Shown piece after piece: positions 1-64,000 of a stretch of DNA of 64,000 nucleotides. Under the pieces are notes generated by a model that saw only the letters and a list, made by a program, of their open reading frames with translations, did not search any database and had not been told where the DNA came from. Position numbers and translations under genes: made by a program. The DNA is from a virus, in the IMG/VR virus record IMGVR_UViG_3300031370_000002, positions 62,789 through 126,788 of that record; one strand, given 5' to 3'. Every line of letters starts with the position of its first letter. The first letter of the stretch is position 1.

Positions 1-2
1 AT

Positions 3-1703
3 TTACCTGATGCAATGCGCACAGGTTTTGGTGTTGGAATCGGAAACGTTTCTCCGACTTCACGCTACATAACGCGTCCGGGAATCCGCACGATTGAAAG
101 TTACGATCCTACTGGCCTCGCATCAAAAGCAGGTTTAGGAACGTGGACAAATCCAAACGTGCCGTGGGCGAGTGTTCACAGTCGCGGTGCGCAAATCACT
201 GAAACTGTTTACGCAATTCCACGGCAAGAAGGTTACGTTGAAATTTCTTTCGCAAGTTATCACGCAGAAGGTTTGAGTGTTGACGTTTACGCCGAAGGAA
301 TTCGTGTTGCTTCTACTTGCGGTAAAGTTGGTGGACGTGGACGCATTAAGTTTTTAAACGATCCTGATGCTGATGAAATGCGTATCATGATTCGTGTGCG
401 TAGTTCGCAAGGTGCCAACTGGAGTCTTCAAGTTATTCCACCTAAACTTAATGCAACCAGTGACCGCGCAAACTTGCCGCTTGATAGTCAGGCAGCGTAC
501 GATGTTTTAACTTATCCGGATGTGATTACGCCTGAGTATATCGGTACGCCAATTTTTCCTGCGCCGTGTCACGCAACTGTTTGGCCTATTCAGGATCGAA
601 TTGTTGGCAGTGACGCATTCGAATATTTCCATTACATCGGAAACGTAGCAGGCTGGACGTATTTAAACTTTACGTCATGGGATAACTTGGATTACATCGA
701 AGTTTATCACGCAGGCAAACGCATCGCGAGTACACAGGAAGCGCAAGGTGGATTGGGCTATTTGTACTTTTATTACGATCCGGCAGGAACACAAAACTAT
801 GATTTAATGGTGCGTGTTGTTGCAAAAGATTTTGGTAAGAACGCTGCAATTAGTAGTTTCTATTATTCACTGTATTGTCCTAACGAACGTGGGGCGCGTG
901 AATACAGATTCCCTTGCCAGTACGATTGGGTTGTAAGTGCAGGCCATCCAACAACAGAAGATAACTTTGCACTTGGAACTCAAACCGATCAACGCGCACA
1001 GTTGGTTCAGGTTCGCGCCGGAAGTTTTGACACGAAGTTTGAAGTTTTCGATCAGAACATGGCTTTGCTTGATACTGAAAATCTTCTTGCAGGTCAAACC
1101 GGAACGCTTGAGTTTTGGAAATATCCTGAACATGTTTTACGAAGTAATATCACGATTCGCGTAACAAGCGGTATCGGTTGCGATTGGAGTTATTTTTGCT
1201 GGTGTCCAATTCAACCGCCACACTTTAACGTTAGTGATTTCCTTGTTCCGTATAACTGTTTGGGTGTTGAAGATCCGCCGAGCGAAGCAAACTGGACGTT
1301 AACAAAAGGTGTTCTGCGTTACTACGGAAATGTTGACCACACAGTTAACTTAAACTTCCGTATCGCAACGCAAGATGGAAACCGATTTACAGGAGGCGGC
1401 AAAGGCAGTCAATTAACGCCTGCTGTTTCTAACACTGGTGGATACTTCCAGAAAACAAACGAAACAAAACACGGCGATCTTTATGGAACTTTGGAATACG
1501 AACCGTGGCCTTTAGCAATTGGTAACAGAAGTATCAAAGGCGTTTCGACAAGTTTTACATGGACGGGAACAATCTATCAAGCGAGTTTGTCGCAACTTCC
1601 TTCTGCTGCGAATGGTTGGGTGGGCGTAGTAACAGTCTACACTCCAGAAGACGGCGAACAATATGTTGACTTGCGCGTAAACGTAACAGTTAACTACGGA
1701 TAA
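3..1703 (+). CDS. Virion structural/tail-associated protein, 5'-truncated by the window edge
   Basis: Frame is open from position 3 upstream of the track ATG at 15. Rich in beta-strand, Tyr and Trp, with an internal repeated module. First gene of the structural block. Confidence 0.6.
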   Translation, partial: LPDAMRTGFGVGIGNVSPTSRYITRPGIRTIESYDPTGLASKAGLGTWTNPNVPWASVHSRGAQITETVYAIPRQEGYVEISFASYHAEGLSVDVYAEGIRVASTCGKVGGRGRIKFLNDPDADEMRIMIRVRSSQGANWSLQVIPPKLNATSDRANLPLDSQAAYDVLTYPDVITPEYIGTPIFPAPCHATVWPIQDRIVGSDAFEYFHYIGNVAGWTYLNFTSWDNLDYIEVYHAGKRIASTQEAQGGLGYLYFYYDPAGTQNYDLMVRVVAKDFGKNAAISSFYYSLYCPNERGAREYRFPCQYDWVVSAGHPTTEDNFALGTQTDQRAQLVQVRAGSFDTKFEVFDQNMALLDTENLLAGQTGTLEFWKYPEHVLRSNITIRVTSGIGCDWSYFCWCPIQPPHFNVSDFLVPYNCLGVEDPPSEANWTLTKGVLRYYGNVDHTVNLNFRIATQDGNRFTGGGKGSQLTPAVSNTGGYFQKTNETKHGDLYGTLEYEPWPLAIGNRSIKGVSTSFTWTGTIYQASLSQLPSAANGWVGVVTVYTPEDGEQYVDLRVNVTVNYG

Positions 1704-1707
1704 AAAT

Positions 1708-4593
1708 ATGATCAAGCAGAGTTGTTTATATCTGCGCGGTCTAACTTGTGGTTATTCTGGATCTAATGTTCAGAATAACCAGAGTTGGGTCGATGCAAAC
1801 ATGAGTGAAGATCAGGGAACTCTAACAAGTTTCGCAGTTGATGGACACGCGTCGGGTTATGTTTGCGGATTCGGCAGCGTGTTTATGAATGGCGCGTTTG
1901 TCACTCCGTATTCTTTTGATGTTGATGGAAATGGCGGTTGGTTAGGCAACTATAAAAATTCAATGGTATGCGATATTGTTGGCGCACTTCGCCAATTGCG
2001 TATCATGATGGATATGGGCGCTAACTATACTCACGGTCGATCAACGCTGATTATGAGCGATGAAGGCAGCGTAACAGATCAGACTGATTATGGCGCGTGG
2101 GGTCAGTTCATTAACTATCTTCGCACAAAGCGCTATGACATTTTGCCGCATATGCACAACGAAATTCAGGCGGGTGCTTATGGCTTTGATGGTCAGTCTC
2201 ATTACTTCAAACAGTTTTCGTGCGTGATGCTTTTGCTGAGTAGCGGAGCAAGAACTTTCAGCGACACGATGATTAATGCAATGTCGCAGGCGATCAAAGA
2301 AGGCGTTTGCTTTATTGTTCTGCAACACAGTCCGGGCCGGGGTAATCAAAACTTCGATGCAATTTTTAATCGTCTTGGAGTTTACACCAATCGCGGAACT
2401 TATGTGAGTGCAACTACTCGCGCAAAAAATCGTGCGATTGAAATTTACGGTTTTCATATTAGTTGGCAAGGCGTCGAGCAATACCATTACAAACAAGCTG
2501 TTCGGTATGCTCAAGGCTATTGGTACAACGACAATGGAAATCCAAAGCCGGGAAGTTTGAGCGGTCAGGGCGGCGTGTGGCATCCGATTATGTGCGACAC
2601 TGTTGATATTAACGATGACATTCGCGCAAGCTCTCCGTTTTATTTTCGTGAGTATTGTTGCGTTGAACCTCATTCCGGATTCAGTGCTGATTTCGATATT
2701 GATATGGTTCCGTATAAACCGGATTCGTGGCGAAACGATCTTGATGCAGGTTATCATTCGATTAGCTGGGGAAACAATACCGGACAAAGTTTGGAACAAC
2801 GCTCTGCAATTTTTTGTCGCTGCGTTGGTTATCAAGTCGCGATTGACAGTGGATTAACTTACAACGGCTATACCGTTATTAACGGGCAACGTTGGGGTGA
2901 AGGTCGTTCTTACTCTGTGTACAAAATCAGTAAGGCAACCAAACAAGTTGTTGAGCGTCGTGCGTACGATGTTCACGGTGGCGGTCAAGGAAGTGCGACA
3001 GGTATTGCGAACGCTGCTGCAATGGCACAATTTCTGAATAGCATTGACGGAAACTTTTGGGTTCTCGTTACAATGTTTGACGAAACAGCTTACAACCATT
3101 TGGCAGGCGGCTTACCTCAAGCAATGTATCGCATCGGTGCTTCGCGTCGTGTGTTTGGTACAGACTTCCCTTATCGATCAGCGTACAACTGTTTAGGCAG
3201 TCCGGGAATCGGTGAAGGTAACGCAATCAACGAAATGTTGAAAGGCGATATTAGCAGCGATCCAAATGCGACGTTTGATGTTGGTTATGATTTTGATTCG
3301 AACGGCTGGCCTTTCTCAACAGGAACAAACCGCGACAGTCTTAATCAAACTTGGTTCCGTGGCTTTGATGATCACAATCGTATTGCTCACATGAGCTATG
3401 CGAAAAATTTAGACATTGTGGATCTGAATAAAACTTACGGCACTAAAAACACGGTGACTTATCGCGACAATCGTTTCAGAAAGTTGTTAATGTCTGAAAC
3501 AAAACAAAACGTCGTGAGTGTTGAGAATCCGTGTGCTGCGCAAAGTGTTGTGCAAAGTCACGATTGGGTTCGCGTTTATGCAGGCGCTGGTGCTGAAACA
3601 GTTTACTATCCGTTTGGGAACCTGAAAGAATATCTGGTTACTTCAACGGATGACAGCGGCCCAAATGAATTGTGTACCTCGCATCTAATGATGAATTGGG
3701 AAATGTTCGACGGTGTTGGAAACAACATTGCGTACAACGAAGCTGGCCCCGATCATTTGCTTTCGTGTGGTGGAGACAGAAATAATCCCGGCTCACTATT
3801 CTTTGGTGCAGGCGGTGCGCGAGTGTTTCAGGTCTACGAACGAAACTATCGTTTAGTGGAAGGTGAAGCAGGACGTGATACGAATGATTGGCAGGTTGTT
3901 TGGAAATGGAGTGGCCCCGGTTCGCAAGGACACAACATTAAAATCGATCCCGGTTATGAATATATCATGTTTGCGTATGACCGCTACGGAAGTTTGGAAT
4001 TAGCGGAACGTCATTTCATTGTGCCGGAAGCAAGTCAGTTGCCTAAGTGGGGATCTGGAATCTACAACGCAGATTTCTCAAACTCCACGCTGTTTACTGT
4101 TGACCGAAACTTTTATGCAAACGCGTTTTGCACAAAGAGCAGCGATCACGGAACAGAAAACGGAATCATGATGATCATTCGTCGCCCTCTGTTTATGAGC
4201 ATTGGCCCGGAAGACAGAACAGGCTGGCAGTTAGTTTACAACGATCAAGGCACCAGTGTTCCGAAAGGATCTTATTACGGCATTACATTGGAATCTGATT
4301 ATCAGTATATGGTTCTTTGTAGTACAGGTAATGGCGGTTTCAGTACGCACCATTTTAACGGCTGGAATAAAACTTTTGAAACTTCTGGTTGGGATAGCGA
4401 TGCAACAATCGAAGCAGAAAGTTGTGGTCGTTGTCAGTGGTCGCATGATCGTAGATTCTTGCTTACTGGCACAGGCGCATTAAGTACAAACGCCAAAGAA
4501 TATTTGAACGGCAGTTTGTATGCACCTATTGGCGTGTTTCAGGTTTATCGCCGTCCGATTCTTTGCTGGGAACCGGAAGACGTGAATCGTTAA
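1708..4593 (+). CDS. Large tail fibre/baseplate-associated protein with ILEI/PANDER-like domain
   Basis: 961 aa. The segment at about 2881-3250 has the ILEI pattern (RAYDV...MAQFLNSI...VLVTMFDE...AMYRIGA...YRSAYNCLGSPG). C-terminal repeats of the VFQVY-R type. Confidence 0.65.
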   Translation: MIKQSCLYLRGLTCGYSGSNVQNNQSWVDANMSEDQGTLTSFAVDGHASGYVCGFGSVFMNGAFVTPYSFDVDGNGGWLGNYKNSMVCDIVGALRQLRIMMDMGANYTHGRSTLIMSDEGSVTDQTDYGAWGQFINYLRTKRYDILPHMHNEIQAGAYGFDGQSHYFKQFSCVMLLLSSGARTFSDTMINAMSQAIKEGVCFIVLQHSPGRGNQNFDAIFNRLGVYTNRGTYVSATTRAKNRAIEIYGFHISWQGVEQYHYKQAVRYAQGYWYNDNGNPKPGSLSGQGGVWHPIMCDTVDINDDIRASSPFYFREYCCVEPHSGFSADFDIDMVPYKPDSWRNDLDAGYHSISWGNNTGQSLEQRSAIFCRCVGYQVAIDSGLTYNGYTVINGQRWGEGRSYSVYKISKATKQVVERRAYDVHGGGQGSATGIANAAAMAQFLNSIDGNFWVLVTMFDETAYNHLAGGLPQAMYRIGASRRVFGTDFPYRSAYNCLGSPGIGEGNAINEMLKGDISSDPNATFDVGYDFDSNGWPFSTGTNRDSLNQTWFRGFDDHNRIAHMSYAKNLDIVDLNKTYGTKNTVTYRDNRFRKLLMSETKQNVVSVENPCAAQSVVQSHDWVRVYAGAGAETVYYPFGNLKEYLVTSTDDSGPNELCTSHLMMNWEMFDGVGNNIAYNEAGPDHLLSCGGDRNNPGSLFFGAGGARVFQVYERNYRLVEGEAGRDTNDWQVVWKWSGPGSQGHNIKIDPGYEYIMFAYDRYGSLELAERHFIVPEASQLPKWGSGIYNADFSNSTLFTVDRNFYANAFCTKSSDHGTENGIMMIIRRPLFMSIGPEDRTGWQLVYNDQGTSVPKGSYYGITLESDYQYMVLCSTGNGGFSTHHFNGWNKTFETSGWDSDATIEAESCGRCQWSHDRRFLLTGTGALSTNAKEYLNGSLYAPIGVFQVYRRPILCWEPEDVNR

Positions 4594-4605
4594 GAGGAAA
4601 TTTAT

Positions 4606-4806
4606 ATGCCGTCACTTGGAAGATTAGCAATTAAAAATCCATCCACAGGCGCATGGATCTCTAATTTAACCAAAGGTGGGATGAAGGTTCGATGGCAGCG
4701 GCCTGATGGAGTTTTGGTTTGGGTGCGTATGACTCCAAACAATACAAAACTGAAAAATCCTAATTATGGTCAACCTAACGAGCCTGAATTTATCAGCCTT
4801 GTTTGA
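4606..4806 (+). CDS. Small hypothetical structural protein
   Basis: 66 aa with RBS GAGGA upstream, packed tightly between neighbours. Confidence 0.65.
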   Translation: MPSLGRLAIKNPSTGAWISNLTKGGMKVRWQRPDGVLVWVRMTPNNTKLKNPNYGQPNEPEFISLV

Positions 4807-4816
4807 GGAAAATAAA

Positions 4817-5635
4817 ATGGGATTGGTTCAAGTCGATCCCGCTCTTATCAGTCCAAAGAGCGGATTAAAAGCACAAGTGCTTGGAAAAGTTTCAGACAGT
4901 CTCGTTGGCTTTCTTGATCCTGAGTCAAAAGATCCGAGCGCGGATTTATCGAATGCGAGTTTTGACGGTAACACCGGAACACTCACAATTGTTTTTCCCG
5001 ATGGAAGTCAGAAAACTGTTACTGGATTACCAACTGCTGATCAAATGAAAGCAGGCAAAGAAGGAAAACAAGGTAAGCAAGGTATTCAGGGAAATGACGG
5101 TAAAGACGGAAAAGATGGTCGTGACGGTCAGGCAGGTTGTCCGGGAATCCGTGGTGTGCGCGGTCGCGTCGGGCCAACTGGTAACACAGGCCCAATCGGG
5201 CCAACTGGTGAAACTGGCCCCGTAGGGCCGACAGGTGGAACCGGGCCAACTGGCCCTGCTGGTCGCGATGCAATTATTAATCAGTATGAAGTTTCAAGCG
5301 TACTCGATCCGTTAACTGGAAAAGAAATTGTTGGCGCGTATGTTGGCAGCGATTTCGATCCAAACACAGGACGCACAACAAACTTCGGACGTGCGCTCGC
5401 TCCGGCTTCGCAGTCTGTGATTAACGTTGCGTTCAACAAACCTTTCCTTAACCGTTGTGCTTCACTAACAATTACGTTTTTGAATACCGCAACAAATCAG
5501 GCAAAAACTTATTCTATCTATAACTTGGATGGAACTGCTGTTAAGGAAAACGTTTTGCTTGGTGGCTTTATGTTGAAGTCCACTGGTGCGAATACTGTAG
5601 GCTGGGATTTCTACTATTCTGCAATAGGGGATTAA
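4817..5635 (+). CDS. Collagen-like tail fibre protein
   Basis: 24 uninterrupted Gly-X-Y triplets at 5054-5269. Start moved from 4766 to the ATG at 4817 (RBS GAGGA at 4805-4809). Confidence 0.85.
   Translation: MGLVQVDPALISPKSGLKAQVLGKVSDSLVGFLDPESKDPSADLSNASFDGNTGTLTIVFPDGSQKTVTGLPTADQMKAGKEGKQGKQGIQGNDGKDGKDGRDGQAGCPGIRGVRGRVGPTGNTGPIGPTGETGPVGPTGGTGPTGPAGRDAIINQYEVSSVLDPLTGKEIVGAYVGSDFDPNTGRTTNFGRALAPASQSVINVAFNKPFLNRCASLTITFLNTATNQAKTYSIYNLDGTAVKENVLLGGFMLKSTGANTVGWDFYYSAIGD
5054..5269 (+). repeat. Collagen (Gly-X-Y)24 coding repeat
   Basis: GKE GKQ GKQ GIQ GND ... GPT GPA GRD, read directly from the translation. Confidence 0.95.
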
Positions 5636-5636
5636 G

Positions 5637-6095
5637 ATGATCTTTCTTAGCGTTAACGCTGAGACAGGAGAAATTTATGGGCGTGTGCGAGAAGCTACGC
5701 CTACTTCTGTTGAAGTTGATTCCGAGTTGTTTGGTCGCTATATCAGTGCTCCGGATGCTTTTCTTTATTATCCGGATCGCAGCACGATTGATCTGCGTCC
5801 TGATTATTCTGCGCCGAAAATTCTTTCGATTCCACCTGAGATTATTGAAACATATCAAGGGCGTTTACAGGAAGAAGTTTTCATTCCTGAATTGGAAGTC
5901 AGCGTTTGTATTGCAGGCGCATTAGGCCGTGCTTTTCTGACTGCCGTTGCATTGGCACCATATCAACCGCAAACTGTTTTGGTTTATAACGCAGGCGACT
6001 ACACGACGATTGAAATAACCAAAGACAATCTGAAATATTTCGCAGGCGCTTACGCCAAACATTTTGCTACGATTATGGGGAATGCTGATGAGTAA
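5637..6095 (+). CDS. Putative tail fibre assembly/chaperone-like protein
   Basis: 152 aa directly after the collagen fibre gene. The function is inferred from position only. Confidence 0.4.
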   Translation: MIFLSVNAETGEIYGRVREATPTSVEVDSELFGRYISAPDAFLYYPDRSTIDLRPDYSAPKILSIPPEIIETYQGRLQEEVFIPELEVSVCIAGALGRAFLTAVALAPYQPQTVLVYNAGDYTTIEITKDNLKYFAGAYAKHFATIMGNADE

Positions 6096-6873
6096 ATTAA
6101 GCAGCTATGTAGACACGCTTGTTGAACTGGCCAGGCAGCAAGGCTTGAGTAGTAGCAACGATATTGTATACAGAATTGCGCCGGAAGTTGTTGTGATTCT
6201 TTCAGACAACGAACCGACAGATCACACATTCCCTCTCGACGGCGTTTGGATTGTGACTGACATTGATGCGCAGAATTATAAATCCGTTTATAAGCGCGTC
6301 AGTAAAACTCCTGCAAACGATCTTCAAAACACTTGGAAACTTCTTTCTGAGTATGATGAGTTTGCGAGTGTTCAAAAATGGGATCAAGCAGATTTACCTG
6401 AGCCTGTTATTTTGAGTGCAAAGGGCGGTCAGCTTGAAGCCGCACTGTTACCGCGACAAACAAAAGCGTACGCAGCAAACGAAACTATTCCTCGAAGTTA
6501 TGCCGATGAAGTTAAATCAGCATTGTCGAAAGGTTTCGGCGTTATGCTGAATAACATGAATGCGCGAGTAACAAGTAATACCGGGCGCGTAAATACTCTG
6601 ACGCAAACTGTTCAGCTTTTAAATTCTAAAGTTGATGACGTGGCAACAGGTTCTTTACGCAGCATGTTTGTAATTCAGGAAACACCAACTCCGCTTTGGG
6701 CTTTTGCTCACGAATTTGGAGAAGGAAAAGGATTTGTTTTCTGTACGGATGAAAGCGGAGAAATTGTATGGCCGGAAAAAGTCTATACAGATCCATCTTC
6801 GCCAAACGTTGTGTTAGCGGAATTCTTGGACTCTGTTTCTGGATTTGGTCTGTTAGTGTTTGCGCCGAAGTAA
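6088..6873 (+). CDS. Hypothetical structural protein
   Basis: ATG at 6088 overlaps the upstream stop. Central predicted coiled coil (NARVTSNTGRVNTLTQTVQLLNSKVDDV). Confidence 0.6.
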   Translation: MSKLSSYVDTLVELARQQGLSSSNDIVYRIAPEVVVILSDNEPTDHTFPLDGVWIVTDIDAQNYKSVYKRVSKTPANDLQNTWKLLSEYDEFASVQKWDQADLPEPVILSAKGGQLEAALLPRQTKAYAANETIPRSYADEVKSALSKGFGVMLNNMNARVTSNTGRVNTLTQTVQLLNSKVDDVATGSLRSMFVIQETPTPLWAFAHEFGEGKGFVFCTDESGEIVWPEKVYTDPSSPNVVLAEFLDSVSGFGLLVFAPK

Positions 6874-7631
6874 ATACTTTGGTTATGGTGCAAAGCTACG
6901 CAGGTGCGTACTACGGCACTACGGTTGTGGCAGGGATGCTACAACAGCCCACGGCAGTTATTTATGTTCCGATAACTCGCAATTTGTCTCGTCCTGAGTT
7001 TGACGATTACATGGAACGTGTGACAAGCAAGATTGAGTTTTATCAACCAAAGCGATTAATCAGTATCGACAAAGATTTTCTTAAATACTTGCCGATAACC
7101 CTTCAAGAGAAATACAAAAATTCCTATCTTTTTCTGCAAACTTACCAGCCTATGTGCGACAAGATAAACTATCTTGTGGAATCTTCTGACAGAAAAAATG
7201 TTCCTCTGTATATTCTTGTGGGTACTCGTTCTATTTCCCGCGACAGTGACGAAGTTATAGATACCTGTGTAAAAACAGAAAAAGAGGTTTTCTATATTCA
7301 CACTTTATCGGAACTAAAACGAACCATTACGCTGCTTCAAAGCAAAGACAAAGGCTTTATCGTTAATGCTTTGAACTACGTTGTGGACACTGAGTTTAAT
7401 ACAGTTGTGGATCGCGGTCAGGTGAATCATTACATCAATATGATTAACCGTACGCACACCACGATAGGCAAGTTCTCTTACATCAATCTGGATATTTCTT
7501 TGCGCCCTATCATGAAGGACGACAAGATGAGTGTGGAATTATTTGTGCGTCCAAATAATCTACAATCAGAAGACGAAGAAATTTTGATGAAAAACATCAT
7601 ATCCTCAATTGACGGAACACTTTCTCGCTAA
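6768..7631 (+). CDS. Secreted periplasmic-binding-protein-like (ABC_sub_bind-type) sensor domain protein
   Basis: RBS GGAG 7 nt before the ATG. Signal-peptide-like N-terminus ending ...SVSVCA-EVNT. Motifs LVMVQSY...Y, KIEFYQPKRLISIDKDFLKYL and TLSELKRTITLLQ resemble type I PBP sensor domains. Confidence 0.6.
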   Translation: MAGKSLYRSIFAKRCVSGILGLCFWIWSVSVCAEVNTLVMVQSYAGAYYGTTVVAGMLQQPTAVIYVPITRNLSRPEFDDYMERVTSKIEFYQPKRLISIDKDFLKYLPITLQEKYKNSYLFLQTYQPMCDKINYLVESSDRKNVPLYILVGTRSISRDSDEVIDTCVKTEKEVFYIHTLSELKRTITLLQSKDKGFIVNALNYVVDTEFNTVVDRGQVNHYINMINRTHTTIGKFSYINLDISLRPIMKDDKMSVELFVRPNNLQSEDEEILMKNIISSIDGTLSR

Positions 7632-7665
7632 TTTAAACACAAGAAAGTTTCGAAGGAGAGTAGCA

Positions 7666-7941
7666 ATGACCGGTTCTAAAATGGCGAAGCTACTCATCGT
7701 TTTGTTTGTAGGATTTGTCTTGTTACTCGCTTTCTCAACAAGCAAAAAATCTTATGCGCCGAGCAACGTAGTTGGCGACGAAATTGTGAGTTGCGTTTCT
7801 GCCGTATGTGTTTCTGATAACACTTTAGGCAACTGCATTGAGTTCCCGCCTAGAGTAGCGCGAGTGATTCAAACCACGGATGTAAATTCTGGCGCAGTTC
7901 GTTTTGTAGTTAGTTTGAACAATACTTGCAAAGGAAAATAA
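7666..7941 (+). CDS. Small membrane-anchored protein with Cys-containing periplasmic domain
   Basis: RBS AAGGAG before the ATG at 7666. N-terminal TM segment LLIVLFVGFVLLLAF. Four Cys in the C-terminal domain. Confidence 0.65.
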   Translation: MTGSKMAKLLIVLFVGFVLLLAFSTSKKSYAPSNVVGDEIVSCVSAVCVSDNTLGNCIEFPPRVARVIQTTDVNSGAVRFVVSLNNTCKGK

Positions 7942-7942
7942 G

Positions 7943-8431
7943 ATGGGCGCATTGTTCGAGTTTCTTGGTCAGATCATGGGATCTAATACGCCGACCATCT
8001 TTGCTTGCGCTGGGCTTGTTGTAGCCAGCGCATTTTATTATTTCAAGGTGATTCCAGCAATGGAACAGCTTAAAGAATATAAAAGAAAAGAGGCCGAGGG
8101 AACTTTCACATCGTCTGATGTAACTGACGGTCTGGAAGAAGTTAAAGCACTGGTAAATAAAATAATCGAAGAAAGTCCGGACTCTGGCGCTGCGAAGATG
8201 TTGAGCGATGTTCTAAGGGCAACCCACGAACTAGAACGATCTCTGAATGCGCTTGGACGCGATACTCAGTTTACAACTGGTGTCGTTCGCGATTTAATGT
8301 CAGCCGTGAACGACTTGCATACGGAAATTGCAGCGGTGCGGCAGAAGTTACATACACTTTCTGCTGCGGTTTATTCTTCAACAGGAGCGCACGACGATGA
8401 CCGTCTAGGCGATCTCAGGAGTTTGCGATGA
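7943..8431 (+). CDS. Single-TM protein with long coiled-coil domain (holin-like or transducer-like)
   Basis: TM segment IFACAGLVVASAFYYF followed by heptad-rich helices. Starts 1 nt after the upstream stop. Confidence 0.6.
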   Translation: MGALFEFLGQIMGSNTPTIFACAGLVVASAFYYFKVIPAMEQLKEYKRKEAEGTFTSSDVTDGLEEVKALVNKIIEESPDSGAAKMLSDVLRATHELERSLNALGRDTQFTTGVVRDLMSAVNDLHTEIAAVRQKLHTLSAAVYSSTGAHDDDRLGDLRSLR

Positions 8432-9177
8432 AAGGCTTTTTGAAAAACAACATTGAGTTCCGGAGGTATACTGCGGAACGATATGCAGATTTTTATAAAG
8501 CTAAAGCGTTCATGCTTTCGGAAATTCTTGAAACTAATCGGCACCAGTTTACGGCGCAGGCGCGAGAGACTTTACTTCAATACTTCGCGTCTGCAACCGA
8601 TTGGCTACAGGAAGTTGAGCGTCTCTTTATCCGTAGTGGAACGGGAGCGGCACCAACAGATGAAAACGGAAAGCTGATCATTGAAACTTTCATCGGAATG
8701 GAAACTTTTGTGCATGAACTGATGCTCGAAAATCCGGATGATTTTGATGCAGGTTTCACGAATGCTTGGATAGAAATGAGAACACAAAGTTTGGCGGGAA
8801 TCGTAAACGCTTTTAGTTTACGCCTAAGTCCAAACAAGGAAGAAGCGTTTCGTCTCATCACAGATTTCACAATTGGGTACATGGGCCATACCATGTTTAA
8901 TCTGCATGAAATGGATTACCTGATTGTAAAACGTGAACGTCCGTTTGTTTATGTGGATAAACTTGATCTCACGGTTATGGAGATCGATCAAGCCACTAAC
9001 CCTGTTACTCGTTGGACAGTATACAGCAAGCACGGACTGCTGGAATATTGCCCTAACGTTAAAATGCGAGCTAAATATATGCTCGACGACAAATACGTGT
9101 GCTCTTACGATTTACGAAAAAGCGCGTATGAAAAGTTACGTTGTTCGTTAGACCAATGTGATTCTAATTTCTTTTAG
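8428..9177 (+). CDS. Cytoplasmic hypothetical protein, mostly helical N-terminal part
   Basis: 249 aa. ATGA overlap with the upstream gene. No TM or signal peptide seen. Confidence 0.65.
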   Translation: MKGFLKNNIEFRRYTAERYADFYKAKAFMLSEILETNRHQFTAQARETLLQYFASATDWLQEVERLFIRSGTGAAPTDENGKLIIETFIGMETFVHELMLENPDDFDAGFTNAWIEMRTQSLAGIVNAFSLRLSPNKEEAFRLITDFTIGYMGHTMFNLHEMDYLIVKRERPFVYVDKLDLTVMEIDQATNPVTRWTVYSKHGLLEYCPNVKMRAKYMLDDKYVCSYDLRKSAYEKLRCSLDQCDSNFF

Positions 9178-9250
9178 TCTTATTTTATTTCGTTACTGAG
9201 TTGATTTGACCGAATAAAATTTTTTAAACAGCACAAACCGGAGAAAGTAA

Positions 9251-11431
9251 ATGAAAGTTGGCAATATTAAGTTAATGACTGGTGCAGTAATCGCAAACCT
9301 TCGTGGTGAGCAGCTTGCATCCGATCCTTCACTGGCCTCACTTGTTGCCGCACAAGAAGCCGTCATGTGGTATAACACCACAGACAAAGTTTATAAATAC
9401 TTCAATGGTTCATCAATCATTGCTCTGAACGGCGGCGGTGAAGCTCCAGATCTTTCTGGTCTGGTAAAAGCTGATGGCTCTGTTGCGATGACTGCTGCGC
9501 TGGAACTGAGTTCTGATGATCAGTCTGCTGCGGATTCTAAAGCAGCGGTAAGTAAAGGTCACGTTGATACTCAGCTTGCGAAAAAACTGACTGTTGCTTC
9601 TGGCGCACTGACTGCGGATCTTTCTGCTGGCGGTTTTGGTATTTCAAATCTGGCAGCGCCTGTTAACGGTACTGATGCAGCGCGTAAGATCGATATTGAA
9701 AACGCACTGGCGGGTATGAACTGGCAAGAAGATGTTGATGGCGTTCAGACTGATGCAACAATGCAGCCGGAAAAAGTTTCTGGTAAGCGTTATGTTCTGA
9801 CTGACGTTGCAAATCTTCACGCAGATTTTGGAACCATCGCATCTGTTGCGAACAACGCAATCGTGCAGTACAAAGACAGCGCTTTCGTAGTTGTTTTTGA
9901 TCCTGCTGCGGATCGTGCTGATGGAGCGATTGCTTGGAACCACGCAACCAAACAGTACGTTCGTTACAACGGCACTTCATGGTCTGTTTTTGGTGGTATG
10001 GCAAGCGTAACAAACGGCGCAGGTCTGAATCTGAATGGCAACGAACTTTCAGTTAAAGTTGATGCTGCTGGCGGCGTTTCTGTTGGCGCTGATGGCGTTA
10101 GTCTGAAACTGAATGGCGCAAGTCTGGCACTGTCTGCTGATGGCGTTAAAGTTGCTGATGGCGGCGTTGGTTTTGCTCAGCTTGCTTCTGCTGCATTTGG
10201 CACGGGCCTGAAACGCAACACAACTTCAAGCGCAATCGAACTTGATACTACTGCTGTCAAAGCGGCTGGTTTTATCGACGCAGACGGCGGTGAAGTTGCA
10301 AGCCTTATTCTTACTGGCGATGTTCAGGAAGTTGACGGCGCTGTTGCAACTCGTAAGTTTGTTCTGGATAACGCAAGCGGTAACGGTTCGCAGGCGTACG
10401 TTCTGGATATGACAGGCAACGATGTTACTGCGGAAACCAGCTACACGTTTGCACACAACGCAGGTATTCGTTTTGGTACAGTTACAGTTTACGACGCAGA
10501 CGGCAAACAGATCATGCCTAGCGAAGTTACTCTGACTGACGAAAACAATCTGACTATCGATCTGCCGGAAGCGATGAAAGTTGTTATCGTGTTTGTTACT
10601 GGTGCAAACAAATATGTTGCTCCTGAAACTGGCGGTAATGGCGGCGGCACTACTCCTGTTCAGCCGGACTATGAACTGTTCTATGGTCTGAACCAGCAAG
10701 ATTCAACCGCAAGCATTACGTTCCTGCTTGTTGCTAAAGATCCTTCAACTGTTAAATCTGTTGATTGGTCAGGTGCAGATGTTAGTGCTCAGTTTGGTAA
10801 CTGGAAGAATCCAACTATCAAAAGTTTTGTTATCACTGCATACAAAACTTCTGGAACTCCTACTCTGCCTGCTGCTGGTACTGTTACTGCAACAATTACC
10901 AAACAGGATAGTTCAACCGAAGTTGTAACGCTGAACTACAACCTGCCGGATCTGACTCCGATGTTAACTGCGGGCCGTCGCGACGATACCTCTTATTCTG
11001 CATCAATGAAAGTTGTGCAGACTTGGGTTAAGCCGGGCGAAACTCACGGTGTGTCTCTGTGTGATCCATCGGGTAACGTTCTGCATACTACTGCCGGTCT
11101 TGCTGCAAACAAATTCGCTGCGGATGAAACAATTTCCAAAGTTGAATGGAACGTTGTGCATAACACGCAAAACCGTGACAAGGTTGATACTTCCAAAGTT
11201 ACAATCGCGCCTTCTTTCGACGGCTTACGTGCAAACGTAATTCTCGATTCAAGTGTTGCTGTTGTTTCGCTGGGCGGTAACAACTACACGTTCGCAGTAA
11301 GCGCAAAAGTTACAATGAGTTCAGGCCGTGTATTCGTTGCCTATATTGGGATGGGTATTCTGGATTCTACTTCTGCGGTCAACACGAAGAAAGCTCCGTT
11401 TACTCAGGCGCAGCTTGATAGTGCTTGGTAA
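9251..11431 (+). CDS. Long fibre-like virion structural protein
   Basis: 726 aa, rich in Ala/Gly/Val/Thr. Has shaft-like repeats (GAGLNLNGNELSVKVDAAGGVSVGADGVSLK) and the APVNGTDAARK motif. Strong RBS and followed by a terminator. Confidence 0.7.
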   Translation: MKVGNIKLMTGAVIANLRGEQLASDPSLASLVAAQEAVMWYNTTDKVYKYFNGSSIIALNGGGEAPDLSGLVKADGSVAMTAALELSSDDQSAADSKAAVSKGHVDTQLAKKLTVASGALTADLSAGGFGISNLAAPVNGTDAARKIDIENALAGMNWQEDVDGVQTDATMQPEKVSGKRYVLTDVANLHADFGTIASVANNAIVQYKDSAFVVVFDPAADRADGAIAWNHATKQYVRYNGTSWSVFGGMASVTNGAGLNLNGNELSVKVDAAGGVSVGADGVSLKLNGASLALSADGVKVADGGVGFAQLASAAFGTGLKRNTTSSAIELDTTAVKAAGFIDADGGEVASLILTGDVQEVDGAVATRKFVLDNASGNGSQAYVLDMTGNDVTAETSYTFAHNAGIRFGTVTVYDADGKQIMPSEVTLTDENNLTIDLPEAMKVVIVFVTGANKYVAPETGGNGGGTTPVQPDYELFYGLNQQDSTASITFLLVAKDPSTVKSVDWSGADVSAQFGNWKNPTIKSFVITAYKTSGTPTLPAAGTVTATITKQDSSTEVVTLNYNLPDLTPMLTAGRRDDTSYSASMKVVQTWVKPGETHGVSLCDPSGNVLHTTAGLAANKFAADETISKVEWNVVHNTQNRDKVDTSKVTIAPSFDGLRANVILDSSVAVVSLGGNNYTFAVSAKVTMSSGRVFVAYIGMGILDSTSAVNTKKAPFTQAQLDSAW

Positions 11432-11442
11432 GTAATTTAAAT

Positions 11443-11468
11443 GGGAGGGCTTCGGCCTTCCCTTTTTT
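11443..11468 (+). terminator. Rho-independent terminator
   Basis: GGGAGGGC-TTCG-GCCTTCCC followed by TTTTTT. Confidence 0.9.
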
Positions 11469-11486
11469 ATTTCTCTGGAGAAAAAT

Positions 11487-12578
11487 ATGAAATTTTGTAG
11501 CGTAGGTGCTTTAAAGTATAAAAACGAACGCGCCGCTTGCGACAGCATTCAATACCTTTTCGACAAGAACACGCCTAAACCTACAGACGCGCAATCGTTT
11601 TTAGATATTATTTCAGAAGCTCGATCAATTGCCGTGGATCTGAATGGCAGCGACTTAACTTGTAGCGCACTTGCCGGATACAGAAACAATAAACTCTATC
11701 TTGCCAGTATAACGGTGGGTGGAGGCAGGACGCTGGAAGTAAGCAACAACGCAGGCGGATTTACTACAGGCACTGCGATTGCAAACATGTTCTATCAGTT
11801 TGGTTGCGTTAAAAGCAATCAGCAAAAATCTGGAACAATATCTTCCGGGGATTACTCGTTCTTAGACGCGAGTATTGTTTCGCTTTCAGATCCCGATAAA
11901 AGAAGTACGGTTGCTTTCAGTACCAAAACAAATGGATACGGATATAAACTTGTTCTTTATCCAAAGCGCGTAAAAACAATAACTAATTCCGCTACCGTTA
12001 TGGATTTTAACACAAGCGCCGCTCAATCAACTTCTTCTTATTCTTCTTCTTCGTATCAAAAACAATATAACCCGCCGTACGGTGGTTGGTATACTGCAAC
12101 GCGAAGTTATCAATACACTACCGCACTTGGACAGCTTTTGTTTGATACAACACAGAAAAAAGTTTCATCACTTGGAGGTTATTCTTATAGCAGTATAGGC
12201 GCAGGAAATGTTACCGTAAAGTTTGGCGAAATAAGTAATGTACCCGGTATCGGTTTGATTCGTCCTTCTCAACTTTATAACTTCAACGATAGCGGAACGG
12301 GTTCCTCTTCTTCCTACTATATAGGATCGCCTGAAATCATAGGTACAGTAACAGCAACGCCAATTTCAAAAGCGCCTTATGTTGAGAGTAATGGAACAGA
12401 CGAAACAGTTGAGTTAGGTTTCTCTGTGATTGCCTATCGAGATCTGGAAAAAGATAACATTGTGATTCGTGATTTCGTAACTGACTTAACGCAATCTGGC
12501 AGCAATCTTCCCGGCGATTACCCAACGGTGTCGCTCAATACGCCATTGCCTTTTGTGCAAACAATTCTTGATATGTAA
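11487..12578 (+). CDS. Hypothetical virion structural protein
   Basis: 363 aa, rich in Ser/Thr/Tyr/Gly. RBS GGAG. Confidence 0.6.
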   Translation: MKFCSVGALKYKNERAACDSIQYLFDKNTPKPTDAQSFLDIISEARSIAVDLNGSDLTCSALAGYRNNKLYLASITVGGGRTLEVSNNAGGFTTGTAIANMFYQFGCVKSNQQKSGTISSGDYSFLDASIVSLSDPDKRSTVAFSTKTNGYGYKLVLYPKRVKTITNSATVMDFNTSAAQSTSSYSSSSYQKQYNPPYGGWYTATRSYQYTTALGQLLFDTTQKKVSSLGGYSYSSIGAGNVTVKFGEISNVPGIGLIRPSQLYNFNDSGTGSSSSYYIGSPEIIGTVTATPISKAPYVESNGTDETVELGFSVIAYRDLEKDNIVIRDFVTDLTQSGSNLPGDYPTVSLNTPLPFVQTILDM

Positions 12579-12632
12579 TTTTTTCTCTTGCTGCTGTTGT
12601 GTCTAATTTAAATAAAACAAAGGAGAAAAACC

Positions 12633-13133
12633 GTGGAAATAATTCGTATCCTCGCAAATCAGTCGAACGTTCCTGTTCCTGATGCGGGTAAGCGTGATCC
12701 GAATGAGCCGCCAATCAAATACGGATTGGAAAACATTCTTCACACAGCGGCGCTTTGCAAAGTTCCTGATCCTGCAAACATTGTTTTGACTGAGGGAACT
12801 TCTCTTGCTGCAATTGGCGTAACCGCCTCTCTTACGCTTCTTACAGTTAACAACGTAATGCCTATTAGTTGGCTCAACACAGGAACCAATAAACTAAAGT
12901 TCCGTGTACGCGCTCAGTTAAAAGGTGTATTCAACTCCGGAACACTCGATAACCTTCTGGCACTTTATAACTGCATCGTGATCAACACAGCAATCAACAA
13001 TACGCCGTACGGTGGTTTTCTGGTTCTGTCTATTGGCGCGAAAGGCAGCGGTGCAGATTTGATTCTAAGCGAAAGCAATATTCGCAACGGAAACTTTATC
13101 GCAACTGTTAACCGCGTTTCAGGAGAATTCTAA
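12633..13133 (+). CDS. Hypothetical structural protein, possible divergent member of the fibre paralog family
   Basis: GTG start with RBS AAGGAG. Coupled to the next gene by TAATG. Confidence 0.6.
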   Translation: MEIIRILANQSNVPVPDAGKRDPNEPPIKYGLENILHTAALCKVPDPANIVLTEGTSLAAIGVTASLTLLTVNNVMPISWLNTGTNKLKFRVRAQLKGVFNSGTLDNLLALYNCIVINTAINNTPYGGFLVLSIGAKGSGADLILSESNIRNGNFIATVNRVSGEF

Positions 13134-15157
13134 TGCGTCTTTTAGGTTCTAACCTTTTGCCTTTTTCTGTCGCACAGTTGCCGGGAACTTGGTCAACAGG
13201 AATTGAAGTTGAAGCGTATTTCTTTGAAGGTGATATGCCGTCAGATCTGACAGCTTACTTTCAAGATCATCGCAAACTTATTAGTGACGCTGTTGCTGCT
13301 TCTCGAATTGTTTTGCAGCCAACAACAGAAGGCTTAGCTTTCATGCAGGCGTATTCGTACGGATGGAAAGCAATTGCGGGAAGTGTTTACGATCCAAAAA
13401 TGGGCGTGACTATTCATTATCCGAAAAGCATTCTTCCGCGCCGCACGACTGCGAGTAGTTCCGCGCTGGATGTTGATACTGCTTACGCTGTTGATCTTCC
13501 AACAGGCAACAGTAAAATGAAGCAGCACATGAGCGTCGGATTGTATCCCGGTTTCCCTGTCGGAACTTTGCGCCAGCTTAGTGATTTTGTCGGCAACACA
13601 GTTTCACAGATTGCTAACGTTGCCGATTTAGATTTCGGACGTGCGATAACTTTTGATGCAGCACTGGCAGATAGTTATGATCGTTCAGCGGCTGCAACTC
13701 TTCTGATTGCGGCACAAGGTACTGGCGGCACAACAAGCGCGGGTTCAATGACAACTCTGACCGTTCCGGCAAACGTTGATACAAACCGCGCAGGTGGAAC
13801 AATCAACACGGATATTTTACGCGTCACTGGAAACGCAAACAGTGTGCGCCGCGTATTGCCTGTAACTATGGGCGATGTAAGCACAGCGAAAGTTTCAAAA
13901 ACAATCGGCTATGCGATCCTGCTTATTCCGGACAGCAACTTTGGCTCTCAGTCAATTGGAACATACGACATTCGTTTTATGGCAACAAAAGTTGGTGCAA
14001 AAAATAGTGGAGAATTAATCGAACTTGAAAGTTTGACAATCTCTACCGGGGAATATGCGGAAGTTGTTCAAGTACGAACCAGCACCGAACTGGAACCGAA
14101 TAACGGCTTGCCTCTTTGGGTAGATCCAAATGCTAAGCTGGCACTGTCTGCAAGTTACTTTGGTGCGAGTCCTAGCAAAGATGCGTTTGGAACTCCATTC
14201 ACATTTACCGGATGGCCTCAGCAAAGTGACAACGCAATCAAAGGAACAAAGGGAAGTAGCATTGCAGTAGAAGCAGCTAACCATACTTTTGATCCTACGA
14301 AAAGTTTCACTATCCAGTTTGATTTTAAGCAGGATGTGACTGATCGTGATTGTGAGTTTTTGATTCTGCAAACTGCAACTTCATTCAATGACCGTTTTAT
14401 TATCTCTCTTGATCAAAGTAACGAGAAAGGGTTACTCATCTGGAACAACCAACAGTCGAGTAAAATTCAACGGGCATGGAGTTTGTATAGCGTTTTACGC
14501 ACTACTACGTTTGTGAAATTTAAATACGTGTATGATGCGAAAACTGCGACTCACACCATTTCAGTTAACGGCAACGTTATTGATTCGTTTGTGTATGCGG
14601 TTCTGCCCATCACTAAAACTCTTCTTACTGTGAAAGGCGCGTACGAATCAACAACTTCTGCTATCGCAACGATCCGAAACTATCAGATTATTCAGGCACC
14701 CTCTGCGTCGGAATACACGTACCAGCAATTTTTAGATATGTCAGCTAACTTGCCCGTACACAATATAGCAGGCTCATTTGATCAGACTTCTGGTGCGCGA
14801 ATTCTTTCGTTTGAATCGCAAACTCCTGTGAACAGAACTCTATGGGGATCTCCATACGGAACATATTTCACGTATGATAGCGGTGGCGATAACGTTGTGA
14901 ATCATAGCTGTCCGGATCGTGACGTTTACAACGAACTTGTTTTAAGTAAACGTAGAACGGTAGCCTTATGTAAGTTTGAGGGGAATCTCCCTAGTTTCGT
15001 TTCAGTAGATCGAAATGGATACGTGTCTTCCAGTTACGGCAGCTTTGGCGGTTATTCAATCTCTAAATTTGTTTATTGGGATTACAAGCTGAGCAAAATG
15101 ATGCAAGTTAATCCGTTCGCAGCGTCTGCTCCTGTTGCGTGGGATGGAACTTTCTAA
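13133..15157 (+). CDS. Fibre-family structural protein with LamG/ConA-like domain
   Basis: N-terminal YFFEGDMP motif shared with 18183-19247. Segment SFTIQFDF...FVKFKYVYDAKTATHTISVNG resembles a ConA-like lectin fold. Confidence 0.55.
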   Translation: MRLLGSNLLPFSVAQLPGTWSTGIEVEAYFFEGDMPSDLTAYFQDHRKLISDAVAASRIVLQPTTEGLAFMQAYSYGWKAIAGSVYDPKMGVTIHYPKSILPRRTTASSSALDVDTAYAVDLPTGNSKMKQHMSVGLYPGFPVGTLRQLSDFVGNTVSQIANVADLDFGRAITFDAALADSYDRSAAATLLIAAQGTGGTTSAGSMTTLTVPANVDTNRAGGTINTDILRVTGNANSVRRVLPVTMGDVSTAKVSKTIGYAILLIPDSNFGSQSIGTYDIRFMATKVGAKNSGELIELESLTISTGEYAEVVQVRTSTELEPNNGLPLWVDPNAKLALSASYFGASPSKDAFGTPFTFTGWPQQSDNAIKGTKGSSIAVEAANHTFDPTKSFTIQFDFKQDVTDRDCEFLILQTATSFNDRFIISLDQSNEKGLLIWNNQQSSKIQRAWSLYSVLRTTTFVKFKYVYDAKTATHTISVNGNVIDSFVYAVLPITKTLLTVKGAYESTTSAIATIRNYQIIQAPSASEYTYQQFLDMSANLPVHNIAGSFDQTSGARILSFESQTPVNRTLWGSPYGTYFTYDSGGDNVVNHSCPDRDVYNELVLSKRRTVALCKFEGNLPSFVSVDRNGYVSSSYGSFGGYSISKFVYWDYKLSKMMQVNPFAASAPVAWDGTF

Positions 15158-15169
15158 GAGGAATAAAAC

Positions 15170-16186
15170 GTGGACTACAAAGTTTTCGATGTAAGTTTGC
15201 TTCCTCAGATTTCTCGCCTTTTAGGTTCAGCCAGCGACGACAAAGCAGCGTATGTTATTGCTCTCCGCGATGGAAAATCTGAGAAAGATCTTTTAACGTG
15301 TTTGAATAACCGCTCCAGTGGGGGCGGGTTTTTCTTTGATACAACACGACTGCCTAGCGATACCGGAACACTGTTAGGCACAGGCAACGACTGCACAAGA
15401 ACACTGGTAGGAAACATTCTCCAGTTTTCAAAATGCAATATCAACTGCAACAAAGCTGGAATTCCAACTCACTTAGTTTTAGGTGGCATTGTTCCTTTTG
15501 TTTTTAAAATCGGAACAGACGTTAGCTTGCTGAATAAAACAAGTGGTGTTGAAGTTGATTTAACAGGCGAAGGAAGCGTTGTTACTGTGAGTGCATTCGC
15601 AATTCAGTTGAATGATATTGCACAGATGAACCTTAGCCAAATCACACTACCTGCAATCAACGTTGGCTCTACCGGAACCAACATGTATCGCCCACTCGAC
15701 GATACAAAGTTGCAGGTTATGCGTCAAATCGGTTTGAAAGATTTTCAAATTGATTTTACGCTGTCGTTTGGAACAGGTTCAAACAACGTAACACAGCAAG
15801 GATTATTTGTTGCAACAAGCGAGATAGGAAGTAACGGACAACCATCGGACGGACTCACGCTTGAATTCAATAAATATAACAATACGCCTAAGACTGCGCG
15901 TTTGCTGGTTAGTCGCGCCCAAACAAACTCGAATGAAATACTCACAACTAAAGATGTTGTTTGGACTAAAGTAGTTGTGAAGCGCGTGAATGGAATTTTG
16001 AAATTGTACAATGATACAGTCGAAGTTCCTTTATACACGTTGGACGATACAGCGTTTGCAAATCCAATCACGTATAATCTTGTGTTTGATTTGAGTCGCA
16101 TTATGCTGAGTCGCTTTGGTCAGTGGCGTGGCGATGCGCGTGGTATTTTTTACAACCTCGGCATTCTTTCTGTTACGAAACTTTAA
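15170..16186 (+). CDS. Structural protein with LamG/ConA-like C-terminal domain
   Basis: DFQIDFTL...WTKVVVKRVNGILKLY pattern. GTG start with RBS GAGG. Confidence 0.5.
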   Translation: MDYKVFDVSLLPQISRLLGSASDDKAAYVIALRDGKSEKDLLTCLNNRSSGGGFFFDTTRLPSDTGTLLGTGNDCTRTLVGNILQFSKCNINCNKAGIPTHLVLGGIVPFVFKIGTDVSLLNKTSGVEVDLTGEGSVVTVSAFAIQLNDIAQMNLSQITLPAINVGSTGTNMYRPLDDTKLQVMRQIGLKDFQIDFTLSFGTGSNNVTQQGLFVATSEIGSNGQPSDGLTLEFNKYNNTPKTARLLVSRAQTNSNEILTTKDVVWTKVVVKRVNGILKLYNDTVEVPLYTLDDTAFANPITYNLVFDLSRIMLSRFGQWRGDARGIFYNLGILSVTKL

Positions 16187-16199
16187 GCAGGAGAAATAA

Positions 16200-16670
16200 A
16201 TGATTACTAACATTCCTGCCTATGATGCTGGATTCTTTATCAAGAACGGTTTGGTTTGGAGTACCTTCACAGGAAAGATTACTCAAATCTATCCGAACAC
16301 CGATGCAGGAAAAATGATTCTCGGATTCAAAGCTGTTTCTCGCAGTGCTTATGTTTATCTGCCTGATCAGTTTTCCGGTTATCTGCTTCCTGTTCGTGTT
16401 CAAACACAAATCAAAAACGTTTATCCGGATAACCAACAGTATGCGCGTACTCAATGGCAAAAAGTTTTTAACTTTCCAGTTGGCACTAGCGGCCCTGCGG
16501 AAGCAACAGACCTCGACGCAACGTACGATAGCACGACACCGTTTGCACCAAAAGCAAATGGAATCGGATATGTAGCACAGGATAATCCTATCGTCGATTT
16601 CTTGGTTACTTCTATCAGCGTGAAAGAAACTGATTATGCGTTTATTCCGGTTGGGGGCAACGTAGGCTAA
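16200..16670 (+). CDS. Hypothetical structural protein
   Basis: 156 aa with RBS AGGAG. Coupled to the next gene by TAATG. Confidence 0.6.
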   Translation: MITNIPAYDAGFFIKNGLVWSTFTGKITQIYPNTDAGKMILGFKAVSRSAYVYLPDQFSGYLLPVRVQTQIKNVYPDNQQYARTQWQKVFNFPVGTSGPAEATDLDATYDSTTPFAPKANGIGYVAQDNPIVDFLVTSISVKETDYAFIPVGGNVG

Positions 16671-17596
16671 TGAAAATAATTGATACGCACATTCGCGCAC
16701 AGGCAATGATCGGACAACGTTCTCCGGTTTATACTGGCGCTGAAAATACTTACACACGCCATCCATTCAGCGGCAGCGCATGGACAGGATTTTTAATGCC
16801 GGGAAGTTTGCCTCCTACGGAAGCCGCTATTGCTGCAATTTTCAAACAGGATTCGCTTGCAGATCTTTATAACAAGTGTGTAGGCGTAGCGCGTGGGCTG
16901 GTAACTACTATCAGCAGCGCCAATGTTGTTCACATGATGCCTCAAGCGAACTTTTACTACAAAGGTTCCACGTTTTTAAAGCGTCAGTGGGGCGTAAACT
17001 TTCGTGCGCTTACTCCGGATCGCATTGTTGAAAATGCAGATTCAAAAAGATGTGTGACGCAATTGCTTGCAGGTAACTCTCTTGCCGATTGTGCATTCCG
17101 TGCAGAAACTTTTGGCAGTGGAAGTATCACTGTTGAATTTGATGCTGCGGTAAAACTCACGCATATTGTTCGCAACGGACTATCAATGGCGTTTGTTGTG
17201 AATGCGATTGATGATAGTGGAGTCGAAACAAGTTTAGGAACGTGGACAACAGTAACGGGAGATCCAACTCTTTACATTGCGTCCAATCCCCAAACCGCAA
17301 AACGTTTCCGCATCTTTGCAACGCCGCCAATGACTGTAGGGCCAATCACTCTTGTTAGCGATAGTGCGCCTTACACAAGTGCGCCTGTTCAGGTTCCCGG
17401 ATGGATTGTTGTTGCACATACCAACACGCGAGTAGCAGGAGACTTTGAGCATAGCCCACTGATTCCTTACTTTGCTGAAACGGTTGGTCATGGTGATGAT
17501 GGAAATGCGAAACCGTTTACGCTGCGTACGCTTGTTCCGGACGGTGACAATATTCTTTATTGTCCTAAGATCCGTTTTAATAACAGGAGTATCTGA
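16670..17596 (+). CDS. Fibre-family structural protein with discoidin (F5/8C)-like insert
   Basis: FLMPGSLP...SLADLYNKC N-terminus, with ITVEFDAAVKLT...AKRFRIF insert. Confidence 0.5.
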   Translation: MKIIDTHIRAQAMIGQRSPVYTGAENTYTRHPFSGSAWTGFLMPGSLPPTEAAIAAIFKQDSLADLYNKCVGVARGLVTTISSANVVHMMPQANFYYKGSTFLKRQWGVNFRALTPDRIVENADSKRCVTQLLAGNSLADCAFRAETFGSGSITVEFDAAVKLTHIVRNGLSMAFVVNAIDDSGVETSLGTWTTVTGDPTLYIASNPQTAKRFRIFATPPMTVGPITLVSDSAPYTSAPVQVPGWIVVAHTNTRVAGDFEHSPLIPYFAETVGHGDDGNAKPFTLRTLVPDGDNILYCPKIRFNNRSI

Positions 17597-18186
17597 TGAT
17601 TGTTTCAAAAGCATTGCGAAACATTCGCCCAAAGATTGATTTTGTGACACTTGCTAATACAAACGGCGTGATCGGTTTGTGGCAATTTAACTACGCGTTC
17701 GAAGCAACAACAGAACGTTTGGATGCCGCACAGAATCAGGCTTTCGATTCTATTCTGTATAGTGTGTCAGGAGATTTTTTCACTGATACCGATTGGCATA
17801 GTTTGTTTGCTTCATACGGCGATCCAATGACAGTAACACAGATTGTCAACTGGATTAAAACTAACAAGCCTAACATGAAGTTTAATGTTATTACGCGTAC
17901 GCAGGCAAACGTTCGTATCACACAAGAAAATGACGGACGCTATTTGAGCCTAGACCAAACTTATGGCGGTGCCTGGCCAACAGCTAACTTTACGTCGCTG
18001 CTTCTTAGTATTCCAAATAGTACCGCCGGAAGTTTGTCTGATAATGTATCCTGTTATAATTTCTTTGAGATTAGTTATCAGGATTTGATTAACATGGGCG
18101 TACCTCTTGTAAACAACGGCGACGGAACTTACAAAATCAATACACCTATTGATCGCCTGCACATTAAAATCAGTGAGGATGTATGA
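17596..18186 (+). CDS. Hypothetical structural protein
   Basis: 196 aa, overlapping its neighbours at both ends. Confidence 0.6.
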   Translation: MIVSKALRNIRPKIDFVTLANTNGVIGLWQFNYAFEATTERLDAAQNQAFDSILYSVSGDFFTDTDWHSLFASYGDPMTVTQIVNWIKTNKPNMKFNVITRTQANVRITQENDGRYLSLDQTYGGAWPTANFTSLLLSIPNSTAGSLSDNVSCYNFFEISYQDLINMGVPLVNNGDGTYKINTPIDRLHIKISEDV

Positions 18187-19247
18187 AACTTTTTGATCTT
18201 GGTGAAAAGCGCGTTGCAGCTAACCATGTTTATATGGCGTTTTTCATGGAAGGCGATATGCCGACCAATATCGACAACATTAGTTTGCAAGACACTGTGA
18301 ACAATTGTTTGTTTGCGCGTCCGTATCTTCACGCATATTACACAACAGGCGGCAGAACTATTATGCAGCCGATGGATCGCACAGCAACAACAAACAACTG
18401 GCCTTTGCATAGCGCATGGCAGGAAGTTGATACCGTGTACGGCAAACAAGTTTTACCAAAAACTCGTATGCGCCGTTTACGTGATCTTACCGTTGTTGCA
18501 AACCGTACACGTCCAGCAGAACAAGTCGCAAACATCATCGGTAGTTTATTGATGCCCCGTTTTGGACAGCAACAAGCGACCTCAAACATTCTGGCAACTA
18601 CCGCTGGAACTGTGACCGTTGATATTGATTCGACAGCAACTGCCGCGTACCCATTCACGTATGACTTTGGCGCTGACGTTGAAGTTACTGGATTTTTGAA
18701 AGTTGGATTAGCCACAAACAACGCAAGCAATGCTCTTGGCTCGTTTGTTATTCAAGCTCAGATTAACAACGTGTGGACAGACGTTACTGCTACCAATGGA
18801 TTGCAGAGCGGAACTGTAGACGAAACTATTTACCCATTTAATGCTGCGAAAATTACAGCGCGATATTTCCGTGTTAAGCGTTTGAACACTACAACTGCTC
18901 AGATGTGGGGAAGCGGGATTCGTTTCTTAGGAAAATATGTCAACGGAACTCCGCGCACGTTCGGCAAAATCGGTTATGTGTTAATGATGCCGTTCGGTGT
19001 AGGCGCGGATTTCAACAACAGTTGTTTTGACGCTAACGCTCGATGCAATATCATGCACAACAACCAGTTTGCATCATTGGATGATCGCATTGTGGCATGG
19101 AACGCATATAGCGTTACGGACGATCCTAAGAAAATAAATTCTTTCGATTTGTTCTTGCCTAATGGATTAACGTACGAACAGGGAACAGATATTTATCCTC
19201 CGTTCTTTACTGTTCCGACACCTATCACAGAATTGGGGGCAGTATGA
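18183..19247 (+). CDS. Fibre-family structural protein with discoidin (F5/8C)-like insert
   Basis: FFMEGDMP...SLQDTVNNC N-terminus, with FTYDFGADVEVTG...ITARYFRV insert. Confidence 0.55.
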   Translation: MKLFDLGEKRVAANHVYMAFFMEGDMPTNIDNISLQDTVNNCLFARPYLHAYYTTGGRTIMQPMDRTATTNNWPLHSAWQEVDTVYGKQVLPKTRMRRLRDLTVVANRTRPAEQVANIIGSLLMPRFGQQQATSNILATTAGTVTVDIDSTATAAYPFTYDFGADVEVTGFLKVGLATNNASNALGSFVIQAQINNVWTDVTATNGLQSGTVDETIYPFNAAKITARYFRVKRLNTTTAQMWGSGIRFLGKYVNGTPRTFGKIGYVLMMPFGVGADFNNSCFDANARCNIMHNNQFASLDDRIVAWNAYSVTDDPKKINSFDLFLPNGLTYEQGTDIYPPFFTVPTPITELGAV

Positions 19248-19801
19248 TCAGCAGCAAAAATATGAACGCCAGTAAAATGCTCAGTGCGTTTCTGGAAATT
19301 TTCACGCCGCCTTCTACTTCGTTTCAGTGTAAGATTGGTCTGTTTAACGGTACGTTGCCTAACATTGTTACGGTTCCCGATACTGTTACTCAGACACAAC
19401 TGCTTACGCCAACTCAATTGATGATCGCGCTTGGCATTACGTCAACTCAGTTTCTTGGATGCCAGAACTATTCAACTACCGCCGGACGCAAACCACTGGT
19501 AACTGTTGGACGCAATGCCGATTATTCTGTGAATCGAAAAGTTAACGTGAACTTCACAGCGGTAACAACGGATCTGATTGGCGCGGCAGCAGGAACCCCA
19601 ACGTTCTTTATTGCATTGCGTACAAGCGCAGCAGGAACAGATGCTTCCACTTGGGCTGCATTTATTTCTGGAACATACGTTGATGATTTTATTATCGGCA
19701 CCGTAGGCAATGAAGACAGTGATGCGGATTTGAAACTTGTTGGCGGTTCAATCGTTTCCGGACAAGGCTATCGCTTTACGGATCTCAACGTTCAGTATTA
19801 A
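19244..19801 (+). CDS. Fibre-family structural protein (minimal scaffold)
   Basis: LFNGTLP, AGTPTFF and GTVGNEDSDADLKLVGG motifs. Paralog of 20723-21340. Confidence 0.7.
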   Translation: MISSKNMNASKMLSAFLEIFTPPSTSFQCKIGLFNGTLPNIVTVPDTVTQTQLLTPTQLMIALGITSTQFLGCQNYSTTAGRKPLVTVGRNADYSVNRKVNVNFTAVTTDLIGAAAGTPTFFIALRTSAAGTDASTWAAFISGTYVDDFIIGTVGNEDSDADLKLVGGSIVSGQGYRFTDLNVQY

Positions 19802-19807
19802 GGAATC

Positions 19808-20722
19808 GTGATGCTTGTTGAAACAAAATCTCTTCGTGAAAGGGTTTTTGATTTCATCAACAATGGCAGTGTAGTTGCTGCTATGTATATGGTCAGTGGG
19901 AAGGAACCCACTGGCAATATCGTTGATGATCTTAAAAATGTACGGGCAATCAACTTACTGAATATTTCCAAAGGCACTAGCGCACTTGCAGGTAACGTAA
20001 CGTTAGATCATCGCGCAAATGTTTTTGGTTATTGTGGATTGGGTGCAAAAAACTATCAGGATGGATCACTCAACGACGAACTTTATGTTGATGCGTATCC
20101 GGTTTGTGTTTATCCTGAATCACTTTATTCTGCATTCGATGCAACACAATTGCTTGGCATTGTGCAGATGCTTGCCGGGTATTACCCACAAACGCCGTTC
20201 GAAACCGCTGGCGTACCAACTTATGCGCAGAACGTTTCACCGGGAAACATGATCGTAGATTACGGAAGCGTTTTTAGTTTCCGCAAACTTAGTCAGTTGA
20301 ACTTTGGAAACCACGCATACAATGGAATGAAAATTGAGTACAGCACTGATGCAGTCACTTGGACAGCGCTTACGGTTGCCAACGTGCGAGTCCAGACTTT
20401 CAATTTTGATGCGCGTTATCTTCGTTATAGTTTAAGTGCAGGAAACGCCAGCGTGATTCGTGCTTCGTTCTCATGGAAAGTTTTGAACAAGGCAAATGCG
20501 TTTACTCAGGAAACTGTTGATAAAATTGTTTTGGTAGCTGCAACAGGCAACATGCAATTTGTGAGTGGCAGTAGCGATTTCACTACCAAACAAAACTATA
20601 TCGGATTGGTTCTTGATATAGGAACGGATTGCACGGTATCGCAAACAAAAACAGGCACAGCACAGTTGCCTTATTTTCACAGTTGCCGTATCGCGTTTGG
20701 CACTACTGTTGTGGAGGCATAA
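19808..20722 (+). CDS. Fibre-family structural protein with discoidin-like insert
   Basis: MIVDYGSV...KIEYSTDAVTWT...DARYLRY pattern. Confidence 0.5.
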   Translation: MMLVETKSLRERVFDFINNGSVVAAMYMVSGKEPTGNIVDDLKNVRAINLLNISKGTSALAGNVTLDHRANVFGYCGLGAKNYQDGSLNDELYVDAYPVCVYPESLYSAFDATQLLGIVQMLAGYYPQTPFETAGVPTYAQNVSPGNMIVDYGSVFSFRKLSQLNFGNHAYNGMKIEYSTDAVTWTALTVANVRVQTFNFDARYLRYSLSAGNASVIRASFSWKVLNKANAFTQETVDKIVLVAATGNMQFVSGSSDFTTKQNYIGLVLDIGTDCTVSQTKTGTAQLPYFHSCRIAFGTTVVEA

Positions 20723-21340
20723 ATGCGTTGTGTTCCCGGAAGTATTCGAACTGTTCTTTTTGAACGTGCAACACGATTATCAGGAACAAGCATGGCTGCG
20801 CTTCCCGCTGTGATTATGTTTTTCGACGGCGTAATGCCAGACAAAGACACAATCAAAACTCAGTTTGCAGCAGGCGTAGGCCGTCAACTTGGTTTGTATA
20901 ATGTTTTGAATCCAAAATCTGCAAACTATATGGGCGGCGTTGGCTGGATGTATGGTTGGAACCGTGTGCTGTCTCCAAACATTGATGAAATTGAATTAGC
21001 GTTGAGTTATGCGGGAGATTATTCTTCTCGTAATCAAACAGGAACAGGCGCAGAAACTGATCCGTTAATGACACGACAGGCACGTATCCATCGCGCCGGA
21101 ACTCCAACGTGGTTTGCTATCGCACTTTATAGTACAGGCGTGGCTAACTTAAACACTGACACAATTCCCGTAGGAAACAACACGTCGCAACTTTATTTTG
21201 CTGCGGTTGGAACAGTGGGAAATGAAGATAGCACTGCGGATCTAAAACTTGTGGGTGGAACTCTTGCGCTTACACAAGGCAGTCCGATCGATCTTAGCAA
21301 AGCGCCTGTTATCAGTAATTTAAAGCTCAGGCTCCGTTAA
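20723..21340 (+). CDS. Fibre-family structural protein (minimal scaffold)
   Basis: FFDGVMP, AGTPTWF and GTVGNEDSTADLKLVGG motifs. 16/17 aa identical to the motif in 19244-19801. Confidence 0.7.
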   Translation: MRCVPGSIRTVLFERATRLSGTSMAALPAVIMFFDGVMPDKDTIKTQFAAGVGRQLGLYNVLNPKSANYMGGVGWMYGWNRVLSPNIDEIELALSYAGDYSSRNQTGTGAETDPLMTRQARIHRAGTPTWFAIALYSTGVANLNTDTIPVGNNTSQLYFAAVGTVGNEDSTADLKLVGGTLALTQGSPIDLSKAPVISNLKLRLR

Positions 21341-21360
21341 TTTATCAAAGGAAATTTACC

Positions 21361-21600
21361 ATGAAAACTGTTGTAGCTTTAGCAGCAAAAGAATTCACAA
21401 GCGTCAGCGCAGACCAATCGTTTTTGCAGGAAGAATATCAAAACCTGTTTCGTGAGGAACTGGCAGCGCGTGAAGTAAGTAGCCCTTCGCAACTGACAGA
21501 TGATCAGCTTAGCGAGTTTTTCTCTGGTATCAGTACCAAATGGAAAGCGCGTAAACTGCAATTCTTTAAGGAAGGGAAAATCGACGATAGTAAACTGTAG
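21361..21600 (+). CDS. Small acidic protein, possible prohead core-like
   Basis: 79 aa. YQNLFREEL...VSSPSQLTDDQLSEFF...KWK recalls small head-associated proteins of large myoviruses. Confidence 0.35.
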   Translation: MKTVVALAAKEFTSVSADQSFLQEEYQNLFREELAAREVSSPSQLTDDQLSEFFSGISTKWKARKLQFFKEGKIDDSKL

Positions 21601-21609
21601 AGGTAGACA

Positions 21610-21957
21610 ATGTTACCTGATGTGCAAGAAGTGATTAAACACTATGATTGGTTTCAGTTGTTCGGCTTTCTTTGCACTTGGGTAGGCGGCGTTCTTGTCA
21701 ATTACGTTCAAAAGACAAAGCGTGAAGGTTTGAATTGGCGTCAATACTGGACAAACAACCCGTTCTCTACGATTGCGAGTGTGTTTGTCAGTGTTGGCCT
21801 TTTCGTTAACTTGATCGGCTCTGGCGAAAGTAATCACATTACGTTCTTCTCTGTTGCATTTATGGCTGAAAACCTTATCAACAACGGATCGAACCGTAAC
21901 AACGCGAACGACTCAAATGCAAAACCTGACGACCAGCGAGTAGACCAAAATGGATAA
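21610..21957 (+). CDS. Putative holin-like membrane protein
   Basis: 115 aa with 2-3 hydrophobic segments and a hydrophilic charged C-tail. Sits upstream of the spanin-like genes. Confidence 0.5.
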   Translation: MLPDVQEVIKHYDWFQLFGFLCTWVGGVLVNYVQKTKREGLNWRQYWTNNPFSTIASVFVSVGLFVNLIGSGESNHITFFSVAFMAENLINNGSNRNNANDSNAKPDDQRVDQNG

Positions 21958-22231
21958 GCTCAAAAAGTATTGGCTGTGGTTTGTTGGTTTTATTGGCGTA
22001 TGTGTAGGAATCTTTTTAGTACGTCCAAACGCACGGAAAACTTCTAACGGTATCTCTGAACTCCAGAAAGCCGAAAACAAAATTCGCGAGAAAGCCGTAG
22101 AGCAGCAACGGAAAGATGCTCAAGCGGTAACGGAAGATGTTAGTAAGTTGAATGAGGAACGAAAGCCGGATGCAGTGGCAAACGAAAACGATGACATGGA
22201 TAAGTTGAGCGAGGAATATAAAAAGCTATGA
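21950..22231 (+). CDS. Putative i-spanin-like protein
   Basis: N-terminal TM segment (YWLWFVGFIGVCVGIFLV) followed by a charged coiled coil. Overlaps both neighbours. Confidence 0.55.
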   Translation: MDKLKKYWLWFVGFIGVCVGIFLVRPNARKTSNGISELQKAENKIREKAVEQQRKDAQAVTEDVSKLNEERKPDAVANENDDMDKLSEEYKKL

Positions 22232-22692
22232 AGATATTAATTCTTCTGTGCGCTTTTGTGCTGTGTGGTTGTAGCGGTTTGGGAGCAATTCCGGATCAGC
22301 AGAAAACAACCATGCAGCAGATTCCGCGAGTTGAACGTCTTACGTGGGATAAGGTTGAGGTTCCTGCTAAGCCAGAAGTAACAGTGAAAGTTTTCGAAGG
22401 TAAAAAGTTAGCTACGCTGGATAACAAAGGCATGGCAGACTTAATCAAACTTTATTCAGCAGCAAAGAATCGTACTGATGAAACAAATCAGTTGATCGTT
22501 GTTCTGAATAAAACTATCGACGAAAGAAATAAACTGTTGGAATTGGCGCAGGCAGAAGAATTAAGATCGAATGGTCTTGCGAAGGATTTAACAGCGGAAC
22601 GTGAAGCGCGGATTCGTGAACAAAAAGCAGCAGACTTACAACTAACTATCACTCGCTTGATTGCGATTGTGGCGGTTGGATTTGCGTTATAA
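22228..22692 (+). CDS. Spanin-like lipoprotein with hydrophobic C-terminus
   Basis: Signal MKILILLCAFVLCG-C with Ser at +2, then a coiled coil, ending in LIAIVAVGFAL. Confidence 0.6.
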   Translation: MKILILLCAFVLCGCSGLGAIPDQQKTTMQQIPRVERLTWDKVEVPAKPEVTVKVFEGKKLATLDNKGMADLIKLYSAAKNRTDETNQLIVVLNKTIDERNKLLELAQAEELRSNGLAKDLTAEREARIREQKAADLQLTITRLIAIVAVGFAL

Positions 22693-22697
22693 AAAAT

Positions 22698-22728
22698 AAA
22701 GGGGAAGCCATTGCGGTTTCCCCTTTTT
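22698..22728. terminator. Bidirectional intrinsic terminator between the convergent blocks
   Basis: A-tract, AAAGGGGAAGCC-ATTGC-GGTTTCCCTTT hairpin, then T-tract. Lies exactly at the strand switch. Confidence 0.85.
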
Positions 22729-22733
22729 TGCGT

Positions 22734-23588
22734 TTACAGCATTTGTTTCAGAACACGCTTAAATGCTTTTGCATGTTCCAGCGTAGTGTCAAGCATATCA
22801 CCAACACCGCTAATGTGCTGGCTGAACGTTGAACCAGTGACCGTGGTAACTTCTTCCGGAATCTCGCTGTTTGATTCGGTAGCTTGTCCGAACAACATTA
22901 CGCTCAGCGCGTCCATTGTAGAGCGCACATGCTGGTTCATATCGTTGATCCATGTTTCAGCCATATAGTAACCTGCATGGCCTGCCAAATCACGCGACAT
23001 AAGATCAGCGTACACCGATTCACGATCCGGATCTTGTCCGATGAGTGTATCTGCGGCACGGTTCAGAACATACGCCATTGCAGCCAGCGAAGTTACGCCA
23101 CGCTCACCAACAACAGTAAACGGACGCGGTTTAGTACCACCGTTGTTTGTACGAATGTAGTCGCAAACCTGTTCCAGATATTTTTCGAAGTTACATGCGA
23201 TACGCGCATCGCTGTCTTCCATGCAATCTTCATCGTGATCAGAGAAGCGCAGATCCAGCGGAGTTGATGGGATAACGCCCATTGCGTAGAAAGCATTTTC
23301 AAAATCAATCGCGGTATAAATCAAACCACAACTGAGGCGTTTGATGCGATGCGTATCAGTTTCGGATTCATCAAAACCGTCTTCCGAACAATCATCCAGA
23401 TCAATATCTTCTGGTTCGATGGCTGCGGCGCGAGTTGCTTTCACTTTCTTTTCAGATTTGTTAGTTTTCATTTCTTCACTTGGATTCAGACTGGTTTCAA
23501 CACAAGGAGCATCCACCAAAACACTTTGGAAGCGTCCGGTTTTTGGATCGCGAATAGTTTGCTTAACTTGCTTAACTGGAATCGGCAT
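22734..23588 (-). CDS. Hypothetical acidic protein
   Basis: 284 aa with an N-terminal RDPKTGRF motif and an acidic stretch. Confidence 0.65.
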   Translation of the reverse strand: MPIPVKQVKQTIRDPKTGRFQSVLVDAPCVETSLNPSEEMKTNKSEKKVKATRAAAIEPEDIDLDDCSEDGFDESETDTHRIKRLSCGLIYTAIDFENAFYAMGVIPSTPLDLRFSDHDEDCMEDSDARIACNFEKYLEQVCDYIRTNNGGTKPRPFTVVGERGVTSLAAMAYVLNRAADTLIGQDPDRESVYADLMSRDLAGHAGYYMAETWINDMNQHVRSTMDALSVMLFGQATESNSEIPEEVTTVTGSTFSQHISGVGDMLDTTLEHAKAFKRVLKQML

Positions 23589-24322
23589 TAGATTGCCTCA
23601 TTAATACGGTACTGAATAGCGTTCAGCTTGTTCAGCAGATTTTCCAGATTTCCGTTCACAGTCTGAATCATGCGCAGAGTACCAACGCTATCAATAGACC
23701 ACGCCGCTTGTTTATCTTTGCCTTCTTCTTCATCTTCGTTGCCAAAGACAGTGAAGACGATTCGATCCAGCAGTTCGTTAATCACATTCATGTGATGGCT
23801 GTTGCTATGGAAAAGCTGCGAAACATAACGACCGCCAACTGTGTTAGTTGCTGCGTATTCGACAGGTTCAGCGATTGTGTTTTCTTCACCGCTGTCTTCC
23901 GGCTGCACTTCCAAACCATTAACCACATCAAGCAGTATGTTCGAAACACTTCCGAGATAGGTTTGGATCATCGACAGTGCGCTACCGATGTTTTGATCGG
24001 CTTGCGATTTGAAATCGTTCAGGCATACGGTCAAACTTTCAGTGCGCATGATAACGCCTTCCTGAGTTTGTTCCATACCGTAAAGCAAACCAGTTTTTAA
24101 CAGCGCCTGAATAAAAGTGTTTGAACTAACGATCAGGTTGTCGATATGATTCATCGACTCCAGAACCGGGCTGTTTGAAGCAAGTTCAGCTTGCAGCCTG
24201 GCCTGACGCGGTGTGTTTGCCTCATTTTCGCGAACAGCAGAAGTGCGACCGGATACAGCAGCGCCACGATCAACACGACCTAGTGCTTGCTCACCAGTTG
24301 TTTTAGTGCCTTTAGCTTTCAT
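23588..24322 (-). CDS. Hypothetical helical protein
   Basis: 244 aa, coupled to the downstream gene by TAATG. Confidence 0.65.
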   Translation of the reverse strand: MKAKGTKTTGEQALGRVDRGAAVSGRTSAVRENEANTPRQARLQAELASNSPVLESMNHIDNLIVSSNTFIQALLKTGLLYGMEQTQEGVIMRTESLTVCLNDFKSQADQNIGSALSMIQTYLGSVSNILLDVVNGLEVQPEDSGEENTIAEPVEYAATNTVGGRYVSQLFHSNSHHMNVINELLDRIVFTVFGNEDEEEGKDKQAAWSIDSVGTLRMIQTVNGNLENLLNKLNAIQYRINEAI

Positions 24323-24323
24323 G

Positions 24324-25064
24324 TTAGCAGAATTCCTTGTTCAGTTTAGAGATTTTGTGGTACGCCAGAACTTCATCCTGAGTAGGATTGTTCGAATTCT
24401 TGAAACTGCTTACGAATTTCAGAATTGACGTAATGTTGTAATACTTGGACAGATCCAACAAGCCTTTTTCTCTGCTTCCTGCCGCCAGAACATCTACGCG
24501 TTTGTTTGTCTGGCAGATTTTCAAAACAACTTCGCCGTTTGGAACCATTTCAGGCAGTGCGCGAATAGCACCAATAACGCCAGCATCCAGATCGGTATGG
24601 TCAGCCAGAAAGTTGAACATACGTTTGCCGTATTCAACGTTAGCGGTAAGAATAAACAGTTCGGGCAACACAAATTTGTCGCGGAACATTCCATGCGCTT
24701 CGCTGATTGCGTCAGTAATAATATCTTCAACCGACTTTGTTACTTTTTGGACAGCATCAGCAATCAGCGTGTGATAGCTGGTATGCAATTCGGTTTCGGT
24801 AATGGAATGGTTATCGGTATAACACATTCCTGCGTCGTTAACTTTTACCAGTGCCTGCGCTTCGACGATCTTGCGAGTACCAAAAGCAGAAAACGGAAAC
24901 GCAACTTCTTTAGTTCCTACTTTGGTTTCGATCATCATGCCAAACTCTGCGTTGTTACGCGGCATACCCACTTTACCTAAATACATTTGATGCGCGAGAT
25001 TGTGAACCGTGTTCTTACGCATAATGTCAATCTGGTCACTACACAAAACGATTTGGTCTGACAT
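24324..25064 (-). CDS. Hypothetical protein
   Basis: 246 aa with RBS GAGG. Confidence 0.65.
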   Translation of the reverse strand: MSDQIVLCSDQIDIMRKNTVHNLAHQMYLGKVGMPRNNAEFGMMIETKVGTKEVAFPFSAFGTRKIVEAQALVKVNDAGMCYTDNHSITETELHTSYHTLIADAVQKVTKSVEDIITDAISEAHGMFRDKFVLPELFILTANVEYGKRMFNFLADHTDLDAGVIGAIRALPEMVPNGEVVLKICQTNKRVDVLAAGSREKGLLDLSKYYNITSILKFVSSFKNSNNPTQDEVLAYHKISKLNKEFC

Positions 25065-25071
25065 GTTTACC

Positions 25072-25404
25072 TCAAGATTTTTTGAGCGTGTTCAGCAAAT
25101 TTGTTGCTGCGCGACTGCGGTCAAAGCTGGCATAGCTTTCAAAACCACTTTTCGAAAAAGCCCTGTACTCACGATTCAAAACTTTTGAATGAGTCGAACC
25201 GTAAGAAATGAAACTGCCCTTCTCCATCCACTTTACAGATTCAAGTGGAATCTTAACAAAGCCCAGCAGGTTAGGAGTCTCCCACTGAAACACACGACCG
25301 AAGATCCGGACGCTGCGAATAGTCTCAGCAGTAACGGTATCTCCTGCTAATGTCATATCCTTTACAGATACCCACGTTGCAAACCAGCGTCCGAAGTAAG
25401 TCAT
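25072..25404 (-). CDS. Hypothetical protein
   Basis: 110 aa with TAATG coupling to the upstream gene. Confidence 0.6.
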   Translation of the reverse strand: MTYFGRWFATWVSVKDMTLAGDTVTAETIRSVRIFGRVFQWETPNLLGFVKIPLESVKWMEKGSFISYGSTHSKVLNREYRAFSKSGFESYASFDRSRAATNLLNTLKKS

Positions 25405-26009
25405 TACATCTTTCTCCTAAAGTTTCTGTGTTGCGCCATTCGTTTTTGTTTGGGATCGTGATTCTGTTTATAGAAACGTTTACGATCCATGCTTGCAAAG
25501 TTTCCTTTGGTTCGCATAAAGCCTTCCGGCTCACTAAACAAACTTGCAAGGGAAGGACAGCCCCACGCATCGTCAATATCTTTCTGCATCTTTTTCATTA
25601 CAGCGCGTAAGTCCGTAACAGAGTGCATTGGAATTTCAATTGCTTCCAACTGACGCATTAACTCTGAGTCCAAACTTTCGAGAAGTTTTAAACGCAGTGC
25701 TTCGCGTTTTAAAGCGTAGAAAACGTGGCGAACACCTTCACAGGAAATCGGTGCGTTTTCGTCTTCGCTCCAATAAACTTCGGTGTCCGGTTTCCAGTTT
25801 TCACCGTACGCTTTATCATAAGCACGTTTAACGGCAGCGTGTTCTTCCGGCGTAACAGGATCAATCAGAAAATCCATTACACGAAACTTTTCTGCATCGC
25901 CGCCCATTCGCAAATGCGCAAGATTGAACATCGCGCCAATCAGATAGTATTCTTCCTGAGTTAAGGGATCGCTTTTAATCCGCTGTTCAATTCCAAAATC
26001 ACCAATCAT
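25404..26009 (-). CDS. Hypothetical protein
   Basis: 201 aa with a basic C-tail. Confidence 0.6.
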   Translation of the reverse strand: MIGDFGIEQRIKSDPLTQEEYYLIGAMFNLAHLRMGGDAEKFRVMDFLIDPVTPEEHAAVKRAYDKAYGENWKPDTEVYWSEDENAPISCEGVRHVFYALKREALRLKLLESLDSELMRQLEAIEIPMHSVTDLRAVMKKMQKDIDDAWGCPSLASLFSEPEGFMRTKGNFASMDRKRFYKQNHDPKQKRMAQHRNFRRKM

Positions 26010-26233
26010 CGACGACCTCGCTTTATTCGTTGTTGTGGTTTGTTTACAGATTTGAAATTGCGACGAGGATCGCGCACGTCACGGCGATTGTTAAACGTGT
26101 TAAAATCAGGCTGTGCAAATGGATCAACAACTTGAACAGAACCCAGCGTGATATGATCGGCAGACAAGGCGCTCAAACCTAGAGAGGATACCGCGCCACC
26201 AATCACGACGATTTTTGTTTTATCTTCCGTCAT
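26006..26233 (-). CDS. Small hypothetical protein
   Basis: Start moved to the ATG at 26233 (MTEDKTK), which overlaps the upstream stop. Arg/Lys-rich tail. Confidence 0.5.
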   Translation of the reverse strand: MTEDKTKIVVIGGAVSSLGLSALSADHITLGSVQVVDPFAQPDFNTFNNRRDVRDPRRNFKSVNKPQQRIKRGRR

Positions 26234-26684
26234 TTTTATCACCAAAGATAAGTGCTTTAGCTTGATCGGTTTTCCAACGTTTCCAATCACCATAAACACG
26301 TTCGACACGTTCTTTATTTTCGTTATCCACGCGCTGCATGTTACGCTCACTGTCAGTAATCGCGTCAACATCACCACAGAAATAATCTTTGAACGTTGCC
26401 TCACATCCTGCAATCTGGCGCGTGTGTTCAGGTAACTCGCTGCTACACCAAACAGTATCGCCTTCCTGCAAAATTTCATTCACGTAATCCGCAACACTCA
26501 TAGCCAGATTTTTCGGATTCGTGTTCACAATGTTGTGAGTTTTTCTTTCACCGTTACGATTTTCAATAACGGTTGCCACCAGATTGTACTCTTTATTCCA
26601 ATCAGGACAAACACGAATAGCAATTTGAGCAACGGACAGATCACTTCCTTTCTGCGCACGTTTGTATACCAATCTTGCAGTCAT
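26220..26684 (-). CDS. Hypothetical protein
   Basis: Start moved to the ATG at 26684 with RBS GAGG. Confidence 0.6.
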   Translation of the reverse strand: MTARLVYKRAQKGSDLSVAQIAIRVCPDWNKEYNLVATVIENRNGERKTHNIVNTNPKNLAMSVADYVNEILQEGDTVWCSSELPEHTRQIAGCEATFKDYFCGDVDAITDSERNMQRVDNENKERVERVYGDWKRWKTDQAKALIFGDKNDGR

Positions 26685-26691
26685 ACAAACC

Positions 26692-26922
26692 TCAGTACGC
26701 AACGTAAGAACAGTTATCTTTATTGAGATAGATAACAAGGTTCTTGAACGGTTTAATTAACTTTGGAAAAGTCTTGCCACTAAAATGGCCCTGACCTATC
26801 CCACCAGCAGCGTAAAACACTTTGCAATCAACTGGCACACGAACTTTTGAGTAACAGTCAACGACGTTAACTTTGTGCGTGGCACGAACTTGATCCAATG
26901 CGGCTTTCAGCTTCGCATCCAT
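26692..26922 (-). CDS. Small hypothetical protein
   Basis: Start moved to the ATG at 26922 (MDAKLK) with RBS GGAG. Confidence 0.55.
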   Translation of the reverse strand: MDAKLKAALDQVRATHKVNVVDCYSKVRVPVDCKVFYAAGGIGQGHFSGKTFPKLIKPFKNLVIYLNKDNCSYVAY

Positions 26923-27283
26923 TTGGTTTCTCCAGAGGAACAACATTATCGGGTAGAGCATTGCAAGCAACAAACTTAGAAACCTTACTGTCAAAGTTTC
27001 CGGTAAGCACTTCAACGCCGTTTATCACTTCATAAATCTTTTTGTTTCTACGAACGAAATTAAGAACTTCTACCTCACGCAAGCAAATAAGCGAAAGAGT
27101 TTGAGTCTTGATTTCTTCGTACGCCACGGCGAAAACTTTGTCTTCCGTAACATGCTCATAGATAAACGCCTGCAATGTGCAAACGTTCTTACCTTGAGCC
27201 AATACGTGCAAAGCATTACGACGAGCGCGGCGTGTGATACGTGCCCGCGTAGTGTGCTGGTCAATCCCGATACGTTGAAACAT
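26867..27283 (-). CDS. Hypothetical protein
   Basis: 138 aa starting 3 nt after the HD gene stop. Confidence 0.5.
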   Translation of the reverse strand: MFQRIGIDQHTTRARITRRARRNALHVLAQGKNVCTLQAFIYEHVTEDKVFAVAYEEIKTQTLSLICLREVEVLNFVRRNKKIYEVINGVEVLTGNFDSKVSKFVACNALPDNVVPLEKPNGCEAESRIGSSSCHAQS

Positions 27284-27286
27284 TCG

Positions 27287-27856
27287 TCAGCCTTTTTCGA
27301 GAAGGAATCTCAGGTGCATGTGCTCTGAACGGATTCCTTCCATGTTTGCTTCGACCGCTTGTTTTGCGCGAAGGATTAAAAGTGGATCGGCTTCGTATAA
27401 ATGATCGATAACAATCATTTTCTCTGCCGTGTATTGCGCCGCAAAATCCGGATTCACTTCACCGAACTTTTTCATGTTACTGATAATGTCAGCACACTTA
27501 ACGTTCTGCGCCTGCTCATTTGATTTAGTCAGATGATGCACGTTTTGCCAGAAGCGTTCTTTACGTGGAACAGATTTATCTTCTGCCACGTTGGTTACGC
27601 CGTTAACGATCTCTGCGACAACTTTACCGAACGAGTCTTCGATTTCCTGAATGGTGCAGTCGGTATCTTCAACCACGTCATGCAGTACGCCAGCAACGAT
27701 TGTTTCGATTGGCATATCCGTATCGCGAAGAATTTCGGCAACGTTGATCGGATGCAGGATATAAGGCTCATTCGTATATTTGCGATACTGACCGCGATGT
27801 GCCCGTGCTGCGAACTCAATTGCTTTCTGGTAAAGATCAGCTTCCTGAATTTCCAT
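27287..27856 (-). CDS. HD-domain hydrolase, RelA/SpoT-hydrolase (Mesh1-like) family
   Basis: AARAHRGQYRK, PYILHP, LHDVVEDT and VKCADIISN motifs. Confidence 0.85.
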   Translation of the reverse strand: MEIQEADLYQKAIEFAARAHRGQYRKYTNEPYILHPINVAEILRDTDMPIETIVAGVLHDVVEDTDCTIQEIEDSFGKVVAEIVNGVTNVAEDKSVPRKERFWQNVHHLTKSNEQAQNVKCADIISNMKKFGEVNPDFAAQYTAEKMIVIDHLYEADPLLILRAKQAVEANMEGIRSEHMHLRFLLEKG

Positions 27857-27873
27857 TGTGTTCTCCTGAAAGG

Positions 27874-28236
27874 TTACGATTTTACTTTACACTTTTTTCT
27901 ACGTTTCTTTCTCAGCTTTCTCAGAATGTTCATCAAACGATGCGCCCACTCTGCCGCTTCTGCCAGTGCGTCACCGTGACAGCGTTTCGGTTTACACCAG
28001 CAGCCTAACTTTTTACCATACAACTTTTCCAATTCACTTAGAGTTATATCGCCTGCGTGGATCTTTTCCCACAATTCCTTTTTGTGTTCGTCGCAAACTC
28101 GATCACGTTCAGCAACGGTTTCTTCCTTCATAAAATGACGGTTGCCCCATTTGCTTTGGCGATCTATTCGAACGTCGAAGTTTTTATTGCCGTTCCTCAT
28201 GCTCACAACTTCGGTGCGTCGAAAAGCAAGAAACAT
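27874..28236 (-). CDS. DUF4326 family protein
   Basis: VRIDRQSKWGN...LYGKKLGCWCKPKRCHGDAL signature. Confidence 0.8.
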   Translation of the reverse strand: MFLAFRRTEVVSMRNGNKNFDVRIDRQSKWGNRHFMKEETVAERDRVCDEHKKELWEKIHAGDITLSELEKLYGKKLGCWCKPKRCHGDALAEAAEWAHRLMNILRKLRKKRRKKCKVKS

Positions 28237-28562
28237 TAATCCTGCCCGGTGCAGCTAACTGTTCCGTCAGCTTTTGCTGTCATGGTTAGCACAAGGTTTG
28301 CCGCGCATCGGTAAGGTTTCAAATACGGGCCTCCTTTCGGTTGAATTCGTGCAAATTCCACGTCACGATGATTATTGTAATACTTGCTGCAACAAACGTG
28401 AACATGGCTACCGTCTTCCAGTTGAGCGCCGTAAATAAAACCGACCAGAGAATCTTGCAGACCTTTGCGACACTCAACAACAAGATGCTCAAGCATTTTC
28501 TTTCGTGCAATTTCCAGCGGCCCGTAAACCGGAAAATCGAATTTTACTAATTCAACCTGCAT
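28236..28562 (-). CDS. Hypothetical protein
   Basis: 108 aa, overlapping both neighbours. Confidence 0.55.
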   Translation of the reverse strand: MQVELVKFDFPVYGPLEIARKKMLEHLVVECRKGLQDSLVGFIYGAQLEDGSHVHVCCSKYYNNHRDVEFARIQPKGGPYLKPYRCAANLVLTMTAKADGTVSCTGQD

Positions 28563-29073
28563 TCCAAATTTCCTCGTACTTTGTGTCTACCGGAGAAGTA
28601 GCGCGAATGTGGCGAAAACATTTATGCGATGCGCACTTGTCCTTTCGCTCAAAGCCTACATAAACTTTGCTGCCGTTTTTGTTTTTGCGATACAAAAACA
28701 AATCAATAGGATCTCCCAAATGCCATCCGGGATTGGTGCGCCAGATATGTTGAGAAAGTTCTTTGATTTGATCAAGCGATGGTTCGCTTTCAAATTCGTA
28801 CGCAAAGTAAGGAGTCGCCCACGATTCAGCCACACGCAATGCTGATCTGGTTACATGCTTATAAAAGCCCGGTGTTACTACCGCTGCTATTGTCGCAAGT
28901 AATTGGAGAGGCCACAGGAACAAAGTAAAAATAGGATAAAGAATAATGGCGCGGGCACTGTATTCCTCACGATTAAATAAAAATCTTGCGACAAGCACAT
29001 CGACAAAATCAACCACACAGAAAACGGCTCCGATATAAAAATACACCGCAAGCCATGCTACAAATTCGTGCAT
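28552..29073 (-). CDS. Hypothetical membrane protein
   Basis: Two N-terminal hydrophobic segments. Confidence 0.6.
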   Translation of the reverse strand: MHEFVAWLAVYFYIGAVFCVVDFVDVLVARFLFNREEYSARAIILYPIFTLFLWPLQLLATIAAVVTPGFYKHVTRSALRVAESWATPYFAYEFESEPSLDQIKELSQHIWRTNPGWHLGDPIDLFLYRKNKNGSKVYVGFERKDKCASHKCFRHIRATSPVDTKYEEIWNAG

Positions 29074-29075
29074 AC

Positions 29076-30062
29076 TTATTTCCTCTTTTTACGTGCCGCC
29101 TTAGCAGCTTTACGCGCATTAACTACTTTTGTTTTACGCTTGTGTGTTGGACAGCGTTTCGAGTTTTGTACTTCTTTTTCTCTTTCCCGATCCCGCATGT
29201 ACGCGGCATACTGCGGAGAATACTCAGGAGTGGCTTTCGTCTTTTGTTCAAAAACGATTGGGCCTTTTGCAATAGCAGGCAAGGTAACGTCTGCTTCGAT
29301 AGTTCCGTTTGGTTTGGCTTTCAGATTGGTAAGTATGCCGCCTCCCCAAAATCGCGAAATAGCAGACCAACAGCCAACACTATCAAACGCTCCCATTTCA
29401 TCCAGTATGCCCATTGCTTCCAGTTGTTCCGGACGATACTCAACGTCGCCCATCTTCATGCTGGAAACTTTGAGTTTGTGAATCGCGTCGGTAATGTCTT
29501 TGACTGCCGATGAATCTTCCCACTTTTGCGGTTGCTGGATAGGAACCGAAAGATCAAGTTCCATCGATCCGGATTGTGCATCGTCCGGAACCATACTATG
29601 CAAATAACCTCGACGCACCAAATCACGGCGAAGGAATCCGCTAATATCGCTTTTACCTAACGAGTAAGGATAAGGAATGCTGTCAATTTCAATCATGCCG
29701 CTTTTGTTGATCGTTTTGCCTTTGAAGCCTGCAAGCAAACCTTCAATTGCCTCTTTGCAGATGCCGCTTGTCATGAAAGTTTTTCCCGACCTACGCGCAA
29801 AGCCTAAACTTGCATCCAGAGTCTCTTTCAGATCGTCGCTCATCAGATCATCTTCCATAATAAGTTTTGCATCAATCCAATGGTATTCTGGCTCCGCGAG
29901 AAAATGCAGTTGCTGATTAACAGTCATGCCACGGCGAAAGAACGGTAAGCCATTTGCAACAGTCTCAGGCAAAGGCATTGAAACTAAACGTGCGTAATGC
30001 GCTTGTTTGTCTTCAACTGCTTTCCATAAAGTGTCGTGATTGATCATTTCTTTCTTCTCCAA
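29076..30062 (-). CDS. Hypothetical protein
   Basis: 328 aa with a basic C-tail. Contains a GFARRSGKT P-loop-like stretch of uncertain meaning. Confidence 0.6.
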   Translation of the reverse strand: MEKKEMINHDTLWKAVEDKQAHYARLVSMPLPETVANGLPFFRRGMTVNQQLHFLAEPEYHWIDAKLIMEDDLMSDDLKETLDASLGFARRSGKTFMTSGICKEAIEGLLAGFKGKTINKSGMIEIDSIPYPYSLGKSDISGFLRRDLVRRGYLHSMVPDDAQSGSMELDLSVPIQQPQKWEDSSAVKDITDAIHKLKVSSMKMGDVEYRPEQLEAMGILDEMGAFDSVGCWSAISRFWGGGILTNLKAKPNGTIEADVTLPAIAKGPIVFEQKTKATPEYSPQYAAYMRDREREKEVQNSKRCPTHKRKTKVVNARKAAKAARKKRK

Positions 30063-30439
30063 GATAGTTCGGAAGTTTCAACGCCAGATTCGTAGATACT
30101 CAGGCGTCCTTTGAGTGGGTGTAATTTGCAAGCACGTTGATCCTTTACAGTAAATCCGTATTGCCCGAAAAACCACGGACTATCAAGGGTTTCAACGCAG
30201 TCCGTGATAGTCATACAGCCAACAATACCGCCGCGCTCAAGCTGGTCAATGTTTGGAAGTTTTATTCCCAAATCATCACAGATAAGTTTCGCAGCAGCAT
30301 AATCTTGTTTGTTGATTGACTTGCTTGCGTGAATAAAAATCTTACCGCGAAACTTTGTGCGCCAGTTTCGATTTTCAACATCCTTGTGTCCGTTCGCCAA
30401 CAGCCAAGCAAAAGGTTGTTTAATGCTGATTGCTTTCAT
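30044..30439 (-). CDS. ASCH domain protein
   Basis: MKAISIKQPFAWLLANGHKDVENRNW...RGKIFIHAS...GGIVG...GRLSIY. Confidence 0.9.
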   Translation of the reverse strand: MKAISIKQPFAWLLANGHKDVENRNWRTKFRGKIFIHASKSINKQDYAAAKLICDDLGIKLPNIDQLERGGIVGCMTITDCVETLDSPWFFGQYGFTVKDQRACKLHPLKGRLSIYESGVETSELSWRRKK

Positions 30440-30662
30440 GTGCCACCAGATAGTTTAGTTTGACGCTAAGAGGAATTGAAACTGTTTCGCCGTTGTCAGT
30501 GTAGGCCCAACGTTGAAAGTCCTGAAACTTTGCAGACGGAACAACTTCACGTTTGTTCATGGGGATTTTATGGGATACCCAATCATTCGCACGGCGTACA
30601 CGGTAACGAACGATCTGGAAAACTTCGCCTTCGCGTTTTGCTTCCAGAACAACTTTACTCAT
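30420..30662 (-). CDS. Small hypothetical protein
   Basis: Start moved to the ATG at 30662 (MSKVVLE), which overlaps the lipoprotein stop. Confidence 0.55.
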   Translation of the reverse strand: MSKVVLEAKREGEVFQIVRYRVRRANDWVSHKIPMNKREVVPSAKFQDFQRWAYTDNGETVSIPLSVKLNYLVAHESNQH

Positions 30663-30906
30663 TTGCTGTACCTTCAATTTTAGCTTTTGACATTCGACGA
30701 GTGCCGTCATCGCAGTTATAGATATAGAATCTTTCTGTGCGGCTAGGCATCGCAATAGAAGCGCCGGGAATTTCTGTATCCAGATACTGACCTGTTGGTT
30801 CGCAGTGACCACGCACAATCTGATCCGCGCTGTATTCAGCAGTGCGTTGCGAAGCATCGCATCCAGCCAGTGCAATAACAAACATCAGGGCAATCAGCTT
30901 TTTCAT
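30655..30906 (-). CDS. Small lipoprotein
   Basis: MKKLIALMFVIALAG-C lipobox with Asp at +2 and two further Cys. Confidence 0.8.
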   Translation of the reverse strand: MKKLIALMFVIALAGCDASQRTAEYSADQIVRGHCEPTGQYLDTEIPGASIAMPSRTERFYIYNCDDGTRRMSKAKIEGTANE

Positions 30907-31619
30907 AAGCACGGATCTCCGCAGTTGTTACAACCGCCGTTCCAGTTGCGATCTTCATTGTCGCAGCACGATTCCAGTTCTGGATCAAGATTACCGCACT
31001 GCGTACATTTGCCTTCATCGTAAACCGGATTGGCGCAACACTCATTGCCTGTACGAAGATCAAGTTTAGGTGCCAGAGCGCTATCGCAGATCTGAATACC
31101 TTCCGGAATTTCATCCCGCGATAAATAAATATCTTTCGTGCTCAGAATGCTGGGTACATTGAGGCCCGTATACATATACATTGCCTCGCCTTTGTCCTTG
31201 CTTGACAGGAAGGAACAACTGACAGAAGTCATACCGTAATCTTTACGCAGATTATGAATAAGGATTGGCCAGGCGCGTTTTACGTTCTGGCGTACAAACC
31301 AAAACACGAACGGAGTTTTTACTTTTTCAGTTTTACCGTCACGTACAACGGTTTTGGTTTCGAAACGTTCGCTCACCATTCGACGTGTGCGCTTTGCTTC
31401 CTTTCGTTCTTCTGCCATTATCAGCAGATCGTTGTCTTCTTTCTCAATCTGCTTTTTACGCTCAAGACTTTTCGGATTGAACTTGCGGATATGGCGTTTT
31501 ACGCGTTTGAGATCGTCGATAAAATGGTTCCCGTCTGCATGTTTTTCTGCAAACTGCATCAGGATTTCCAGCATATCCGGATCAATCGAAACGTGGTTCT
31601 TGTCGAGGTTCTTTTGCAT
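30903..31619 (-). CDS. Hypothetical protein with Cys-rich C-terminal repeats
   Basis: Two tandem CC-x(n)-CxxCG units at the C-terminus. Confidence 0.6.
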   Translation of the reverse strand: MQKNLDKNHVSIDPDMLEILMQFAEKHADGNHFIDDLKRVKRHIRKFNPKSLERKKQIEKEDNDLLIMAEERKEAKRTRRMVSERFETKTVVRDGKTEKVKTPFVFWFVRQNVKRAWPILIHNLRKDYGMTSVSCSFLSSKDKGEAMYMYTGLNVPSILSTKDIYLSRDEIPEGIQICDSALAPKLDLRTGNECCANPVYDEGKCTQCGNLDPELESCCDNEDRNWNGGCNNCGDPCL

Positions 31620-31791
31620 TTTTGCGCTTCCTGAAAAAGACGAAGAAAAAGATCATGAACAAAGCGAACAGACCTGCATTGGTTCCTGTCGCTTTGTATG
31701 CGTTGTTTGTTGCGTCCATAACAAGCCAGCCGATGAAAAACGAGATTGCATAAGACGGGATGCAGAACAGAAGAAACATAAAAACTTTCAT
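31582..31791 (-). CDS. Small two-TM membrane protein
   Basis: 69 aa with two hydrophobic segments and a basic tail. Confidence 0.6.
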   Translation of the reverse strand: MKVFMFLLFCIPSYAISFFIGWLVMDATNNAYKATGTNAGLFALFMIFFFVFFRKRKNAKEPRQEPRFD

Positions 31792-32171
31792 TAGTTGCCG
31801 TAATCCAGTTTGACTAAAACGTTGCGTGAGTTGTATCCGAAGTTTTCCGGTTTGGGATCGTCCATATAAAAATCACGCGGTAGGTGCTGCTTAGAACAAA
31901 GCACTTCAAGCTCAGTAAAGAACAGGCCACGGTTATTTACCGGGCGCACACGTTCTTGAATGTTCAAGAGTCCAAAGCGATTCGCATAAAACGTTTTCGC
32001 AATGGGTGCTTTATCTTGAAAGCAAATGTACTGACGTTCATTCAGATTAGCGCGGATACCCTCGATAAACATTGGATAGTTATAATGAAGGCAAGGAATC
32101 TTGATAGCATATTTACCGATCAAAATAACAGTTCGAGTACAGCCATTACGACAAACTTTGAATTTTACCAT
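31791..32171 (-). CDS. Minimal protein-kinase-like protein
   Basis: GCTRTV loop, YAIKIP (beta3 Lys), NLNE, DPKPEN (DxKxxN) and LDYG (DFG-like). Confidence 0.65.
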   Translation of the reverse strand: MVKFKVCRNGCTRTVILIGKYAIKIPCLHYNYPMFIEGIRANLNERQYICFQDKAPIAKTFYANRFGLLNIQERVRPVNNRGLFFTELEVLCSKQHLPRDFYMDDPKPENFGYNSRNVLVKLDYGN

Positions 32172-32743
32172 TCGACTTTTACGTTTGGAGTTATTGCAAC
32201 TTGAAAAAGCTCATCCGGATATTCAGTAGCAGCAAAAGGCATACGTGACTGCCAATCTGCAACGCGCTCGTTAGTAAAACTTTCGAACGATTGATCTGCA
32301 TGAGCAACGTGTAGCAGCGAACCGGAACCTGATTTGTGCATCCAGAATTCCATATAGCCTGATTTGGTTTCGCCATAAACAAGCATATCATCGAACAGAT
32401 GAGTGCGAATCTTTTTGTGAATCGCTGCCTGCATAGTTAAGAAACCTGCCGCTGCCTGATACTGCATTTGGGGATTCTTCAACTTCTCGATCAAGTCTGG
32501 TGAAATTTCAGGAACCATGTCACCGTTAACAAAAGCACGAAGCCATCGACCGTTGTCGTCTGCAATAATACGGCTCTCAACTTCAAAACCGTAATAGGGC
32601 ATCAAGTAAGCCTGACGCAAAGTTACGTGTTTCATTAAACATGACAGAGTTTCAACAGGCACGTTTTTGATTTCAATTCCAAGCGGGAAAGCATGTTGCA
32701 TGAAATCTTCAAAGTACCCAAACTCTGCTACGTTTCGTTCCAA
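32165..32743 (-). CDS. Hypothetical protein
   Basis: TTG start with a strong AAGGAGG RBS. Confidence 0.65.
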   Translation of the reverse strand: MERNVAEFGYFEDFMQHAFPLGIEIKNVPVETLSCLMKHVTLRQAYLMPYYGFEVESRIIADDNGRWLRAFVNGDMVPEISPDLIEKLKNPQMQYQAAAGFLTMQAAIHKKIRTHLFDDMLVYGETKSGYMEFWMHKSGSGSLLHVAHADQSFESFTNERVADWQSRMPFAATEYPDELFQVAITPNVKVEW

Positions 32744-32760
32744 AATTTCCTCCTTATGTG

Positions 32761-32798
32761 AAAATAGGCCACAAGCCGGAATAGCCTGTAGCCTATTT
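32761..32798 (-). terminator. Long hairpin/terminator (copy 1 of a family)
   Basis: Minus strand AAATAGGCTACAGGCT-ATTCC-GGCTTGTGGCCTATTT followed by T. Confidence 0.7.
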
Positions 32799-32803
32799 AT
32801 TAT

Positions 32804-33271
32804 TTACAGTTTTGGAAATCTACGTCTACAGTCTTCACGGAAACTGCTTATGTCCTGCGCCGCACGGCGATCTGCGTGACCTGCCGGTAAAGTTTCGGAA
32901 TAGCCATTAACGTGAACTCTGAGATAACGCGCAGCTTCTACCATTTGCGGAAATTCACACATCCAATGTTCCAGTGTGCGAACTTCTTGCTGAAAACGAT
33001 GTTCACGATAAATACGATCTTTGTCTTGCTGGTTCAGACAATGATATGCGATGCGACCGATAGAATAGCGAACCGATTTCAGAAAAGAAGCAATGCGCTT
33101 CTTGCCTTGTGGCACACTTTCCATCTTGTCGCTGTAGCCGCTGTATTTATGTTTGTCGCAATTGGCACAACGCCATTCACTACGCGCATAGTTTGCTTCG
33201 TCGCCATGAATGGTACGAAAGCGATTCCAGTTTTCATGCGTACAGAAAAGACGCTTCTTCAACGCGCCCAT
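32804..33271 (-). CDS. Hypothetical protein with N-terminal zinc-ribbon-like motif
   Basis: FCTHEN...WRCANCDK. Confidence 0.6.
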   Translation of the reverse strand: MGALKKRLFCTHENWNRFRTIHGDEANYARSEWRCANCDKHKYSGYSDKMESVPQGKKRIASFLKSVRYSIGRIAYHCLNQQDKDRIYREHRFQQEVRTLEHWMCEFPQMVEAARYLRVHVNGYSETLPAGHADRRAAQDISSFREDCRRRFPKL

Positions 33272-33280
33272 AAAACTTCC

Positions 33281-33667
33281 TTAGCCAATGAGCAACTTGC
33301 CTTTGTGAATATCAACATCAGGCAATGGCCCGTCTGCAATAATCACAGCAGCTTTGTTGTCTCTGCGGATTGCCAACAGTGTTCCGGGCATCAAAAGAAT
33401 ATCCGCGCCGTCGATTTGTGCTTTCATTACCAGATAGTCATAGCCATACACAACGTGCTTAGCATCACCAGCAGGAAAAATCTTTTTGCACACTTCGAGG
33501 ATTCGATCACGCGTTACGCTTTCAGGTTCGGAACGTTTCAACACAACAAACAGGCCACCATTTTCCGGGCCTGTCGCCAACATTTCCAGATAGTTAAAGC
33601 GAAAGACTGCAACAAAGTCAGACGCTTTATGATTAACTGGATCGTATTCAGGCATCTTGTTCGGCAT
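33281..33667 (-). CDS. Hypothetical protein
   Basis: 128 aa in the co-oriented cluster. Confidence 0.6.
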   Translation of the reverse strand: MPNKMPEYDPVNHKASDFVAVFRFNYLEMLATGPENGGLFVVLKRSEPESVTRDRILEVCKKIFPAGDAKHVVYGYDYLVMKAQIDGADILLMPGTLLAIRRDNKAAVIIADGPLPDVDIHKGKLLIG

Positions 33668-34013
33668 CTTCGCTCACCAGTTCGTAAATTTCAAAATCGA
33701 ACGCAAACAGATCGCCCTGTGAAGGAGTCCACGGGAAAACTTTGTTTTGCGTAGTTTTCAAAACTGCGAATGGTGATAACGTTCCGTCTGCGTCGGCGTT
33801 GTTGTCTGCCATGCGGAAATACGGATTCTGCGGAACAGCATCAGGTGCATCACTCGGATGTGGTGCCTGCGGGAAAATTACACGCACGTACTGATTAGCG
33901 CCGTTCCATCCTGTGCGTGAAAGCACGTACTTATGTTTGGTAGCGTCACCAGAAATAAGTTTGTTCCACGCGGAACCGAAATCAAGATTGCTTTGAATCA
34001 GATTCTTTTTCAT
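33648..34013 (-). CDS. tad2: Tad2-like (DUF2829) anti-defence sponge protein
   Basis: DFGSAW, LSRTGWNG-NQY, LKTTQNKVFPWTPSQGDLFAFDFEI signature. Start moved to the ATG at 34013 with RBS GGAG. Confidence 0.8.
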   Translation of the reverse strand: MKKNLIQSNLDFGSAWNKLISGDATKHKYVLSRTGWNGANQYVRVIFPQAPHPSDAPDAVPQNPYFRMADNNADADGTLSPFAVLKTTQNKVFPWTPSQGDLFAFDFEIYELVSEDAEQDA

Positions 34014-34702
34014 TGTCTCTCCAGTTTGTTCAGAACAGGCGCGTCTACTTCCACTTCTTCCCAACCGCCGATTGGCTGAATAAATGCCGCATCAACACAG
34101 TCGATAGAATGCTTCACGTAGCGCTCATAAATGGTATCGAAAGCAGACGTACCGCGATACTGATCGCAGTCCAGACTTACGTGATAACGAACGCGCCCTT
34201 CGAAATAAGTTACGCCCCAAATCAAAACAGGAATCGCAAACGGATTGTAGTTTTCGATTTCGGAACTAAAGTCCAGCTTAACCAGATCGCCAACCTGAAT
34301 ATGCGTACCCGGTAAAACAGGGAAGGAATTTTGAAGCGGGTTATCAATTCCCGTGTGTCGGAAATATTTCAACAGACGCTGGTCAACGTTTTGCAATGGC
34401 GTTGCGCTGTGAAACTCACGCACGGTAACATCGTCATTGCTTGCGCTGATCGCCATTGCAACATTGCACGTAATGCCTTCGGTAGAAAACTGCACGGCTT
34501 CAACGCGTCCGAATGGTTCCTCTTTATCAAAGAAGTCCAAACGTAATTCAGCGTGTTCGCCAATAGCAAATGCGCTGCTATAGCTGGTATGCTCTTTGTG
34601 TTTAGCAACCTTCACTTTAGCAGTGGAAATTGCTGCACCGAAAGTTTCGGGAGTTGCTTTTGCTACAGCTTCGTTTGCTTTTTGCAGAGTTTTAGATTTC
34701 AT
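34010..34702 (-). CDS. Hypothetical protein with C-terminal SH3/KOW-like domain
   Basis: IQVGDLVKL...IWGVTYFEGRVRYHVSL, similar to the domains in 41626-42372. Confidence 0.55.
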   Translation of the reverse strand: MKSKTLQKANEAVAKATPETFGAAISTAKVKVAKHKEHTSYSSAFAIGEHAELRLDFFDKEEPFGRVEAVQFSTEGITCNVAMAISASNDDVTVREFHSATPLQNVDQRLLKYFRHTGIDNPLQNSFPVLPGTHIQVGDLVKLDFSSEIENYNPFAIPVLIWGVTYFEGRVRYHVSLDCDQYRGTSAFDTIYERYVKHSIDCVDAAFIQPIGGWEEVEVDAPVLNKLERQ

Positions 34703-34766
34703 TTCTCGTTCCTTTTATTGGAAGTAGGCTATCGAACTTTTGAACGATAGCACTAGGGTTATGATC

Positions 34767-35465
34767 CTAACTGTTATACAAATCGCGAAGGATCAATTCA
34801 CGATTCGCGTACAAACGTGGGAACAAAGTTTCCTTCACGTAAGATTCAAAAACACTTAACAGCTTATGATCGTGACAGCGTAAAATCAGACCGCCCAATT
34901 TCTCAGCCATTTCCTGATTACGGAATGACAGATGCGCCGCCGATTCAAGAACACGCTCAGGCTGGTGAGGGAACATTATCAAACGACCGCCATCGTTCAC
35001 ATAAGTTTTATCCAGTTCCGTTAACCACGCCATTGCTTCTACCTGCAACATGTCCTCAGCCATTTTGACTAATGTCTCAGGCGAGAATCCGTGGCGTCCG
35101 TTTGGATCGTAAAAGTAATTCACGTTCAACGTATTCGCCCACTTAGGCAAAGAACGCGGCATTTCTTTTTCCGGATCAGGCGTATACTCATCGCAAGCAG
35201 AAACAAAACTATCTGCAAGTTTGTGTGCGTACGCCAAACGATCCTGAAACTCAAGCGAGTATTCCAGATGTTTAGGAATGTTGAACTTGAAACTTTGAAT
35301 GGCATTGTTCAGCAGCATCATGTGGTGAGCTTCATGATTCGCTTTATAGTTCGGCTGGATTGGAATCAGCGGTTTGTTTTCCGCAACACAATTCAGGTTC
35401 CACAAATACCAAAACAAAGTCTCAAGCTGTTGCCTGTGCATGGTTCGAAAATTTAAGGTTGCCAT
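34767..35465 (-). CDS. Hypothetical protein
   Basis: Start moved to the ATG at 35465 with RBS AGGAG. Confidence 0.6.
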   Translation of the reverse strand: MATLNFRTMHRQQLETLFWYLWNLNCVAENKPLIPIQPNYKANHEAHHMMLLNNAIQSFKFNIPKHLEYSLEFQDRLAYAHKLADSFVSACDEYTPDPEKEMPRSLPKWANTLNVNYFYDPNGRHGFSPETLVKMAEDMLQVEAMAWLTELDKTYVNDGGRLIMFPHQPERVLESAAHLSFRNQEMAEKLGGLILRCHDHKLLSVFESYVKETLFPRLYANRELILRDLYNS

Positions 35466-35770
35466 TTGGAATCTCCTAAAAAGGAAGCGCACTTGTCAGC
35501 AATAGCAGCGTAAACTTCATCTGCATTTTTACCAGACTCTAATGCTTCCGCTTGAGCATTACAGCGAATTGTTTCGCTGTTGAACCAGAGAATTTCTTTC
35601 AGATAAGTTTCCGGTTCCTCGTTTTTCAACGTAGGGAAAGTTTGACCGCGTGGATCAGTTCGCAGCCCTGCTTGTGCTTTGGCAGAGTCAAGCCTCATGT
35701 GAGCACGATCAAAACGTCCAGAAGCCTCAAGCACACGCCGCCACAGTTCCGGATATTTAGTCTGTGACAT
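35453..35770 (-). CDS. Hypothetical protein
   Basis: 105 aa, overlapping both neighbours. Confidence 0.55.
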   Translation of the reverse strand: MSQTKYPELWRRVLEASGRFDRAHMRLDSAKAQAGLRTDPRGQTFPTLKNEEPETYLKEILWFNSETIRCNAQAEALESGKNADEVYAAIADKCASFLGDSKWQP

Positions 35771-36452
35771 TCTCAGGCAATCCTTTTTCTTTGCGATAAC
35801 TGATACTCAGAACTTTCATCTGCACTTCGTCAAAGCATTCGCGCAGAAGAGTTGAGTAGTCTTGGAACGTTTCCGAATCGAACACAACTTTTTTGTATTC
35901 TGACCCGTGTTCCGCATCCACCAAACGCAGCTTAATGTTTTCAGTGATAGCCGCGTAAAAGAAAAAGTTCTTTGGCAAAAACATCCGGAAGAAAGTGCCG
36001 TTTGGATAAGCCGTAAGAATATCGGCATACGCAACTTCTTTCGGATTTTCGTTCAGCGTAGGCATACGGCCTAACATCACCAGCGCTGTTGCGTCAAAGA
36101 ACGCTTCACGCTCAAGCAGCAAACGGGCTTCATGGTTGAATGCACGAAACGCTTCGCCTTCTGTGACAGGACTGTTGCCTTCGACAACTGGCAGATAAAC
36201 TTCACCGCGTCCGGGATTTCGAATTTCGAGATCAAACGGGTTGTTGCTCAGAGTCGCAGTAAGCGCCATCGCAATCAGTTCACCGAATTCATAGCGTTGT
36301 TTGCTTCCGGTAAAATGCTGCGGGTATTTGATCCAAACGCACTGAGAGTCAACGTTGAATTTCAATTCTTTCTCTTTTGCTTTTTCACATAAGAGTTGAA
36401 TCACCTTCATCGTGTGCGCCACTGTTTGGCTTTTCATTTCCTGTCTGTTCAT
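35757..36452 (-). CDS. Hypothetical protein
   Basis: Start uncertain (ATG at 36452 or TTG at 36461). RBS GGAG. Confidence 0.6.
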   Translation of the reverse strand: MNRQEMKSQTVAHTMKVIQLLCEKAKEKELKFNVDSQCVWIKYPQHFTGSKQRYEFGELIAMALTATLSNNPFDLEIRNPGRGEVYLPVVEGNSPVTEGEAFRAFNHEARLLLEREAFFDATALVMLGRMPTLNENPKEVAYADILTAYPNGTFFRMFLPKNFFFYAAITENIKLRLVDAEHGSEYKKVVFDSETFQDYSTLLRECFDEVQMKVLSISYRKEKGLPENVTD

Positions 36453-36858
36453 TTGCTTCAATCTCCACTAACTCAGCAACAGAGCCTTCGCCTGTCTTTT
36501 GGATGAATAAGCCAACGCGCTTGTACGCACGGAGAGCTTTGCTTAAAGGTTCGTACGTTTCGCCTTCCGACAGTTCAATACTAACAACGTTACGACCCAT
36601 TTTGAAATCGGCCCACTGTTCCGACAGAAACTCATTGTGGGATTCTTCCAGACGCATAGGAACATAAATTTCCTTCACGTCATTTGCAGTAACAAGAATC
36701 GCCGCCAGTTCGCCCAACACAAACAGGCGATTGGAAATATAGCGAGACTCTAAACTGTTTTTCTCACCCAGCGCAATGTTGATCGAATCTACGCCGTCTG
36801 TTTTGCCTGCGCGAACAGGCATGTCGAACTTGTCGCCATAAAACAATTTTACTGACAT
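36385..36858 (-). CDS. Hypothetical protein
   Basis: 157 aa with RBS AAGGG upstream. Confidence 0.6.
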   Translation of the reverse strand: MSVKLFYGDKFDMPVRAGKTDGVDSINIALGEKNSLESRYISNRLFVLGELAAILVTANDVKEIYVPMRLEESHNEFLSEQWADFKMGRNVVSIELSEGETYEPLSKALRAYKRVGLFIQKTGEGSVAELVEIEANEQTGNEKPNSGAHDEGDSTLM

Positions 36859-36868
36859 AAATTATCCC

Positions 36869-37036
36869 TTACTTTTTGAAGATCTTTTTACGCACCAGCA
36901 GCATAATGATCAGTGCGATGATTGCGGCACTGATTGCCGGAATTTTGGTAATCGCTGCGCACACCAGAACAAACGCGCCAACAATAACGCAAGCAGCCAG
37001 CAGCAAAAGAAACAGAAACGCGGTGCAAATATCCAT
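36869..37036 (-). CDS. 55-aa highly hydrophobic two-TM protein (missing from the ORF track)
   Basis: Translated by hand: MDICTAFLFLLLLAACVIVGAFVLVCAAITKIPAISAAIIALIIMLLVRKKIFKK. TGATG overlap with the GNAT stop. Confidence 0.75.
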   Translation of the reverse strand: MDICTAFLFLLLLAACVIVGAFVLVCAAITKIPAISAAIIALIIMLLVRKKIFKK

Positions 37037-37422
37037 CAGGGTTTTCTCAACGTAGTATATGTGTGCGAATGATAAGTTTTATGTTTTTCGGTGAAGCCAT
37101 GTTTTTGGTACAACGCGAATGCTACTGTGTTGTCCTCATAGCAGCAAACGTAATCAGCAACAGAAGAATATCTTTCCAACAACTGATTGGCTATTCCTAA
37201 GTTTCTGTAATAAGACAAAACAAAGAGACTTGAAAGTTCACGCTGTGCGCCGTCTATCGCAATGTATCCGGCAAAGTTGTTATCAACGTATGCTCCATAT
37301 ACTTTACAGAACATAGAAAGAGTCCGAGCATCGTCGAACTTTTGCAGTTCGCTATGAGTGCGAAACTCTATCAAAAGTTCTGTGTCCGTAACTTCTCTGA
37401 AACTCAACTGAGCATCAGGCAT
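37036..37422 (-). CDS. GNAT-family acetyltransferase
   Basis: ELSSLFVLSYYRNLGIANQLL (motif A) and NTVAFALYQKHGF (motif B). Start moved to the ATG at 37422. Confidence 0.85.
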   Translation of the reverse strand: MPDAQLSFREVTDTELLIEFRTHSELQKFDDARTLSMFCKVYGAYVDNNFAGYIAIDGAQRELSSLFVLSYYRNLGIANQLLERYSSVADYVCCYEDNTVAFALYQKHGFTEKHKTYHSHTYTTLRKP

Positions 37423-37433
37423 CACAATCTCCA

Positions 37434-37459
37434 AAGGGATAGAAGTTTCTCTATCCCTT
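37434..37459 (-). terminator. Hairpin abutting the GNAT RBS (weak U-tract)
   Basis: AAGGGATAG-AGAAACTT-CTATCCCTT. Confidence 0.55.
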
Positions 37460-37468
37460 ATTTACAGA

Positions 37469-38356
37469 TTATTTTACTGTGCCAATCAAACTCAGTTGGT
37501 TCCAATTGGAATACTTGAGAGAGCACATCACAGAAGGATGAACAATCTTGTTCCAATCCACTGTAAGGCTGATTGCTGTTTCAGTTTTCTCTACCGTAAT
37601 AGGCAAATCAATTTGTTCTGCCATCAGTTTATTAATTACTACGGACGGAAACTTATTCCGAACATAGTGACCACTTTTCAGATTAAACTGAATGGTCAAA
37701 TGGTTTTTACCAAACGTGGCGAAACCTTGATAGAAACCGTTGACGATTGCCAGACCGTCCAGCCTTTCATTCAGTCTTTCCATATAGGCTGAAACTTCTG
37801 GTTTGGTTAGCGATCCAAACTCATTTTCTTTTGGATAGAAAATCCAGCAACCGCGAATGCCTGCGCAAAGAAGATAATCAATATATGCCTGCACCATAGA
37901 GCGCTCATACACTGCAATCACTTCTTCGTTTTCGATAAACGTAATAACTATCTGCGGCCCTAATGGAGTACGAATCACTTCGCACTTTGCACTAACCGGA
38001 TTGTCTTTGTGTTGTTCCTGAATTTCTTCAAAGAACACGCGAGGAAAATCACAAGGCAAACACTTAGCACCTTCAAACTGTTCTGTCAGTTGGTGCGCAC
38101 GAAACATGGCCTGCGAGTCATAGACCGCTTTGTTGTCCGGCAGACTAACGTCTTCGTACGTTACGTGATACTGATTTGTGCCGGGAAGTTTTGCAACAAC
38201 TGCATCTTTCAGTTCGATTTTATCGATCATGAAAGTAGAGTGTTTGCCTTCGGGAATTTCTGTTTCACTTTCCAGAATCAGAAACAATTCACGCTCATTG
38301 CTATCGGATCTTAAAATTTTCACGGTTGTTTGTTCCATGCTTCGAAGTTGATCCAC
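37469..38356 (-). CDS. Hypothetical protein
   Basis: 295 aa open frame in the co-oriented cluster. Confidence 0.65.
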   Translation of the reverse strand: MDQLRSMEQTTVKILRSDSNERELFLILESETEIPEGKHSTFMIDKIELKDAVVAKLPGTNQYHVTYEDVSLPDNKAVYDSQAMFRAHQLTEQFEGAKCLPCDFPRVFFEEIQEQHKDNPVSAKCEVIRTPLGPQIVITFIENEEVIAVYERSMVQAYIDYLLCAGIRGCWIFYPKENEFGSLTKPEVSAYMERLNERLDGLAIVNGFYQGFATFGKNHLTIQFNLKSGHYVRNKFPSVVINKLMAEQIDLPITVEKTETAISLTVDWNKIVHPSVMCSLKYSNWNQLSLIGTVK

Positions 38357-39264
38357 TGTGCAGCATCAGCGCACACAAAAGGTTCGCCTGCGTCTACGCT
38401 AACCATAATCATATCGCCTTCTTGCAAAAACTCAGGCTTGAATGTTTGAGTGCCAAACATATGCAGCGCAAGATCGCGAGAAATATTCACGTAGCCTCCA
38501 TTGCCGTCACGTTTGATCGAGCAAATATCCAGACCATCGTGCGCTTGACTGCGAGTAACAAACGCGGTGTAGATTCCATGCTTGTGCATTTCAGGGCGCA
38601 GCTTTTCAATCGCGTCATTGAACAGTAAGCAAATATCTTCGTAGCTTACGTCACCTGTGATTTCCGGAACCAGATAGTCCGAACCTTTTTCGCTGTACTG
38701 ATTAAAGGTAACGATCTGTCCGATACTACGCGCAGCAAGATAAGAAGAAACCAAACTGGACGGCGCGTAAAAGTGCGAGAGATCAATATCGTTGATCAGA
38801 ACTTTCGCACCGTGTTTGTTCAGTTCGTACTTAACACCGTTCAAGCAGCTTAACGTTGCAAACAAATCACGATAGAGAGGGCGCAAAATTTTCTCTGCAT
38901 CGTTACGCAAGCCAATAAAGCGAACCAACTCTTTATCGTTAAACTGTTGCGCACTGGAGATAGCAATTTCATTACCGCTTTGAGACACGCGAACATGTTT
39001 ATGGCCTTCAACCAAACGGCGTAACAGATCCGGCGGGATAGGCAGATAGAAACATGCAATGTTATCGCGATGCGCACTGGTGATAGTGATATTGCGGGAA
39101 GGATCTTGCAGCAAAACTTCCATAACGCTTTTATCAATCGTACCTTCTACCGCAGTGCCTTCAACGTTCAGTTCAGGCAGATCGATTGCTTCCGGAACTT
39201 CGTCAATCAAATCTGTTGCACGTTTGGCAACTGGCTTGTACTTGATGATGTTACTGCGATCCAT
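38320..39264 (-). CDS. Hypothetical protein
   Basis: 314 aa open frame. Confidence 0.65.
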   Translation of the reverse strand: MDRSNIIKYKPVAKRATDLIDEVPEAIDLPELNVEGTAVEGTIDKSVMEVLLQDPSRNITITSAHRDNIACFYLPIPPDLLRRLVEGHKHVRVSQSGNEIAISSAQQFNDKELVRFIGLRNDAEKILRPLYRDLFATLSCLNGVKYELNKHGAKVLINDIDLSHFYAPSSLVSSYLAARSIGQIVTFNQYSEKGSDYLVPEITGDVSYEDICLLFNDAIEKLRPEMHKHGIYTAFVTRSQAHDGLDICSIKRDGNGGYVNISRDLALHMFGTQTFKPEFLQEGDMIMVSVDAGEPFVCADAAQWINFEAWNKQP

Positions 39265-39976
39265 TCTGCAACTCCTGTTTAAAAGTTTTGTAGTCTTCCA
39301 GCGTAAGCAGTTTCAAATCGAAATCCTGCAAACGCTGTGACTGTTCTTGATAGCCGGGAATGTCCCACACCGCACAAAAGATTTCAGGTGCCACCAGCGT
39401 AGGGTTAAGCAGCAGTGCTTTCCACATTGAACGCGTTGCTTCATTGAGATCATAAACCGCTTTAAACAGCGTATCGTTTTCCGGTTCGGCGCTGATATGA
39501 TCGTCAATGTTCTTTTCTGAAACGCTGCCTGTTACATAAAGGCGTGAGCGGTATTGCGCCAGCATGGTTGGAATGATCGCATTGCGCATAAAACGCTTCT
39601 GAATTGTTTCATCCGTTGAGCCATCAATAAACGACTGACAGTTTTTCTGCGCAAGATAAAATTGCTGTGCGCCGAAAATTTGAATGAATGACTTTTGACG
39701 AATCTTTCCGATTGAATCAATAAAGTCACGCGACGTATGACGCAGATCGCTAAAGCTAAACAGAACGTCGCCCGGACAAACGACCAGTGCATCACTGCGA
39801 TCAATAAAGCCGTGTTCGTGCATCGTGTGATTGCAGTGAGCGCAACGACTGAAACCTTCGTACTGAGGATGACGAAAGTAACGAACAATATCACCTTCAA
39901 AGTTTGAATCTTCGCCGGGAACATCGCCGTTGTGGAACCACTGAACAGCAAACTTTGGCATAAGTCGGATTGACAT
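39251..39976 (-). CDS. Hypothetical protein with Cys/His (zinc-binding-like) N-terminal domain
   Basis: WFHNGD...VRYFRHP...CAHCNHTMHEHGFID...VCPGD. RBS AGGAG. Confidence 0.65.
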   Translation of the reverse strand: MSIRLMPKFAVQWFHNGDVPGEDSNFEGDIVRYFRHPQYEGFSRCAHCNHTMHEHGFIDRSDALVVCPGDVLFSFSDLRHTSRDFIDSIGKIRQKSFIQIFGAQQFYLAQKNCQSFIDGSTDETIQKRFMRNAIIPTMLAQYRSRLYVTGSVSEKNIDDHISAEPENDTLFKAVYDLNEATRSMWKALLLNPTLVAPEIFCAVWDIPGYQEQSQRLQDFDLKLLTLEDYKTFKQELQNGSQ

Positions 39977-39990
39977 AAAATTTACTCCTG

Positions 39991-40026
39991 AAAAAGAAAA
40001 AGGGAAGACCGTTTGGCCCTCCCTTT
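39991..40026 (-). terminator. Rho-independent terminator
   Basis: Minus strand GGGAGGGCC-AAAC-GGTCTTCCC followed by TTTTTCTTTTT. Confidence 0.85.
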
Positions 40027-40030
40027 ATAT

Positions 40031-40441
40031 TTACAGTTTTCGCAGTTGTATCGCAGACGCCTTGATATGTGGCATCCGGACTAAGGCCAGATTGGTACGA
40101 TGAAACACACTGGCAGGAAACAGAATGCGCTTTGGAAACTTGTTTGAAACTTTGCGCCAGTAAGGTTTAGCGATACATTCGAATTTCAAAACTTCGATGT
40201 TTAAAACTTGCTGGTACTCAAACAAAACTTCTAACAGCGCGTATGAAAGTTTATGGCCTCGCAGTCTTTCCGGAACATAAATATATTCCAGCGTAAGGCA
40301 TTTATCTTTCACCAGTTTGATGTACGGAACATCTTCACGCTCAACACAAGTTTGTGCAGGCATGTTTTTCAATGTGAGAAACGTAGCCCGTTTGTGTTGC
40401 ATCACAACTCCAGATTTAAGAAGCATAAAGATACCTCTCAA
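40031..40441 (-). CDS. GNAT-like protein
   Basis: LEYIYVPERLRGHKLSYALL resembles GNAT motif A. Confidence 0.55.
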   Translation of the reverse strand: MRGIFMLLKSGVVMQHKRATFLTLKNMPAQTCVEREDVPYIKLVKDKCLTLEYIYVPERLRGHKLSYALLEVLFEYQQVLNIEVLKFECIAKPYWRKVSNKFPKRILFPASVFHRTNLALVRMPHIKASAIQLRKL

Positions 40442-40742
40442 TCCAACGCGCTTTAATGTGCGGCCTAACGCCAGTGCGACGATTCAACTGCACAATAAGT
40501 TTTGTTCCAAGCACACCAACAGAACGAATTTCGATTTCACCTTGTTTGTCATAAACCTCTATTTCCAAACTAGGGCGATACATCGCTTTCATTTCCGTGG
40601 CATTAAATTCAAACTCTACTTCTTCCAAGCCAACCGCAACAGGATTTTCCTTCACATGGTTTATTACGTGAAAGAAGCCTTGAGACGGTGCGCGACTATC
40701 ACCAAAGAATCGGAACGGCTTATACATAACAACCTCATTCAA
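40416..40742 (-). CDS. Hypothetical protein
   Basis: 108 aa, overlapping both neighbours. Confidence 0.55.
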   Translation of the reverse strand: MNEVVMYKPFRFFGDSRAPSQGFFHVINHVKENPVAVGLEEVEFEFNATEMKAMYRPSLEIEVYDKQGEIEIRSVGVLGTKLIVQLNRRTGVRPHIKARWIERYLYAS

Positions 40743-40965
40743 ATAATCTACAGTTGTAAATTATCCAAATGGTAATTCCGGTTGCCCAAAGAACAGCATG
40801 AGTTTCACGATTATTTGTTTCTGCGAATGTGCGAAGAAAACTGAATGCTACTCGATAGACGTAGCAAAAGACCACTGATACAGCAATATCAAAAGCGAGA
40901 TATAGACCAAACACAGCAGCGTTTGCCGCCAGTAGAATTTGTTCATTGGTCAGTGATTCTAGCAT
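40735..40965 (-). CDS. Small membrane protein
   Basis: 76 aa with two hydrophobic segments. Confidence 0.55.
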   Translation of the reverse strand: MLESLTNEQILLAANAAVFGLYLAFDIAVSVVFCYVYRVAFSFLRTFAETNNRETHAVLWATGITIWIIYNCRLFE

Positions 40966-41624
40966 TCAGGGTTTTCCATGCGACTAAAAATCTGACGCAG
41001 CATTGCGATAACTTTTTCTGCCGGAACATCTTGTGCAAGCATGTCACGTAAAAGCTGAGTCTGTTCGCCGGAAAGAGTTTTGCTTGAGTGTTCAAACATA
41101 TCGGCATTGATCAGCAAACGAATTGCCATCGCACCTGTCTGAACCGCTTCACCCATAATCTTTTTACGCAAATCTGCATCATCGGTAGGACTTAAACTGT
41201 AGTCCATCGCCGCCTGCAAAGTTTCGCCGCTTTCTTCACCTAAGATTGCAGCAGCGTGAACCGGATCTTTGTTCCACTGAGGAAACTTTTTCTCCGCACG
41301 TTGCAGTTCATTCACAAACTGATTACACGCCTGCACAACTTTCAGATCGTGTTCGGAAGTTGTTTGCTGGTTGAACCACATGCCATCGCTAATCATCGAA
41401 GACAGTGCATGGGGATCGTGAATCTGAATCACATCCGCTTTAAACTCTACCGTGCGTCCGTTAACAGCAGTCACATAAAACAGCGAGTGATAGCCGAGCG
41501 TGTAAATCTGCAATGGAACAATGCTTCCAATTGGCGGTTCAATTTCGTCACGCAGTTCCAGTGTACCGAAACCTTCACCTTTAATCTGCGCTAACTTGAG
41601 AAGCTGAAACGGATAAGCGAACAT
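40959..41624 (-). CDS. MazG-like NTP pyrophosphatase domain fused to an N-terminal domain
   Basis: ELQRAEKKFP...AAILGEESGETLQAA...GEAVQTGAMAIR (EExxE...E pattern). Start moved to the ATG at 41624. Confidence 0.65.
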   Translation of the reverse strand: MFAYPFQLLKLAQIKGEGFGTLELRDEIEPPIGSIVPLQIYTLGYHSLFYVTAVNGRTVEFKADVIQIHDPHALSSMISDGMWFNQQTTSEHDLKVVQACNQFVNELQRAEKKFPQWNKDPVHAAAILGEESGETLQAAMDYSLSPTDDADLRKKIMGEAVQTGAMAIRLLINADMFEHSSKTLSGEQTQLLRDMLAQDVPAEKVIAMLRQIFSRMENPEC

Positions 41625-41625
41625 G

Positions 41626-42372
41626 TCATTTTCCTTTTGGAATTTGGTTAACGATAAACATATCGTCAGAAGGAATGTCGCGCAAAATCGTGTACGCGCC
41701 ATGCGGTGAAGGTACAGCAATATCAAAGCTAAAATGCTGACTTACGTTTATCGCATACACGTAACCATAAACCAACGTTCCCGCTTCGTCGTCCAGATCG
41801 ATTTTAACTGCATCACCGATTTGGAATTTGCAAAACTCAGCATCACCAAACGAGCCACTGACTTTCAAACTTGTAACCATCAGTGCGCCAAGTTCAGGCT
41901 GTTGATCGGTTATTTGCTGATTGAAATACGTTGTGGGAAACGGCTTCCATCCCGCAGGCGCTTCTTCTAAAAGCGGTTCGCTAGGAGCAAGTTTGAGAGG
42001 CGTAGGCAACTCTTTTTCGACTTCTTCAACAGGTGCCGCTTCTGCCGTTTCGCCAAAAGGAGTTTTAGAAACTGAATCCGGACAGATTTGTTTCAGTACA
42101 GCCATGCAGCCAGTGTCGCCAATTTCAATAGCAAGATCATAGCGAACAGAGAAGGGACTGAAACGCACACCAATAACCGTAGCAGGAACAGAGTGAGTGC
42201 GGTTAACATCGGCTTGCATAACCGTGTAGAAAACTTTCTGACCGATTTTGTGTTGATGAATATCATTGTGATCTGCTTCACCGCCTTCACGCTCCGCAAA
42301 CTGAATACGAACATCGCGAATATTGTTGCGGTGAATCGCAGCAAAGTAATCCCAATTTCTCATGATAGGCAT
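41626..42372 (-). CDS. Protein with two SH3/KOW-like domains and a Pro/Glu linker
   Basis: HKIGQKV...VIGVRF...VRYDLAI and FQIGDAVK...VYAINV...FSFDIAV. Confidence 0.55.
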   Translation of the reverse strand: MPIMRNWDYFAAIHRNNIRDVRIQFAEREGGEADHNDIHQHKIGQKVFYTVMQADVNRTHSVPATVIGVRFSPFSVRYDLAIEIGDTGCMAVLKQICPDSVSKTPFGETAEAAPVEEVEKELPTPLKLAPSEPLLEEAPAGWKPFPTTYFNQQITDQQPELGALMVTSLKVSGSFGDAEFCKFQIGDAVKIDLDDEAGTLVYGYVYAINVSQHFSFDIAVPSPHGAYTILRDIPSDDMFIVNQIPKGK

Positions 42373-42384
42373 AAGAGATTTCCC

Positions 42385-42411
42385 AAAAGAAAAGGCGACC
42401 GAAGCCGCCTT
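42385..42411 (-). terminator. Rho-independent terminator
   Basis: Minus strand AAGGCGGC-TTCG-GTCGCCTT followed by TTCTTTT. Confidence 0.85.
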
Positions 42412-42416
42412 AGAAT

Positions 42417-43517
42417 TTATTTAGTCACACGACCTTTAACAGCGCCTTTCGGATTGTAGCCGTTAATGGTAAACAGATCAGCGGAAACATTGTTGAGCAA
42501 TTCTTCCGGCGTCCAAGTGTGGATGATAGGATCGATTTCCAACAGCGGATACTGCATCGGATTGCCTGTTGTGAGAACTTCTTCGCGCAGTTCAGCAAAC
42601 TGTTGCGCTTGAGTTTTCAGAGCATCCCAATGATGATCATAAACGTGCGTGTTGGTTGTGTCGATTGTGATTGAGCCAACATTCAGATTGCAATACTTCG
42701 CAAACAAATGCAGCATCATACAATAACCCGCCATGTTGAACGGGAAACCTAACAGCGTATCGCTACTGCGCATCTGAACAGAAATATGCAGCGTGTCTTC
42801 AAACGCTTCGCCTTTGCCTGCTCTCATTACCGCGTTTTCGTATTCGGTTGCAGGCATCACGTTAAATTCAAACGCAGTGTGACACGGCGGCAATGCTTGC
42901 ATACCGAGATACGCCGGATTGAAAGTCTGAACGTGAATGCGACGGCTGCGCGAACGAGCGTTGACAGCATTCAGAACTTCCAGCAACTGATCAATCTCGC
43001 TTTCCCACAGCACACGACCGTCAGGCAGAACAGTTGATTTTGCACCGCGCTTTAACAGACGCTGCATTTCCAGCGTGTACCGCGTTTGTTCAGCGATAGA
43101 AAGTTTCGCCATTTCATCAGAAGACGGAAACACTTTTACGTCAGGCCAACGACGCCACATTGCACCATAGATCGGGCCACACTCGCCGTTTTCATCAGCC
43201 CACTCATCCCAAATTTTTGAGTTAAGCGTGTTGATATTTGTTTCGCCGCGCATCATCCAGCAGGTTTCATCAAACGCTGCTTTCCAGTTTACGCGCTTAC
43301 TTAATGCCAGCGGGAATCCCATTGCAGTGTTAGCCAACTGAATCACACAGCTAGGCAAACTGCGCCACGTATCAGTTGTGCGCTCCGGATCTGAAATGCT
43401 GCGACCGTCAGTGCTGATTGCTTCAACGCGCCCCATATAAAGGCAGTCGAAGTTGTCCATCGCGTAGATTTCAAAGTCGCGAGGATTTTTCAGATCAAGC
43501 TGTCTGGAGTTGCTCAT
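42417..43517 (-). CDS. thyA: Thymidylate synthase
   Basis: IWDEWAD, GPIYGAMWR, ALPPCH, MRSSD and GFPFN motifs. Confidence 0.95.
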   Translation of the reverse strand: MSNSRQLDLKNPRDFEIYAMDNFDCLYMGRVEAISTDGRSISDPERTTDTWRSLPSCVIQLANTAMGFPLALSKRVNWKAAFDETCWMMRGETNINTLNSKIWDEWADENGECGPIYGAMWRRWPDVKVFPSSDEMAKLSIAEQTRYTLEMQRLLKRGAKSTVLPDGRVLWESEIDQLLEVLNAVNARSRSRRIHVQTFNPAYLGMQALPPCHTAFEFNVMPATEYENAVMRAGKGEAFEDTLHISVQMRSSDTLLGFPFNMAGYCMMLHLFAKYCNLNVGSITIDTTNTHVYDHHWDALKTQAQQFAELREEVLTTGNPMQYPLLEIDPIIHTWTPEELLNNVSADLFTINGYNPKGAVKGRVTK

Positions 43518-44373
43518 AGCCTTCCTTCAAATTTAAAAATGAACCGTTTAACTGGTAGTTTTCACCTTCGTAGAAACCTGCGTTAGTTTCTACGAACAGA
43601 TCGATTTCGATTCCACAGAATACAAACCGCAGAGTGTTGTTGAATACTTTCAACAGTTCCAGCGTGTCGCCGTCTTTAACGGTAGAAGCCAGAACAGTTT
43701 CAAGGTTTTCAGGTTGCAGGAAAAATTTCTCAACTGTCGGATTCGCATCAGTTGGTTCCTGCTTGAACTTATCGCGGAAGTTGTACAGAGTTTCAGTGTG
43801 CAGCAAACCGTGCTCGTCGCGATAGTTAACAAACGGCGTCGGAGATTTCACGTTGGTAACTGATTCAACAATTGCGAATTCAATATCCATTTCGCGGTAC
43901 GTTGTTGAAGTTGCATCCAAACGAATCTCAGGCTTGTCCGATGGGAACATGCGGAACCACTTTGATCCACAAGCAGGAATCGTTGTACGGTTTAAAGTGT
44001 ATGCTGCCAGTGCGCTAAGTTTTTGGCTTGCACTCGGAACCGCGTTGCTTGTCATATCAACACAACGGAAGTTTCGGATAAAGCGATGTGCCGGACGTGA
44101 ATAAATTGCGCCACCGCCATGTACCGGACTATAAACAACAGTCAAAGGCCACTTGTAACCTTTCGCGAGTCCGTTACAAACAACTTCGATCACATAATCT
44201 TTTTGATTGCGGTAATGCTTCCAGATACTGCCGCTAATCAAACTTCCTTGTGCCCACATACGACGCGCTTTTGCATCATACTTCGTAAATTTCCAGAGGC
44301 GGTAAACGCCATACGCGTAAAACAAAGCATAGAGGATTGCGATTGCGATAAATGCGTAGCTCAGGATTTTCAT
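43495..44373 (-). CDS. Membrane-anchored protein with DUF1653-like domain(s)
   Basis: N-terminal TM segment, then GSIWKHYRNQKDYVIEVV...VVYSP...IYSRPAHRF. Confidence 0.6.
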   Translation of the reverse strand: MKILSYAFIAIAILYALFYAYGVYRLWKFTKYDAKARRMWAQGSLISGSIWKHYRNQKDYVIEVVCNGLAKGYKWPLTVVYSPVHGGGAIYSRPAHRFIRNFRCVDMTSNAVPSASQKLSALAAYTLNRTTIPACGSKWFRMFPSDKPEIRLDATSTTYREMDIEFAIVESVTNVKSPTPFVNYRDEHGLLHTETLYNFRDKFKQEPTDANPTVEKFFLQPENLETVLASTVKDGDTLELLKVFNNTLRFVFCGIEIDLFVETNAGFYEGENYQLNGSFLNLKEGYEQLQTA

Positions 44374-44471
44374 TTAATGGTTCCGGTAGAATTTTATTAT
44401 TAGTTAACGCCAACTTTTGGTTGTTTCGTAACGAATGAATATTGCTGTCTTACACTTACTTTTTACAGTTT

Positions 44472-44933
44472 TTATTTTGTAATCGCGTTTGCAATCGCTG
44501 TGTCGATTATCTCCACCATATCGCGTGTCTGAGAAGACTTGACGCGATTCAATTGAGCCTTTAAATGGGCGCGTACGGCATACAAAGTTTCAAGCATTAA
44601 CTTGCTACCTGCCATAACGCGCACCGTGTTTTGAAACGTCTCAACTTCTTCGTCAGAAAGATTTTCTCCGACTTGATTCACCTGCGCAAAGAAACCCATT
44701 GCGCCGCGAATTTCTGTTGTGATCATTTCGCCTGAATTTTGCCAATGGCCAGGCATAATATCCAAAGCATCAACAGGAACGACTTTCGAGTTTTTCGTGA
44801 CAGGCAGACAAACATATTCGTCGTAGCAGAACTTGCTGCCGCCTTTTGGGTAGTTTTCATTATTGCAGTCGCACGATGAAACTATGCTATTGTAAAGATG
44901 ACCACAACCACGACACTTGAATACTCGTTCCAT
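44472..44933 (-). CDS. Hypothetical protein with N-terminal zinc-ribbon
   Basis: FKCRGCG...SCDC. Confidence 0.6.
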   Translation of the reverse strand: MERVFKCRGCGHLYNSIVSSCDCNNENYPKGGSKFCYDEYVCLPVTKNSKVVPVDALDIMPGHWQNSGEMITTEIRGAMGFFAQVNQVGENLSDEEVETFQNTVRVMAGSKLMLETLYAVRAHLKAQLNRVKSSQTRDMVEIIDTAIANAITK

Positions 44934-44942
44934 ATCTTTACC

Positions 44943-45689
44943 TTAGTTTGTTTGGAAGTTGTGAAGGCGATTCAGTGAACTTTGAATGTACTCTTCAACT
45001 TCCGATTGTGGGATGTAGATGAATTTGAAATCGTTTGCCGCCGCCATGTGATCCGTAATGCGGTAATCGCGACAGAAAACAATCGTGCGAATCGCAGAAT
45101 AATTACGAAGGTGTTCAAGGCAGAACGGACAAGGACTATCCGTAACATACATAACATCGGTGCTGCCTGTTGGCCCACACAGATTATTAAGTGCGTTTAC
45201 TTCTGCGTGAAGTACGCCGGGATTGCTTGCAGTCAGCAAATGATCTTCACACAGATTTTCTTTGCCTGCCGCTGTTCCGTTAACGCCACTTGCGATTGCA
45301 TAAGCAACGCCTTTGGTGCGAGACGCAGAGCTTTTGCGAACGATAAGCGCAGCACAACCGCGACGACGCGCCTTAGAAGCATTCGCCAGCATAACCACGC
45401 TTGCCAACATTGCGTAGTGCTGTGAACGTTCCTGAACATTCAGCGCACGGAAATTGTTTCCACCCACTGAACGAACAGCATCAAAGAAAGTTTCGTGTTC
45501 GTAAACCGCTGCCTGTTTAATATCAGGCTGGCCCGACATACTTCCGTTTACAGTTTCGATACGCTTACCGTCGATCTCAACAGATTGTTCCATGCTTTCA
45601 AACACGGCGTTTTGTTGTTCGTCGAATTGTACCCACGTATGCAGGGATTTAGAATTGCTGTTGAGTTCCGTTACCAGTAGCGCTTTCAT
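44943..45689 (-). CDS. dCMP deaminase with N-terminal extension
   Basis: GVNGT, HAEVNAL and SPCPFC zinc-deaminase motifs. Confidence 0.9.
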   Translation of the reverse strand: MKALLVTELNSNSKSLHTWVQFDEQQNAVFESMEQSVEIDGKRIETVNGSMSGQPDIKQAAVYEHETFFDAVRSVGGNNFRALNVQERSQHYAMLASVVMLANASKARRRGCAALIVRKSSASRTKGVAYAIASGVNGTAAGKENLCEDHLLTASNPGVLHAEVNALNNLCGPTGSTDVMYVTDSPCPFCLEHLRNYSAIRTIVFCRDYRITDHMAAANDFKFIYIPQSEVEEYIQSSLNRLHNFQTN

Positions 45690-46035
45690 TGTTTTGCTTT
45701 TCCTGATTTAAATGATTGATGACTGCCCGAAGAACTGCGCAGGTAGGGCAAGTGCCGCCACCATGAATTCCTTTCGGAGTGATCGCTGTGTAGCAATCCG
45801 GCATGTTGCGCACAAGGCTGAGTTCATACTTTCGAACAAAGCGCAGAATGTTTGAGTCGCGGAAAACTTCTGGCATTACGCTGTTCCATTGAACATTGCC
45901 AAGAGGATTAACCCACTCTGTGCAATCATCGCCTTCGCACCAACCATCACGCGGCGTAAGACCTTTCGCAGTCAGGTAATCATTCTGCAACTGCAAAAGT
46001 TCTGCATTTTTGTCTGATTCTTTTTTACTTACCAT
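45649..46035 (-). CDS. Hypothetical protein (possible ABA-sandwich-like)
   Basis: PEVFRD...VRKYELSL...TAITP...AVLRAVI pattern. Weak call. Confidence 0.45.
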   Translation of the reverse strand: MVSKKESDKNAELLQLQNDYLTAKGLTPRDGWCEGDDCTEWVNPLGNVQWNSVMPEVFRDSNILRFVRKYELSLVRNMPDCYTAITPKGIHGGGTCPTCAVLRAVINHLNQEKQNNESATGNGTQQQF

Positions 46036-46661
46036 AAGGCTGTTTTCACCGAGGAAAATGAAACTTTGTTGGTAGGATACACGATGTGCTGTGCGCGAAC
46101 ACGTAAAGGCAATTCGTTTTGCAGCATGTGCATACGAACTTTTGGAACGATAACCAAAGTGCCTGCAATGTTTTTCAGTGCGCCCAAATGGATTCCGTAT
46201 TGCGTTACTTTGCGATACATCACTTCCATTTTATCTTTCCAATCGCTAGGATACTTTTCTTGCACCATCGAACACAGAACACCTTTGTTGATCTTCCACT
46301 GAACAGAAGTAAGATGTTCAGCACGATCAGTAACGTTCACCAGATAGTCAACAAGCAAGTTATGAGTAGCCAGCCAGCGCGAGTAGAAATGCTCAAACGC
46401 TGCAACAGTTTCTTCAATAACTTCTTCGTAATTGCGTCCACGATTAAAGCCTTGCAGCAGGCCGTACGGTTTGCAATCGTGCAGATCGTGAAGCATGATC
46501 AAGTCGAGTTCTGTTGGCCCGATTTCATTCTCAAAGAAAACCACTTTGAAAAAGTTTTCGCGAGTCAACTCACCGCCTGCATAGCGCATACGCAGATACG
46601 CCATAAAGTTGATTTCCAAATCAGAATCAAAATAGAAATCGTCCAATGGATTTCTTTGCAT
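46029..46661 (-). CDS. Hypothetical protein
   Basis: Start moved to the ATG at 46661 with RBS GGGAG. Confidence 0.6.
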   Translation of the reverse strand: MQRNPLDDFYFDSDLEINFMAYLRMRYAGGELTRENFFKVVFFENEIGPTELDLIMLHDLHDCKPYGLLQGFNRGRNYEEVIEETVAAFEHFYSRWLATHNLLVDYLVNVTDRAEHLTSVQWKINKGVLCSMVQEKYPSDWKDKMEVMYRKVTQYGIHLGALKNIAGTLVIVPKVRMHMLQNELPLRVRAQHIVYPTNKVSFSSVKTALW

Positions 46662-46681
46662 AGAAATTTCTCCCAAATATG

Positions 46682-46716
46682 AAAATAGGCCACCAGCAAA
46701 TGCCAGCAGCCTATTT
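46682..46716 (-). terminator. Long hairpin/terminator (copy 2 of the family)
   Basis: Minus strand AAATAGGCTGCTGGC-ATTT-GCTGGTGGCCTATTT followed by T. Confidence 0.7.
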
Positions 46717-46730
46717 ATTATTTACAGATT

Positions 46731-47129
46731 TTAGATTTTACAGCCTTCGCAATCTGCGTCGTCTTCTGCGATTGCTTCACCGCCACCTTCCTGCTTAGCC
46801 GCAATAGCCTCTTCGTCGATTTCGAGACTGTCGAGGAAATCCATATCGTCCATCGGATCGGCTTCTTTGGCAGGAGTAGCAGGAATCAAAATTCCTTTTC
46901 CTACGGTGTACATCTGTCCGACTTTCATATTTGAAACAGAGCGCAGAACAATTTCCATATCCAGCGCAGTCAGAGTTACGTTCTCCATGCCAACGCTGTT
47001 AGGAGTAACAGCAGACACAGTAAGAATCATACCCAATGGAATGCCAGCAACAATATCGCTGTTGCGTTCTGAAAGTTCTACAACATTTTTCTTAGCAGCT
47101 TGTGCCAGAATTTCATCAACCTTACTCAT
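46731..47129 (-). CDS. Small protein with acidic linker and C-terminal CxxCKI
   Basis: 132 aa ending EDDADCEGCKI. Confidence 0.7.
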   Translation of the reverse strand: MSKVDEILAQAAKKNVVELSERNSDIVAGIPLGMILTVSAVTPNSVGMENVTLTALDMEIVLRSVSNMKVGQMYTVGKGILIPATPAKEADPMDDMDFLDSLEIDEEAIAAKQEGGGEAIAEDDADCEGCKI

Positions 47130-47829
47130 CGTTGTTCCTTACAACTTTTAAAAATTTCGCCGCAGTGTCATTGCGTGGCGGTTTGGTGAAAAGATAAATG
47201 CTGCCTGCATTGGTAAGAATAACAGGCTGGCGATTGTCACTACCATAAATCGGATAGCTGTAGATTGGTTCCGGATCGTTATAGCGCGACATTGTTGCAA
47301 CAATCAGATCGCCGTATTTCAAATACGTGTTTGCAGTTTCGATAACGGCGCTCAACATTGGATTCATGTCAGGCTTTCCGGGAAACGCAATACAAGTATT
47401 CTGATCTTCTTCACCGTACGTTGAATAAAGAGCGCAGTACATACCGATAGTTGCATCAATATATTTACGCGCAGCTTTGTATCGCAACGTGTCTTCACAG
47501 ATGTTAACACCGAGTTCGTACGCGTCGATGATTTCTTTCTGCTCAACAATACCGTTATAGCGATCCATCACTTCACGAATGTTATCGAAACACAGCGCAG
47601 AGACAAAAATGTTTACCAGATGGTTTGCGCTAGGAATACCAAGATGATAAGTGCGCCAAATGTCATTGAGAAGATTCTTTTGCGTCGGGTCTAAAAGTAA
47701 GGCAGACATTACTGCCAACTCTTGCGCCTCAGACGGAACGTTGGTGCGGCTCAGATTGATATGCCACTTTGCAAACGCTTCAAAACTTCCCAAACTTGCG
47801 GCAGAGATAAGTCTCAGTTCTTCTAACAT
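47122..47829 (-). CDS. Hypothetical protein
   Basis: 235 aa open frame. Confidence 0.65.
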   Translation of the reverse strand: MLEELRLISAASLGSFEAFAKWHINLSRTNVPSEAQELAVMSALLLDPTQKNLLNDIWRTYHLGIPSANHLVNIFVSALCFDNIREVMDRYNGIVEQKEIIDAYELGVNICEDTLRYKAARKYIDATIGMYCALYSTYGEEDQNTCIAFPGKPDMNPMLSAVIETANTYLKYGDLIVATMSRYNDPEPIYSYPIYGSDNRQPVILTNAGSIYLFTKPPRNDTAAKFLKVVRNNDE

Positions 47830-47834
47830 AAGTT

Positions 47835-47981
47835 TTAACCTTTAACGGCGATTTCAACAGCGGCATTGATCAGTACCAATGCGTTAACAGCCAGACTCAC
47901 ATAAACAATGGCGCGTAAGGTACGGCTACGTGCAACAGTTTGGATGAAATCTTTATCACAACTTTTGATAAAGCGAATCAT
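47835..47981 (-). CDS. 48-aa single-TM protein (missing from the ORF track)
   Basis: Translated by hand: MIRFIKSCDKDFIQTVARSRTLRAIVYVSLAVNALVLINAAVEIAVKG. RBS GAGG. Confidence 0.65.
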   Translation of the reverse strand: MIRFIKSCDKDFIQTVARSRTLRAIVYVSLAVNALVLINAAVEIAVKG

Positions 47982-47993
47982 AATTGCCTCACA

Positions 47994-48836
47994 CTAATAG
48001 TTGGTTACGATGACTTCTTTTGTTCCGTGCGAATCGCGATGGGAATTCGCCAGACAGTAATGCTTGTCTATCTTATGAACCTTTACAGGATTCTTCTTCA
48101 ACCACTTTATCAGGTGCTGGTTTTTGAAGTGCCGATGCTCCGTGACATTACTCAACATCCAACGAACATTTCGTTTCGTCAGCCCTTCTAAATTACGAAG
48201 CAAACGCATTTCATCTTCTTCTGTCCACTTTGCGTAAGTGTTCGCGCCACTCGCCAGATAAGGCGGATCAAAGTAGAAGAAAGTTTTTGCGTTAAGCTGT
48301 TTGCGGCGATGCAATTCTTCAATAACCTGCGTGTAACTTCCACAGTGGAATTGTACGCCTTGCATCAACTCGCTGAACTTATTTATTTCACGTTCCACTT
48401 CTTCCATGCGATGCAGCAAACCGCGATCACCAAAAGGCGTGTTAAACTCACCTTTCAGATTAAAGCGAAGCAGGTTGCTGTGTGCGTGGCGATGCAGAAT
48501 ATAAAACAGCAGCGGATCGTCCTGCTTGTTCGCATGAATTTTGAAATCTTCATACTGACGCTCATTGCTGTTTGTCAGCGCCCACTTTGCTAACGTGCGT
48601 TTGATGCGACGTACGGTTGCTTTGGGATCTGCCTGCGCAATATGGCGAACCACATCGTAAACTTGCGGATGCTTTTCAATATAAAGCCGGGAATCAAAAG
48701 GCATGTTGGCAGTAACAACGCCGCTACCGCCAAACGCATCAATCATTCTTTTGCAGCCAGTGGGAAGAAGCTGAATCATTGCAGGAAGCAATTGACGCTT
48801 GTTCCCTTGAAACTTAATTGGACTCGCGTGAATCAT
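47994..48836 (-). CDS. dam: DNA N6-adenine methyltransferase, Dam/D12 class
   Basis: PIKFQGNK, DAFGGSG (SAM binding), FNTPFG and FYFDPPY motifs. Confidence 0.9.
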   Translation of the reverse strand: MIHASPIKFQGNKRQLLPAMIQLLPTGCKRMIDAFGGSGVVTANMPFDSRLYIEKHPQVYDVVRHIAQADPKATVRRIKRTLAKWALTNSNERQYEDFKIHANKQDDPLLFYILHRHAHSNLLRFNLKGEFNTPFGDRGLLHRMEEVEREINKFSELMQGVQFHCGSYTQVIEELHRRKQLNAKTFFYFDPPYLASGANTYAKWTEEDEMRLLRNLEGLTKRNVRWMLSNVTEHRHFKNQHLIKWLKKNPVKVHKIDKHYCLANSHRDSHGTKEVIVTNY

Positions 48837-48844
48837 GTTTATTC

Positions 48845-49117
48845 CTAACTAAAGTAAAGTCGGCAAGCGCACTCAGGACATTCAGGCTCAAAGATATTGA
48901 GGCGCTTTTGTTTTGTACGTGGTGCTTTTAAAATATCATAAGCAGACAGGCAACGAAAACAAAGCACGATCTTTTCTTTAGGTTTGATATAAATATCAAT
49001 GTTCAAAACATTGTTCAGAACGTCCAAAGGCGAATTGTTCGTGCAGTCGCATACAACGGTTGGTGCAGGAACAAGTTCAATGTTCTTTTCTTCAATCAAT
49101 TCTTTCGTCAGTATCAT
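48845..49117 (-). CDS. Small zinc-finger protein
   Basis: CDC, CFRC and CPECAC. Start moved to the ATG at 49117 (ATGA overlap with the Toprim gene stop). Confidence 0.6.
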   Translation of the reverse strand: MILTKELIEEKNIELVPAPTVVCDCTNNSPLDVLNNVLNIDIYIKPKEKIVLCFRCLSAYDILKAPRTKQKRLNIFEPECPECACRLYFS

Positions 49118-49624
49118 AGCCATCGAGAAACAACCTCCAGCAATTCTTCTTTTGATAGTTCGTCTAAATCCCTTGCAGTTGTTCCATCGCGAAACGTACA
49201 CGCAAATTCTTCACCAGCCGGATCGTTATCGCCTACGCAAACAAAACGTAAACCAAGTAATCTCAATTGCTGATAAAGTTGTGCGTTCACTTTACTGCCG
49301 AGAACCGACCACGCATTTAAACCAACGTTGTGCAATGCTGCCGCTTTGAAAACGGACTCAGTTAAAAATACGGTCTGTCCGTTTAGGTATAATTTCCGTT
49401 CCCCACACCAACTGTTTGCCGCCGAATGCCCGTGTGAAATAGCGGCACTCTTTTGGATTGGGATGTTTCTTTGGCGCGTCCGGAGTGTAAACCTGCACAC
49501 CGCGTAACGCACGATCAAAACTAAACAGCGGTACTGTCAGGCTCGTCGGAGAAAGCCACATGAAATGCTTCTCTTGTCGCAAGCCTCTGTTGTTCAGATG
49601 CTCTAAGAGCGTTGTTTCTTGCAT
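49114..49624 (-). pseudogene. Primase-like Toprim gene interrupted by a +1 frameshift at about 49382-49384
   Basis: Span is 511 nt (3n+1). The first frame gives ...KQLVWGTEIIP. The +1 frame continues NGQTVFLTES...VGDNDPAG (Toprim E and DxD). Confidence 0.75.
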
Positions 49625-49841
49625 AGTATGTTCCTTCTGAAAATTCAGAAAATTGAGACAGGAACACAGACTCTGCGATCACCCAAGTTTCAAACGCTGG
49701 ATAATCTTTTGTAGGCACGACGTTTTCATATACGATCATTGCCTGCGAACAGTCCTGTCCATGCCTTGCAATTTCCTTTACGCGAAATGGTAATCCGGTT
49801 GGAGATTGATAGTAATGGTTTACGCTAATGTCGCTAATCAT
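49521..49841 (-). CDS. DUF1653-like protein
   Basis: HYYQSPTGLPFRVKEIARH...MIVYEN...TWVIAESVFLSQF. Confidence 0.65.
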   Translation of the reverse strand: MISDISVNHYYQSPTGLPFRVKEIARHGQDCSQAMIVYENVVPTKDYPAFETWVIAESVFLSQFSEFSEGTYYARNNALRASEQQRLATREAFHVAFSDEPDSTAV

Positions 49842-49855
49842 AGATGACCGCCTGT

Positions 49856-49880
49856 AGAAAGGGCGACCTGCGCCGCCCTT
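49856..49880 (-). terminator. Probable terminator hairpin
   Basis: Minus strand AAGGGCG...CGCCCTT followed by a short TCT tract. Confidence 0.5.
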
Positions 49881-49885
49881 GTGAT

Positions 49886-50524
49886 TTAAATATCCGCATC
49901 AACGCCGTTGTGTCGCGGCTTGTACGAACCTTTGTCTATCTTTTTCTTTTCCCGTTTTTCAGGAATGCTTTTGCTTGTGCTAGGCACAGAAAAGTGTGGC
50001 GGCTCCACAAACCAGCGGCAAATATTTCCACCGTTATCTTCACAGCGCAAGCGAAGGTCAGCGATTTTACGCGAACGAATCAACGAGCGAAGTTCAGATC
50101 CAAGTTTGTTTGTTGGTGCCGACAATAACTGTCGATCTAAATCAAACACTGAAAAGAAATTGCTTCCTGCTTTCACGATAGAAAACATTCCACGGTCAAC
50201 CATTGTGACACGTTTCATGTGAAGCAACTTAACAGCCCATTCCATGCCGTGCCGATGAATAGCACACGCAACATAAATAGGCGGCAAATGAGCGATGTAT
50301 CCGATCTCAATTGCGTTCAGGTTACTAAAACCAAAGCGGCCTACCTGAGTCCAACAGAACGTGAAAAAGTTCACGCTTTCGGAATCAAGTTTCGTATCCA
50401 GATTTGAAAGCATACGAGTTTTGCCGTGCGAAAGAATCTCTTCGATATATTCTTCCGAGGGTTTTGCATAACTCGACAAGTCCATTCCAGAGAGTAGTTT
50501 AAGAATTTGCTTTTTATCAAACAT
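49886..50524 (-). CDS. Hypothetical protein
   Basis: 212 aa with a basic tail. Confidence 0.6.
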   Translation of the reverse strand: MFDKKQILKLLSGMDLSSYAKPSEEYIEEILSHGKTRMLSNLDTKLDSESVNFFTFCWTQVGRFGFSNLNAIEIGYIAHLPPIYVACAIHRHGMEWAVKLLHMKRVTMVDRGMFSIVKAGSNFFSVFDLDRQLLSAPTNKLGSELRSLIRSRKIADLRLRCEDNGGNICRWFVEPPHFSVPSTSKSIPEKREKKKIDKGSYKPRHNGVDADI

Positions 50525-50529
50525 TGTAA

Positions 50530-50844
50530 TTATTCCACCACCGCAACAAATTGGTTGCGATGAAAAGAGACTGATTTTAATCCTAGCGTAAGCAACTTAA
50601 TGTTGTTTCCGTACGCAGGAACCAAAAACCGGAAAGGACAAAAATATTGAACTTGATAAATACCTTCCGACGACTGCGCGAAAAAGCGTTCGTTCTTTTG
50701 GAGTGCTTCGATAACATTCGCAGCATTAGCTCGAAAGCCAATGGTTACGAAACCAAGTTCGGTATCCCAAGAAACAGATTCAATCAACTCCTGTTCAGTT
50801 TCAGATTCGTTTCCAAATGCTATAAACTCCAAGTTTCGGATCAT
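50530..50844 (-). CDS. Hypothetical protein
   Basis: 104 aa with RBS GAGG. Confidence 0.6.
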   Translation of the reverse strand: MIRNLEFIAFGNESETEQELIESVSWDTELGFVTIGFRANAANVIEALQKNERFFAQSSEGIYQVQYFCPFRFLVPAYGNNIKLLTLGLKSVSFHRNQFVAVVE

Positions 50845-50853
50845 AACATTTCC

Positions 50854-51441
50854 TCAGTTGTGAGAACCGCGAACAAAGCCAGTGTTGTAGTTTTCAGGAA
50901 GGTACGCCAGAATATTGATACTGTGTTTTTCGCACACTGCATCTAAAACTGCTTGTACTGCTTCCCACTCAACACCGCCCAAGCCGCCATAGAAACGTTG
51001 AACAGCAATCTGTCGATCCGGATTGATATTCCTTTTTCGGAGTTCTTCAATCAGTGCATCGAACGAGCTACTCAAAAACTTTTGACTAAAACGGTTAACT
51101 GGATTCTGGCCCCGATTTGAACCAGAGCGACCTAGACCGTAGCCGGATGAGATAAACATGTTAGCAATTATGCCGTGACCTTTTCCTTGAAAATGAACGT
51201 CGGTCAAATGCACAGTGCCTAACAGTAATCGATCCTGCTTGCTGAGAATTTTGTCCTCTTTCAATTTTGGAAAGATAGATTTGAGTCGCGTCTGGAGAGG
51301 ACTACTATAAGATCCTCTCGCGTTGCACTCAACAGCTAAAATTCGAAATTGCTTTTTGGTAAAATCTCCAAGCAGCGATTTGCCGTGTACTGGTATTACA
51401 CGAAAGTCTTTTGGCGTGTACCCAATAGATGAAAGATCCAT
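50854..51441 (-). CDS. Macrodomain (Poa1/DarG-like, divergent)
   Basis: ILAVECNARG...LKSIFP, IIANMF and GGLGGVEWEAVQAVL motifs. Confidence 0.7.
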   Translation of the reverse strand: MDLSSIGYTPKDFRVIPVHGKSLLGDFTKKQFRILAVECNARGSYSSPLQTRLKSIFPKLKEDKILSKQDRLLLGTVHLTDVHFQGKGHGIIANMFISSGYGLGRSGSNRGQNPVNRFSQKFLSSSFDALIEELRKRNINPDRQIAVQRFYGGLGGVEWEAVQAVLDAVCEKHSINILAYLPENYNTGFVRGSHN

Positions 51442-51456
51442 GTTTCAATTCCTGAT

Positions 51457-52491
51457 TTAGAATTCAAAAAGTTTCTTGAAGTTGAGACGCTTTTTAATGT
51501 CCTTGATTGCCTTTACGTCCGGCTCACCAATTTGGAAAGCAGAGAGATTTTTAGGCAGTGTTGGAACATTGCGATCTATCGTCACAAGTTCTTTTTGAAG
51601 ATCCATGTCCATCCACGGAATAGCGCCAACCAATGCTTTTTTCCATTTTGCATTTGATTTTATTGTTGGTGCCATCTTGATCAGGTTATCGAGACTTCCA
51701 TACTCGTTTAAAAGTTTTAATGCGGTTCCATCGCTAACACCCGGCAGGCCGGGAACGTTGTCACTGGTATCGCCACACATCGCAAGATAATCAACAATAC
51801 GATTGTGAGGAACACCAAAATGATCGGGAACATTCTTTTTAACGAAACGCTTTTCAACTGCGTTTGACTGCGCCGCCATAATCAACTGTGTGCGAGGATT
51901 ATCCACTAGCTGCAAGCAGTCTTTATCACGCGTGTAAATATCCACGTAACAAGTTTTACTGAACCGCGTTGAAAGTGTTCCAAGAATGTCATCAGCTTCG
52001 TACGGAGATTTGAAACGCGCCCAAATGCCATACGCTTGCAGAATTTCTTGAGCCAGTGCCATCTGCACAGGAAGATCCGGCGTCTTTGTTCTGTCTCTGT
52101 TTCCTTTATAGTTTTCACTTTTGGGAAACACATCAGAAACAGCAGCGGGATTTTCTTTCGCCCATTGCACCATAGCGCGATGCCGCCACGTTCCTTTTGA
52201 ACGTCCGTCAAAACACATCGCCATGTAAGCGCCTTTAGGATCTTTTCGAAGTTGCTGCACCATCGCCTCAACCATATTCAAAAAGATATAAACGCCGCCT
52301 GTTGGTGTACCGTCTGGCGCGGTTAAACGCTTCGGGTTATTCTGCGCAACAAAATACGCACGACACATCCAGTTGCTTGCGTCGAACGCATGTAAAGTCG
52401 GAAGTTTGCGAAACGCTACTTTGGGCGTTAACGCATTTATTTTTGGAACCGAAACATTGTCATCTGAAACGGAGTTAAAAGATCTACTCAC
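51457..52491 (-). CDS. 5'-3' exonuclease / flap endonuclease (RNase H-like, PolI N-terminal family)
   Basis: FDASNWMCRAYF, YEADDILGTL, TRDKDCLQL and GDTSDNVPG motifs. Confidence 0.92.
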   Translation of the reverse strand: MSRSFNSVSDDNVSVPKINALTPKVAFRKLPTLHAFDASNWMCRAYFVAQNNPKRLTAPDGTPTGGVYIFLNMVEAMVQQLRKDPKGAYMAMCFDGRSKGTWRHRAMVQWAKENPAAVSDVFPKSENYKGNRDRTKTPDLPVQMALAQEILQAYGIWARFKSPYEADDILGTLSTRFSKTCYVDIYTRDKDCLQLVDNPRTQLIMAAQSNAVEKRFVKKNVPDHFGVPHNRIVDYLAMCGDTSDNVPGLPGVSDGTALKLLNEYGSLDNLIKMAPTIKSNAKWKKALVGAIPWMDMDLQKELVTIDRNVPTLPKNLSAFQIGEPDVKAIKDIKKRLNFKKLFEF

Positions 52492-52949
52492 TGTTCCTCC
52501 AAAACTACAACTGACTCCTTTATTCGCAATCTATCTTTTAATGCTTCGTGAAAGTTTAAACCGCCAACATACAAATCAACAACAGTTCCCTGCGACTGAC
52601 TTATCTCATGCAAACAGCTTGCGCCACGAAAGAACAACGGCGATAAAGGAACGGATGATTTCTTCCGGACGAATAAATGAAACACGCGTCCAGTAAAATA
52701 AAGATCGTTTGAGTATTCTAACGATAGATTGATCAGTCGAAAGTTTTTCCGGAAAAGCATAGGGAGAAGTTTGGCGTAGCGTGTGCTGTGGCTTCCAACC
52801 GTCACGATCTGACAGGAAGGCGGCGCAACAGAAAGAAGCAACTTTAACATTCCCTTTTTATCGAGATCTACCAAAGCGCTGTCGAAAGGCGGTACACTTT
52901 TCGGCAGACTGTAATAAAGTCGATGCCTTACACTATCGGAATTCGTCAT
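52488..52949 (-). CDS. Hypothetical protein
   Basis: Start moved to the ATG at 52949 with RBS GGAGG. Confidence 0.6.
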   Translation of the reverse strand: MTNSDSVRHRLYYSLPKSVPPFDSALVDLDKKGMLKLLLSVAPPSCQIVTVGSHSTRYAKLLPMLFRKNFRLINLSLEYSNDLYFTGRVFHLFVRKKSSVPLSPLFFRGASCLHEISQSQGTVVDLYVGGLNFHEALKDRLRIKESVVVLEEQ

Positions 52950-52958
52950 GATTCCTCC

Positions 52959-52983
52959 AAAAGAAACGGGGCGCACGGCCCCG
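52959..52983 (-). terminator. Rho-independent terminator
   Basis: Minus strand CGGGGC-CGTGC-GCCCCG followed by TTTCTTTT. Confidence 0.8.
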
Positions 52984-52990
52984 AATCTAT

Positions 52991-53365
52991 TTACTCAAAA
53001 TCGTCTTCGTCGAGTTCTTCTTCCTCTTCATCCTCGTCTTCAACATCACCGAGAGAAGCAGAAACAACAACCAGATCACCGACAACGATCACGCTGGAGA
53101 TAATCAAACATTCCACAAGTGGGAAGTTGTATTTCTCAAGCAGAGTAATTGCGTCGGCGTAGACCATATCAACTTCTTCGCCGTTCTTCGCATCTTTCGG
53201 AGTCATACCCGTATCAGATTCTGCTTCGAATTTTTCGTTCAGAATCTTTTCAGCTTGTGCCGCGCCGTCAACCAGAATTTCGCTTTCTTCATCTTCCGGA
53301 ATAACTACGAACACAAAGCCTTTTGATTTCGCTGCAAGTACGCGATGCGGAAACAAATCACTCAT
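52991..53365 (-). CDS. Small acidic protein
   Basis: 124 aa ending EDEDEEEEELDEDDFE. Confidence 0.65.
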   Translation of the reverse strand: MSDLFPHRVLAAKSKGFVFVVIPEDEESEILVDGAAQAEKILNEKFEAESDTGMTPKDAKNGEEVDMVYADAITLLEKYNFPLVECLIISSVIVVGDLVVVSASLGDVEDEDEEEEELDEDDFE

Positions 53366-53367
53366 TT

Positions 53368-53673
53368 TTAATCCCCGTTATAAACAACTTTGTTTGCGGA
53401 AAGATTTTCCACGTCTACACTCTTACCATTTACAGTATTTTGAATACTCTGAATGATATTGAAAGCCCACAAGATCACATCAACAGGCGCTGAGAAATCA
53501 TTTACGATTTCGAGTTTGGAACGTGATTCGATTTCACCATAAACAAGAGCCAGTGTAACGTCTTCACGTTCCGGGCCAACAGTAACTGCCAGCCCGTAGT
53601 TTTTGAAAACCGCGTGTTGAAAGCAAATGTGAGTTTGAGTTCCGAGACATTTAACATCGAAACGAAAACGCAT
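53368..53673 (-). CDS. Hypothetical protein
   Basis: Start moved to the ATG at 53673, 1 nt after the portal stop. Confidence 0.55.
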   Translation of the reverse strand: MRFRFDVKCLGTQTHICFQHAVFKNYGLAVTVGPEREDVTLALVYGEIESRSKLEIVNDFSAPVDVILWAFNIIQSIQNTVNGKSVDVENLSANKVVYNGD

Positions 53674-53674
53674 A

Positions 53675-55597
53675 TTACGCCAACCCTCCACGACGCATAG
53701 CTCGCATTTCATAAGGCGTAGGATTGCGAGAAACTGCGCCAGTATCCAGTGGCATAGTTTTGTTTTTCTCGTAATTCTGAACCGCTTTATAAATTGCATC
53801 GTTAGCTTTTGAGTTGGCTTTGGCCTGACGGAAAACGTGTTTCTTTTTCCCGGTTTTGCCGATCTCAAAGATTTCAGACTGCTCACCAAAATCGCGGTTG
53901 AGTAATCCCGGACGACGCATCGGGCCAAGCACGGCGCTTTGACTTCCCATTACGTTTGGCGCACTGCGGCGTTTTCTTCCTGACGAAACAGAAGAGAAAC
54001 TATCACCGCCGCCTGCATCATCGGCTAACGAATATTGCTTGTCGATTTCTTGCTGGCGCTTTTTGTATGAAAGAAGTTTGTGACGCAATGCTAAGTCTTC
54101 ATCCTGATCCATCAACAACTGATCAAAGTTGAAACCACCAGCAGCCGCAATACTACGCAACGGAACCGGAACACCAAGTTCAGTCATAGCACGTAAGTTT
54201 TCCATCATTGCGCTGTCAATGTCCGGACGCAACTGCTTAGACCAGTGCACGTTAGGAACAAACAGCTTACTGCCATCGTTCAAGCGGTACATGATTTCGT
54301 GCAAGCTACCATCCATCAGGCCAGACTTTTTCATAATCTTGCCGTTCTTACCAACAGCGAAACCGTTCATCAAACTGATAAGCGGGAAAACTTTTTCGTA
54401 ATAAACTTTACGCGTTACGTGATCGCGATAGGCGCGAAGTGATTCGATGAAAACAGTTAAGCCAGTTGCCGCACTGTCATAGTTCGCTTCACCACTCAAC
54501 AGAGCTTCGGAGATTCCCAGCGTACGCATTTTGAATGGCGCTGTCTGATCCCAAATGTCTGTGATCTTCCAGAAGTCGCCGCCCTGACGAAACTCACTAA
54601 TGTTTACGCCGAGACGCGTTGTGATAATACTACCGATTGGATCGCTGTCAGCGTTTAACAGCAGGTCGGTAATAAAATCCATTTCTTCCTGCGACGGTTC
54701 CCACTGATCGCCATCGCCTAACTGAGCGTGAAGAATACCGCGCTGGCGGCGTCCACTTTCAATCAGAGTTCCACGATAAAGGTTTTTCTCAATCAACCAA
54801 ATCGGAAGCATTCGACGGAATGCACTGACGCCTTCGCCAAACGTGAACGACTTACGCGGAATATAAATTGTGCCAACCGGATCAAGTTCAACCTGATTTT
54901 CGTTCAGCATTTTATCAATGAATCCAGCGCCAAGTTCTTTGCGTAAAGCATCAACGCGACGGCTGTCTTTTGAGAATGCGCGTTTAACTTCCTGCGGCAC
55001 TTTCAATTCAAAGATAGGGTCTTGCGACATAAGCGGGAACGGCGTTGCTTCGATGTTATCGTAGCGGTGCGTCATCATGTCGATAAACTTTTTGCGCTCT
55101 TTGTTGTACAGCATACTGCCGCAAAACGCGCCCGTTACCATCAGGTCGGTTGTAATGTTCGGCATACTGCTCGAAAGATTTAAGCGCTCGTTCACTTCAT
55201 AGTAAAGATCCAGAACACTATCTTTGGCACCGCTGAAACTTACATCCGAGAAAGGCAACGTACTGAACAAATCAACGTAGCTTCCACCAATGGGATCAAA
55301 GAAATACATATCGCGGTACACATTAAAAAGCTGTCGATCATCAGCTTCGTAATCCATACCCTCCAGCATTGGCGACAAGTCAATATCAAGCGGAACACTA
55401 CCCACTTGCATACTACCGCCACTTGTTCCACCGCCGCTAGACGTTGAGAGAACTTTGCTGGACTTTGAAACGGACTGAACTTTTTCAACACGTTCCTGCG
55501 ATTTCGATCCTAATGGGCGTAGAGATTTTTTCTCGCCGGAAGTAGTGCCTTTTGATAGCAAAGGCGCTTTCACTTCGCGGCCAATTTTGATTCCCAT
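53675..55597 (-). CDS. Putative portal protein
   Basis: 640 aa near terL. YRDMYFFDPIGGSYVD helix pattern and overall layout fit myovirus portals. Confidence 0.65.
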   Translation of the reverse strand: MGIKIGREVKAPLLSKGTTSGEKKSLRPLGSKSQERVEKVQSVSKSSKVLSTSSGGGTSGGSMQVGSVPLDIDLSPMLEGMDYEADDRQLFNVYRDMYFFDPIGGSYVDLFSTLPFSDVSFSGAKDSVLDLYYEVNERLNLSSSMPNITTDLMVTGAFCGSMLYNKERKKFIDMMTHRYDNIEATPFPLMSQDPIFELKVPQEVKRAFSKDSRRVDALRKELGAGFIDKMLNENQVELDPVGTIYIPRKSFTFGEGVSAFRRMLPIWLIEKNLYRGTLIESGRRQRGILHAQLGDGDQWEPSQEEMDFITDLLLNADSDPIGSIITTRLGVNISEFRQGGDFWKITDIWDQTAPFKMRTLGISEALLSGEANYDSAATGLTVFIESLRAYRDHVTRKVYYEKVFPLISLMNGFAVGKNGKIMKKSGLMDGSLHEIMYRLNDGSKLFVPNVHWSKQLRPDIDSAMMENLRAMTELGVPVPLRSIAAAGGFNFDQLLMDQDEDLALRHKLLSYKKRQQEIDKQYSLADDAGGGDSFSSVSSGRKRRSAPNVMGSQSAVLGPMRRPGLLNRDFGEQSEIFEIGKTGKKKHVFRQAKANSKANDAIYKAVQNYEKNKTMPLDTGAVSRNPTPYEMRAMRRGGLA

Positions 55598-55607
55598 AAC
55601 TACCCCG

Positions 55608-55826
55608 TTATTCTGGAAGTGCCATACTCACTCTGCAATTTGTGCAGAAGCGCACAGACTCACCACTTAAAAGTTTTGACTCAACTGTTGCGCTGTCACA
55701 TTTAGGACACACAGAAGGATCGGTGATACTGAAAGCTGAAACAGATTTCACCTCTTGATCCTTTACAGATGAAGTAGACAAAACTTTTTCACTGCGTAGA
55801 GGATTAAAGAAACGTTCGTTGCTCAT
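55608..55826 (-). CDS. Small zinc-ribbon protein
   Basis: CPKC...FCTNC. RBS AAGGAG. Confidence 0.7.
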   Translation of the reverse strand: MSNERFFNPLRSEKVLSTSSVKDQEVKSVSAFSITDPSVCPKCDSATVESKLLSGESVRFCTNCRVSMALPE

Positions 55827-55891
55827 TTGAAACTTCTCCTTTTAGAATAGGACTGCGGGAGAAATTCCCCCGCCTTGTAATATAAATTACT

Positions 55892-58714
55892 TTATTTTTG
55901 CCCTATCCTTCTAGTCCTGACGCTACCAATAGCGGAACCAGTTGAGGATAACATTGTTGACGCTGCACTGCCTGTATTGCGTCGGCCTTTCGTCATACCT
56001 AATCTGTTCGGATCGCGGTTGTGAACTACCTCTTCACGTACCTTCAATTCCTCTTCATACTCGCCCGATTCGAAACCGTAGACCATAAGCGCCATAGCTC
56101 GCCAGCTATCATCCGTTGCGCCCATGTTTTTAATTACTGCACGTCCGGTATCTTGAACCGTTTGAATCTGCATGATCAAGTGTTCAGTTGGCTTGTTCTC
56201 AAAGCAGTACGGATAGTTTTCACCATCGTACATCAACGTGTCACCAATTTTCTCTGCGTGTTGCATACGCGGTAAACTAATGCGAGGCACTTCACTTTCC
56301 AGCATTGTTTTGACTGTCCACAAGTCTTGATATTTCAGACTGTATTTATCAGCCATTTCGATGCCGCCTTTAAGTTTGGCGTCCTGCAAAAGTTTGATAC
56401 TGTTCCATTGGTCAGCCAGCAAAACTTTTACGTTTCGTTTCTGACAAAGCGGAATCAATATCTCATCGAAAATCAGTGTGTAGTTTAACGGAATGCCCGG
56501 TAACGGAATAATCTCAGCAATACAATCGACGCTGATAACACCTGCACTGTTTCGACTCCCAACCACCATCGCAAAGCTGTTGTTACTAAAGCCTGCGTCG
56601 ATTGCCATAATGCTAGGCGTGGTTGTTGATGCCGCTTTGATTAATGTTCCGTAACGCTGGCGTGAACCATCTTTGTGACGAATAACTTTGTGAGCATAGA
56701 CGCACATATTGCGGCCTTTCTCACGAATCGCTTTCGAAACAAAAACAGGCTGCGTGATAAATGGATTTGCAGATAGTGGCGCTTCTGCTCCGTAGTCTCG
56801 CGCTGCGCCAACTGGATCACGTCGAAACGCTTCTTCCAAAAAGGCACTGTTGCGTGGCATTGTTGGGTTCATCTTCCATGTTGGTGCGTGAACACCTAAC
56901 AGCTTTGTACTGCCAACACTACTGCGCATCAGTTCGTTGATTTTGTCACGCGCATGAACAGGACTACTCACGTTAAACATGTATCCCGTAAATGCGCGAT
57001 CATATCCTGCGGCGATCAATTTATTCTCCGCTGCACGAACAGTTGCAAGACTTCGGTCAAGTGCGCCGTAAACCATTCCCGCACTGACTTTTACTTTCTT
57101 GCTGTCGGCGTCGTTATCAAAGTATGCAATCTCATCGAGTGCTCCAAAGATACGTGTACGACCACGCAAGATACGACCATCCGGCCCGGCAGGATAAACG
57201 ATCAAGTTACGGTGTCCGTATAACACAAACGTGTCACGGATTTTCATCACTTCGATGCCGTACTTTCTTTCTTGCCTTCGGATCACTTCATGATATTTCT
57301 GAAACCACGGACTATCAGAAATCATGTTAAAGTACGGTGTCCATAAAGTATCTTTCGCTTGTGATTGCGTCAGTGCTACAAACGTTCCGTGAAGAATGGT
57401 TGTGTTACTGATTCCAAGAATACCGGTAGGAGACTGCGACTTTAAGATGATATGTGTGAGATACGTGGAACACATTGCAACAACGATACTCTTACCGCTG
57501 TTGTGGTTCAGAAGGCCACCAGCAACAAACTGAGGCATACCTTCCATCACCAAATCATAAGTGACTTGATCTTCGAGATCTGTTATCGCATCAATCTTTA
57601 GGAACAGATTTTTTGCGATAGGTTCAGCATCCAGATCATATAAAACAGAAAACTCATCCCCATTATTTCGAACAACAGGGTAATAGCCAGCATTAAGCAA
57701 AATGCTCCAAGCCATTTGAGCTTTCGCTGAGGTAGACGTATAAACCAGTTTATCATTTTCAAGAGGAAGCGAATTACGTTTGAGAAACTCAAGTGCAGCA
57801 TCGCGGGTTGAAAGGCCAGCTTCTTCTATCGTAACAGGAGAAGTAACTTTCTTGCCCCACACATTTGTTCCCAAACAAATCTGAACATGATCGTCGGTTG
57901 TGAGTTTCTTTACTTGCCTGAAACCTTTTTCAGTTCGCAGTGGATGATCCGGAGTCGCGTCAATGTGAATGCCATTGCTCAAAGTAACGCGCTTTGTTGT
58001 TCCGGTATCGCTCACGTAAAGTTGTTTTACGCGCTCCATCTTTGAACCGGTATTTGCTTTCATCTTTAAACGTGGCAGATGAAAACCCGGCGTGTCGTGT
58101 CCAATGAACATGTGGCTGATAGGCAGCAAACCGCGCTCAGTAACTACCGGAGTGCTTGCACCTACGCATCGCTGTCCTGCGTTAACAGCCAACTCATTAT
58201 AGAAATTGATTTCCTTATTGTGCATCAACTCACTACGTTTTGCTTTGCACTTTGGACAAGCGCCATGCTCCAGTATTGTGAGATTCTTTTTGATGCCTGC
58301 TAATCCTTCCTGCGGCTCATGTGCTTCTGTTGGCACCCAATCCATGTTACTGCAACGAGGACAGATTTCACCAAACAAACGCAAGCCGATCAGTGCCTGC
58401 TCCAGATAAGGCGTCTGCTTTAAGTAGTGCGCAGAAGTAACCCACTCCAAAAAGTTTTTCGCTTGAGGGCAAGCACTGTCATCAAATTTTAAATCGCGGG
58501 GAACAAGCGACTTGTCTTTCAAAGCCGTGTCCACCAGATCGACAATGTTTACTTCCCCTTCTTGCAGGAAAGAAACATCGCCAGTTTTCTTGTCTTCTAC
58601 AAACGACAAATCCTCGCTTTCTTCTGGCCCATCAATTTCATCCAGAAAGTCGAAAGCTAATATGCGTTTCGGTTTCAATTGAACCGATGCGACTTTAGGT
58701 TTCTTTGAAGCCAT
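55892..58714 (-). CDS. terL: Terminase large subunit, intein-containing
   Basis: Walker A GQR|SGKS split by an intein. GRTRIFGALDEIA Walker B. RNase H-like IDAG...ADQW...DD motifs. Confidence 0.9.
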   Translation of the reverse strand: MASKKPKVASVQLKPKRILAFDFLDEIDGPEESEDLSFVEDKKTGDVSFLQEGEVNIVDLVDTALKDKSLVPRDLKFDDSACPQAKNFLEWVTSAHYLKQTPYLEQALIGLRLFGEICPRCSNMDWVPTEAHEPQEGLAGIKKNLTILEHGACPKCKAKRSELMHNKEINFYNELAVNAGQRCVGASTPVVTERGLLPISHMFIGHDTPGFHLPRLKMKANTGSKMERVKQLYVSDTGTTKRVTLSNGIHIDATPDHPLRTEKGFRQVKKLTTDDHVQICLGTNVWGKKVTSPVTIEEAGLSTRDAALEFLKRNSLPLENDKLVYTSTSAKAQMAWSILLNAGYYPVVRNNGDEFSVLYDLDAEPIAKNLFLKIDAITDLEDQVTYDLVMEGMPQFVAGGLLNHNSGKSIVVAMCSTYLTHIILKSQSPTGILGISNTTILHGTFVALTQSQAKDTLWTPYFNMISDSPWFQKYHEVIRRQERKYGIEVMKIRDTFVLYGHRNLIVYPAGPDGRILRGRTRIFGALDEIAYFDNDADSKKVKVSAGMVYGALDRSLATVRAAENKLIAAGYDRAFTGYMFNVSSPVHARDKINELMRSSVGSTKLLGVHAPTWKMNPTMPRNSAFLEEAFRRDPVGAARDYGAEAPLSANPFITQPVFVSKAIREKGRNMCVYAHKVIRHKDGSRQRYGTLIKAASTTTPSIMAIDAGFSNNSFAMVVGSRNSAGVISVDCIAEIIPLPGIPLNYTLIFDEILIPLCQKRNVKVLLADQWNSIKLLQDAKLKGGIEMADKYSLKYQDLWTVKTMLESEVPRISLPRMQHAEKIGDTLMYDGENYPYCFENKPTEHLIMQIQTVQDTGRAVIKNMGATDDSWRAMALMVYGFESGEYEEELKVREEVVHNRDPNRLGMTKGRRNTGSAASTMLSSTGSAIGSVRTRRIGQK
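57500..58168 (-). mobile_element. 223-aa intein with degenerate homing-endonuclease remnant
   Basis: Begins C(VGAST), has block B ATPDHP, ends VTYDL...NHN, and is followed by extein Ser. Confidence 0.92.
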
Positions 58715-59486
58715 TGCGATCTGATAATCCTCGTGAGGTTCCGATCATCGGCGCACCATTGGCTTTCATGTTGTCATACTCAGATTTCATCCTGCGCAGC
58801 AAACTACTTTTGTTTGCTCTACTCTTCTCGTTACTTTTCTCAGTGCGTACGCCGTCGAATGATTTAATCAACCAATCTTTGAGCACGTCAGAGCGAACCG
58901 ATTCGGGAATGTTTTCACAGGATTTTAATGTTTCGGCAAGCATATCCGCTATCGAAACACGACCAATATATTCAACCAACTCATCGTCAATTTCAATATC
59001 AGTTTTGAGAATGTCACGCACTACAGCTTCTGATTCACCCGCCGCAATATCGTAGCCCAAAAGAAGTGGCACAGTGCGTTTCAAAAGTAAATTTCTGAAA
59101 CCATCAGCTTTGCCTTCTACCGAGTCGAGGATAGTTGTGATCTGTTCGTCTGAAACATCAATTACGTTATCCGCACCAATATCATTTGCTTTGGCGCGGC
59201 TTCGGAGTCTTTTAAGTTCAGGTCTGATAAGGAGACGCGACTCAGTTTTTTGGATTGCGTCTGCGCTTTCGTCGAGATCGATTTCTTCGTCGTTTCCATA
59301 ATCAAACTCATGTTGGTGAATCTTGTGGATTTCGCGCACCATGCGCACAGGCGATACGGCGTTACTCATATCGCCAAGCATCCAACTTTCTTCCACTTCC
59401 GAGATCGTGCCGTCGCAAGGGAATGACCAGCTAGGAACCATTTTTTCAGATTCCATTACGCCGTACGGGGATTCGAATTTACTCAA
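58695..59486 (-). CDS. Hypothetical protein upstream of terL (small terminase candidate by position only)
   Basis: Open frame overlapping both helicase and terL ends. Start uncertain (TTG at 59486 or ATG at 59456). Confidence 0.5.
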   Translation of the reverse strand: MSKFESPYGVMESEKMVPSWSFPCDGTISEVEESWMLGDMSNAVSPVRMVREIHKIHQHEFDYGNDEEIDLDESADAIQKTESRLLIRPELKRLRSRAKANDIGADNVIDVSDEQITTILDSVEGKADGFRNLLLKRTVPLLLGYDIAAGESEAVVRDILKTDIEIDDELVEYIGRVSIADMLAETLKSCENIPESVRSDVLKDWLIKSFDGVRTEKSNEKSRANKSSLLRRMKSEYDNMKANGAPMIGTSRGLSDRNGFKET

Positions 59487-60951
59487 GGGCAGCTTTCCGC
59501 TTTTTCTTCTTCGACTTTTTAGACGAACCGGAATCACCGTCATCGTAAGCAGCATCAACAATCATGCTTGCACGGCGATTAGGTTTCAAATCTGCCAGTT
59601 CAGTTGGCTCACGCTTTTTAGACTTGCCGCCCGTTCTAAACTGAGATTTGTTTTCGTCCGGAGTAAGTTCTTTAACTTCGCCATCGCCGTCAAGTACCTG
59701 CATTTTCTCAAACACTTCTTTGAGAGGCATTTCAAACAATTCGCCATCACGAACTTTGATAACCTGAATCGGCAGAACTTTAGTTTCACGAATTTCCGGA
59801 TCAGAATAGTTCCACGTCCACACAACGTCGGCGTGTTCTTTCATTGCTTGCGAGTAACGAATCTTACCTGTCTCGCCATCAATCTGAACCAGAATAATAA
59901 TCAGCTTGTTACTTTCTTTGGAATGCACTTTAGCGCGACGAACAACACTGCCTAAGTTTTTCCACTGATCGCCATCGTCCACACCTTCCAGCAGACCGAC
60001 ATAATCCAGCACTGTGATTTCTGCGTTGTATGCTGTTGCCATATACAACACGTCATCAATCGTCATGCCACGATCAGGAGAAACGAAACTGTTACGTGCG
60101 CCTTTCTTGCGAAGTTGTTTGTCGTAAACCTTCGCCGCTTCCATAACCTTTTTCTTTTCTTTCTTTGACAGGTTATGTTGTTTAATCTTCCAGAAATCAA
60201 CGCCGCTGATCATTGCCAGCATACGGTTCATTTCCTGTTCCGCTGTCATTTCAAGAGTGATCTTGAGACAGTGGATACCGTTTGCCAGCGCGATACGGTT
60301 TGCCAAGTTCATACTGAAAACAGATTTACCGCCGGATGTACTCGCACCAAGAATGAAAACGCCGGACGTTGGTAAGCCTGCGTTTTTATCGTCGTATGCT
60401 TTGTATCCCGTTTTATATAAACGTTCCTGCGGGTTGTCCAAAGTTTTCTGCGCGAACTTTAATGCGTTCGATTTGTTTCCACCAAACGAATAAACCTTTT
60501 CCGTTTGCTGTCCACCTTTTGCCTGATTCAGTCGGTCAGCGATTTCGAGAAGATATTGGTCTTCATCAAAGTCTTCTTCACTGCCTTCTAAGTCTTTCGC
60601 AATGGTACGGCCTACCGTCATGATAGTGCGGCGCTTGCGGTACTTTTGCAGTGGCTCCAGCACACGCTCAAAGCCTTTCATGCCCTTTGCAGGTTGTTCT
60701 TCTGCGTCGCGTAACTCATCGCGGAAATCAACGTTCAGGTTTGGGTCTTCTAACAGATCTTCCCAATCCAGAATCATCGAACGAGTCTCAACAAGTTTTG
60801 AGATTCGCTTGTATGCTTTCTTTGTTACCTCTGAACTAAACAGATCAGGAGACAGGCGACCGAGCATACTGATTCGGTGCGCCTTCTTAATGTCTGGCGA
60901 CGTTACCGTGCGCAGAGCTTTGATTTCCAGTGGGAGAGAATAAAGTTCCAT
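59479..60951 (-). CDS. Replicative DNA helicase, DnaB-like
   Basis: GASTSGGKS Walker A, ITLEM, VLDYVGL, ILVQ and RYSQAMKEHADVV motifs. Confidence 0.9.
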   Translation of the reverse strand: MELYSLPLEIKALRTVTSPDIKKAHRISMLGRLSPDLFSSEVTKKAYKRISKLVETRSMILDWEDLLEDPNLNVDFRDELRDAEEQPAKGMKGFERVLEPLQKYRKRRTIMTVGRTIAKDLEGSEEDFDEDQYLLEIADRLNQAKGGQQTEKVYSFGGNKSNALKFAQKTLDNPQERLYKTGYKAYDDKNAGLPTSGVFILGASTSGGKSVFSMNLANRIALANGIHCLKITLEMTAEQEMNRMLAMISGVDFWKIKQHNLSKKEKKKVMEAAKVYDKQLRKKGARNSFVSPDRGMTIDDVLYMATAYNAEITVLDYVGLLEGVDDGDQWKNLGSVVRRAKVHSKESNKLIIILVQIDGETGKIRYSQAMKEHADVVWTWNYSDPEIRETKVLPIQVIKVRDGELFEMPLKEVFEKMQVLDGDGEVKELTPDENKSQFRTGGKSKKREPTELADLKPNRRASMIVDAAYDDGDSGSSKKSKKKKRKAALE

Positions 60952-60958
60952 GCGATTC

Positions 60959-61315
60959 CTACATCATGCGGGTTACGTGCGGATACATCTTTTCGACTTC
61001 TTCGATCCACGCTAAGATATTGCTTTCGCGTGTTGCACGAACCAAACGGTTTTTACGATCACGATCCATAAACAGATCAACGGCGCGAAACGCATACGGA
61101 CTTTTAAGTACGCTCAGTGCGGCTTTAATATCTTCGCGGCTATACGCATACTTTGCATGAATGTCATGCACAAGTCTTCCGACCTGCGCGACGTTTGATT
61201 TTTTAACGTGCTGATAAACTACATAACACAGCGCACGTTTGTATTCGAGATCAACAGTGCGCGGAAATAAAGTAAAAGCTGATTTTTCAAGTTCGGAATT
61301 GAGACAGCTATACAT
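60959..61315 (-). CDS. Hypothetical protein (possible winged-helix)
   Basis: 118 aa. VGRLVHDI...YSREDIKAALSVL. Weak call. Confidence 0.5.
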   Translation of the reverse strand: MYSCLNSELEKSAFTLFPRTVDLEYKRALCYVVYQHVKKSNVAQVGRLVHDIHAKYAYSREDIKAALSVLKSPYAFRAVDLFMDRDRKNRLVRATRESNILAWIEEVEKMYPHVTRMM

Positions 61316-61322
61316 ACTAACC

Positions 61323-62456
61323 TCATAAAATCTGTAATGCGTTTTTGAGAGTATTCAAACCGCATTCGACGGCTTCAACAGAAACGCCTAACCATTTGGC
61401 TAACTCTTTGCGTACAGTGCCAATTGGTTTTGCAACAAGCCACTCAGTGCCGTTGCTTAAACGTTTCCCCAGCATTTTGTGTTCTGCCAGATAGTCAGAG
61501 AAGCCGTGGTCTTCACGTCCGAGAACTACGCTGTACAATTTGTTGCGTTTACTATCTCCGCTTTTGCTAAGCAGACGTTCAATCGCAATGTTTGTTTCCA
61601 GCAGTTCGACAGGAGTTGAAGAAGGTTCTGCGAGATCTTCGTAACTAAATTCTTGATCAGAATCGCCCATACCGATGCCCCGGTTAAGCTGATTGTCTGA
61701 CATAACGACTAACTGAAAACCATCACCGTTCTTTTGCATACGGCGGCGCTTATCTGCGCTGTAATAGTTATTCAGGTTGTTGATAATGTTTTCCAGCGAA
61801 CGACGCAGATAGTTTAACTGGTGCTGAAAACTATACGCGTTTGGAAGACTCGCATAATAACTAACGATTAGTTTGCAGGTAACTTCGCATACCAGATCCT
61901 GAATCGTCATGTTGTGTGCAGTCATAACCCAGCGCAGTTGTTTCTTTGTACGCGACACAATGTTTTTGTGCAGCACTGCGCTGAGTTCGTTTGTTTGGGC
62001 CAAGCGCTTTTCTAATTCGTAATGATTAACCTGCGCAGCACACAGCGTTTTGTGTTTGTGCTTTGCATCTTTCAACAGCATTTTGCGGCAGCGAATATCT
62101 GCCAACATCAGCTTCCAAATCAGGATAGCTTCGGCGCGATACACGCCAAACTTTTTGTAGGACAGTACAGTGCTTTTTATGTCTTCTTTTTTAGCAAGGC
62201 AAATCGACAGAGAATAAAAACGAATGTTCGTGACAAAACGACAGACCGCACTAACCTCTAAACGAAAGTCAGCGGCTGAGAATTCAAACTGTTTAAAGTC
62301 AACATACTTTTGCAATACGCTGTGATACTCTGCAATTGACTTGTACCCACAAGACAGGTAACGAACAGTCGAAGCAAACACAACACGAAAGGCAGCAGAG
62401 TTTCTTTTTAGCAGAAGTCTGTTCTCAATGTATTTCGACAATGAATTACGTTTCAC
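61323..62456 (-). CDS. Divergent RNA polymerase sigma-factor-like protein
   Basis: TIQDLVCEV...YLRRSLENIINNL resembles sigma70 region 2. Acidic linker and C-terminal HTH-like VRKELAKWLGVSVEAVECGLNTL. Confidence 0.55.
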   Translation of the reverse strand: MKRNSLSKYIENRLLLKRNSAAFRVVFASTVRYLSCGYKSIAEYHSVLQKYVDFKQFEFSAADFRLEVSAVCRFVTNIRFYSLSICLAKKEDIKSTVLSYKKFGVYRAEAILIWKLMLADIRCRKMLLKDAKHKHKTLCAAQVNHYELEKRLAQTNELSAVLHKNIVSRTKKQLRWVMTAHNMTIQDLVCEVTCKLIVSYYASLPNAYSFQHQLNYLRRSLENIINNLNNYYSADKRRRMQKNGDGFQLVVMSDNQLNRGIGMGDSDQEFSYEDLAEPSSTPVELLETNIAIERLLSKSGDSKRNKLYSVVLGREDHGFSDYLAEHKMLGKRLSNGTEWLVAKPIGTVRKELAKWLGVSVEAVECGLNTLKNALQIL

Positions 62457-62555
62457 TAATATGGACTCCAGATTGGCAACGAATAAAGATCTGATTAAAG
62501 TCAGGCAATGGTTTGGTGTTGTTTTAATAAGTCGAGCAATATTGTTTTATTGTTT

Positions 62556-63473
62556 TTAAATGTCGCCCATTTCGACCGGGCCTTTCATGCGCTTGCGTGG
62601 TTTGATTTTGGCTTTCAACTTCGATTTAGATTTCACTTTAGCTTTCGGTTTACGATCTGCATCTTCGTTCAGATACACATCTTCGCCTAACTCTAACGCG
62701 CCGTCTTCGTCATCAGCAAATGCGCCAAGCAAACTACCGCTGTCAATCATTCCCATCAGATCCACAAGCGTATTTGTCTTCTTGCCTTTCTTACCTTTCT
62801 TGCCTTTAACCACGTCGTCCATATTTGGTACAGAGAAGCCATCAAGAATAGTTGGAACTTTAAACTTAACGTCTTCGTCCGGCAGATATTTTTTAACTGT
62901 TTTGATTTCCTGCTCAGGATCAATCAGTTTATCTTCTGCCTTCATTTTCTTCATCAGCGGTTTGAACTCTGATTTAGAATAAACTGAGGGGCCAGCTAAT
63001 CCTGTGTTTGGATACGTCAGCACAATGTTGCCTTCTTCACTGATCAGACGAATCTCTTTGTCGTCAATGTCGAGCACACGCGCCGCCATAAAGTTGTTCA
63101 TGTAGTTGCGAGACTCACGCCCACGGTAACGAACAAATACAGGTTGCCCCATCTTCACGCCATGCTTACGAGTGTTTGCTTCACGTAAAAGCATCATCGA
63201 AATAATGCGCAGATCTTTTTCTTCCATCGAACCGAACAACTGGAACAAAGCAACTAATCCGTCGCCGCCTTCTTGCATAAGGTTTTGCAGATCGTACGTG
63301 TTAGTGCGGAAGTGCTTGCACATCGTACTGTCTTCCATTTTACCCAAACTTTCGCAAGGCTTTGTTGCGGCAGGAATCAGAACATCACGATTCAATCCAC
63401 GGCAGTCACCACAAGTTACGGTTGTTTTTACCAGTTCTTTGAGATCTGCGGTGCGAAGTGTTTTCTTGCTCAT
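62556..63473 (-). CDS. Hypothetical protein with Cys cluster and Lys-rich tail
   Basis: CGDC...C...C N-terminus and an SH3-like middle (GQPVFVRY). Confidence 0.65.
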   Translation of the reverse strand: MSKKTLRTADLKELVKTTVTCGDCRGLNRDVLIPAATKPCESLGKMEDSTMCKHFRTNTYDLQNLMQEGGDGLVALFQLFGSMEEKDLRIISMMLLREANTRKHGVKMGQPVFVRYRGRESRNYMNNFMAARVLDIDDKEIRLISEEGNIVLTYPNTGLAGPSVYSKSEFKPLMKKMKAEDKLIDPEQEIKTVKKYLPDEDVKFKVPTILDGFSVPNMDDVVKGKKGKKGKKTNTLVDLMGMIDSGSLLGAFADDEDGALELGEDVYLNEDADRKPKAKVKSKSKLKAKIKPRKRMKGPVEMGDI

Positions 63474-63987
63474 CGTGTTTTAAGCCTTTATTTTTAAGTG
63501 TTAGGTCAATGCAGAAACGTAAGACTTGCGACATTGAAGTAATTCCCGGCAAGTCACGCTTCAACAATTCAAGGGCCATTCTTGTTTCCGTGTCTACTGT
63601 GATCGACGGAAGCAAAATTGTTTTCATAGATGGATCAACAGGCGGCGATAACATTGCATCAACCAGAATCCGTAGCCACACTTCGGCGGCACGTTCTACC
63701 TGCGGATCATCCCAATACTCACCAACGGGTTGTTTTCTCTTTCCGCTCATCCTGCTTACAACAGCGCTTGCTTTCGCATGTAACACTGTGTGGCAGTTTC
63801 CGTCTAGCGGAATCTGGAGACTGTCCTTGCCTCCGAGTGATTGCGGGATCGTGTGGTGCCAGTGAATTGCTTTTGTGAACGTTCCACAAATACAGCAACG
63901 AACCAGACCGTTACGTTCCTCTGCAATTAATTTATTTTCAGCGGCCATTAGACCACGGAAGGAACCACGTTTCCAATTTGGTATCAC
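63406..63987 (-). CDS. HNH-like domain fused to a ribbon-helix-helix-like domain
   Basis: CCICG...WHHTIPQSLGG...NCH and ITVDTETRMALELLK...SMSQVLRFCI. Start uncertain. Confidence 0.65.
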   Translation of the reverse strand: MIPNWKRGSFRGLMAAENKLIAEERNGLVRCCICGTFTKAIHWHHTIPQSLGGKDSLQIPLDGNCHTVLHAKASAVVSRMSGKRKQPVGEYWDDPQVERAAEVWLRILVDAMLSPPVDPSMKTILLPSITVDTETRMALELLKRDLPGITSMSQVLRFCIDLTLKNKGLKHDEQENTSHRRSQRTGKNNRNLW

Positions 63988-64000
63988 CGTTAGTAAGTTT

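Follow-up and report, generated by a model that had tools for sequence, protein, structure and literature searches.

Lytic phages sense their surroundings in few known ways, e.g., by T4 lysis inhibition, arbitrium peptides, and borrowed quorum-sensing receptors. In the LuxP-LuxQ, TorT-TorS, and ChvE-VirA systems, a free type-I periplasmic binding protein (PBP) reports its ligand occupancy to a separate membrane protein. Besides, cyanophages encode PstS, a phosphate-binding protein with a type-II fold, which closely resembles its host counterpart and acts together with the host PstCAB. The T4 lysis-inhibition set is reported to consist of the holin T, the periplasmic antiholin RI, which has a cleavable signal peptide (PMC8385771), and the cytoplasmic antiholin RIII (PMC8385771, PMC11413866). 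In the jumbo phage phiKZ, gp142 has been described as a class IIIB single-helix holin with a large cytoplasmic domain, and the adjacent gene encodes a cytoplasmic lysis regulator, gp143 (PMC12894885).

We analyzed a window of viral DNA (the whole stretch of 64,000 nucleotides), in which a module of four genes at 6768 to 9177 sits in the tail gene block (Table 1). A sequence-only reading of the window had noted four tightly packed genes here and proposed that they form a transmembrane sensing system. The tight packing is confirmed: genes 1 and 2 are separated by 34 nt and genes 2 and 3 by 1 nt, and genes 3 and 4 share an ATGA overlap. A Shine-Dalgarno sequence lies 6 to 7 nt upstream of all four starts (GGAG, AAGGAG, AAGGAA, and AGGAG for genes 1 to 4, respectively). 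The plus-strand gene run containing the module is closed by the strongest terminator-like hairpin in positions 1 to 13000, and only weaker ones (5 to 6 pairs, 3 to 4 of them GC) occur on either strand between 4600 and 11431. Late coexpression of the module is thus supported, since no strong terminator precedes 11443. The upstream gene is labeled "HNH endonuclease" or "long tail fiber" in databases, and Pfam gives no support for either label.

Table 1. Features of the four-gene module and its flanks (positions in the window)
Feature	Coordinates	Strand	Description	Basis
Gene 1	6768..7631	+	287 aa; exported type-I periplasmic-binding-protein-fold protein (predicted)	ORF
Gene 2	7666..7941	+	91 aa; bitopic (N-in, C-out) or signal-peptide protein	ORF
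Gene 3	7943..8431	+	162 aa; one N-terminal membrane helix	ORF
Gene 4	8428..9177	+	249 aa; cytoplasmic helical protein (predicted)	ORF
Dual-coding overlap	6768..6873	+	Gene 1 signal peptide and 3' end of upstream gene, in different frames	
Upstream neighbor	6064..6873	+	PHROG 24148; 3' end contains gene 1 start	
Downstream neighbor	9251..11431	+	Virion structural protein, PHROG 16122	
Intrinsic terminator-like hairpin	11443..11462	+	8-bp stem, 6 GC pairs, T-run	

The four genes were found in the same order in every relative examined, i.e., Dickeya JA phages, Erwinia phages (Y3, Yoloswag, and SNUABM phages), Pseudomonas phages PaBG and Lu11, phage NCTB, and metagenomic contigs. All 17 loci of the main comparison keep the four genes and their order, and the full set is also present in six further loci (L030, L041, and L045-L048), in PaBG, Lu11, and NCTB, and in two metagenomic contigs; in Sen-NF the set is present with a broken gene 1. 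The ATGA overlap of genes 3 and 4 recurs in the close relatives tabulated (14/14), and the host range of the relatives with gene 1 covers at least five genera. Co-conservation thus extends across a wide evolutionary span; its absence would, according to the sequence-only reading, have refuted the proposal. This conservation shows that the four genes are genuinely inherited together, as a module, in a lineage of jumbo myophages (Salmondvirus, Sasquatchvirus, Baikalvirus, Lu11, and relatives) that infect plant-associated and soil bacteria. The arrangement is not due to chance.

The module is always in a tail block: it lies between fiber genes and a virion structural gene in the window phage and PaBG, and directly after a tail-tube gene in L055, a distant contig. 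In two jumbo phages without genes 1 and 2, Vibrio Va1 and Ralstonia RsoM2USA, a gene 3-like protein adjoins a gene 4 homologue, and in Va1 this pair is not beside recognizable tail genes. Because the pairing is also found in phages lacking genes 1 and 2, we strongly infer that it is the older core of the module.

The start of gene 1 is an ATG that lies 106 nt within the upstream gene and is preceded by GGAG at 7 nt; the alternative in-frame ATG at 6885 has no Shine-Dalgarno sequence, and in Yoloswag no alternative start exists. Residues 1 to ~33 are a predicted signal peptide, with cleavage between SVCA and EV. The n-h-c pattern of a Sec signal, which has a small-x-small cleavage motif, is kept in all 15 aligned relatives, and 24 of the 29 full-length members of the wider family have a hydrophobic N-terminal signal. 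PaBG, NCTB, and L048 have the signal peptide although their gene 1 does not overlap the upstream gene. Gene 1 thereby carries, as judged by sequence motifs, the export signal of ABC importer substrate-binding proteins, and these motifs argue strongly that its product is exported by Sec. The overlap is kept in most relatives, with a variability of 0.36 compared with 0.44 to 0.45 in flanking coding sequence and, in the reading frame of gene 1, additional constraint at second codon positions. The distribution of substitutions over codon positions indicates purifying selection on gene 1. The RefSeq annotation of JA11 misses both the signal peptide and the true start.

An AlphaFold (AF2) model of gene 1 (pLDDT 85.9, pTM 0.79) has an alternating strand-helix pattern. 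Among the top 50 Foldseek matches in the PDB, all were type-I PBP folds or homologous receptors or repressors, except two malic-enzyme chains. VIA-align returned 371 chains at a Z of ≥8, the best of which were 3lft (Z 12.8), 3lkv (Z 12.6), and 6hni (Z 12.3); about 220 residues (up to 223 at the best Z) were aligned to these, with an rmsd of ~4.1 to 4.2 Å and a sequence identity of 7 to 12%. The best matches in AFDB clusters were N-terminal sensor domains of histidine kinases, diguanylate cyclases, PAS sensors, and RpfC, at a probability of 1.0. On this model, gene 1 very probably encodes a stand-alone type-I PBP fold, with two hinged, Rossmann-like α/β lobes over the whole mature protein. A secreted protein with a PBP fold is what the sequence-only reading had named beforehand as decisive for its proposal, and the model, the structural searches, and the conserved export signal bear it out; its description of the domain as ABC_sub_bind-type agrees with the three best structural matches. 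As a member of the Pfam family ABC_sub_bind (PF04392) itself, gene 1 was rejected by the HMM, the likeness being structural only. Pfam gave no family for the window gene 1 at an E value of ≤1 and none at ≤0.01 across 46 family members, and a PDB profile search gave no match. The family (PHROG 31505) has only ~48 members among 1.84 billion representative proteins, none of them fused to another domain. Its most conserved polar residues (Asp-207, Asn-227, His-230, Tyr-148, Glu-209, and Asn-240) are at strand ends and in loops, where the model places them like the binding-site residues of a PBP fold, and we regard them as a candidate site.

Gene 2 had been read as a transmembrane protein with a Cys-rich periplasmic domain. 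Indeed, it has one hydrophobic helix at its N terminus (residues 6 to 24), and the predicted periplasmic domain of ~60 aa contains all four Cys residues (Cys-43, Cys-48, Cys-57, and Cys-88) that are invariant in 16 sequences. The sequence argues strongly for a product anchored in the inner membrane with this small domain exposed to the periplasm, where it is probably disulfide bonded. A signal anchor is favored, because gene 2 of NCTB and that of L055 carry a long cytoplasmic extension at the N terminus. We rejected an o-spanin lipoprotein, since no Cys lies in or just after the hydrophobic segment. This small gene is unannotated in the RefSeq record of Y3, in Lu11, and in one metagenomic contig.

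Gene 3 (PHROG 31730, "membrane protein") has a single N-terminal hydrophobic segment (residues ~17 to 36) and a conserved DLRxLR at the C-terminal end. The single transmembrane helix proposed earlier therefore stands, but the long coiled coil is less certain, the heptad periodicity being weak. Flank charges of gene 3 and its relatives favor an N-out, C-in orientation by the positive-inside rule, which is a rule of thumb, and the C-terminal domain, predicted by simple rules to be helical, is probably cytoplasmic. An i-spanin would have the opposite orientation (N-in, C-out) and a coiled coil in the periplasm. A language-model lead (score 0.85) to the phage Mu releasin (DUF2730, PF10805) was rejected, because hhalign of the gene 3 alignment against Mu gp25 gave a probability of 3.8%.

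Gene 4 lacks a hydrophobic segment, and its AF2 model (pLDDT 93.5, pTM 0.90) comprises five long helices and a small α/β C-terminal part, which agrees with the soluble helical protein proposed before. The model had no match in the PDB (Foldseek E > 0.4; best Z in the wide VIA search, 7.1) and one uncharacterized AFDB cluster at a TM of 0.73; as modeled, it is an orphan fold without a known structural relative. Structure and profile searches found no recognizable output domain. Gene 4 is the most conserved of the four, with 47 to 54% identity to its Erwinia phage homologues, and further homologues occur in Lu11, PaBG, NCTB, Va1, and RsoM2USA. The label "ABC transporter" (PHROG 19088) is unfounded, as neither a Pfam or NCBIfam match nor a P-loop or permease domain was found, and a transporter is rejected by the soluble helical model, which has no structural match to transporters (Foldseek and VIA).

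Among the systems introduced above and their relatives, the ABC_sub_bind (PF04392)/Bmp-type PBPs (Streptococcus pneumoniae Trp-binding 3lft, Vibrio cholerae 3lkv, and Clostridioides difficile CD0873, 6hni) resemble gene 1 in the two-lobed fold and the N-terminal export signal. Unlike them, gene 1 is shorter, shares only the 7 to 12% identity given above, has no permease, and is encoded by lytic jumbo phages in a tail block. The sensor domains of bacterial kinases and cyclases share the fold, whereas gene 1 is never fused to a signaling domain. Likewise, LuxQ, TorS, and VirA are histidine kinases with known output, whereas the membrane and cytoplasmic parts of the module have no recognizable signaling domain. 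Cyanophage PstS is also a phage-encoded, exported protein of the substrate-binding type, but gene 1 differs from it in having no detectable cellular sequence relative and three fixed partners.

The T4 set resembles the module in combining a membrane protein that has a single helix with two small partners, one exported and the other cytoplasmic, all encoded by late genes, and T4 gene t also adjoins tail-fiber genes. The two differ in that T4 uses three proteins and the module four, and they are not detectably related in sequence or fold; no protein of the module matches a Pfam or PHROG lysis-category family. The exported partner is the 75-residue RI in T4 and a 250-residue PBP fold in the module, and gene 3 is predicted to have its large domain in the cytoplasm, whereas that of its T4 counterpart is periplasmic. 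The phiKZ pair gp142/gp143, which we liken by description only, resembles genes 3 and 4 in that a jumbo phage gene for a single-helix membrane protein with a large cytoplasmic domain (predicted for gene 3) is followed directly by one for a soluble cytoplasmic partner. However, gp142 has its cytoplasmic domain at the N terminus and is oriented N-in/C-out, the reverse of the N-out/C-in topology predicted for gene 3, and the genes of the phiKZ pair lie with those for the endolysin and spanins, unlike genes 3 and 4. The earlier remark that no phage system of this composition has been described agrees with our literature searches.

Judged from their sequences, the four products are very probably distributed over the two sides of the host inner membrane. 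The module looks like a device spanning this membrane and not like a virion part; the export signals and the annotation of relatives suggest that the four products are absent from the virion. Our best explanation, which we consider possible but short of probable, is that the module relays a ligand signal from the periplasm to the cytoplasm and so regulates a late event at the membrane, e.g., lysis timing. The gene 1 product would bind a small periplasmic molecule and, via gene 2, switch the membrane-located pair of genes 3 and 4 to another state, and this pair would in turn regulate the late event, most plausibly the timing of holin triggering and lysis. The nearest parallels are T4 RI and RIII, which act on holin T, and phiKZ gp142 with gp143. 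The synteny, the export and sensor-type fold of gene 1, its candidate binding site, the lack of an ABC permease, the periplasmic Cys residues of gene 2, the core pair in Va1 and RsoM2USA, and the supported late coexpression count in favor of such a relay. It is rather doubtful that the module is, more specifically, a previously undescribed split, kinase-less transmembrane sensor, in which gene 1, as a phage-specific exported binding protein, would read a periplasmic small molecule (e.g., a wall fragment released by superinfecting phages or a host metabolite) and two membrane proteins with one helix each would transmit the signal to gene 4, a cytoplasmic protein of a new fold that would set the timing of a late step such as lysis. 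The four proteins showed no homology to known lysis, exclusion, or signaling proteins in Pfam, NCBIfam, PADLOC, and PHROGs. A holin-like, spanin-like, and lipoprotein cassette is at 21610 to 22692, 13 kb downstream of the module, where the lipoprotein (22228 to 22692) has a true lipobox, and an SLT lysin candidate is elsewhere in the genome; thus, the module is not physically linked to lysis genes. Besides, since Va1 and RsoM2USA have the gene 3-like/gene 4 pair without a periplasmic partner, sensing is not the basic function of that pair. The relay also leaves the persistent placement beside tail genes unexplained.

That placement would fit a module that modified the envelope without any signaling, a reading that we hold to be on the unlikely side. 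Here, the products of genes 1 and 2 would shield or change a structure in the periplasm or at the cell surface, thereby blocking superinfection by related phages or the loss of progeny on debris receptors, in the manner of T5 Llp and T4 Imm and Sp, and genes 3 and 4 would act at the inner-membrane side, e.g., against DNA entry. Periplasmic or inner-membrane sites are typical of exclusion proteins, such as T4 Imm and Sp, T5 Llp, and phi80 Cor, and receptor-masking genes often adjoin receptor-binding tail genes. Furthermore, gene 1 diverges faster than its neighbors, with 25 to 30% identity between Dickeya and Erwinia phages compared with about 50% for gene 4 and 41 to 47% for the upstream gene. 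A lipobox-like LGAC within the gene 1 signal peptide of several relatives fits as well, but the lipobox is absent from the gene 1 protein of the window (GLC) and from that of L002 (GFC), whereas the AxA-type cleavage site is retained. The best-conserved gene 1 residues resemble a small-ligand site across the five or more host genera, unlike a host-specific receptor mask; the module is in a late structural block, whereas the T4 exclusion genes are early genes; and no PADLOC or PHROG exclusion family matches.

The invariable position inside tail gene blocks (the window phage, PaBG, and L055) would also suit a role in morphogenesis, in which genes 3 and 4 form a membrane-bound assembly platform or chaperone for the tail, fibers, or "hairs," and the products of genes 1 and 2, matured in the periplasm, join particles at lysis. 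JA11, AD1, Y3, and Lu11 are indeed "hairy" myoviruses with unexplained appendages (PMC6143709). We nevertheless find this role quite unlikely, because the records of Y3 and PaBG mark the downstream gene, and none of the four, as virion or structural, the PBP fold is not a known virion fold, and the Va1 pair lies away from recognizable tail genes. In addition, the cleaved Sec signal and periplasmic disulfides would put genes 1 and 2, as predicted, outside the cytoplasm, where tailed-phage particles are assembled. It is more improbable still that gene 1 is an auxiliary metabolic gene whose product supplies a host ABC importer with a nutrient such as an amino acid or a nucleoside, and that genes 2 to 4 are functionally unrelated neighbors. 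In favor of this reading, the closest matches of known structure are true binding proteins of transporters (for Trp, Tyr, riboflavin, and nucleosides), phage-encoded PstS is a precedent, and docking to different host permeases could explain the fast divergence between host genera. However, Pfam and PDB profile searches detected no sequence similarity of gene 1 to cellular binding-protein families, and its small family is beside phage tail genes wherever genomic context was examined. The mature protein is ~40 to 60 residues shorter than the matched binding proteins, and gene 1 is strictly co-inherited with genes 2 to 4 in the late structural block, not among early metabolic genes. The ABC permease PF02653 is absent from the window's record and four relatives' genomes, and the sole ABC_tran-like P-loop ORF is weak (37 bits) and ~22 kb off in JA11. 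An importer part with its own phage transporter was therefore rejected, the cognate permease being absent in these five genomes, which leaves the use of a host transporter; given this absence, the ~48-member family, and the lack of any fusion, gene 1 is not a borrowed host transporter part.

If the periplasm-to-cytoplasm relay is correct, an exported binding protein of the sensor type, with constant partners in the membrane and the cytoplasm, would be a new sensing route for lytic phages, by which a lytic jumbo phage could sense conditions outside the cytoplasm, and it would offer a concrete starting point for learning how the end of infection is timed in these slow-lysing giant phages. The analysis also defines two protein families, those of genes 1 and 4, that are suited to structural and ligand work, and documents a conserved 106-nt dual-coding overlap. 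Corrections to public records concern the gene 1 start and signal peptide in JA11, the gene 4 label, and the gene 2 missing from Y3, Lu11, and one contig.

The DNA of the window is ~75% identical to that of JA11, JA13, JA29, and JA33, which are jumbo myophages of Dickeya solani (genus Salmondvirus), and the window comes from a 191-kb viral contig with an estimated completeness of 75%. Genes 1 to 4 are real, co-inherited genes under purifying selection within the tail gene block, and they lie inside a long plus-strand run of late genes. An ORF check placed all four where the sequence-only reading had put them and bore out their tight spacing, with 34 nt between genes 1 and 2, 1 nt between genes 2 and 3, and an ATGA overlap between genes 3 and 4; a good Shine-Dalgarno site precedes every start.

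Coordinates of the four genes, their neighbors, and other loci discussed (window positions unless a genome, locus, or record is named)
Feature	Location	Strand	Remarks
Large ILEI-like protein		+	First in the order shown
Collagen-repeat tail fibre		+	
Second "tail fiber" protein		+	
Upstream gene	6064-6873	+	Hydrophobic C terminus encoded at 6810-6873
Gene 1	6768-7631	+	
Gene 2	7666-7941	+	
Gene 3	7943-8431	+	
Gene 4	8428-9177	+	
Downstream gene	9251-11431	+	Virion structural protein
Terminator-like hairpin	11443-11462		Strongest in 1-13000; after the virion structural gene
Lysis-like cassette	21610-22692	+	End of the plus-strand late block
Cassette protein 1	within 21610-22692		115 aa; two hydrophobic helices
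Cassette protein 2	within 21610-22692		93 aa; N-terminal helix and charged tail; PHROG 35764
Cassette protein 3	within 21610-22692		154-aa lipoprotein; lipobox LCGC; C-terminal hydrophobic helix; PHROG 23384 "lipoprotein"
SLT-domain protein	G000:C1:153675-153965 (locus L049 1453-2022)	-	Window's own genome record
ABC_tran-like ORF	G001:C1:31901-32302; G004:C1:95815-96207		JA11 (G001) and another Dickeya-type relative
Split gene 1, Sen-NF	L022 3638-4328		55-aa and 193-aa ORFs
Unannotated gene 2, Lu11	L021 4268-4492		
Unannotated gene 2, metagenomic contig	L051 ~5900-6190		
Unannotated gene 2, Y3	RefSeq 63889-64077		

The order from the upstream gene through genes 1 to 4 to the downstream gene was kept in all 17 viral-contig loci first fetched, at 25 to 85% identity. 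The same order was found in two Erwinia phage loci (L030 and L041), in metagenomic phage loci L045 to L048 (26 to 32% identity for gene 4), in metagenomic contigs L051 and L053, and, by profile search, in Pseudomonas phage PaBG (gp253 to gp256), Lu11, and phage NCTB, while Salmonella phage Sen-NF has all four in order, with gene 1 as two ORFs. Co-conservation, which the sequence-only reading had named as a check on its proposal, extends to every locus listed above, bar the split gene 1 of Sen-NF. In L055, the contig most remote among those with a gene 1 homologue, gene 1 directly follows a tail-tube gene, and the three genes behind it match genes 2 to 4 in size and topology; no homology between these three and genes 2 to 4 was detectable, and the contig was therefore left out of the count. 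In Vibrio phage Va1 and Ralstonia phage RsoM2USA, gene 4 alone of the four is detectable, next to a protein with the gene 3 architecture (order reversed in RsoM2USA), and genes 1 and 2 are absent at this locus. We read this as an old pair of gene 3-like and gene 4 proteins, to which genes 1 and 2 were added in the Y3/JA/PaBG/Lu11 lineage.

Gene 1 carries a conserved predicted export signal. Its ATG at 6768 falls within the upstream gene, giving a 106-nt overlap, and the next in-frame ATG (6885), which lacks a Shine-Dalgarno site, is the start in the RefSeq JA11 homologue (249 aa; locus L001); a start there would delete the hydrophobic N terminus, and the RefSeq protein accordingly misses the signal peptide. 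The gene 1 frame is open across the overlap in all relatives, and in all of them the start codon leads into a basic and then a hydrophobic stretch, with a small-x-small motif behind them; in Yoloswag, the first 90 codons contain no other start codon. In PaBG, NCTB, and metagenomic contig L048, where the genes do not overlap, the homologue has a classic signal peptide, and 24 of the 29 full-length members of the wider family have a hydrophobic, signal-type N-terminal segment. Among four close genomes, and over only 106 nt, the overlap was less variable than both flanking coding regions, with the extra constraint at codon position 2 of the gene 1 frame, which determines hydrophobicity. A lipoprotein assignment for gene 1 of the window was rejected, as Leu precedes the Cys (Phe in the relative L002). 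The last ~20 residues of the upstream protein are also hydrophobic (maximum Kyte-Doolittle value of 1.82, residues 249 to 267), which may be a by-product of the DNA shared with the signal peptide in the other frame.

Structure prediction places gene 1 on a new and highly divergent branch of a known fold. An exhaustive profile search through 1.84 billion representative proteins found only 48 relatives (107 to 346 residues, none with a fused domain), and a word-based homologue search returned close relatives only; a PDB profile search yielded nothing useful, and Pfam matched no family among 46 aligned members, bar one stray match. An AlphaFold2 model built from the family alignment was confident (pLDDT 85.9, pTM 0.79). 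Its best 50 Foldseek matches in the PDB were type I periplasmic-binding-protein folds except for two malic-enzyme chains, and they included binders of sugar, ribose, nucleoside, urea, and branched-chain amino acids, as well as LacI-family cores and NMDA-receptor amino-terminal domains. After re-alignment, the top three were all of the ABC_sub_bind type, i.e., 3lft (Z 12.8), 3lkv (Z 12.6), and CD0873 (6hni; Z 12.3), with ~220 aligned residues each, and the best AlphaFold DB clusters were largely N-terminal sensor domains of histidine kinases, diguanylate cyclases, PAS sensors, and RpfC. Because these top matches are ABC_sub_bind-type or sensor domains, the earlier call of an ABC_sub_bind-type sensor domain was correct as regards the fold; the Pfam family itself was not matched. 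The polar residues conserved best across the family (D207, N227, H230, Y148, E209, and N240) occupy strand ends and loops, and we infer that they are located where the type I fold binds ligands, forming a candidate site. None of five genomes in the group encodes an ABC permease. The Dickeya-type relatives have a 283-aa ORF that weakly matches an ABC_tran-type P-loop (~36 bits); this ORF was not found in the window's record, which is incomplete.

Gene 2 has a single hydrophobic helix and four invariant cysteines, gene 3 has one hydrophobic segment, which is N-terminal, and shows weak heptad periodicity for the long coiled coil that had been proposed, and gene 4 has no hydrophobic segment and a helical AlphaFold2 model, in line with a soluble protein. 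The charge distribution around the helix suggests an N-in/C-out topology for gene 2 and, by the same token, N-out/C-in for gene 3; the former agrees with a periplasmic position of the cysteines and with the versions in NCTB and L055, whose N termini carry long extensions. Complex prediction for mature gene 1 with the gene 2 ectodomain gave a score of 0.15 (mark, 0.32), which weighs neither way on whether the two bind. Pfam, NCBIfam, PHROGs, and feature searches returned no informative match for genes 2 and 3, the Atlas feature search being blank for gene 2. Mu releasin was rejected for gene 3 (feature score of 0.85, but hhalign probability of 3.8%), and weak matches to DUF948, TraP, and FtsL, far under their cutoffs, were disregarded.

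Gene 4 is modeled, very confidently (pLDDT 93.5, pTM 0.90), as an orphan helical fold in which five long helices are accompanied by a small alpha/beta part at the C terminus. Its sole real match in the AlphaFold DB is one uncharacterised cluster (TM 0.73). Foldseek found no match in the PDB, the best hit of a wide VIA-align search (Z 7.1) was within helical-bundle noise, and the ESM Atlas searched by shape gave nothing above noise (TM ≤ 0.36); besides, the Atlas feature search was blank, a PDB profile search gave nothing useful, and longer proteins included no fusion forms. For the module proteins as a whole, Pfam at E ≤ 1, NCBIfam, and PADLOC returned nothing useful. The composition of the set matches no described system, as the sequence-only reading had held: our literature search found no description of this module or of any exported protein with this fold in jumbo phages, and nothing linking jumbo phages to periplasmic binding proteins. 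The virion proteins listed in the PaBG paper are just 14 abundant ones, and its text is silent on the module genes.

Lysis-like genes occur elsewhere. No endolysin adjoins the lysis-like cassette. A 189-aa protein that has an SLT domain (PF01464, 45.9 bits) and a hydrophobic segment at its N terminus, MICMGLILTLVIPFTV, may be a signal- or SAR-type endolysin; its gene adjoins a dUTPase-like gene and is distant from both membrane-protein clusters.

We propose that the four products would be aligned across the inner membrane, with genes 1 and 2 on its outer side and genes 3 and 4 on its inner side, that the gene 1 binding protein would read a periplasmic small molecule, and that a late membrane event would change with the state of the pair of genes 3 and 4. 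We tentatively favor lysis timing as that event, because the only well-understood phage devices with exported, single-helix membrane, and cytoplasmic parts are, to our knowledge, lysis regulators. In T4, these are RI, T, and RIII (PMC8385771, PMC11413866). A second support is the gp142/gp143 pair of phiKZ, recently shown to consist of a single-helix holin with a large cytoplasmic domain and an adjacent cytoplasmic regulator (PMC12894885). Counting against lysis timing are the separate cassette, the distant position of the candidate SLT lysin within this genome, the occurrence in other phages of a gene 3-like/gene 4 pair that lacks periplasmic partners, and the purely hypothetical nature of the contacts between module parts. 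The separate holin/spanin-like cassette and the SLT lysin likewise weaken the module as a core lysis cassette.

Superinfection exclusion or receptor masking by the module is a rather doubtful alternative. A morphogenetic or virion-associated role is suggested by the constant tail context, and we consider it unlikely. Gene 1 might instead scavenge nutrients and feed a host transporter, a role modeled on cyanophage PstS that seems quite improbable here, and the remaining probability falls to something outside lysis timing and these three. The best-supported reading, lysis timing, belongs with binding-protein-dependent envelope modules and phage envelope regulators; that the module is a categorically new, kinase-less phage transmembrane sensor seems to us a long way from probable.

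Several existing annotations of these loci call for comment. The "HNH endonuclease" label of the upstream gene (PHROG 24148) looks wrong and lacks Pfam or NCBIfam support, and the "ABC transporter" name of gene 4 (PHROG 19088, RefSeq) is baseless, again with neither Pfam nor NCBIfam support. In Sen-NF, the shorter ORF of gene 1 holds the signal peptide, and the split could reflect a frameshift, a deletion, or an assembly error; the 108-kb Sen-NF record is much shorter than those of its relatives. Gene 2 lacks annotation in Lu11, L051, and RefSeq Y3, and all four cysteines are present in each.
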